41,662 bases of DNA from Schizochytrium sp. TIO01 (taxonomy: Eukaryota; Protista; Bigyra: Labyrinthulomycetes): contig CM015709.1 in assembly GCA_004764695.1 (NCBI GenBank), positions 1 through 41,662 on the forward strand, read 5' to 3'. Position 1 is the stretch's first letter, and each line of letters starts with the position of its first letter. The position numbers and the translations under genes are program-made. Below, in pieces: positions 1 to 41,662 of this stretch. The notes under the pieces are model-generated. The model had not been told where the DNA came from. It worked only from the letters and a program-made list of their open reading frames with translations, and ran no database searches.

Positions 1-176
1 AATTGATTACGCGCATCTTCAAAAGGATCAAATCCACATTCATATGGAGAAACTTTTTCAGCGTAATTATTTTGAGTAGCCAACAAAAAAGAAGCTATAA
101 AAATAACAAAAGAAAGGATTGCAGCAACTATGCAAAAAATAAGAATAAAAGAATATTCAAAAAGCAAAAAAGTCAT
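1..176 (-). CDS. nad3: NADH dehydrogenase subunit 3, 5' part (continues across the circular junction to 41662-41476)
   Basis: ATG at 176; reads MTFLLFEY...EKVSPYECGFDPFEDARNQ, and the F codon is completed by base 41662; YECGFDP is the Nad3 signature. Confidence 0.96.
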   Translation of the reverse strand, partial: MTFLLFEYSFILIFCIVAAILSFVIFIASFLLATQNNYAEKVSPYECGFDPFEDARNQ

Positions 177-190
177 TTAATAAAAAGAAA

Positions 191-265
191 CGGAAGAAAC
201 GAGATTTGAACTCGCGACATTAAGCTCGACAAGCTTACGCTCTAACCAACTGAGGCTATTCCTCC
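191..265 (-). tRNA. trnD: tRNA-Asp(GUC)
   Basis: Cloverleaf; anticodon arm TAAGC-TTGTCGA-GCTTA; T-loop GTTCAAATC. Confidence 0.93.
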
Positions 266-266
266 A

Positions 267-629
267 TAATTGTTTAGGGGCTCCATATTTAGAACGCGAT
301 GTTTTTCGTTTTATAACACCGGCAGTATCTTTAGCCCCACGTACAATTTTATAACGAACTCCAGGTAGATCCTTAACACGACCTCCACGAACCAATACGC
401 TAGAATGTTCTTGAAGGTTATGTCCTTCGCCTGGAATATACGCAGAAATAATGTTTTTATTACTCAAAAGCACTTTGGCTACTTTACGTACAGCAGAGTT
501 AGGCTTTTTTGGAGACATAGTAAAAACTTTCAAACAAACACCACTTGCTTGGGGTGCTTTTTTCAAAGCAGTTTCTTTTTTAATGAAACTACTTTTTTTA
601 CGTTTTATAGATTGCAAAAGAGTGGACAT
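267..629 (-). CDS. rps12: ribosomal protein S12 (120 aa, TTA stop)
   Basis: [27 protein letters not shown] motifs; TTA after KYGAPKQ ends the ORF just before trnD. Confidence 0.97.
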
Positions 630-636
630 TTATTTA

Positions 637-1032
637 TTAACGAGCTTTTTCAATAGATTTCAAAGAAGTAATTTTTTTTATAAATACACTCCCTTGATTT
701 GATTGACTAGATATAATTTCTTTAAAAAATACTTGAGAAAAAGAAGCTTTTTGGGCAGAACGAACAAAAGAAGATATACTTTTCAACATTTGTTTTGATT
801 TTGAAAGGGGTATAATAACAACTGCATTACGTTTATGAAGAAGCCTTTTTTGAGCTAGCGGCAAAGAGGCTTTATCAAAACTTTTTTTCATAAAACTAGA
901 AAAACTAATAAGTTTTTCAGAATTTGAAACTGAACTTTTCAAAAAAAGCAAGCATGTTTTAGCAAGATTTTTTTTTGCCACTTTACGAGTACCTTTATTT
1001 ATAATAAATGAATTTAGTTTAGAAAAGAACAT
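637..1032 (-). CDS. rps7: ribosomal protein S7 (divergent)
   Basis: Basic 131-aa ORF next to rps12; KLNSFxxNKGTRKVAKK resembles the S7 N-terminal motif; S7-like C-terminus. Confidence 0.7.
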   Translation of the reverse strand: MFFSKLNSFIINKGTRKVAKKNLAKTCLLFLKSSVSNSEKLISFSSFMKKSFDKASLPLAQKRLLHKRNAVVIIPLSKSKQMLKSISSFVRSAQKASFSQVFFKEIISSQSNQGSVFIKKITSLKSIEKAR

Positions 1033-1640
1033 TAATTACGTTTAAACAAAAAAACAGCTTTATTTGATTGGCGCGAAAGTTGTTGATAAACTTTTTGTTT
1101 TTTAAAAATCAAAGATTGGCTATTATAAAATAGGGTTGGATTTAGTGTCAAAACGATAGCACCTACCATGGCAATTAGCAAAACAAACCCGGCTAGCAAA
1201 AAAGGTACAAAATAATAAGAATACAAAACGTTTGCTATAAGCAATACGTTTTGGGATGAATCGTATGAAGAAAACCAAGAAAAATATGATTGTTGAAAAA
1301 AAAGACTTGTATTATATGAAAAATTTTGGGTTATTACAAAAAAACTACAAAAAATGACAGCAAAAAACAGATAACCAAAAAAATTTGAAGAATGTTCTCG
1401 AGAAACTGCAACATTCAACATTATAACAACAAAAAGAAAAAGTACTGCGATAGCACCTACGTAAACAATCAAAAGCAAAAAACCAAGAAATTCTAGCTCA
1501 AACAACAAAAGGATTGCGGATGCATTACAAAAACCAAGAATAAGATAAAATACCGAATAAACAGGGTTAGTTGTTATAATAACAAACAAACTAGAAATTA
1601 GCAAAATAGAGCTAAAAATATAAAAAAGAAAGGAAAGCAT
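1032..1640 (-). CDS. nad6: NADH dehydrogenase subunit 6
   Basis: NPVYSVFYLIL, IVYVGAIAVLFLFV, LLIAMVGAIVLT motifs; TAATG overlap with rps7. Confidence 0.96.
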   Translation of the reverse strand: MLSFLFYIFSSILLISSLFVIITTNPVYSVFYLILGFCNASAILLLFELEFLGFLLLIVYVGAIAVLFLFVVIMLNVAVSREHSSNFFGYLFFAVIFCSFFVITQNFSYNTSLFFQQSYFSWFSSYDSSQNVLLIANVLYSYYFVPFLLAGFVLLIAMVGAIVLTLNPTLFYNSQSLIFKKQKVYQQLSRQSNKAVFLFKRN

Positions 1641-1652
1641 TTAAAATAAAGA

Positions 1653-1726
1653 TCGGGGAGGTATGACTTGAACATACGACTTTTAGTTCCCAAAACTAAC
1701 ACGCTAACCAACTGCGTTACACCCCG
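1653..1726 (-). tRNA. trnP: tRNA-Pro(UGG)
   Basis: Cloverleaf starting CGGGGTG; anticodon loop TTTGGGA. Confidence 0.93.
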
Positions 1727-1732
1727 AAAATT

Positions 1733-1806
1733 TAGCGATAGCAAGATTTGAACTTGCAACCCCAGGATTATGATTCCCATGCTCTAACCAACTGAGCTAT
1801 ACCGCC
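1733..1806 (-). tRNA. trnM: tRNA-Met(CAU), probably elongator
   Basis: Cloverleaf; anticodon loop ATCATAA; paired 1:72 (G-U). Confidence 0.85.
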
Positions 1807-1814
1807 AAAACGTT

Positions 1815-2963
1815 TTAAAGTGATGCTCGCATTAGCATACTTTCAAAACGACCCAAAAGAGGAATTAGAACTAGCAAAAAGAAGAAGTAGAAAACAGTAC
1901 AAACTTGCCCAATTTCTACATAAGGATATTCAACTACATTTTGACCAATCCAACCCAAAATCATACAATCAACAACAAACAACCAAAAAAATTTTCGGAA
2001 AATAGGACGAAATACAGATGAACGAACTTCTGAAGTGTTAATGAATGGCAAAGCCATCAAACAAACGATAGCACCAAACATAGCAATAACACCACCCAAT
2101 TTGTGAGGAATAGAACGCAAAATAGCATAGAATGGCAAAAAGTACCATTCAGGAACAATGTGTGCAGGAGTAACCATAGGATTTGCCATAATATAGTTAT
2201 CACTGTGACCCAAAACATTTGGAGCAAAAAACACAAAATAAGAGTAAACAATAAACAAAAGAATCAACCCAAATAGATCTTTAACATAAAAATAAGGATA
2301 AAAACTAATGGTATCAGATTTTGAATCTACTCCCAAAGGGTTGTTTGATCCATCTTGGTGCAAAAGTACCAAGTGAACCAATGCCAAAGCTGCAATAACA
2401 AAAGGCAAAATATAGTGCAAACTAAAGAAACGATTTAGAGTAGGATTATCTACTGAAAAACCTCCCCAAACCCAATTAACCACAGATTCACCTACAGCAG
2501 GAATAGCAGAAATAAGATTAGTAATAACGGTAGCTCCCCAAAAAGACATTTGACCCCAAGGAAGAACATATCCAATAAAAGCAGTAGCCATCATCAAAAT
2601 AAAAATAACTACTCCAGAACACCATAGCAATTCACGAGGATGCGCATATGATCCATAGTATAGACCACGAAACATGTGAATGTAAACAACAATAAAAAAG
2701 AAACTTGCTCCATTTGCATGAAGGTAACGAAGAAGCCAACCATTATTTACATCACGCATAATATGTTCTACACTACTAAAAGCGAGATCTACATGAGGAG
2801 TATAATGCATAGCAAGAAAAACACCAGTAAGAATTTGAACAACCAACATAAGCCCTGACAAAGATCCGAATCCCCACATATAACTAATATTGATAGGAGT
2901 AGGGTAGTCAACGATATGATTATTGATAATAGCCAGAATAGGCTGTTTAGTCCAACGTTTCAT
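1815..2963 (-). CDS. cob: apocytochrome b
   Basis: [34 protein letters not shown] motifs. Confidence 0.99.
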
Positions 2964-2970
2964 TTAAAAA

Positions 2971-3540
2971 TAAAGAAATAACAGGCTTAGTAAGCTGAGA
3001 AGAAGAATTAAAAGTATAATTACGGAATTCTTGAGAAAGTTCAAGTGGTTCACAAACAACTCGTTTTTTTTCAATATCGTAACGCAATTCATGAAATCCA
3101 GTTAGAGGAAAATCTTTACGCATAGGATGCCCTTCAAAACCGTAGTCAGTTAGAATACGACGAAGATCAGGGTGATTTGAGAAAAAGATTCCAAAAAGAT
3201 CAAATGCTTCTCGCTCATACCAATTCGCGGATTCATGAATAGATGTAATAGAAGGTACTGCTTCTTCTGAAGCAAGATTTACTTTAACAGTAATTCGACA
3301 GTTATACCTAATAGATAGCAGTTGATAAACTACTTCAAAGCGATTTGCTCGAAAAGGGTAATCTACCCCTGCGATATCACTCAAAACAATAAACTGGCAA
3401 TGTGAATTACTTTTTAGAAAACGTATTACATCAATTAGAGATTCTTTTTTAACGACCAAAGTGATATGATCATTTATAAAGAAACTACCATTTAGCACGT
3501 TTGCAAGAACTGAGCTAATCCATTTATAGAAAGTAAACAT
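2971..3540 (-). CDS. nad9: NADH dehydrogenase subunit 9 (189 aa, TTA stop)
   Basis: [29 protein letters not shown]; TTA at 2973-2971 removes the overlap with cob. Confidence 0.97.
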
Positions 3541-3551
3541 ATAATAAAATT

Positions 3552-3625
3552 TAGGCAGCAGCGGACTTGAACCGCCAACCTCTTCGGTGTAAACGAAATG
3601 CTCTAACCTATTGAGCTAACTGCCT
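3552..3625 (-). tRNA. trnV: tRNA-Val(UAC)
   Basis: Cloverleaf; anticodon loop TTTACAC. Confidence 0.93.
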
Positions 3626-3635
3626 TATAAAGGGA

Positions 3636-3708
3636 TAGGCGTAAAAGGATTTGAACCTTTGGTCTTTCGATTATCAACCGAAAGCTTTAACCACTAAGCT
3701 ACACGCCC
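3636..3708 (-). tRNA. trnI: tRNA-Ile(GAU)
   Basis: Cloverleaf; anticodon loop TTGATAA. Confidence 0.93.
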
Positions 3709-3713
3709 ATGCT

Positions 3714-4022
3714 TCATCCTTGAAGCAAATTAACTGTTTTTATTTCTACACTAGTATGAACTTTAAAATAACAAACCAAAATAGCCAAACCAATCGCGGA
3801 TTCTGCCGCTGCAACAGTAAGAACAAATAGTGAAAATACTTGGCCATAAAGATCATCCAAATAAACAGAAAAAAACAAAAATTGAAGATTTACAGCTAGC
3901 AACATAATTTCAATTGATATCAAGATAATCAAAATACTTTTCCTGTTTAGAACAATACCACATACTCCAATAAAAAACAAACAAAAACTAACAAAAATAA
4001 AATAAAAGATATCCAAAAACAT
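3714..4022 (-). CDS. nad4L: NADH dehydrogenase subunit 4L (TGA stop)
   Basis: [26 protein letters not shown] motifs. Confidence 0.97.
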
Positions 4023-4023
4023 G

Positions 4024-4992
4024 TAAAGAAATATACCAATTAAAACTCAATAGAATACTTGCAGTCAAAATAGTCCAACTTATAGACAAAGGAAGAAATA
4101 CTTTCCATCCAAGGCGTATTAGTTGATCATAACGATAACGAGGATATGCGGCACGGACCCAAATAAACAAACTAATAAAAAAGAATGTTTTAATAGCAAA
4201 ACAAAAACAACCTTCAAAAATTTGCAATGGAAATAGCCATCCTCCTATAAATAGAATAACATTTAGAGAACTTATCAAAATTATATTACCATATTCACCC
4301 AAAAAGAACAATGCAAAACCCATAGCAGAATATTCAACATTATACCCGGAAACAAGTTCAGCTTCAGCTTCAGGCAAATCAAAAGGGTGACGATTTGTTT
4401 CAGCCAAACATGAAACAAAAAACAAAATAAATATAGGTAGCAAAGGCACACAATACCAAATAGCTTCTTGAGCCAAAACAATTTGAGTAAGGTTTAGAGA
4501 ATTTGCACAAAGAATAACGTTTATTATAATAAAACCTATTGAAATTTCATAGGAAACTATTTGGGCAGCAGAACGAAGGGCACCCAAAAAAGCGTATTTT
4601 GAGTTACTTGCCCAACCAGAAATAATAATACCGTAAACTCCTAGAGACGAAATTGCAAAGATATACAAAACACCTACATTTAGATCAGCAAACACATAAG
4701 TTTCATTTACGGGAATAACTGCCCAACCTATAAGACTCAAGAAAAAAGTAATTATTGGAGCAATTACAAACAAAGCTTTGTTTGAACTACTTGGCAAAAC
4801 AGTTTCTTTCAACAATAGTTTAAGACCATCTGCAAAGGCTTGCAACAATCCGAAAGCTCCAATAATATTTGGACCTCGCCTACGTTGAATACTACTCAAA
4901 ACTTTTCGCTCAGCCACAGTAAACAATGCAATACCTACTAGCAAAGGAACTACGATACCCAAAACTTTAAGTACACTTTCAATATAAAACAT
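4024..4992 (-). CDS. nad1: NADH dehydrogenase subunit 1 (322 aa, TTA stop)
   Basis: [44 protein letters not shown]; ATG at 4992, TTA at 4026-4024 just before the nad4L ATG. Confidence 0.97.
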
Positions 4993-5611
4993 TGTATTTT
5001 TTAATAGAAATAAAACCAACAGGACATAGATCAATAATATTACCGGAAAGTTTTGATTTAAGAGATTTTTGGACAAAAGTACCAATTTCAGAGGCATATC
5101 CACGACCGGTTATACCAAAAAAAGAATAACCAGCAACTTCATTTAGAAAACGAACACAACGAGTACAATGGATACACCTGGTTATAATTATAGAAATAAA
5201 AGGACCTACATTCTTATCAACCACACTACGTTTTTTTGAAAAAAAACGAGAAGAATTAGTTCCATAATGAAAAGATTGATTTTGCAAATCACATTCACCC
5301 CCTTGATCACAAATAGGACAATCCAGAGGATGATTAATCAACAAAAACTCTATTACAGCTTCACGTGCTTTTTTTACCAATGGAGTATCAGTAAAAATTT
5401 TTATATTTTCACTTACGGGCATTGCACACGAAGCTACAGGTTTAGGAAATTTTTCGATTTCCACCAAACATATACGGCAATTACCTGCGATAAGCAAACG
5501 TTCATGAAAACAAAAACGAGGAATTACAACACCGACTTTTGCACAAGCTTGAAATACGGTTGAATTTTTCTGTACAAGTACTTTAGAATTGTTAATATAT
5601 AGAGAAATCAT
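4985..5611 (-). CDS. nad11: NADH dehydrogenase subunit 11, N-terminal Fe-S domain only (208 aa, TTA stop)
   Basis: IPRFCFH, AGNCRxCLVE, [31 protein letters not shown] cysteine motifs. Confidence 0.95.
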
Positions 5612-5617
5612 ATTTTA

Positions 5618-7093
5618 TAAATAAAAAACTGAAAGCAAAACGCTACAGCTAGTATGTAGAGGATCCAAAAAAATACCGGGAAAGATACCCCCAAAGATAG
5701 TAAGAAACAACAATGGCATAAACACCCAAAATTCTTGTTTTGTAATATCAAAAGAAACTTGAATGTATTGCAATTTGAGGTTACCGTAACACAGACGATT
5801 AAAAAGCCATAGAGAATACGCACTTCCCAAAATCATACTAGTCGCGGCTACAAAAGCTACGAATGAATTAGCATAAAAAGTACCAAACAAGATAAGGAAC
5901 TCTCCAACAAAACTGGAAGTACCTGGCAATGCAATATTTGCTATAGTAAATACAAGAAATAGAATTACAAAAAGAGGCATAGTATGCACAAGTCCGCCAT
6001 AATATTTAATCAATCGGCTATGATGACGATCATACAATACACCTACACACAAAAACAAAGCTCCTGAAACAACACCGTGTGATAGCATTTGAAAAATAGC
6101 ACCTTCAACACCTACCAAATTAAAACTAAACAAGCCAATTACAGTTATATTTATGTGAGCAACTGAAGCGTAAGCAATCACACGTTTTATATCACTTTGA
6201 CGAATAGCGGTTATTGAAGAATAAACAACTGCCAAAGATGCCAAAGTAAATACAAAAGGACGAAAATAAAAACTAGCCAATGGAAACAATGGCAAAGAAT
6301 AACGGATTATACCGTAAGTACCCAATTTCAAAAGCACTCCAGCTAGTAGAACAGAACCCGCAGTAGGTGCTTCTACGTGCGCTTCAGGCAACCACAAATG
6401 TACAGGCAACATAGGCACTTTAACAGCGAATGAGAAAAAGAAAGCTAGCCACAAAATTTTTTGACGTTCAGGACTAAAACTAGTTTCCAAAAGCATCAAA
6501 TAATGAGTACTACCGCATTCTATATAGATGAATACGATAGCAAGCAATATAAATAGAGAACCAAAAAGAGTGTACATAAAAAATAGATAAGATGCACGAA
6601 TTTTACGTTCACGGGAACCCCAAACACCGATAATAAAAAACATAGGCATCAAAACGGCTTCAAAAAAAGTATAAAAAACGATCAAATCTAGTGAAGTAAA
6701 TACGATAAAAATCATACTTTCTATCAAAAGAAAAAGAGCAAAATAATGACGATCAGTAAAAAGATGATTTTTTGTTTTTACAGACGACCAAGAAGATAGA
6801 AGACAAATAGGAATTAGAAAAGCTGTCAATAGAATAAAGAACAAAGAAATTCCATCGACTCCAAAGGTAATAGCTAGATTGGATGAACTAAACCAATTAT
6901 AAGTTTCTACGAATTGAAACGCACCGTTGTTATTATCAAAAAACACCCACATTAGAATAGAAATATAAAAACTAATAAGTGATGCTCCCAAAGCAAGTTG
7001 CTTTGATACTTTATTTGATAGTGGAAAAATCAAAAGAAAACTACCGATAAAAGCGGGAATACCAATAAGGTAAGAAATATAAAGAAATGACAT
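5618..7093 (-). CDS. nad4: NADH dehydrogenase subunit 4 (491 aa, TTA then TAA)
   Basis: VKVPMLPVHLWLPEAHVEAPTAGSVLLAG, LPGTSSFVGEF. Confidence 0.98.
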
Positions 7094-7120
7094 AATTTTT
7101 TAAAGCTAAAAGCTTTTAAT

Positions 7121-8716
<1,596 letters not shown>

Positions 8717-8725
8717 GAAATGTTG

Positions 8726-8860
8726 TAATTCTTTTTTTTGAAATTCTTTTTGAATATTTTTAATATTCTTTTTAAATGTTTTAATAAGATTATTAGAATT
8801 ACCAAAAAGCAAAAAAGCGATAAGTACAACAAAACAAATTTGAAAAAAGCTAAGATACAT
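8726..8860 (-). CDS. tatA: twin-arginine translocase subunit TatA candidate (44 aa, TTA stop)
   Basis: [44 protein letters not shown]: short TM helix, LLFG hinge, basic amphipathic helix; fills the cox2-trnW gap; tatC is also present. Confidence 0.75.
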
Positions 8861-8870
8861 ATACTAAAAA

Positions 8871-9623
8871 TAAAGCGTCTTCTAGTTTAGCAGCTACCCA
8901 AGAAACGTAATCTTCTAGTTTCAAAGCTTCTACTGCGATAGGCATAAATCCATGGTTTACACCACAAATTTCACTACATTGACCATAAAAAACACCAGGA
9001 CGTTGAATAAACAAACTAGCTTCGTTAAGACGACCAGGGCAAGCATCCATTTTAACTCCAAAAGACGGTACAGTCCAAGAATGTAGCACATCAGCACTGG
9101 TTACAATAAGACGAACATGAGTATCAACAGGCAATACTACACGGTTATCTACTTCCAACATTCGCAAATCTCCCAAAGACAATTCATCATCAGGCAACAT
9201 GTAAGAATCGAAAACTAGATTTTCTCCATCTTCATTTTCATAGTCAGAGTATTCGTATGACCAATACCATTGATGCCCAATAACTTTCAAAGTAACAGAG
9301 GGATCTACTACTTCATCTACAGAGTATAGAAGAGCAAAAGAAGGAACTGCAATAATCATAAGAAGAACTGCAGGAATCAAAGTCCAAATAATTTCAATAG
9401 TAGTTCCGTGAACTACAGCTGAAGGGTTAGGGTTGGTTTTTACGTTGAAATGCATTACGATACGAGTAAGCATCCAAAAAACAAAAACTACAACAAAAAC
9501 CATAATAAACATCAAATCGTGATGAAATCGAATAATACCTTCTGCGATAGGAGTAGCAGGGTCTTGAAATCCGAATTGCCATGGAGTAGCAGCATCACAA
9601 TAACCAAACAAAGTAAAAAGCAT
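8871..9623 (-). CDS. cox2: cytochrome c oxidase subunit 2 (250 aa, TTA stop)
   Basis: [39 protein letters not shown] (CuA ligands). Confidence 0.98.
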
Positions 9624-9641
9624 ATATAAAAATTTAATAAA

Positions 9642-9713
9642 CTCCCTAGATTGGATTTGAACCAACGACAATTTGGTTAACAGCCAAATGCTCTACCCCT
9701 GAGCTACTAGAGA
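9642..9713 (-). tRNA. trnN: tRNA-Asn(GUU)
   Basis: Cloverleaf; anticodon loop CTGTTAA. Confidence 0.92.
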
Positions 9714-9735
9714 ATGTAGTAAACCTACATAATAA

Positions 9736-10491
9736 TTAATGACCTCCGTGAACCATATCACCTGTCATTAGACAAGTCAACATAGTAAATACGTAAGCCT
9801 GAATAAATGCAACAGCAGTTTCTAGAAACAACAAAAGAAACAATACTCCCATAGGAATAAAGTGAGCTAGAAAAAAAACATTTCCTGCCAATAGCATAGA
9901 CCAACAAAAACCTACAATAACTTTCATAAGAATGTGACCAGCCATCATGTTTGCAAAAAGTCGAATACCCAATGCGGCTAGAGGAATAAAAAAACTCAAA
10001 AGTTCAACAACTACGAAGAAAGGCACCATTGCAAAAGGAATACCTCCAGGCAAAAGAACACCCAAAATACGAATACCGTGATGTTTAATACCTACATATA
10101 GTTTACCTACCCATACCAAAGCAGACAAAGTAAAAGTAACAATCAAATGAGAAGTAACTGTAAAGCTATAAGGAACCATTCCAAAAGTGTTTGCCAAAAG
10201 CAAAAACATAAAAAGTCCAAAAATAAAAGGCACAAAAGTTTGACCTTTAGCACCCATATTTTCTTCTACCATATCAGCACTGAAAGAATAAAAATTTTCA
10301 AACAACAATTGCCAACGATTTGGAATAAAGAACCCACTACCATTAGAATAAACCAATTTAACAAAAAAAACGTATACCAAACAAATCAAAAGCAAAAAAA
10401 AGCTAGAGTTTGTAAATGAAAGATCAAAAGCTCCTATGCGCAAAGGCAAAATAGGATAAATTTCAAACTGTTCCAAAGGACTAAAAAACAT
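9736..10491 (-). CDS. atp6: ATP synthase F0 subunit a
   Basis: SPLEQF, PYSFTVTSH, RLFANMMAGH, IQAYVF. Confidence 0.98.
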   Translation of the reverse strand: MFFSPLEQFEIYPILPLRIGAFDLSFTNSSFFLLLICLVYVFFVKLVYSNGSGFFIPNRWQLLFENFYSFSADMVEENMGAKGQTFVPFIFGLFMFLLLANTFGMVPYSFTVTSHLIVTFTLSALVWVGKLYVGIKHHGIRILGVLLPGGIPFAMVPFFVVVELLSFFIPLAALGIRLFANMMAGHILMKVIVGFCWSMLLAGNVFFLAHFIPMGVLFLLLFLETAVAFIQAYVFTMLTCLMTGDMVHGGH

Positions 10492-10492
10492 A

Positions 10493-11281
10493 TTAATTTC
10501 CCCACCAATAAATACTTACAAAAAGAAACAACCAAACAACATCCACAAAGTGCCAATACCAGGCAGCAGCTTCAAATCCAAAATGATGTTGTTTTGTAAA
10601 GTGATATGCAAATACACGATAAAGGCATACGGTCAAAAAAACAGTTCCTACGAATACGTGGAAACCATGAAAACCGGTTGCCATATAAAAAGTACTTCCA
10701 TAAATACCATCTGCGATGGTAAATGGAGCATTTTTATATTCAAACAATTGCAACCCTGTAAAAACTACCGCCAAAGCAACAGTAATAGACAAAGAAAGAA
10801 TTGCTTCTTTTCGATAACCTGCAATAATAGCATGATGCGCCCAAGTAACAGAAGCACCAGAACTAAGAAGAATTACAGTGTTCAAAAAAGGAACTTCCCA
10901 AGCGGAAAGGGTTTCAATACCTTTAGGAGGCCATACAGAACCAATTTCAGGAACAGGTGCTAGACTTGCCCAAAAGAAAGCCCAAAAGAAAGCAAAGAAA
11001 AGCATTGCTTCGGATACAATAAACAAGATTATACCAAAACGAAGCCCCAATTGTACAATTGAAGTGTGTTGCCCTTCAAAAGTACCTTCTCGAACTACAT
11101 CACGCCACCACACAAACATAGTGTACAATAGCATAACGAATCCAAAGAATAGAAAGCTACCTCCACCGTTATAGTTATGCATAAAAAGAACACCACCTGT
11201 AGTGGTAATAAAAGCAGAAATAGAAGCGACCATTGGCCAAGGACTAGGGTCGACAAGATGAAAAGGATGTTTTTGTGTCAT
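10493..11281 (-). CDS. cox3: cytochrome c oxidase subunit 3
   Basis: [35 protein letters not shown]. Confidence 0.99.
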
Positions 11282-11295
11282 TTTCTAATAAGAGT

Positions 11296-11367
11296 TACCC
11301 TTAGAGAGAATTGAACTCTCACTTGAGCTACGAAAAAGCTATGTTCTAACCATTAAACTATAAGGGC
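11296..11367 (-). tRNA. trnE: tRNA-Glu(UUC)
   Basis: Cloverleaf starting GCCCTTA; anticodon loop TTTTCGT. Confidence 0.9.
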
Positions 11368-11629
11368 AAGCAACCACTTTCATACGAAAACTAAAAGTAA
11401 TTTTTTTAGAAAAAATAGAAAGTGCTTGATAAATATAAAAATTTTTTATATCTGACCACGAACTAAATGTATGAAGTGAAGATGCTTTAGTTTTATAAAA
11501 AACAAGACTTGCGGATGTCTTAGATTTTTTATTTACATGATGAGATTTGTTAAAAGTGAATACCTTTTTTTGTTTAACAGAAGAAGGTATAGATTTAAAA
11601 CTATAAAGTTGAAAATAACCACGAATCAT
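11354..11629 (-). CDS. rps10: ribosomal protein S10 (divergent, 91 aa)
   Basis: KKVFTFNKSHHVNKKSK matches the S10 motif FTVLRSPHVNKKSR; the first stop (TTA) lies inside trnE. Confidence 0.75.
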
Positions 11630-11641
11630 AATAAAATAAAT

Positions 11642-11714
11642 TGCTTAAGACTGGATTTGAACCAGTGACACAAAGATTTTCAGTCTTATGCTCTGCCAAC
11701 TGAGCTACTTAAGC
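11642..11714 (-). tRNA. trnF: tRNA-Phe(GAA)
   Basis: Cloverleaf; anticodon loop CTGAAAA. Confidence 0.93.
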
Positions 11715-11731
11715 GAAAATGGATTTACCAT

Positions 11732-13249
11732 TTAAAAAAGTGAAAGGGCCATACGATGTGCCACCAGCATACAAAAATCAGGTAGCATAAAAAGAATACT
11801 TGATATAAACAAACTAAAAGAAATTAGATAAGCTTCCAATCGACTGAATGTAAAAGTCAAGTTATAATTACTTTGAATGGTTACTGCATTTGAAGAATTA
11901 TCAAAAAAGATCCATTTAATTACACGCAAATAATAAAAACAACTCACGACAGCAAACAATACTATTACAACAGCCAACAAGAATTCATTTTGTTCTACTA
12001 CAGCTATAAAACTAAAAAATTTTGCTCCAAACCCAGACAAAGGAGGAATACCAGCTATCGAAAACAACAAAATACAAAGACTACCTCCAATAAACGGATT
12101 TTGTTTTGCCAAAATTTTAAAATCTACTAGAAATGAACTATTTTTTTCTTTGTGCATAAGGACTACAAAACTCCAAAAACACAATGAAAGAAAACTATAA
12201 ACTAGCAAATAAAAGAACAAACCTACAAGGCCATCAAAACTATGCGCTGACAAAGCGGCTATTATAAAACCTACGTGAGTAACAGAACTGAATGCCAAAA
12301 ATTTCTTTACTTTTTTCTGAGCTAGTGCAGAAAAACTACCAAAAAGCAGTGAAAGAAATGCTACGATAGCAAACAAAACTGTCCAAAATGCTGAGAATTC
12401 AAAGAAAACACCCACGCTAATTCGAACAAGAGACCCAAACAGAGCAATTTTAGGAACTACTGCAAAAAACAAACTTACTGGAGCTACAGAACCTTCATAA
12501 ACTTCGGGTGACCAGAAATGAAAAGGTGCAGCACTAAGTTTAAATAGGAAACTGCACACAATCAAAAAGAAACCAAAATAAGTTACGAAGTAGTTAAATG
12601 AAAAAGTAGCTTCTGAAAAATAAAACAAAAGTGTTTTCAAAATTTCAAAATTCAACGACCCACACATCCCATAAATAAGAGACATACCAAATAGAAGAAT
12701 CCCCGAAGAAAATGCACCCATAATAAAATATTTAACTCCGGCTTCTGTAGAAAAAGCGGATGACCTATTAAAACAGGCTAGTGTATAAAAGATAAGAGAT
12801 TGAAGTTCCAAAAATAGATAAATACCCAAAAAATCAGAGCAAGCAGGCAAACCTATTAGAGAAAAGATACCGAAAAGAATAAGAAAAAAATATTCAAAGG
12901 TAAAAGAAAATTTTGTTATAATATAAGAACGACTGCTCAAAAAACTAAGAAAACTCAAAAACAAAACGATTAGAGAAAGGCTATGTGAATAGAAATCAAA
13001 GTTCAAAAATCCCCAAAAACTAGAATAATTTTGAATAGGAGTGTTAAGTTCAATTATAAATGTAAATGCAATAATTAGAAGAGTTATATTAAAAGCGTAG
13101 TGCTTTATAACAAAATGTTTTTTTTGAGAGTTAATAATAACAGCTTTACTAAAGAAAAACGAAAAGAATGAAAGAAAAAAACATGCGGAAAGTGCCAAAA
13201 AAAGAAGTGGAAATCCCGAAAAAAAATCATGAGTTAGCAATGAAATCAT
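11732..13249 (-). CDS. nad2: NADH dehydrogenase subunit 2
   Basis: STEAGVKYF, FKLSAAPFHFWSPEVYEGS, AGIPPLSGF, YYLRVIK. Confidence 0.97.
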   Translation of the reverse strand: MISLLTHDFFSGFPLLFLALSACFFLSFFSFFFSKAVIINSQKKHFVIKHYAFNITLLIIAFTFIIELNTPIQNYSSFWGFLNFDFYSHSLSLIVLFLSFLSFLSSRSYIITKFSFTFEYFFLILFGIFSLIGLPACSDFLGIYLFLELQSLIFYTLACFNRSSAFSTEAGVKYFIMGAFSSGILLFGMSLIYGMCGSLNFEILKTLLFYFSEATFSFNYFVTYFGFFLIVCSFLFKLSAAPFHFWSPEVYEGSVAPVSLFFAVVPKIALFGSLVRISVGVFFEFSAFWTVLFAIVAFLSLLFGSFSALAQKKVKKFLAFSSVTHVGFIIAALSAHSFDGLVGLFFYLLVYSFLSLCFWSFVVLMHKEKNSSFLVDFKILAKQNPFIGGSLCILLFSIAGIPPLSGFGAKFFSFIAVVEQNEFLLAVVIVLFAVVSCFYYLRVIKWIFFDNSSNAVTIQSNYNLTFTFSRLEAYLISFSLFISSILFMLPDFCMLVAHRMALSLF

Positions 13250-13261
13250 AAGAATAGAAAA

Positions 13262-13636
13262 TTAGATAGTGGCGGCAAGCAATTTACCTCCTTTTAGATT
13301 TGAAAAACTTTTTGAATAATGAACCAATGAACCTTTTGAAGTAGAGATAAACAACGAACAAAGTCCACTATGCGCCCACAAATTTTTAGTAGATACGTAA
13401 ACATCTTTTTTATTGTGTGAAAAAAGAATAAATTTTTTACCTTTCAAAAGACTATTATTTTTGAAAAGAAAAACTTTAATATTACGACCAGAAAATTGAA
13501 AAGCTTTAATAAAACCTTCTTTATAAAGCAAAGAAATAAATTGAAGATTTTGTTTAGAATTAGGAACTTGCACAACACTTGCATTTTGTTGAATTCCTAT
13601 ATTCAAAGAAGAGATAAGCCTTTGAAAATTTATCAT
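13262..13636 (-). CDS. rps8: ribosomal protein S8
   Basis: LYKEGFI, ISTSKG, GGKLL motifs. Confidence 0.9.
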   Translation of the reverse strand: MINFQRLISSLNIGIQQNASVVQVPNSKQNLQFISLLYKEGFIKAFQFSGRNIKVFLFKNNSLLKGKKFILFSHNKKDVYVSTKNLWAHSGLCSLFISTSKGSLVHYSKSFSNLKGGKLLAATI

Positions 13637-13648
13637 AAAATATATTTA

Positions 13649-13694
13649 AACGAGGAAAAGGACTTGAACCTTTTTAATTAACCGAAACCCCCGT
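13649..13694 (-). ncRNA. tRNA-like minihelix (t-element) between rps4 and rps8
   Basis: ACGGGGG-14 nt-AAAGG TTCAAGT CCTTT-TCCTCGT-T: 7-bp acceptor stem plus canonical T-arm, no D-stem or anticodon arm. Confidence 0.6.
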
Positions 13695-13704
13695 AAACAC
13701 GTAG

Positions 13705-14202
13705 TTAGTAACAAACTACAAAACTGCGTGTACTAAAACTGATTTCCAAATTTTGGGGAATAATAGCTTGCAAAGCTACATTTTGATTTACGGTAGTAAA
13801 AAATGAACCATTAATAGTGATATTTCCCTGAATATGAACAAGATCTCCCGCTGACAAAATGAAATTTGGATTTTTTTGAACAATTCCATTTACGACTACT
13901 TTACTAGAACAAACAGCATGACGAGCTGCCAATAGTGAAGGATAGAAACGAGAACTCCAAATAAGAAAATCAAGCTTAAGTGGACTTGGAGAAGATGAAC
14001 CATAAGTGTACTTAACTTGTTTGCGCTGATTAAAAACATCTTTTTTAATTGCGTGCAAACGTACAAATGAAGAAACCCTATTTTTTTGAGCTTGTTTCAA
14101 AATGGAAACCCAAGTATTTTGCGGCTTACAACAATGAGCAACAAATTTTTGAGAATAGATAGGATTTATTTTTAGTTTTTTTAGTTGTTTAAACTTAAGC
14201 AT
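13705..14202 (-). CDS. rps4: ribosomal protein S4 (divergent, 165 aa)
   Basis: S4 RNA-binding domain KLDFLIWSSRFYPSLLAARHAVCSSKVVVNG..NPNFILSAGD; PQNLEISF. Confidence 0.88.
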   Translation of the reverse strand: MLKFKQLKKLKINPIYSQKFVAHCCKPQNTWVSILKQAQKNRVSSFVRLHAIKKDVFNQRKQVKYTYGSSSPSPLKLDFLIWSSRFYPSLLAARHAVCSSKVVVNGIVQKNPNFILSAGDLVHIQGNITINGSFFTTVNQNVALQAIIPQNLEISFSTRSFVVCY

Positions 14203-14203
14203 T

Positions 14204-14674
14204 TTATTTTTTAAAAGATGTAAAAAAAAGAAATATAGAAAACCAAAGAGCTTTAATTTGACGAGGATCACAAAAAATAACGTAAGGCAAATAAAAAGAA
14301 TATTTCTTTAGAGAACTTTCGTTAGAAAAACAGATTACAGGAATCCCCTTTTTATTTGCTTCCAAAATAGCGACAAGATTTTTTTTAAAGCCCATAACGA
14401 TCAAAATATCAGGATAAAAAGATCGAGAATTTTTTTGAGAATTGGATAGAGTACCAGGAACCCATTTACTCAAAAAAGTAACGGATTCATTTTTAAACAT
14501 ATAAAAGAAGCGTGCTATTGATTTTGAATTCCCTACAATACAAAAAGAAACTTGACTTTTACGCAGATTGGTAATAAAGTAGAAAACTTTCATAAACGCT
14601 TGAGTTTGCTTAGAATAAAGCAAACCATACTTTGACAAAATAGAAGAAAAAAAGATTATTTTAACAGATTTCAT
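14204..14674 (-). CDS. rps2: ribosomal protein S2 (156 aa)
   Basis: KWVPGTLSN, PDILIV, AILEANKKGIPVIC; separated from rpl6 by an in-frame TTA. Confidence 0.88.
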   Translation of the reverse strand: MKSVKIIFFSSILSKYGLLYSKQTQAFMKVFYFITNLRKSQVSFCIVGNSKSIARFFYMFKNESVTFLSKWVPGTLSNSQKNSRSFYPDILIVMGFKKNLVAILEANKKGIPVICFSNESSLKKYSFYLPYVIFCDPRQIKALWFSIFLFFTSFKK

Positions 14675-14683
14675 AATAATAAA

Positions 14684-15214
14684 TAATTTAGAACGTTTAC
14701 CTTCTTTTAGAGGCAACACAGAAACTTTGCTTATTATAAAACAACCCTTACCTTTATAAGGATCAGTTTGTTTTTGTTGGCAAATAAAAGAAACGAATTC
14801 TTTTAGAAGACTATAATTTATAGAATAGAAAAAAGCTTTAGTTTGGTCTTTACTAATTTCCACAACAATACCTTTAGGAATAGTAAACAAAACAGGGTGA
14901 CTAAGCCCAATGTTAATTTGGAAAGTATTTTGAGAAATTAGAGAACATTTGTAACCTACCCCTACTATAGAAAATTTTTCAGAAAAAACTTTATTAGATA
15001 TGAAAGAGATAATTTTAGATTGTAGGGACTTAAATTTAGTCAAAAATGAACGTTTCGAACACACAAATTGGATAGACGATGTTTCGTTAAATACCTGAAA
15101 AAAGAACTCTTTTTTAAACGCAAAGCTTTTATTATTAAATGAATCTGTAATAATATAAAAAGATTGATTTTCAGAGAAAGAGAATCCATCTTTTATAACC
15201 ACTGTAAAATACAT
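14684..15214 (-). CDS. rpl6: ribosomal protein L6 (176 aa, TTA stop)
   Basis: VGVGYK, IGLSHPV, DPYKGKG, LKEGKRSK C-terminus. Confidence 0.9.
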
Positions 15215-15228
15215 GATAAAAAGTTAAT

Positions 15229-15302
15229 GGCGGGAAGAAGGATTTGAACCTACGACATCTTGCACCACAAGCAAGCGTACTAACCACTGTACTATACCCA
15301 CC
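15229..15302 (-). tRNA. trnH: tRNA-His(GUG)
   Basis: Anticodon loop TTGTGGT; encoded G-1 opposite C73. Confidence 0.93.
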
Positions 15303-15318
15303 TACATACAAAATGCTG

Positions 15319-15390
15319 CTGGGATAACAGGATTCGAACCTATATCTTTTAGTACCAAAAACTAAAGCTTTACCTTTAAGCTATATCCCA
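15319..15390 (-). tRNA. trnQ: tRNA-Gln(UUG)
   Basis: Starts TGGGATA; anticodon loop TTTTGGT. Confidence 0.93.
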
Positions 15391-15406
15391 ACAATATAAA
15401 ACAAAA

Positions 15407-15493
15407 CGGAGAAGACTGGATTCGAACCAGCGACAAGTTTTAACCTGTAAACGTTTAGCAAACGTTCGCAATCGACCTCTCTGCCACTTCTCC
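15407..15493 (-). tRNA. trnS: tRNA-Ser(GCU)
   Basis: Anticodon loop TTGCTAA; long variable arm. Confidence 0.93.
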
Positions 15494-15495
15494 AA

Positions 15496-15575
15496 ACTTT
15501 TTTTGATTCCCTGAGTAGTATTTAAAAAAGTAAAAGTATAAAGTTTCCGAATGTTTCTTTATACAAAGATATTAT
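15496..15575 (-). rRNA. rrn5: candidate divergent mitochondrial 5S rRNA
   Basis: Directly 3' of rns; GTATAAAG/CTTTATAC stem with a 13-nt loop AAACATTCGGAAA (loop C-like); second arm with AATACT...GGGAA (loop E-like). Confidence 0.5.
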
Positions 15576-15588
15576 AATTAAAATTTAT

Positions 15589-16912
15589 TTATAAATTCAG
15601 CCGCAAGTTCACTTACGGCTACCTTGTTACGACTTTATTACAGTCAGCTGCGTTATACTATAGGCTAAAACCATTTCATACAACGAAACCTCCCATAACA
15701 TGACGGGCGGTATGTACAAAGCTAGGTAAAAAATTTCACCGTGGCGTGCTGATCCACGATTACTGGCAACTCCAACTTCATAAAAGTGAGTTTCAACTTT
15801 TAATCCGAACTACGGTAATGGTTAAAAGGATTGCTTTAAATTTCTTTATTGCTTCTTTTTGAATTTACCATTGTAGCACGTTTACAGCCCAAAGCATAAG
15901 GGTCATGAAGATTTGTCTTAGTCTTAAATTTCAAACTGATTATCTCAGCTGATTTAAAGATGAAAAAACATCTTTAAAAAAAGGTTTCGCTCGTTTAAGG
16001 ACTAAACCATACATTTCAAAACACGAGCTGAAGACAACCATGCAACACCTGTTAAAAAGATTCCTGTCAAGCTTTGGTAAGATTACTCGCGTATTGTCGA
16101 ATTAAGTAACATGCTCCGCTGCCTATACTAGCTCCCGTCAATTCTTTTGGATTTCACCGTTGCCGGGGTACTCTCCAGGCAGTTTATTTAGCGTTAGCTT
16201 ATTTAGTGAAAATCTCCGAAGAGTAATTTCACTAAACAATAAACATCGTTTACGGCGCAGACTACAAGGGTCTCTAATCCTTTTTGCTACCTGCGCTTTC
16301 GTTTCTCAGTGTCAGGTTTTCGTAGAAAATTGTCTTCACAAAAAAGTCCTTTTGATATCAACCGATTTTACCCGTACTTCAAAAATTCTATTTTCTTCTC
16401 AGAACCTCTAGATATAACGTATTATTTCAAAATTAAAGTTTAATTAAAATTTAGAAAATAACAAAAATAACCACCTACAAACGTTTTACGCCTAATGTAT
16501 AGATAACGTAAGCCCTTCACGTATTACCGCGACTGCTGGCACGCATATTGGTCAGGACTAAGAAATAAGTTTATATCATTATTTAAACTTATTACTAAAC
16601 TTTACAACAAAATTGCCTTCTTCATTTTGTGAAATTGCTAGGTCAAGCTTTCGCTCATTGCCTAAGATTCTTCACTGCTGCCTCTACGTAGAGTATGGCC
16701 CTTTTTTCAGTGCCATTGTGGCGGATCTTTCTTTCGAAACCGCTTAAAGTCATAGGCTAGGTCAGTCTATTAAACGACCTACTACCTTGCTTTCCGAAAA
16801 GCTTCTCTTTTTCAAGATAAATACTTAACAAACTCACCCGTACGCTTTTCAACTCGCATGTGTAAAACATTTCACTAACGTTCATCCTAAGCCAAGATCA
16901 AACTTACATAAA
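15589..16912 (-). rRNA. rns: small subunit mitochondrial rRNA (ends approximate)
   Basis: AGTTTGATCTTGGCT 5' motif, GTGCCAGCAGTCGCGGTAATAC, AAGTCGTAACAAGGTAGCCGTA 3' motif. Confidence 0.97.
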
Positions 16913-16974
16913 AATATTAAATAGTATTTAATAAATACTAAAAAAATGTAAACTATATAATAAAATAAAAAATA

Positions 16975-19433
16975 AAATTAGTATCACTAAGCTAAAAACA
17001 CACGTGACCTATCAAAGAGATGTTCTTTCACTTTGTTTAGAAAGATAACAAAAAGATTTCTTGCTTTAGATGCTTTCAGCAATTATTCTGAACTATCGTT
17101 ACTACCCTGCGATGCCATTAGACAACAGGTTCATAAGAGGATAGTGCTTAACGGTCCTCTCGTACTAGTTAAACATTTTGTTTACTTTCAATAAATTCTA
17201 AAAGATAGGGACCAAACTGCTTCACAGCGTTCTAAACCCAACTCACGTAACGCTTTAATCGGCGAACAGCCAAACCCTTGAAACCGGCTTCAGCTTCAGG
17301 TTGCGTTGAGTCGACATCGAGGTGCCAAACGTTCTTTTAGATATGAGCTCTTGAAGAACATTAGCCTGTTATCCCCGGAGTACTTTTTATTCGTTAAGCG
17401 ATGTCTTGTCCATTAAAAAACACCGGATCACTACGGCCGGCTTTTAAACCCCTGTGCGAGATGTACCTCTTACAGTCAAGCAAGTTTTTATTGCCGTTAC
17501 ACTGCTTACTTTTTTAAAGTATAACTTGCCTTTGCACTCCTTTGTTACTTTTTAAAAGGAATCCGCCCCAGATAAACTGCCTTCCTTATACGGTCTTTTA
17601 TTAAAAAAATGAGTCTAGGTAGACTAAAGAGTGGACTTTCACTTATGTAATTAAACTACCACTTCCAGTGTACAATAGAAAACCTTGAACAATATAAAGA
17701 TACAGTAAAAGTTCACGGGGTCTTTCCGTCTTTTTAGAATACGCTCGCTTCTTCACGAGCAAATAAATTTCACAGAGATTATTTAAGAGACAGTGAAACA
17801 GTCATTACTCCATTCATGCGGGATCATAATTAGTGACCAATGAATTTCGCTACCTTAGGACAGTCAGAGTTACTGCCGCCGTTTACTGGTTCTTAGTTTT
17901 ATAGCAAATACTATAAAAGTTAAAATAACAGCACCGGGCAGGAGTCAGTCCTTATACTACCACTTACGTGTTTGCAAAGACCTGTGTTTTTAGTAAACAG
18001 TTGCTATTTCCGTTTTTTTGCAACTTTCTCTTTAATCAAGAAAGCGCCTCTTCTCCCGAAGTTACGAGGCCAATTTGCCGAGTTCCTTTTAAATAAATAT
18101 CTCTACGTCTTAGCATAACTATGCTACCTCACCTGTGTCGGTTTAAGTACGGTAAACCTTATATAATTTTCTAGATTACTTTTTTTCATTAGATATATAA
18201 AACCCATCATAATAACTTTTCAGCTAATTAATTAGGGACCGAATAACCCTAAACTGAACAACATTTGTTTAGGAAACCTGGAGGATTCAGACGACACTCA
18301 TTCACAGAGTGTTTTCCGTTACTCATACTGAAATAATCAAATTGATAAACACACACATTTTACAACGTATGCTAACTTATACAAAAAGCTTTGCTACCCA
18401 GAGCTTTTAAGCTCTGTTTCCGCTTCGGCTGTTTTTTTAGTCTCCTACATTTTCAGAACCTATACCCTTAGTTAATGAGCTACTACGCTTTCTTTCAATG
18501 ATGGCTGCTTCCAAGCCTACATATTAACTGTCATTGGATATAAACTCTTTTTGCACTTAAAAAACATTAAAGGCCTTAGCGATAAATCTGGGCTGTTTCC
18601 CTCTCAACAAAAGACCTTATCGCCTATTGTTTGTTTATTAAATATTCTTAAAAAAGGTATTCGTAGTTTGCAAAGAGTTAGTAAGTGACACCCCCTTCCC
18701 TAAACAGAGCTCTACCCCCTTTTTTAGTATTTAACACTCTACCTAAATAGATTTCGCAAAGAACCAGCTATTTCCAAGTTTGATTAGCCTTTCACTCCTA
18801 TTCACAAATCATCCCAATCTTTTGCAACAGATACGGGTTCAGCCGAATGCAAATATACATCCGCTAGTTCATAAATAGATCACTTGGTTTCGGGTATAAT
18901 AAAAGTAACATAATATTGAATTTTTGCTTTCACGTACGCCTACATGTCTCCACTTAAGCTGGGCTACTTTTATTAACTCTTCAGTTCGTAATACAAAAAG
19001 CACGCTATAATAGCTTTAAACTACTCTAGCATAAAAAGCAGTTTGATTTCACTCTTTCCTTTACAGTACTTGTGCGCTATCGGTTAATGTTAAGTTAAGC
19101 TTTAGAAGATGGTTCTCCTATTTTCAGTAAAGATAACATGTCTCAACTTACTAATGTATAAGAAATTTTTACAAAATACAGGACTTAAATACCTTCTATG
19201 GTTTTAAAATTTTTTGCAAAAAATCCTTAAGCTTAAATTGATTTCGCTCGCCACTACTTTCAACTCCTTGTTTAATTTTTTAACTTGCTACTAAGATGTT
19301 TCAATTCGCAAGGTTATAAATAAAATAAATTAATGGTTTTCCTAGAGGAATCTAACCGAAATAGGTTAGCTTATCGCATATAAAAACGCCTCTATATTAA
19401 CATTACCTAGAGATCCTTCAAATGCCATAAATA
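16975..19433 (-). rRNA. rnl: large subunit mitochondrial rRNA (ends approximate)
   Basis: GGATAACAGGCTAA, CACCTCGATGTCGACTC, sarcin-ricin loop AGTACGAGAGGACC, GAGTGGCGGCGAGCGAAA-like 5' domain. Confidence 0.97.
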
Positions 19434-19435
19434 AA

Positions 19436-19507
19436 AACGGATGAAGGGACTTGAACCCTCATAATTAGCTTGGAAGGCTAAAGTGTTAACCTTTACACCA
19501 CATCCGC
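19436..19507 (-). tRNA. trnG: tRNA-Gly(UCC)
   Basis: Starts GCGGATG; anticodon loop CTTCCAA. Confidence 0.93.
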
Positions 19508-19521
19508 AAAGCTGACCTAAA

Positions 19522-20715
19522 TAAACGATCAACTTCTCCAAAAACAATATCTTGAGTACCAATAATGGTAACTACATCAGCAATTAGATGTCCTTTTGCT
19601 ATTATGTCTAGCCCTTGCAAATGAGCAAATCCGGGCGCTTTTATTTTACAACGATAAGGTTTTGAAGATCCGTCAGAAACAAGAAATACACCGAATTCTC
19701 CTTTAGGGGCTTCAGTCGCTATATAAATTTCACCTGCGGGAACTGAAAAACCTTCAGAGAAGTATTTAAAGTGTTGAATAGTAGCTTCCATAGAATGTTT
19801 CAATTCTTTACGAGAAGGGGCAGACACTTTGTGGTCTACTTTAACAGAACCTTGTGGAAGATTATTCAAACACTGAACGATGATTGACAAAGATTCTCGC
19901 ATCTCAGCTACTCGAACAAGGTAACGGTCATAGCAATCTCCGTTTGTACCTACAGGAACCGAAAAATCGAGTTCATCATAGATTTCATAAGGAGTGTTTT
20001 TACGCAAATCCCAACAAACTCCGCTACCTCGAAGCATAACACCACTAAACCCCCAAGAAGCAGCATCTTTTATGGTAACAACTCCCACATCAACTAGACG
20101 TTGTTTCCAAATACGGTTTTCGGTTAGCAACTCTTCAAATTCATCTAGACGAACCCGAAAAGCTTCACAAAAACTATAAATATCTGCTGACAAGCCTATA
20201 GGAATGTCGTAAGCAACCCCTCCGGGACGTACATAAGCAGCGTGCATTCGAGCACCAGAAACACGCTCATAAAACTCTATAAGTTTTTCCCGTTCTTCGA
20301 ATCCCCAAAAAAAAGCGGTCATAGCCCCAACGTCAAGCGCGTGGCAACTAATAAATAGCAAATGATTCAATAGACGAGTGATTTCCAAAAAGATAACCCT
20401 AATATACATAGAACGTTTAGGTACTTGAATATTCATCAATGATTCAACTGCTATAGAATAAGTGTGTTCTTGGGCCATCATAGAAACATAGTCCAGCCTA
20501 TCGAAATAAGGCAATGCTTGCATATAATTCTTATGTTCAACCAATTTTTCAGTACCTCGATGCAAAAGACCAATGTGAGGATCTGCACGAAGAACATTTT
20601 CTCCTTGCAAGTCCAAAACAAGACGCAAAACCCCGTGAGCAGCGGGATGTTGAGGACCAAAGTTTAGAGTAAAATTCTTTAGCTCTTTATTTATTTTTCG
20701 TTTTGTAAGTGCCAT
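19522..20715 (-). CDS. nad7: NADH dehydrogenase subunit 7 (397 aa, TTA stop)
   Basis: [25 protein letters not shown]; conserved C-terminus DIVFGEVDR followed directly by TTA. Confidence 0.99.
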
Positions 20716-20728
20716 AATAAATTCAGTA

Positions 20729-20779
20729 AAGTGGCAAAGGGAATTGAACCCCTATTTATATAATACTACGAGTACCACT
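20729..20779 (-). ncRNA. tRNA-like minihelix (t-element) between rpl16 and nad7
   Basis: AGTGGTA-19 nt-AGGGG TTCAATT CCCTT-TGCCACT-T: complete 7-bp acceptor stem plus T-arm, no anticodon arm. Confidence 0.65.
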
Positions 20780-20804
20780 AAGAGGGTAAAAATAACACTT
20801 AATA

Positions 20805-21242
20805 TAAGAATGAGGCTGGAAAATTACGTTTTACAACTTTTACTGAACAGGGAAATTTTTTAGATATAGAATTAAAAGCATCTACTACGATAGTTTCAGA
20901 AACCCCAGAAATAGAAAAGATAACAGAACCAGGAGACACTTTAGCTTTCCAAATGGAGATAGCACCCTTACCTTTACCCATTCGAGCACCAATACTTTTA
21001 GACGTAAAAGGTTTATCAGGAAATACGTGCAAACGAAGAATTCCTTTACGAACTAGCTTTTTCTTGATTAGCTTAATAGCTACGCTAAGATGATTATTCG
21101 TAACGTAACAAGATTCAGTTGAAATCAAAGTAAAAGAAGGCAAATTTGTAGCAAGTAGATCTTGAATACCCGGTGAAGAACACTTAAGACGACCTCGCTG
21201 ATACTTTGCAAATTTTATACGTTTAGGACGAAGTGAACACAT
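20805..21242 (-). CDS. rpl16: ribosomal protein L16 (145 aa, TTA stop)
   Basis: PKRIKFAKYQRG, FPDKPFTSK..ARMGKGKG. Confidence 0.95.
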
Positions 21243-21247
21243 TTTAA

Positions 21248-21919
21248 TTAATTAGAATAAGAACACCAAACTTTAACACCAAGCACTCCATAAGGAGTTT
21301 TAGCAAAAGAATGATTTATATCAGTTACTTTTATAAAAGTTTTACGGGACACAGTACCCAAAGACAAAACTATTTTTTTAGACCTATCAGATCCATTTAC
21401 GCGACCTTGCACATTAATTTTTAGACCTACGATTCGAGAATTAGTAGATGAATTAAAAACGCGGGTAATTGTACTAAAACAAACGTCAAGCACTCGACTA
21501 TGACGAGCAGTTTTTTCTAGAAGGGTGACAATAACTTTGGCCACTAGATGACTTACATTAAAACCTTTAGAAGCCAAACTAAAGATAGTTTCAAAAAGTG
21601 ACGATTCAGATGAAACTGCAGACGATTTAATAAAAATGCGAGTTGGAATACCCGCCAAAATAAGCAAAGAAATATGCTTTTCCAAAAGAGATACTGCTTT
21701 CAAAAAAAGAGCTGAAGTATAGCTAGACTTAAATTGAAACAAATCTAGGGTAATGTAACAATAAGAACTATTAAAGTTCAAAGTAGATTTTACAGGCAAA
21801 TAACCCAAAGAAAATAGAGTAGTATCAATAACCTTTGATACCAACAAACCTTTACTAAACCAAAAACTATACGAAAATTTTGTGAATAGAGTATCTGAAA
21901 ATTTAATAGAAGAATACAT
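21248..21919 (-). CDS. rps3: ribosomal protein S3
   Basis: GLKINVQGRVNGSDRS, AKTPYGVLGVKVW; rps19-rps3-rpl16 order. Confidence 0.92.
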   Translation of the reverse strand: MYSSIKFSDTLFTKFSYSFWFSKGLLVSKVIDTTLFSLGYLPVKSTLNFNSSYCYITLDLFQFKSSYTSALFLKAVSLLEKHISLLILAGIPTRIFIKSSAVSSESSLFETIFSLASKGFNVSHLVAKVIVTLLEKTARHSRVLDVCFSTITRVFNSSTNSRIVGLKINVQGRVNGSDRSKKIVLSLGTVSRKTFIKVTDINHSFAKTPYGVLGVKVWCSYSN

Positions 21920-21927
21920 TTAGGATA

Positions 21928-22092
21928 TAATTTTTTATTTTTTCGAGGCTTACGAGTGGGTGCGAAACAACCCGCCTTTATACCTACTATAGATTTAATA
22001 ACCAAAACTTCAACGAATTCTTTTCCATTGTGAATCTTAACTACTTTATTAATTTGATTTTCAGAAATATAAGAAGACCTTTCTAGAAACAT
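21928..22092 (-). CDS. rps19: ribosomal protein S19 (short, 54 aa, TTA stop)
   Basis: RSS, IHNGKEF, (M)VG(M)KAGCFAPTRK motifs; lies between rpl2 and rps3. Confidence 0.85.
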
Positions 22093-22105
22093 TTGAAAAT
22101 TTGAT

Positions 22106-22792
22106 TTATTTTTTTGTCAACCATCCCCAAGGACTTACAGAAGGACGTCCCCCAGAAGACTTACCTTCACCGCCTCCATGTGGATGATCTACAGGATTTA
22201 TAGCAACTCCTCGAACGGTAGGCCTTTTTCCTATCCAACGAGATTGACCTGCTTTAAACAGATTTTTTAGATAAAAACGCTCATTACCTACTTTACCATA
22301 AGAAGCAAATACAAAAGAAGAAACTTTTTTAATAACACCAGAGGACAACCTAATGAAACAAAATTTATCAGATTTTTGAACAAGGGTACAAAAAGAACCT
22401 GCAGACTTTGCATACTTACAGTCAACATCATGTAGAAAAGAACCCAAAGGAAAAGAGGAAACAAAACAACGAGTACCTGGCAAAAGCTCACTATAAGTAA
22501 CATTTGATTGAGAAGAAAAACTAAAAGAGTTACCTACCTCTATACCTGAGGTATTAAGTACAAAAGAGTATAGTTTAGACTCCGAATGTTGAACTAGTGC
22601 AAGGGATACATTACGAAAAGGATCATAGTGAAAACTAATAATTGAATAACTACCAAACGCCTTTTTACTAAGACCTAGCAAACGAAGCTTTTTAGAATGA
22701 CCCCCTCCTTTATGGCGGCATGTAATTTTTCCGGAATTATTCCTCCCAGAATTTTTAGAAATACCTTTTGAAAGAAGTTTAGGAAAACGCAT
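22106..22792 (-). CDS. rpl2: ribosomal protein L2 (228 aa)
   Basis: SGRNNSGKIT.RHKGGG, YDPFR, VRGVA(M)NPVDHPHGGGEG. Confidence 0.96.
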   Translation of the reverse strand: MRFPKLLSKGISKNSGRNNSGKITCRHKGGGHSKKLRLLGLSKKAFGSYSIISFHYDPFRNVSLALVQHSESKLYSFVLNTSGIEVGNSFSFSSQSNVTYSELLPGTRCFVSSFPLGSFLHDVDCKYAKSAGSFCTLVQKSDKFCFIRLSSGVIKKVSSFVFASYGKVGNERFYLKNLFKAGQSRWIGKRPTVRGVAINPVDHPHGGGEGKSSGGRPSVSPWGWLTKK

Positions 22793-22796
22793 TAAA

Positions 22797-23504
22797 TAAC
22801 ACTTTAAAATTTTTAAAGAAACATATAAGTAGTAGGACAGCTTCAAAAAACATTGAAAGCACAGCGAAGATGATAACCTGAGTAAGTAGATCTGGGGGAG
22901 ATAGAATCCCACCGCAAATACTAAATATAACATAAAAGTAACGCCTATTATAAAACACAAAACTACTACTAAATGACGTAAAACCAAAAAGGATACTCAG
23001 TAGTACAGGGAAAAAGCTAAATATAAAAACCATCCCAAAATGTAGAAGTATAATAAAGCGTATAAAAAAAGAATAATTAAATATGAAATCAATAGAAAAA
23101 AAGCTCGTCGCTATACTAAACTGAATAAAAAAACACCACAACTTAGGCAAGAAATAAGCAAAACAACTGATACCCGCAAAAAAATAAAGGCTCAAAAAAC
23201 AAAGTAGCAAAAAACGAACCAACCGTTGCTCATGAAGGTACAAAGCGGGTATAAAAAAGCAATAAGCTTGAATCAAAAAAACGACGAGTGAAACAAAAAA
23301 ACCAAAGTAAATACTAAAAATGACATCTGTATTAAACAACTCAAAAGGAGATAGAATAATAAACCTATAAGAATCAATGGATATTGTTACGATATACAAA
23401 AGATTGCTTTTTTTAAAAAAGATAACAAAACTGGTTATAATAAAAGACAGGATAACATAAAACAACCTATATACCAAGTCCTGAATAAAAAATTTATAAA
23501 TCAT
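22797..23504 (-). CDS. tatC: twin-arginine translocase subunit TatC (235 aa, TTA stop)
   Basis: Multi-TM protein; LSPFELF, FFIPALYLHE, RRYFY, ILSPPDLLTQ motifs. Confidence 0.9.
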
Positions 23505-25070
23505 CCACAAATAGAATTGAATACAAAATACGTATAATAACGATTACTGTAATAAACCAAGCTAACACAAAGGCTAGCCTTGGCTTTCACACACAAGACA
23601 CCCGTAAGGAATTTCATTTAAATGGCATATAATTAGTTTAGATAGATACTCCTTTAAGGCTATCCAACAACAACCTGTTCGATTAATTTGAAACCATCAT
23701 AACTTTCACCCGTCTCTACTCTAACGAAGTATAAATTCGTAGTATAATTCCAGACATACATATAAAGCTGCGCACGAAACTCCACTCAGCTAGCTGCGCA
23801 TTACTAACCAAGCTTTATTTCACTTTATAATGCATACCTTTCTTTTTACCACTCTTTTAAACTCCCTTTTCATAAATACCAAGATTACTAATTAATTAGA
23901 ATTAACAAAATCAATCTAATAAAGCTGCGTCTTCCAACACATAAACTTTCTCTAAACAAAACCGCATAAAATAACCAAAAAAACTACATCCCAAACAGGA
24001 CTCGATACCGTATGGTACTCTTGTCGCTCACAAAGTGAACAACTCACGTAGATAGATCGCCCTATCCGACATCACAAACAAGTAAAAACAACCCTCATAC
24101 AAGCTGCTCCCCTCCTTTTGCTAGAATTCTCCATATAATAAAAGTTACTCTCCTACAAGCATACCGGTGACTACTACATCACACACTCCTCTCCAACTAC
24201 CATGAACTTCTTGACACCCCAACCTTGCAATCCACTTGCCTAGAAAGAATTAGGACAAGCGTCTCGCTCTAGATATAATATAACTCGCGTACCCTCGCGA
24301 CGACTTTCTCAAACTTTCATTCAATAGGTCTAATCCGCATACGAAAATACTACGAATTGGCTAGCAAAGCAGACTTCGTTTCATCACTTTGCCTCGCACT
24401 TGAATTCCATGCCTCAAACAACACTTCCTCCCATACGAGTATGCCAGCTAAGTTATTTCATTCGATCTCACTGCCTTATTAGGGCAAGTGCACTGACACC
24501 ACTCCGGTTCCCCATTACTAGCAAGGAGATATGATCCTTGCCGCAATTCGATAGCATTGAATAAACTACTACCTCTCTAACTACTGCGCGCATTGGCGTG
24601 GGCCACCCTATCTTCATCTTCGTTAGAAATTTTTTTTTAAATCTTTGCTGGTTTTAGGTCTTGTTAAGCCTTATTATAAAGAGTTTATACACTAGTTCAC
24701 TTGAGAAACGCAATACCAACGCATAAGCTGAGAACCTATGCGGCAATCCTTCCTTTTTTCGCGCTTACCATAATGATACCTTCTCATTCAATTAAATTAC
24801 TTATGGTAAACTTTTTCAGCTAAAAAGGCTATTTTAGAAAAACTAGATACTGAAGCCCAGGGGAAGTCGAACCCCCGCTTATGCATCTGAACCTGTTTGA
24901 ACAGTCCAGTAGCGGTCCCAGCTGTATTCTATTACAAGACACTCTCCTCCGTAGCGGCGTGATCTTGCTCTATGTCGAGAATAGTGGGCGAACCTTCGGC
25001 TTCTGGAATTAATTATATTACTAATTAAGACGAATATTTATTAAAAACGAATAAGAGGCATTTTACTTTG
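23505..25070. promoter_or_regulatory. unique non-coding region upstream of tatC (putative control or promoter region)
   Basis: ~1.5 kb with no ORF in the track; lies 5' of the first gene of the single-strand gene array; function inferred from position only. Confidence 0.35.
24851..25003 (-). ncRNA. structured RNA candidate with tRNA-like ends (tmRNA-like)
   Basis: 5' GAAGCC pairs with 3' GGCTTC; GGGGG-TTCGACT-TCCCC T-arm; internal stems; more GC-rich than its surroundings. Confidence 0.35.
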
Positions 25071-25074
25071 CCTC

Positions 25075-25125
25075 AGGGTAGAACGGGAATCGAACCCGTT
25101 TTATATACATATACCAAAGCTACCC
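25075..25125 (-). ncRNA. tRNA-like minihelix, left boundary copy of the repeat region
   Basis: GGGTAGC-19 nt-ACGGG TTCGATT CCCGT-TCTACCC-T. Confidence 0.6.
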
Positions 25126-25130
25126 ACATT

Positions 25131-28100
25131 AAAACTGGAAGGAGGGGCCAAAGTCCGAAAATCCTCCTTCTATAAGCATGGAGCTAGCCCAAAAACTTCA
25201 AGAACCTCGTGCACGGACCTCCGGTAACAGTAAAACTGGAAGGAGGGGCCAAAGTCCGAAAATCCTCCTTCTATAAGCATGGAGCTAGCCCAAAAACTTC
25301 AAGAACCTCGTGCACGGACCTCCGGTAACAGTAAAACTGGAAGGAGGGGCCAAAGTCCGAAAATCCTCCTTCTATAAGCATGGAGCTAGCCCAAAAACTT
25401 CAAGAACCTCGTGCACGGACCTCCGGTAACAGTAAAACTGGAAGGAGGGGCCAAAGTCCGAAAATCCTCCTTCTATAAGCATGGAGCTAGCCCAAAAACT
25501 TCAAGAACCTCGTGCACGGACCTCCGGTAACAGTAAAACTGGAAGGAGGGGCCAAAGTCCGAAAATCCTCCTTCTATAAGCATGGAGCTAGCCCAAAAAC
25601 TTCAAGAACCTCGTGCACGGACCTCCGGTAACAGTAAAACTGGAAGGAGGGGCCAAAGTCCGAAAATCCTCCTTCTATAAGCATGGAGCTAGCCCAAAAA
25701 CTTCAAGAACCTCGTGCACGGACCTCCGGTAACAGTAAAACTGGAAGGAGGGGCCAAAGTCCGAAAATCCTCCTTCTATAAGCATGGAGCTAGCCCAAAA
25801 ACTTCAAGAACCTCGTGCACGGACCTCCGGTAACAGTAAAACTGGAAGGAGGGGCCAAAGTCCGAAAATCCTCCTTCTATAAGCATGGAGCTAGCCCAAA
25901 AACTTCAAGAACCTCGTGCACGGACCTCCGGTAACAGTAAAACTGGAAGGAGGGGCCAAAGTCCGAAAATCCTCCTTCTATAAGCATGGAGCTAGCCCAA
26001 AAACTTCAAGAACCTCGTGCACGGACCTCCGGTAACAGTAAAACTGGAAGGAGGGGCCAAAGTCCGAAAATCCTCCTTCTATAAGCATGGAGCTAGCCCA
26101 AAAACTTCAAGAACCTCGTGCACGGACCTCCGGTAACAGTAAAACTGGAAGGAGGGGCCAAAGTCCGAAAATCCTCCTTCTATAAGCATGGAGCTAGCCC
26201 AAAAACTTCAAGAACCTCGTGCACGGACCTCCGGTAACAGTAAAACTGGAAGGAGGGGCCAAAGTCCGAAAATCCTCCTTCTATAAGCATGGAGCTAGCC
26301 CAAAAACTTCAAGAACCTCGTGCACGGACCTCCGGTAACAGTAAAACTGGAAGGAGGGGCCAAAGTCCGAAAATCCTCCTTCTATAAGCATGGAGCTAGC
26401 CCAAAAACTTCAAGAACCTCGTGCACGGACCTCCGGTAACAGTAAAACTGGAAGGAGGGGCCAAAGTCCGAAAATCCTCCTTCTATAAGCATGGAGCTAG
26501 CCCAAAAACTTCAAGAACCTCGTGCACGGACCTCCGGTAACAGTAAAACTGGAAGGAGGGGCCAAAGTCCGAAAATCCTCCTTCTATAAGCATGGAGCTA
26601 GCCCAAAAACTTCAAGAACCTCGTGCACGGACCTCCGGTAACAGTAAAACTGGAAGGAGGGGCCAAAGTCCGAAAATCCTCCTTCTATAAGCATGGAGCT
26701 AGCCCAAAAACTTCAAGAACCTCGTGCACGGACCTCCGGTAACAGTAAAACTGGAAGGAGGGGCCAAAGTCCGAAAATCCTCCTTCTATAAGCATGGAGC
26801 TAGCCCAAAAACTTCAAGAACCTCGTGCACGGACCTCCGGTAACAGTAAAACTGGAAGGAGGGGCCAAAGTCCGAAAATCCTCCTTCTATAAGCATGGAG
26901 CTAGCCCAAAAACTTCAAGAACCTCGTGCACGGACCTCCGGTAACAGTAAAACTGGAAGGAGGGGCCAAAGTCCGAAAATCCTCCTTCTATAAGCATGGA
27001 GCTAGCCCAAAAACTTCAAGAACCTCGTGCACGGACCTCCGGTAACAGTAAAACTGGAAGGAGGGGCCAAAGTCCGAAAATCCTCCTTCTATAAGCATGG
27101 AGCTAGCCCAAAAACTTCAAGAACCTCGTGCACGGACCTCCGGTAACAGTAAAACTGGAAGGAGGGGCCAAAGTCCGAAAATCCTCCTTCTATAAGCATG
27201 GAGCTAGCCCAAAAACTTCAAGAACCTCGTGCACGGACCTCCGGTAACAGTAAAACTGGAAGGAGGGGCCAAAGTCCGAAAATCCTCCTTCTATAAGCAT
27301 GGAGCTAGCCCAAAAACTTCAAGAACCTCGTGCACGGACCTCCGGTAACAGTAAAACTGGAAGGAGGGGCCAAAGTCCGAAAATCCTCCTTCTATAAGCA
27401 TGGAGCTAGCCCAAAAACTTCAAGAACCTCGTGCACGGACCTCCGGTAACAGTAAAACTGGAAGGAGGGGCCAAAGTCCGAAAATCCTCCTTCTATAAGC
27501 ATGGAGCTAGCCCAAAAACTTCAAGAACCTCGTGCACGGACCTCCGGTAACAGTAAAACTGGAAGGAGGGGCCAAAGTCCGAAAATCCTCCTTCTATAAG
27601 CATGGAGCTAGCCCAAAAACTTCAAGAACCTCGTGCACGGACCTCCGGTAACAGTAAAACTGGAAGGAGGGGCCAAAGTCCGAAAATCCTCCTTCTATAA
27701 GCATGGAGCTAGCCCAAAAACTTCAAGAACCTCGTGCACGGACCTCCGGTAACAGTAAAACTGGAAGGAGGGGCCAAAGTCCGAAAATCCTCCTTCTATA
27801 AGCATGGAGCTAGCCCAAAAACTTCAAGAACCTCGTGCACGGACCTCCGGTAACAGTAAAACTGGAAGGAGGGGCCAAAGTCCGAAAATCCTCCTTCTAT
27901 AAGCATGGAGCTAGCCCAAAAACTTCAAGAACCTCGTGCACGGACCTCCGGTAACAGTAAAACTGGAAGGAGGGGCCAAAGTCCGAAAATCCTCCTTCTA
28001 TAAGCATGGAGCTAGCCCAAAAACTTCAAGAACCTCGTGCACGGACCTCCGGTAACAGTAAAACTGGAAGGAGGGGCCAAAGTCCGAAAATCCTCCTTCT

Positions 28101-29253
28101 ATAAGCATGGAGCTAGCCCAAAAACTTCAAGAACCTCGTGCACGGACCTCCGGTAACAGTAAAACTGGAAGGAGGGGCCAAAGTCCGAAAATCCTCCTTC
28201 TATAAGCATGGAGCTAGCCCAAAAACTTCAAGAACCTCGTGCACGGACCTCCGGTAACAGTAAAACTGGAAGGAGGGGCCAAAGTCCGAAAATCCTCCTT
28301 CTATAAGCATGGAGCTAGCCCAAAAACTTCAAGAACCTCGTGCACGGACCTCCGGTAACAGTAAAACTGGAAGGAGGGGCCAAAGTCCGAAAATCCTCCT
28401 TCTATAAGCATGGAGCTAGCCCAAAAACTTCAAGAACCTCGTGCACGGACCTCCGGTAACAGTAAAACTGGAAGGAGGGGCCAAAGTCCGAAAATCCTCC
28501 TTCTATAAGCATGGAGCTAGCCCAAAAACTTCAAGAACCTCGTGCACGGACCTCCGGTAACAGTAAAACTGGAAGGAGGGGCCAAAGTCCGAAAATCCTC
28601 CTTCTATAAGCATGGAGCTAGCCCAAAAACTTCAAGAACCTCGTGCACGGACCTCCGGTAACAGTAAAACTGGAAGGAGGGGCCAAAGTCCGAAAATCCT
28701 CCTTCTATAAGCATGGAGCTAGCCCAAAAACTTCAAGAACCTCGTGCACGGACCTCCGGTAACAGTAAAACTGGAAGGAGGGGCCAAAGTCCGAAAATCC
28801 TCCTTCTATAAGCATGGAGCTAGCCCAAAAACTTCAAGAACCTCGTGCACGGACCTCCGGTAACAGTAAAACTGGAAGGAGGGGCCAAAGTCCGAAAATC
28901 CTCCTTCTATAAGCATGGAGCTAGCCCAAAAACTTCAAGAACCTCGTGCACGGACCTCCGGTAACAGTAAAACTGGAAGGAGGGGCCAAAGTCCGAAAAT
29001 CCTCCTTCTATAAGCATGGAGCTAGCCCAAAAACTTCAAGAACCTCGTGCACGGACCTCCGGTAACAGTAAAACTGGAAGGAGGGGCCAAAGTCCGAAAA
29101 TCCTCCTTCTATAAGCATGGAGCTAGCCCAAAAACTTCAAGAACCTCGTGCACGGACCTCCGGTAACAGTAAAACTGGAAGGAGGGGCCAAAGTCCGAAA
29201 ATCCTCCTTCTATAAGCATGGAGCTAGCCCAAAAACTTCAAGAACCTCGTGCA
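25131..29253. repeat. tandem array of a 101-bp unit, 40 full copies plus an 83-bp partial
   Basis: Unit AAAACTGGAAGGAGGGGCCAAAGTCCGAAAATCCTCCTTC...CCGGTAACAGT starts at 25131, 25232 ... 29171. Confidence 0.97.
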
Positions 29254-32200
29254 ACCTAAATTTTATCATTTAAACATATTATTAATCTCTGAATAGGTAT
29301 ATTATTTACATATTCTTCCCCAAACTTCCAAACCCTACTTTCTGTGCGCAACCTCTACACCTCCTCCTCCGTGAACCTGCGTCAGAGGAGGTGTAGAGGA
29401 TAGCTAGAAAGGAGGTACAGTGTCTAAAATGGAAATTAACTCTAGCGTCATCGATATTAACCCCATTTAAACACTTATTCTCTGTAATAGTTAGCTTCTC
29501 ACACTAAGATAGAACAAATAAGAGGCATTTTTACCCTGCCTCAGGGTAGAACAGGAATCGAACCCGTTTTATATACATATACCAAAGCTACCCACATAAA
29601 AATTGGAAGGAGGGGCCAAAGTCCGAAAATCCTCCTTCTATAAGCATGGAGCTAGCTCCAAAACTTCAAGAACCTCGTGCACGGACCTCCTATAACAGTA
29701 AAACTGGAAGGAGGGGCCAAAGTCCGAAAATCCTCCTTCTATAAGCATGGAGCTAGCCCAAAAACTTCAAGAACCTCGTGCACGGACCTCCGGTAACAGT
29801 AAAACTGGAAGGAGGGGCCAAAGTCCGAAAATCCTCCTTCTATAAGCATGGAGCTAGCCCAAAAACTTCAAGAACCTCGTGCACGGACCTCCGGTAACAG
29901 TAAAACTGGAAGGAGGGGCCAAAGTCCGAAAATCCTCCTTCTATAAGCATGGAGCTAACCCAAAAACTTCAAGAACCTCGTGCACGGACCTCCGGTAACA
30001 GTAAAACTGGAAGGAGGGGCCAAAGTCCGAAAATCCTCCTTCTATAAGCATGGAGCTAGCCCAAAAACTTCAAGAACCTCGTGCACGGACCTCCTATAAC
30101 AGTAAAACTGGAAGGAGGGGCCAAAGTCCGAAAATCCTCCTTCTATAAGCATGGAGCTAGCCCAAAAACTTCAAGAACCTCGTGCACGGACCTCCGGTAA
30201 CAGTAAAACTGGAAGGAGGGGCCAAAGTCCGAAAATCCTCCTTCTATAAGCATGGAGCTAGCCCAAAAACTTCAAGAACCTCGTGCAACCTAAATTTTAT
30301 CATTTAAACATATTATTAATCTCTGAATAGGTATATTATTTACATATTCTTCCCCAAACTTCCAAACCCTACTTTCTGTGCGCAACCTCTACACCTCCTC
30401 CTCCGTGAACCTGCGTCAGAGGAGGTGTAGAGGATAGCTAGAAAGGAGGTACAGTGTCTAAAATGGAAATTAACTCTAGCGTCATCGATATTAACCCCAT
30501 TTAAACACTTATTCTCTGTAATAGTTAGCTTCTCACACTAAGATAGAACAAATAAGAGGCATTTTTACCCTGCCTCAGGGTAGAACAGGAATCGAACCCG
30601 TTTTATATACATATACCAAAGCTACCCACATAAAAATTGGAAGGAGGGGCCAAAGTCCGAAAATCCTCCTTCTATAAGCATGGAGCTAGCTCCAAAACTT
30701 CAAGAACCTCGTGCACGGACCTCCTATAACAGTAAAACTGGAAGGAGGGGCCAAAGTCCGAAAATCCTCCTTCTATAAGCATGGAGCTAGCCCAAAAACT
30801 TCAAGAACCTCGTGCACGGACCTCCGGTAACAGTAAAACTGGAAGGAGGGGCCAAAGTCCGAAAATCCTCCTTCTATAAGCATGGAGCTAGCCCAAAAAC
30901 TTCAAGAACCTCGTGCACGGACCTCCGGTAACAGTAAAACTGGAAGGAGGGGCCAAAGTCCGAAAATCCTCCTTCTATAAGCATGGAGCTAGCCCAAAAA
31001 CTTCAAGAACCTCGTGCACGGACCTCCGGTAACAGTAAAACTGGAAGGAGGGGCCAAAGTCCGAAAATCCTCCTTCTATAAGCATGGAGCTAACCCAAAA
31101 ACTTCAAGAACCTCGTGCACGGACCTCCGGTAACAGTAAAACTGGAAGGAGGGGCCAAAGTCCGAAAATCCTCCTTCTATAAGCATGGAGCTAGCCCAAA
31201 AACTTCAAGAACCTCGTGCACGGACCTCCTATAACAGTAAAACTGGAAGGAGGGGCCAAAGTCCGAAAATCCTCCTTCTATAAGCATGGAGCTAGCCCAA
31301 AAACTTCAAGAACCTCGTGCACGGACCTCCGGTAACAGTAAAACTGGAAGGAGGGGCCAAAGTCCGAAAATCCTCCTTCTATAAGCATGGAGCTAGCCCA
31401 AAAACTTCAAGAACCTCGTGCAACCTAAATTTTATCATTTAAACATATTATTAATCTCTGAATAGGTATATTATTTACATATTCTTCCCCAAACTTCCAA
31501 ACCCTACTTTCTGTGCGCAACCTCTACACCTCCTCCTCCGTGAACCTGCGTCAGAGGAGGTGTAGAGGATAGCTAGAAAGGAGGTACAGTGTCTAAAATG
31601 GAAATTAACTCTAGCGTCATCGATATTAACCCCATTTAAACACTTATTCTCTGTAATAGTTAGCTTCTCACACTAAGATAGAACAAATAAGAGGCATTTT
31701 TACCCTGCCTCAGGGTAGAACAGGAATCGAACCCGTTTTATATACATATACCAAAGCTACCCACATAAAAATTGGAAGGAGGGGCCAAAGTCCGAAAATC
31801 CTCCTTCTATAAGCATGGAGCTAGCTCCAAAACTTCAAGAACCTCGTGCACGGACCTCCTATAACAGTAAAACTGGAAGGAGGGGCCAAAGTCCGAAAAT
31901 CCTCCTTCTATAAGCATGGAGCTAGCCCAAAAACTTCAAGAACCTCGTGCACGGACCTCCGGTAACAGTAAAACTGGAAGGAGGGGCCAAAGTCCGAAAA
32001 TCCTCCTTCTATAAGCATGGAGCTAGCCCAAAAACTTCAAGAACCTCGTGCACGGACCTCCGGTAACAGTAAAACTGGAAGGAGGGGCCAAAGTCCGAAA
32101 ATCCTCCTTCTATAAGCATGGAGCTAGCCCAAAAACTTCAAGAACCTCGTGCAACCTAAATTTTATCATTTAAACATATTATTAATCTCTGAATAGGTAT

Positions 32201-35200
32201 ATTATTTACATATTCTTCCCCAAACTTCCAAACCCTACTTTCTGTGCGCAACCTCTACACCTCCTCCTCCGTGAACCTGCGTCAGAGGAGGTGTAGAGGA
32301 TAGCTAGAAAGGAGGTACAGTGTCTAAAATGGAAATTAACTCTAGCGTCATCGATATTAACCCCATTTAAACACTTATTCTCTGTAATAGTTAGCTTCTC
32401 ACACTAAGATAGAACAAATAAGAGGCATTTTTACCCTGCCTCAGGGTAGAACAGGAATCGAACCCGTTTTATATACATATACCAAAGCTACCCACATAAA
32501 AATTGGAAGGAGGGGCCAAAGTCCGAAAATCCTCCTTCTATAAGCATGGAGCTAGCTCCAAAACTTCAAGAACCTCGTGCACGGACCTCCTATAACAGTA
32601 AAACTGGAAGGAGGGGCCAAAGTCCGAAAATCCTCCTTCTATAAGCATGGAGCTAGCCCAAAAACTTCAAGAACCTCGTGCACGGACCTCCGGTAACAGT
32701 AAAACTGGAAGGAGGGGCCAAAGTCCGAAAATCCTCCTTCTATAAGCATGGAGCTAGCCCAAAAACTTCAAGAACCTCGTGCACGGACCTCCGGTAACAG
32801 TAAAACTGGAAGGAGGGGCCAAAGTCCGAAAATCCTCCTTCTATAAGCATGGAGCTAGCCCAAAAACTTCAAGAACCTCGTGCACGGACCTCCGGTAACA
32901 GTAAAACTGGAAGGAGGGGCCAAAGTCCGAAAATCCTCCTTCTATAAGCATGGAGCTAGCCCAAAAACTTCAAGAACCTCGTGCACGGACCTCCGGTAAC
33001 AGTAAAACTGGAAGGAGGGGCCAAAGTCCGAAAATCCTCCTTCTATAAGCATGGAGCTAGCCCAAAAACTTCAAGAACCTCGTGCAACCTAAATTTTATC
33101 ATTTAAACATATTATTAATCTCTGAATAGGTATATTATTTACATATTCTTCCCCAAACTTCCAAACCCTACTTTCTGTGCGCAACCTCTACACCTCCTCC
33201 TCCGTGAACCTGCGTCAGAGGAGGTGTAGAGGATAGCTAGAAAGGAGGTACAGTGTCTAAAATGGAAATTAACTCTAGCGTCATCGATATTAACCCCATT
33301 TAAACACTTATTCTCTGTAATAGTTAGCTTCTCACACTAAGATAGAACAAATAAGAGGCATTTTTACCCTGCCTCAGGGTAGAACAGGAATCGAACCCGT
33401 TTTATATACATATACCAAAGCTACCCACATAAAAATTGGAAGGAGGGGCCAAAGTCCGAAAATCCTCCTTCTATAAGCATGGAGCTAGCTCCAAAACTTC
33501 AAGAACCTCGTGCACGGACCTCCTATAACAGTAAAACTGGAAGGAGGGGCCAAAGTCCGAAAATCCTCCTTCTATAAGCATGGAGCTAGCCCAAAAACTT
33601 CAAGAACCTCGTGCACGGACCTCCGGTAACAGTAAAACTGGAAGGAGGGGCCAAAGTCCGAAAATCCTCCTTCTATAAGCATGGAGCTAGCCCAAAAACT
33701 TCAAGAACCTCGTGCACGGACCTCCGGTAACAGTAAAACTGGAAGGAGGGGCCAAAGTCCGAAAATCCTCCTTCTATAAGCATGGAGCTAACCCAAAAAC
33801 TTCAAGAACCTCGTGCACGGACCTCCGGTAACAGTAAAACTGGAAGGAGGGGCCAAAGTCCGAAAATCCTCCTTTTATAAGCATGGAGCTAGCCCAAAAA
33901 CTTCAAGAACCTCGTGCAACCTAAATTTTATCATTTAAACATATTATTAATCTCTGAATAGGTATATTATTTACATATTCTTCCCCAAACTTCCAAACCC
34001 TACTTTCTGTGCGCAACCTCTACACCTCCTCCTCCGTGAACCTGCGTCAGAGGAGGTGTAGAGGATAGCTAGAAAGGAGGTACAGTGTCTAAAATGGAAA
34101 TTAACTCTAGCGTCATCGATATTAACCCCATTTAAACACTTATTCTCTGTAATAGTTAGCTTCTCACACTAAGATAGAACAAATAAGAGGCATTTTTACC
34201 CTGCCTCAGGGTAGAACAGGAATCGAACCCGTTTTATATACATATACCAAAGCTACCCACATAAAAATTGGAAGGAGGGGCCAAAGTCCGAAAATCCTCC
34301 TTCTATAAGCATGGAGCTAGCTCCAAAACTTCAAGAACCTCGTGCACGGACCTCCTATAACAGTAAAACTGGAAGGAGGGGCCAAAGTCCGAAAATCCTC
34401 CTTCTATAAGCATGGAGCTAGCCCAAAAACTTCAAGAACCTCGTGCACGGACCTCCGGTAACAGTAAAACTGGAAGGAGGGGCCAAAGTCCGAAAATCCT
34501 CCTTCTATAAGCATGGAGCTAGCCCAAAAACTTCAAGAACCTCGTGCACGGACCTCCGGTAACAGTAAAACTGGAAGGAGGGGCCAAAGTCCGAAAATCC
34601 TCCTTCTATAAGCATGGAGCTAGCCCAAAAACTTCAAGAACCTCGTGCACGGACCTCCGGTAACAGTAAAACTGGAAGGAGGGGCCAAAGTCCGAAAATC
34701 CTCCTTCTATAAGCATGGAGCTAGCCCAAAAACTTCAAGAACCTCGTGCACGGACCTCCGGTAACAGTAAAACTGGAAGGAGGGGCCAAAGTCCGAAAAT
34801 CCTCCTTCTATAAGCATGGAGCTAGCCCAAAAACTTCAAGAACCTCGTGCAACCTAAATTTTATCATTTAAACATATTATTAATCTCTGAATAGGTATAT
34901 TATTTACATATTCTTCCCCAAACTTCCAAACCCTACTTTCTGTGCGCAACCTCTACACCTCCTCCTCCGTGAACCTGCGTCAGAGGAGGTGTAGAGGATA
35001 GCTAGAAAGGAGGTACAGTGTCTAAAATGGAAATTAACTCTAGCGTCATCGATATTAACCCCATTTAAACACTTATTCTCTGTAATAGTTAGCTTCTCAC
35101 ACTAAGATAGAACAAATAAGAGGCATTTTTACCCTGCCTCAGGGTAGAACAGGAATCGAACCCGTTTTATATACATATACCAAAGCTACCCACATAAAAA

Positions 35201-36153
35201 TTGGAAGGAGGGGCCAAAGTCCGAAAATCCTCCTTCTATAAGCATGGAGCTAGCTCCAAAACTTCAAGAACCTCGTGCACGGACCTCCTATAACAGTAAA
35301 ACTGGAAGGAGGGGCCAAAGTCCGAAAATCCTCCTTCTATAAGCATGGAGCTAGCCCAAAAACTTCAAGAACCTCGTGCACGGACCTCCGGTAACAGTAA
35401 AACTGGAAGGAGGGGCCAAAGTCCGAAAATCCTCCTTCTATAAGCATGGAGCTAGCCCAAAAACTTCAAGAACCTCGTGCACGGACCTCCGGTAACAGTA
35501 AAACTGGAAGGAGGGGCCAAAGTCCGAAAATCCTCCTTCTATAAGCATGGAGCTAGCCCAAAAACTTCAAGAACCTCGTGCAACCTAAATTTTATCATTT
35601 AAACATATTATTAATCTCTGAATAGGTATATTATTTACATATTCTTCCCCAAACTTCCAAACCCTACTTTCTGTGCGCAACCTCTACACCTCCTCCTCCG
35701 TGAACCTGCGTCAGAGGAGGTGTAGAGGATAGCTAGAAAGGAGGTACAGTGTCTAAAATGGAAATTAACTCTAGCGTCATCGATATTAACCCCATTTAAA
35801 CACTTATTCTCTGTAATAGTTAGCTTCTCACACTAAGATAGAACAAATAAGAGGCATTTTTACCCTGCCTCAGGGTAGAACAGGAATCGAACCCGTTTTA
35901 TATACATATACCAAAGCTACCCACATAAAAATTGAAAGGAGGGGCCAAAGTTCGAAAATCCTCCTTCTATAAGCATGGAGCTAGCTCCAAAACTTCAAGA
36001 ACCTCGTGCAACCTAAATTTTATCATTTAAACACTTATTCTCTGTAATAGTTAGCTTCTCACACTAAGATAGAACAAATAAGAGGCATTTTTACCCTGCC
36101 TCAGGGTAGAATGGGAATTGAACCCATTTTATATACTTATACCAAAGCTACCC
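29254..36153. repeat. higher-order repeat: eight 345-bp spacers alternating with short 101-bp arrays, ending in an internally deleted ninth spacer
   Basis: Spacers start at 29254, 30288, 31423, 32154, 33087, 33919, 34852, 35583; following arrays hold 6.8, 7.8, 3.8, 5.8, 4.8, 5.8, 3.8 and 0.8 units. Confidence 0.96.
36103..36153 (-). ncRNA. tRNA-like minihelix, right boundary copy of the repeat region
   Basis: GGGTAGC-19 nt-ATGGG TTCAATT CCCAT-TCTACCC-T; compensatory T-stem change relative to the other copies. Confidence 0.6.
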
Positions 36154-36201
36154 AAAACTTTTATAAAAAGTTTAAGCTATTTTAGCTTTAAAATAACTTT
36201 T

Positions 36202-36275
36202 AAGCCATCATGGGACTCGAACCCATAATCCCCAGGTTTGCAACCTAGTGCATAAACCAATTATGCTTCATGGCC
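36202..36275 (-). tRNA. trnC: tRNA-Cys(GCA)
   Basis: Anticodon loop TTGCAAA; U73. Confidence 0.92.
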
Positions 36276-36290
36276 AAGCTATTTTTATAA

Positions 36291-36371
36291 TGAGGAAGGT
36301 TGGACTTGAACCAACGACTCGAAACGAACTTGGTTTACAGCCAAGCACAATAACCACTCTGTCACTTCCTC
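36291..36371 (-). tRNA. trnY: tRNA-Tyr(GUA)
   Basis: Anticodon loop CTGTAAA; long variable arm. Confidence 0.93.
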
Positions 36372-36382
36372 AACAATTGCAA

Positions 36383-36766
36383 TAAAACTCGTTTTATCAA
36401 TTGCAATTGAATAAAAGAATTTACCAAATTATTCAAATAATTAGGAGTAAATTTAAATTGAGATGAAACTTGTTTTGAAGATTTCAAAGCCCAAGAAGCT
36501 ACGTTAGAATACGATTTTTGAACTAGTTTGTAGCAAGAACCACAAGATTCACTGAAAAAAGTATCATATTTAGCTGAAACGGAACTAACTTCTTTTTGAA
36601 GTTCTGAAGATGATAGTTGAATAGAAGAAAAGCGTTTTACCCTCATTTTAAGAGCATTCACAATTAGGGGAACAACTGTTTGAAAAGTAATAAAATAAAA
36701 CAACCAAAAAAACAGAAGAAGCCAAAAAATTTGAGAAAGAAAAGTAGTAATATCTAGTTGAGGCAT
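36383..36766 (-). CDS. atp8: ATP synthase subunit 8 (127 aa, TTA stop)
   Basis: MPQLD N-terminus, SQIFWL TM segment, LKMR; TTA removes the overlap with trnY. Confidence 0.93.
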
Positions 36767-36778
36767 TAGAATAAAATT

Positions 36779-36850
36779 TGGGTGCAAAGGGAATTGAACC
36801 CCCGACAAAAGACTTAAAAGGACTCTGCTCTACCACTGAGCTATGCACCC
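36779..36850 (-). tRNA. trnK: tRNA-Lys(UUU)
   Basis: Anticodon loop CTTTTAA. Confidence 0.92.
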
Positions 36851-36867
36851 AATCCTTGTTAATTTTA

Positions 36868-38835
36868 TTAAACAATAGCAAGACATAGAAAAATAAAAAA
36901 GAACAAAGGAGAAATAGAAAAAAATAGAAAGCATGAATAAGCACAAATAAAAAACAAAATTACAAATATATAATGAAACAGATGACCTGAACTAAAACGA
37001 GAAAAATTAATAGAACTAATGGTATGACTTAGCCCAAAAGGTCCCAAGATTTCAAGAATACCTCGATCTAGCAAACGGTATGAAATATCATAAGCGAATC
37101 GCAAACCGGATTGACCCACTATTTCGGTATACACTTTATCAAAAAACCATTTTTTATTAAAAAAAATATAAAGTGAACGCCCAATATAATGTTGTTTTAT
37201 ATTAAACAAATAAATTGAATTATACTTATAAAAGATGAATGATGAGATCATACCCAAAAACGCTAGTATAGTAGGAAACAATTTAATTGAAGTTGGCAAA
37301 AACTCTCCAAAAAATACATTCAAATGATTTGGAGCTACGAATAGAGCATGATTAAAAAAAGAACTTCCTACTCCAATAATAGCATCTTTAAAAAGATAAC
37401 CAAAGAAAACACTTCCAAAAATCAAAACAAAAAGAGGAAATGCTATACGAAATGGAGACTCATGTACATTTTCAAACCTCCTTCGAAAACCATTTACAGG
37501 AGACAAAAAGGTAAGATACAACAAACGAATAGAATAAAAAGATGTACAAAAAGCAGCCATACTTCCCAAAATAAAAGCGAAGTGACCTGTAGAAGAAAAT
37601 GAACCATAAGCATTTTCAAGAATAACATCTTTTGAATAAAATCCTGAAAGAAAAGGAAAACCAGCAAGAGCCAAAGAACCAATCATTATAGAACTATAAG
37701 TAAAGGGCAGCAATTTGGCAAGACCTCCTATTTTTCGCATATCTTGTTCATCTCCTATAGCATGAATAACTGAACCAGCACACAAAAACAACAAAGCTTT
37801 AAAAAAAGCGTGGTTAGCTAGATGAAAAACACCAACTTGGTAAGAAGAAAGGCCACAAGCAAATACTATGTAACCCAACTGAGAACAAGTAGAATATGCA
37901 ATAACTTTTTTCAAATCATTTTGCAACAATCCAGTAGTAGCTGCAAAAAAAGCAGTAGAAGCACCAAAAACGGTGATTACTTGCAACGCAAATGGAGAAA
38001 ATTCAATAAAAGAAGAACACCTTGCGAGAAGAAAAACACCTGCGGTAACCATAGTTGCAGCGTGAATTAGTGCAGAAACAGGAGTTGGACCTTCCATAGC
38101 GTCAGGCAACCAAGTATGCAACCCTAGCTGCGCTGATTTACCAACAGCTCCTACAAAAAGTAGCAAACTAATAGCGGTGATAGTATCGATAGAAAACCAA
38201 AAAAGATAAATTTTTGTACCTACCAATGAAGGTACACAAGAAAACACAGTAGCATAATCGATAGAACCTACAGAAAAATAGATAGCGAAAATTCCGAGAG
38301 CCAAACCATAGTCTCCGATACGATTTATAAACATAGCTTTAATAGCAGCTTTATTTGCTTGGATTCGAGTAAACCAAAAATTAATAAGAAGATAACTACA
38401 CAAACCAACACCTTCCCAACCCACAAATATTTGAATAAAGTTGTTTGCAGTTACCAAGATTAGCATAAAAAAGGTAAACAATGACAAATAACTTATAAAA
38501 CGGGGTAGGTGAGGGTCTTCTTCTATGTATGAAGAAGAATAGATATGAACCAATAGAGAAACAGAACAAACTACGATCAACATAGTAGCAGTCAAACTAT
38601 CAAACAAAAACCCCCATTGAACATTAAATGAACCTACTTCTATCCAAGGCCAAAGTTGAAAATGGATACTTATAGGAGAAAACAGAAATGAAAAAAATAC
38701 GTACCAAGACAAAATACATGAGACTAGAACAGAACTGGTACTGATGATAACAGAACCATTACGCCCCAAAAGGCGCCCTCCTATACCTGCCAAAACGGAT
38801 CCCAAAAATGGAAACAAAACAATCGAGAAATACAT
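36868..38835 (-). CDS. nad5: NADH dehydrogenase subunit 5 (655 aa)
   Basis: GWEGVGLCSYLLI, KSAQLGLHTWLPDAMEGPTPVSALIHAATMV, HAFFKALLF. Confidence 0.99.
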   Translation of the reverse strand: MYFSIVLFPFLGSVLAGIGGRLLGRNGSVIISTSSVLVSCILSWYVFFSFLFSPISIHFQLWPWIEVGSFNVQWGFLFDSLTATMLIVVCSVSLLVHIYSSSYIEEDPHLPRFISYLSLFTFFMLILVTANNFIQIFVGWEGVGLCSYLLINFWFTRIQANKAAIKAMFINRIGDYGLALGIFAIYFSVGSIDYATVFSCVPSLVGTKIYLFWFSIDTITAISLLLFVGAVGKSAQLGLHTWLPDAMEGPTPVSALIHAATMVTAGVFLLARCSSFIEFSPFALQVITVFGASTAFFAATTGLLQNDLKKVIAYSTCSQLGYIVFACGLSSYQVGVFHLANHAFFKALLFLCAGSVIHAIGDEQDMRKIGGLAKLLPFTYSSIMIGSLALAGFPFLSGFYSKDVILENAYGSFSSTGHFAFILGSMAAFCTSFYSIRLLYLTFLSPVNGFRRRFENVHESPFRIAFPLFVLIFGSVFFGYLFKDAIIGVGSSFFNHALFVAPNHLNVFFGEFLPTSIKLFPTILAFLGMISSFIFYKYNSIYLFNIKQHYIGRSLYIFFNKKWFFDKVYTEIVGQSGLRFAYDISYRLLDRGILEILGPFGLSHTISSINFSRFSSGHLFHYIFVILFFICAYSCFLFFSISPLFFFIFLCLAIV

Positions 38836-38849
38836 GAATAAAAAAGATA

Positions 38850-38935
38850 CGGGCAAAGCAGGATTCGAACCTGCGAAGAATACGATTCTTACCAGTTTTC
38901 AAGACTGGAACCTTAAACCACTCAGACATTTGCCC
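38850..38935 (-). tRNA. trnS: tRNA-Ser(UGA)
   Basis: Anticodon loop CTTGAAA; long variable arm. Confidence 0.93.
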
Positions 38936-38944
38936 AATATGTTA

Positions 38945-39283
38945 TAAAAGACGCCTTTTTTTCTTTTGACGACACCCGTTAAAAGGAACAGACGCACTAA
39001 AATAACAATGTTCAATTTGAAATTTTTGAAAAGCTTTCAAAATATAAAATTTACCTTTCCCCAATCCAGAAAAATAAAAAATGATACGGGGTTTACCGTT
39101 GAAAAAACTTTCCAAAAAATTTGCAGCGTGCACACCCAACATAATAAGAGACATATTTGAATTTTTTTTAAAACTCCCCCGAATAGAAGACATACCAGAT
39201 GAAGCTTTAAAAACTATTCGTTTATTATAATAAATGGATAGATGGGTATTATTAAAAGAACTATTAATATAGATAGAAAACAT
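38945..39283 (-). CDS. rps11: ribosomal protein S11 (112 aa, TTA then TAA)
   Basis: SSFNNT, ASSG, GLGKGK, VPFNGCRQKKKRRL. Confidence 0.92.
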
Positions 39284-39285
39284 AT

Positions 39286-39642
39286 TTAACGAATTTTTTT
39301 TACTGTTTTAGCATTTGTTTTAGTACGTTGCCCTCGAACAGGCAAATTAGAAGAATATCGAAATCCTTTATAACTTTTTATTTTCATATGCAAAAGTTTA
39401 TTATCTTTAATATATTTACGCAAATTTGCCTCTATTTTATAATCATCAAGAAGATTTTTTTCAATCCAATTAAGTACTTGATTTTGTTGAGTAGAGGTAA
39501 CTATATAAGCAGGAGTTTGCGACAAAATACCACATGAAACACAAATACGTTTGCTCAAATGAGGACCAATGCCGTAAATAGTAGACAAAACAGATGCAAA
39601 GAAGATTTTACTTTTTATAAGATCTTTTTTAAATTGAATCAT
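39286..39642 (-). CDS. rps13: ribosomal protein S13
   Basis: IYGIG, SYKGFR, LPVRGQRTKTNAKT. Confidence 0.95.
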   Translation of the reverse strand: MIQFKKDLIKSKIFFASVLSTIYGIGPHLSKRICVSCGILSQTPAYIVTSTQQNQVLNWIEKNLLDDYKIEANLRKYIKDNKLLHMKIKSYKGFRYSSNLPVRGQRTKTNAKTVKKIR

Positions 39643-40165
39643 AAGTAGAATTAATTTGAAGGCTATTTATAAAAAAAGAAAATTCTTTTGTAGAAATAGA
39701 CGAATGGAATAGTTGAACTGAAAAAGCTTCGTTAATCAATGATTTAAAACGATCACTCTCATTTTCAATACTATAAATATTTATAGTCTTAATATCAGCA
39801 ACATACCTAGAAGAAGAATGTTCACGTTTAAATAGAAATGCCAAGGCATTATTTGAGTACATACAATAAAAGGTGAACAAATAATTCAAAAAAGATATAG
39901 TTTGCTCAAACGAAAAAGAAGAAGAAAATGAAACAAATTGACCTCGACGCAATTTCAAACGAGCAACATCTTTTTTAGAATAAAGTAGTGTAGGTTTTCG
40001 CAATGATATAAATTCTATCAAAAGCCAACAAGAACCAAAAAGATCCTTATTAAAATCAAAAGATTTCAAACTTACTTGCGATTGCAACGAAAAATGCTTT
40101 GATTTTATAGAAGATATTAGATCTTTTTTTACTACACGTGAATAAAATTGATTAAAACGAAACAT
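39629..40165 (-). CDS. rpl5: ribosomal protein L5 (divergent)
   Basis: Directly follows rpl14; IEFISLRKP..SKKDVARLKLRRGQ resembles L5 LE.ISGQKP..AKKSIA.FKLRKG. Confidence 0.75.
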   Translation of the reverse strand: MFRFNQFYSRVVKKDLISSIKSKHFSLQSQVSLKSFDFNKDLFGSCWLLIEFISLRKPTLLYSKKDVARLKLRRGQFVSFSSSFSFEQTISFLNYLFTFYCMYSNNALAFLFKREHSSSRYVADIKTINIYSIENESDRFKSLINEAFSVQLFHSSISTKEFSFFINSLQINSTYDSI

Positions 40166-40569
40166 TAAAAATAATTATCAAATAGACTATACGCTTTATA
40201 AAAACCTTTTTGTTTAATAATAAAGGAAACAGCACCTTGGGAACGAGATCCCAAATTTTTTTGATTTTTCCTAAAAGATTTAATATCCAATAGAACACAA
40301 TAATTTTGAGAGTATTTAGCATAAAAACCGGTTGAATACATATTCAAAGAAGTTTCTTTCTTTGACCCAGTAAAAAGGCCCGCCACTAGTTGACCCTTTT
40401 TAAATTTTTGTTGTTTATTTGTTTGATTTTTCATTGCTTGAACAACTCCCACAAATACGGATCCCACTACCCCATTATTAGCATAACGTTTATTTTTAAT
40501 ATGAACACAACGAACTTCACGAACTCCACTATTATCAAGAACATTTAGAGTTATTTGAGGATATAGCAT
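40165..40569 (-). CDS. rpl14: ribosomal protein L14 (134 aa)
   Basis: LNVLDNSGVREVRCV, NYCVLL, LGSR..GAV. Confidence 0.92.
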   Translation of the reverse strand: MLYPQITLNVLDNSGVREVRCVHIKNKRYANNGVVGSVFVGVVQAMKNQTNKQQKFKKGQLVAGLFTGSKKETSLNMYSTGFYAKYSQNYCVLLDIKSFRKNQKNLGSRSQGAVSFIIKQKGFYKAYSLFDNYF

Positions 40570-40584
40570 AAAATAAAAATGGAT

Positions 40585-40659
40585 TACCCCTAGCTGGATT
40601 TGAACCAGCAAAAAAATAGATTTTGAATCTACCGCGTCTACCAATTCCACCATAGGGGC
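40585..40659 (-). tRNA. trnL: tRNA-Leu(CAA)
   Basis: Leu-type D-arm GGTGGAATTGGTAGAC; anticodon loop TTCAAAA; short U-rich variable region. Confidence 0.9.
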
Positions 40660-40667
40660 AAAAATAA

Positions 40668-40940
40668 TTACCAAGAATAAGACGACAAACCAGAAACACG
40701 ATATTGAAGCAATACTCGTCGAATACTTATCCTAGAAATTTTAAAAAACCTAAAAACAAAACGGGAACGCCCTGTTAGAAAGCAGCGATTATTCAATTTT
40801 GTTTTTATATTTTTTTCTACGACTACTTTTTTAGAGAAAGGAGTATAAAAACTAGCCATTGTATCAAAAGAATTAAAAACGGTAGGGTTAAAAATAGAAT
40901 CTAGTTTATACTTACGATTTTTACTTAGAGAACTTTTCAT
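40668..40940 (-). CDS. rps14: ribosomal protein S14 (90 aa)
   Basis: NNRCFLTGRSR, FKISRI, C-terminal SW. Confidence 0.93.
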   Translation of the reverse strand: MKSSLSKNRKYKLDSIFNPTVFNSFDTMASFYTPFSKKVVVEKNIKTKLNNRCFLTGRSRFVFRFFKISRISIRRVLLQYRVSGLSSYSW

Positions 40941-40953
40941 ATAAAGATTATTT

Positions 40954-41025
40954 TGGAAATGATTGGATTTGAACCAACAACATTTTGCTTGCAAAGCAAA
41001 TGATCTACCATTGATCTACATTCCC
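40954..41025 (-). tRNA. trnA: tRNA-Ala(UGC)
   Basis: Anticodon loop TTTGCAA; G3-U70. Confidence 0.94.
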
Positions 41026-41027
41026 AA

Positions 41028-41109
41028 TACTGCTTGCAAGACTTGAACTTGCACTAATAAATTAAATGGAACCTAAATCCACCGTGTCTACCAATTCCAC
41101 CAAAGCAGC
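41028..41109 (-). tRNA. trnL: tRNA-Leu(UAG)
   Basis: Anticodon loop TTTAGGT; long variable arm. Confidence 0.93.
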
Positions 41110-41137
41110 AAAAGCTTTCAAATAAGAAAGCGATAAC

Positions 41138-41365
<228 letters not shown>

Positions 41366-41386
41366 TTATTTTAAAATTTTTAATAA

Positions 41387-41459
41387 AGGCGGGGGGAGGA
41401 TTTGAACCTCCAATCTTTAGGTTATGAGCCTAATGAGATAACCATTACTCTACCCCGCA
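41387..41459 (-). tRNA. trnM: tRNA-Met(CAU), probably initiator
   Basis: Anticodon loop CTCATAA; U1xC72 mismatch and purine-11 D-stem typical of fMet tRNA. Confidence 0.88.
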
Positions 41460-41475
41460 AATCCTGATTAAGGAA

Positions 41476-41662
41476 TTACCATTCAAGAGCACCTACTTTC
41501 CAGGCATAAAGAAAACCGATAACCAATTCAACAAAGAAATCGATTATAATCCAAAAACTAAAAGATCCCAGTTTACCCACTATAATAGACCAAGGAAACA
41601 AAAAACTAGCTTCCAAATCAAAAATAAGAAAAAGGATAGCAACCAAATAAAAACGGACATCA
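41476..41662 (-). CDS. nad3: NADH dehydrogenase subunit 3, 3' part (joins 176-1; 120 aa total)
   Basis: [17 protein letters not shown]...WKVGALEW then TAA at 41478-41476. Confidence 0.96.

Follow-up and report, generated by a model that had tools for sequence, protein, structure and literature searches.

Minihelices resembling the acceptor and T arms of a tRNA punctuate a repeat region in the stretch of DNA analyzed here (41,662 nt, the window), which is the mitochondrial DNA of an Aurantiochytrium (thraustochytrid). Its TatC shares 98% identity with the A. acetophilum protein, and the TatC homologue search returned a single relative. The locus raises the question of whether these elements are RNA cleavage signals, passengers of tandem duplication, or parts of a new RNA system, as a preliminary description had proposed. 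We favor the first answer, with a probability of roughly 0.6: the element would be a tRNA-derived t-element, an acceptor/T-arm cleavage signal, for which we infer both the cleavage and its benefit.

Ten tRNA-like minihelices in a mitochondrial repeat region

Every gene of the window lies on the minus strand, tightly packed against its neighbors. ARAGORN identified 21 tRNAs in the window, all canonical cloverleaves and none of them an element under study, and found no trnR, trnT or trnL(UAA) there. Neither strand of the repeat region (Table 1) has an open reading frame reaching 80 aa. A published Schizochytrium mitogenome note lists only 21 tRNAs and mentions no repeat region (PMC7799850). Short-read mitogenome assemblies of the thraustochytrid group may have collapsed ~10 kb of array.

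A pattern search of the window returned exactly ten minus-strand matches, with 0 expected by chance: 25076-25125, 29544-29593, 30578-30627, 31713-31762, 32444-32493, 33377-33426, 34209-34258, 35142-35191, 35873-35922 and 36104-36153. With the discriminator T included, these are the 51-nt elements of the preliminary description, whose coordinates proved correct for all ten. The three T-stem versions also agree with that account (ACGGG/CCCGT in the left copy, ACGGG/CCTGT internally, ATGGG/CCCAT in the right copy), as does the architecture, since an acceptor/T-arm minihelix devoid of D and anticodon arms is the predicted minimum-energy fold of each of the three variants taken alone. Each fold comprises a 6-bp acceptor stem stacked on the T-arm and a 19-nt unpaired linker, with a C·U mismatch at acceptor pair 7-66. 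Acceptor and T-arm together form a 12-bp coaxial helix, and the T loop is canonical. Folding z-scores against shuffles are modest, from −1.4 to −2.0 for the three variants. When flanking sequence is included, copies L and R keep the minihelix as their minimum-energy fold; an alternative that breaks the acceptor stem is favored for the internal copy.

The GGTTCRANYCC motif occurs here outside canonical tRNA genes, as GGTTCGATTCC in the L and internal copies and as GGTTCAATTCC in copy R. Its presence, together with the location on the strand bearing all genes, upholds the assignment to minihelices of the t-element type. ARAGORN made no tRNA call for any of the ten elements; against the Rfam tRNA model RF00005, copy R scored 15.5 bits (cutoff 29) and copy L gave no match. 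For a tmRNA there was neither an ARAGORN call nor an Rfam match at E up to 5, and at a permissive E-value Rfam returned no family for the element or the 1.5-kb downstream region. The 15-bp spacer hairpin drew only chance, miRNA-like Rfam matches, and pattern scans of viral and prokaryote genome collections gave no match. Annotators should label such elements tRNA-like and should not list them among the tRNA genes.

Table 1. Positions of the elements and associated features in the window
Feature	Position	Strand	Remarks
Whole mitochondrial repeat region	25075..36153	-	t-element copy at each end
t-element copy R, most upstream in gene direction	36103..36153	-	48 nt after trnC; T stem ATGGG/CCCAT, T loop TTCAATT, linker TATAAGTA
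Hairpin GAGGCA-(9 nt)-TGCCTC	36082..36102	-	directly after copy R, then TTATTTGTT
t-element internal copy 1 of 8	35872..35922	-	T stem ACGGG/CCTGT with G·U pair
t-element internal copy 2	35141..35191	-	
t-element internal copy 3	34208..34258	-	
t-element internal copy 4	33376..33426	-	
t-element internal copy 5	32443..32493	-	
t-element internal copy 6	31712..31762	-	
t-element internal copy 7	30577..30627	-	
t-element internal copy 8	29543..29593	-	
t-element copy L, most downstream	25075..25125	-	T stem ACGGG/CCCGT, commonest form among nuclear copies too
Hairpin GAGGCA-(8 nt)-TGCCTC	25055..25074	-	after copy L, then TTATTCGTTT; terminator-like by simple scan
341-nt module, example	29253..29593	-	t-element, 21-nt hairpin (29522-29542), spacer with 15-bp hairpin at 29352-29399
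Eight higher-order units, 731-1135 nt	29253..35922	-	one 341-nt module per higher-order unit, with 4-8 copies of the 101-nt repeat
41-copy block of 101-nt unit	25126..29252	-	99% identity
Independent 51-nt minihelix, same build	20729..20779	-	between rpl16 and nad7; 7-bp acceptor stem; 19 nt shared with trnK
Independent 46-nt minihelix	13649..13694	-	between rps4 and rps8
trnK, likeliest parent of the element	36778..36851	-	3′ part, T loop and acceptor ends compared with copy R

Array architecture and covariation

Each of the eight internal elements belongs to a 341-nt module whose sequence is shared at 100% identity by all eight, so the ten elements amount to only three independent sequences. 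Each higher-order repeat comprises the t-element, the hairpin, a 290-nt spacer and then 4-41 copies of a 101-nt unit, of which the whole repeat region contains 82; any two higher-order units of different length differ by a multiple of 101 nt. Array amplification and homogenization produced the ten copies as paralogues, not as ten separately maintained sites. Eight of the ten are exact products of repeat amplification, and the elements are best read as t-elements of a known type rather than as a new RNA system. The amplified copies would show that a processing signal is able to ride on a tandem repeat.

Pairing changes in the T stem had been taken as covariation pointing to selection. This argument does not hold: the three independent variants contain one compensatory double change, which 207 of 500 shuffles also reach, and it is not significant. 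The internal CCTGT is a single C-to-T transition, and changes of the same kind arose in nuclear copies of the module.

Minihelices at gene junctions and a probable tRNA ancestry

On the minus strand of the window, a scan for an acceptor stem plus T-arm recovered the 21 tRNAs, the 10 copies and another 3 sites; the plus strand gave none. The background rate was 0.3 for shuffled sequence, and 0.14 per 41.7-kb strand for 1.44 Mb of mitochondrial contigs from other protists. Those 80 contigs, from a metagenome scan with Nad7, are all ≤75% identical and have different gene orders; they serve as background only because none comes from a thraustochytrid relative. Counting TTA as a stop codon and excluding the repeat region and its flank, spacers between neighboring genes are mostly ≤27 nt. 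Outside the repeat region, only two protein-protein spacers exceed 30 nt, and each is mostly filled by one of the independent minihelices in Table 1. Their location at gene junctions that lack a tRNA makes a processing role plausible. In the oligo-dT RNA run X5, the contig carrying nad7 stops at 20723, which is 6 nt past the 51-nt minihelix, and the one carrying rpl16 begins at 20818, although contigs cannot reveal RNA ends or strand. Structure, strand bias and the extra minihelices support placing the elements in the class of tRNA-derived t-elements, as predicted substrates of RNase P and RNase Z.

The nearest likeness to a tRNA is found in trnK. Copy R matches its 3′ part at 19 of 22 positions, with no convincing alignment of the 5′ part, and the two share the T loop TTCAATT and the acceptor ends GGGT...ACCC. 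The T stem of copy R, in turn, is that of the adjacent trnC. As part of the t-element reading, the element is probably what is left of a tRNA gene, with trnK as the likeliest parent.

A t-element model and its precedents

A tRNA gene, most like trnK, would have lost its D and anticodon arms while the coaxial helix and the T loop were kept. The ancestral single copy and its hairpin would have lain just downstream of trnK-trnY-trnC and would then have been drawn into the higher-order tandem repeat. On transcription of the gene-carrying strand, RNase P is predicted to cleave on the 5′ side of G1, and RNase Z on the 3′ side of the discriminator U. Copy R would thereby part the tRNA cluster from the array, copy L would part the array from the leader of 1.5 kb that precedes tatC, and any RNA read through the array would end up as short-lived fragments. 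The nuclear genome encodes a PRORP-type protein-only RNase P (domain score 80.9 bits against a cutoff of 39.1). RNase Z faces the acceptor and T helices in their stacked form, and plant t-elements are cut by PRORP1 and RNase Z-L (PMC3790967).

The plant t-elements, which were found by the GGTTCRANYCC motif (PMC1920247), are substrates of both RNase P (PRORP) and RNase Z, as described by Forner et al. (2007, PMC1920247) and Ceriotti et al. (2024, PMC11658184). Like them (Hanic-Joyce 1990; PMC1920247; PMC11658184), the present elements appear tRNA-derived, combine an acceptor stem with a GGTTCRANYCC T-arm, do not encode CCA, and occupy the sense strand, putatively at the ends of transcripts or close to them, with some copies in repeated DNA. 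Plant t-elements mostly keep a non-canonical cloverleaf, whereas here a 14-19-nt AT-rich linker replaces the D and anticodon arms, the cleavage is predicted, and ten copies are amplified in a tandem array, each followed by a fixed hairpin. The host also differs, being a labyrinthulomycete (stramenopile); we found no account of t-elements in the literature for labyrinthulomycetes or other stramenopiles. The window likewise recalls tRNA punctuation in the form in which PMC3790967 cites it (Ojala et al. 1981), with genes packed on one strand and many of them parted by tRNAs or tRNA-like structures. In contrast to that arrangement as cited, the present elements do not function as tRNAs, and their copies lie mostly in non-coding DNA. 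If the minihelices are cut, this compact genome punctuates with degenerate tRNAs where a real tRNA is absent, as plant mitochondria do. The t-element principle would then reach a distant lineage, and precise predictions of transcript ends would follow.

Processing signals or inert passengers

Animal mitochondrial control-region repeats carry tRNA pseudogenes (tandem duplication-random loss), and there, as here, a tRNA remnant is copied with a non-coding repeat unit and its copies are homogenized. The elements could be inert passengers, a decayed tRNA pseudogene fragment caught up in tandem duplication whose ten copies were never cut or selected. The array would be untranscribed, with transcription stopping after trnC and resuming near the left boundary. 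We consider this possible but doubtful. The identity of the eight internal copies through amplification, the non-significant covariation, the alternative fold of the internal copy in its flanks and the terminator-like hairpin and T-run behind each copy are all consistent with it. Unlike the animal pseudogenes, however, the remnant here keeps exactly the part recognized by the processing enzymes, and minihelices of the same build have been kept at two very tight coding junctions. Moreover, with every gene on the same strand, transcription could hardly fail to read through the array.

Nuclear copies of the module bear on the same choice. At least eight decaying copies of ~272 nt lie beside 5S rRNA genes in the nucleus. 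Since they are ~89% identical to the mitochondrial module, and since run X18 (a ~97% relative) has the same nuclear junction, the module is old. Although the module as a whole differs by ~11%, copy L carries the commonest nuclear form at 24 of 24 helix positions, which argues against inert passengers. The idea that the module arose in the nucleus and moved to the mitochondrion was rejected as less parsimonious; the nuclear fragment starts within a 101-nt unit and ends in the spacer-hairpin loop.

The array in RNA and DNA libraries

Our library evidence consists of contigs from standard libraries. In three RNA-type runs, array depth per copy is 1-9% of that of flanking unique sequence (10-100 times under-represented), and in run X1 the array signal scales with DNA copy number at 0.56-0.66 per copy, for the module and the 101-nt unit alike. 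The low signal also fits plain DNA carry-over from an untranscribed array, as expected for inert passengers.

These depths also bear on the idea that the array is a source of RNA, in which cleavage at the t-elements would turn a long transcript into stable 101-nt multimers or 51-nt RNAs that act as ncRNAs or replication primers. The t-element and hairpin would form a selected device, with the array as a dosage amplifier for CCA-tailed 51-nt and unit-length RNAs. The diced RNAs might have a part in mitochondrial DNA replication, help to maintain the array, or decoy enzymes that act on tRNAs. The RNA-type libraries do contain k-mers from both the 101-nt unit and the module, and plant t-element RNAs are detectable and CCA-tailed (PMC11658184). 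The under-representation per copy, however, leaves abundant 101-nt multimers unsupported, contrary to the defined array RNAs suggested in the preliminary description, and in a DNA run of a relative the array is ~300-fold over-represented. With neither a conserved Rfam family nor significant covariation, and with no result linking the elements to replication or supporting the primer role suggested earlier, we judge this reading, including the selected device and the roles proposed for its products, to be unlikely.

In the RNA-type runs, depth rises at least 35-fold just downstream of copy L. The X1 contig is continuous from 23188 to 25159, across copy L, so either cleavage there is incomplete or DNA is present in run X1. 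The rise could instead mark a promoter for a phage-type mitochondrial RNA polymerase within the AT-rich linker (TATAAGTA in copy R, TATATGTA in the other copies), with the module as a transcription start unit; the yeast mitochondrial promoter, ATATAAGTA, also counts in favor. We regard this as very improbable, as the linker motif is confined to the ten elements and precedes no other gene, and the internal copies share the linker of copy L, yet array RNA is scarce. Occurring only inside the elements, the motif TATAWGTATATA is uninformative on promoters. A sigma-70 promoter scan performed no better than shuffles, and that promoter type is not applicable to mitochondria.

A true armless tRNA supplying the missing Arg, Thr or Leu-UAA is scarcely credible, despite the three genes not found in the window and the armless mitochondrial tRNAs known in nematodes and mites, and was rejected because the anticodon arm is absent: the 19-nt linker offers no anticodon stem in any register and is unpaired in the predicted fold, neither ARAGORN nor Rfam calls a tRNA, and the other 21 tRNAs of the window are canonical cloverleaves. 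The armless mitochondrial tRNAs of enoplean nematodes and mites are similarly short (42-55 nt) and missing arms; they have lost the D and/or T arms and kept the anticodon arm, whereas in the element here it is the T arm that is retained and the anticodon arm that is missing.

Results and Discussion

A pattern search of the window recovered all ten of the tRNA-like elements reported in the preliminary description, with exactly ten matches, on the minus strand only, against 0 expected by chance. Folded alone, each of the three variants forms a 6-bp acceptor stem stacked on the T-arm, with a C.U mismatch at pair 7-66, a T loop of TTCGATT or TTCAATT, and a 19-nt AT-rich linker predicted to be unpaired; folding z-scores are modest (−1.4 to −2.0). 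When flanks were included, the minihelix was kept in copy L (25075-25125, toward tatC) and copy R (36103-36153, near trnC), and the internal copy favored another fold, in which the acceptor stem is broken. ARAGORN did not call the elements as tRNAs; with the Rfam tRNA model, copy R scored 15.5 bits (cut-off 29) and copy L gave no match. Our best reading, at a probability of roughly 0.6, is that of a trnK-like t-element amplified within a higher-order repeat.

The 3′ part of copy R is identical to trnK at 19 of 22 positions, including a TTCAATT T loop in both, and the GGGT...ACCC acceptor ends are common to the element and trnK, which lies just upstream of the array in the order trnK-trnY-trnC-array. 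The linker of copy R (36126-36141) reads TATAAGTA, matching 8 of 9 bases of the yeast mitochondrial promoter, ATATAAGTA. The linker reads TATATGTA in the remaining copies, and the motif is absent from the rest of the window.

We scanned both strands for a T-arm followed directly by an acceptor strand that pairs with an upstream partner. The minus strand yielded the tRNAs, the ten copies, and three more sites; the plus strand of the window yielded none. Two of these three sites have the same armless build (Table) and occupy most of their spacers, the only ones between protein genes to exceed 30 nt. The background is 0.14 per window-sized strand (five such minihelices in 1.44 Mb of other protist mitochondrial contigs), or 0.3 from shuffles. 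Armless minihelices of the same build occur in two unrelated metagenomic protist mitochondrial contigs (L066:1481-1527 and L071:12499-12547), the former with a z-score of −3.2 and situated 3 nt past a nad7 stop and 15 nt ahead of the next ORF, and armless t-elements may be more widespread among protists as gene punctuation.

The elements carry GGTTCRANYCC, the motif used to identify plant t-elements (PMC1920247). Plant t-elements are cut by PRORP1 and RNase Z-L, the stacked acceptor and T helices being the face seen by RNase Z (PMC3790967), and their RNAs are CCA-tailed without aminoacylation (PMC11658184). The literature that we searched describes t-elements for plants and green algae but not for labyrinthulomycetes. 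A protein-only RNase P (PRORP) domain is encoded in the nuclear genome within a 799-aa open frame (assembly G000, C31:5112035-5112700; 80.9 bits, cut-off 39.1), making this protein a candidate enzyme for t-element cutting.

Table. Armless minihelices at coding junctions and at least eight nuclear copies of the element (L081-L088)
Feature	Location	Strand	Setting
Armless minihelix	20729-20779	minus	rpl16/nad7 spacer; 19 nt in common with trnK
Armless minihelix	13649-13694	minus	rps4/rps8 spacer
Nuclear copy	G000 C5:21830		
Nuclear copy	G000 C7:1059709		
Nuclear copy	G000 C8:60961		
Nuclear copy	G000 C8:185665		
Nuclear copy	G000 C23:45045		
Nuclear copy	G000 C31:11973		
Nuclear copy	G000 C34:2944891		
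Nuclear copy	G000 C18:44635		

Each internal copy heads a 341-nt module, in which the t-element is succeeded by a GAGGCA...TGCCTC hairpin and then by a 290-nt spacer with a 15-bp hairpin of its own. After every module come 4 to 41 copies of a 101-nt unit (82 in the whole region), giving higher-order units of 731-1135 nt, then 4468 nt, that differ by multiples of 101. Copy R, 48 nt past trnC, opens the array, and copy L and its hairpin close it; this layout, with a partial end unit, is the usual signature of tandem duplication. Since the eight modules are also 100% identical to one another, only three sequences are independent: R, internal, and L.

Compensatory stem changes had been put forward as a sign of selection on RNA structure. 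The paired positions of the three sequences show a single double change (C-G to U-A, in R) and a single C-to-T transition, which gives a G.U pair in the internal copy. In an alignment of the three variants with the eight nuclear copies, one pair is changed on both sides, a figure reached by 207 of 500 shuffles, leaving the case for selection from covariation without statistical support. The same C-to-T transitions occurred in the nuclear copies too, and G-to-A changes there disrupt pairs of the acceptor stem. Moreover, the T stem of copy R (ATGGG/CCCAT) is identical to that of the neighboring trnC, so gene conversion is possible.

Extended to the whole assembly, the pattern search located the element at eight further places. 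Each nuclear copy is a stretch of ~272 nt, ~89% identical to the mitochondrial module. It begins within a 101-nt unit, takes in the t-element and its hairpin, and stops in the loop of the spacer hairpin, so that half of the spacer is included. The host is a dispersed repeat of >6 kb with 38% GC, found mostly near contig ends; it includes a 5S rRNA gene and tRNA genes, and its copies are 74-96% identical segment by segment. Because the breakpoints are arbitrary with respect to mitochondrial structure, mitochondrion-to-nucleus transfer is the simpler direction, and the copies read as a NUMT fixed in an rDNA-flanking repeat and spread with it. The nuclear junction is also present, at nuclear-like depth, in sequencing run X18; the module was therefore linked to the 101-nt unit before the two strains split. 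The commonest nuclear form has an L-type T stem and differs from copy L at two linker positions, one T-loop position, and 0 of 24 helix positions, which is suggestive, in numbers too small to test.

Run X18 has the profile of DNA from a ~97% relative, with a flat depth near 950 over single-copy genes and a summed depth of ~355,000 over the array bin. Its junction of unique sequence, copy L, and the first 101-nt unit falls at the same place as in the window, differing over 236 nt by 12 substitutions and one 17-nt deletion. Runs X1, X5 (an oligo-dT RNA library), and X9 show uneven depth, as for RNA; all runs were read as contigs, in which RNA ends and strand are not visible, and the library types used would miss ~51-nt RNAs. 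Depth of the 101-nt unit was 54.5, 4.9, and 11.7, respectively, and that of the unique region adjoining the array 22.6, 2.3-5.7, and 1.6-5, placing the array per copy (82 DNA copies) at 1-9% of its flank. In X1 the internal module (4.48 for eight copies) and the 101-nt unit agree in depth per copy. Either the array is untranscribed and its reads stem from DNA carry-over, or it yields short-lived RNA; abundant unit-length or multimer RNAs are unsupported. At the rpl16/nad7 minihelix, X5 shows a gap: its nad7 contig stops at 20723, 6 nt past the element, and its rpl16 contig starts at 20818. X9 has a similar gap. One X1 contig crosses this minihelix, and another (23188-25159) crosses copy L.

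Purely inert array copies would suit the per-copy depths and the shuffle result, and would sit less easily beside the 24 helix positions shared by copy L and the commonest nuclear form and the minihelices at coding junctions; we consider this unlikely. The earlier proposal of an RNA factory or replication primer is very improbable at such array depths. On the reading that we favor, an amplified trnK-like t-element, the class probably serves as RNase P/RNase Z punctuation at both coding junctions and plausibly has a function at either end of the array, with the internal copies as passengers.

The 1.5-kb interval between copy L and tatC (23511-25054; 43% GC) has no ORF and no Rfam family match. 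In the RNA-type runs its depth equals that of tatC/rpl2, and in X18 it is ~5x more divergent than the genes and has 1-nt indels. A long leader and an unknown RNA are both possible identities for it. Within it, a tmRNA-like candidate (24851-25003) had a fold z-score of −0.10 and drew no tmRNA call from ARAGORN or Rfam, and X18 has 75 unalignable letters in place of its 3′ part, T-arm included (24851-24924), all of which is evidence against a conserved structured RNA.

The 41,662-base mitochondrial genome encodes rnl, rns, and 21 tRNAs, on the minus strand throughout, together with nad, rpl, and rps genes and tatC, whose product is 98% identical to Aurantiochytrium acetophilum TatC. ARAGORN did not find trnR, trnT, or trnL(UAA) in the whole window, so these tRNAs would need to be imported. 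GC rises from ~33% to 42-50% across 24000-36200, the repeat region and its left flank. Stop codons in a related Schizochytrium mitogenome include TTA (PMC7799850); with TTA as stop, gene overlaps vanish and most spacers between neighboring genes outside the repeat region and flank are ≤27 nt. Under the same code, a 127-aa ATG-started ORF lies between trnK and trnY (36383-36766).

A second assembly contig (G000:C15, 71,748 bases; L089-L093) holds ~1.7 copies of the same genome, with 100% identity over most of its length, 97.7% in the array-spanning part, and 4,216 bases masked; a concatemer, a circular-mapping artefact, or array-length heteroplasmy could account for it. For Schizochytrium sp. 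TIO1101, the published Illumina mitogenome (31,494 bp) has the same 21 tRNAs (PMC7799850). It is ~10.2 kb shorter than the window, roughly the size of the array, and short-read assemblies of this group may thus have collapsed the array.
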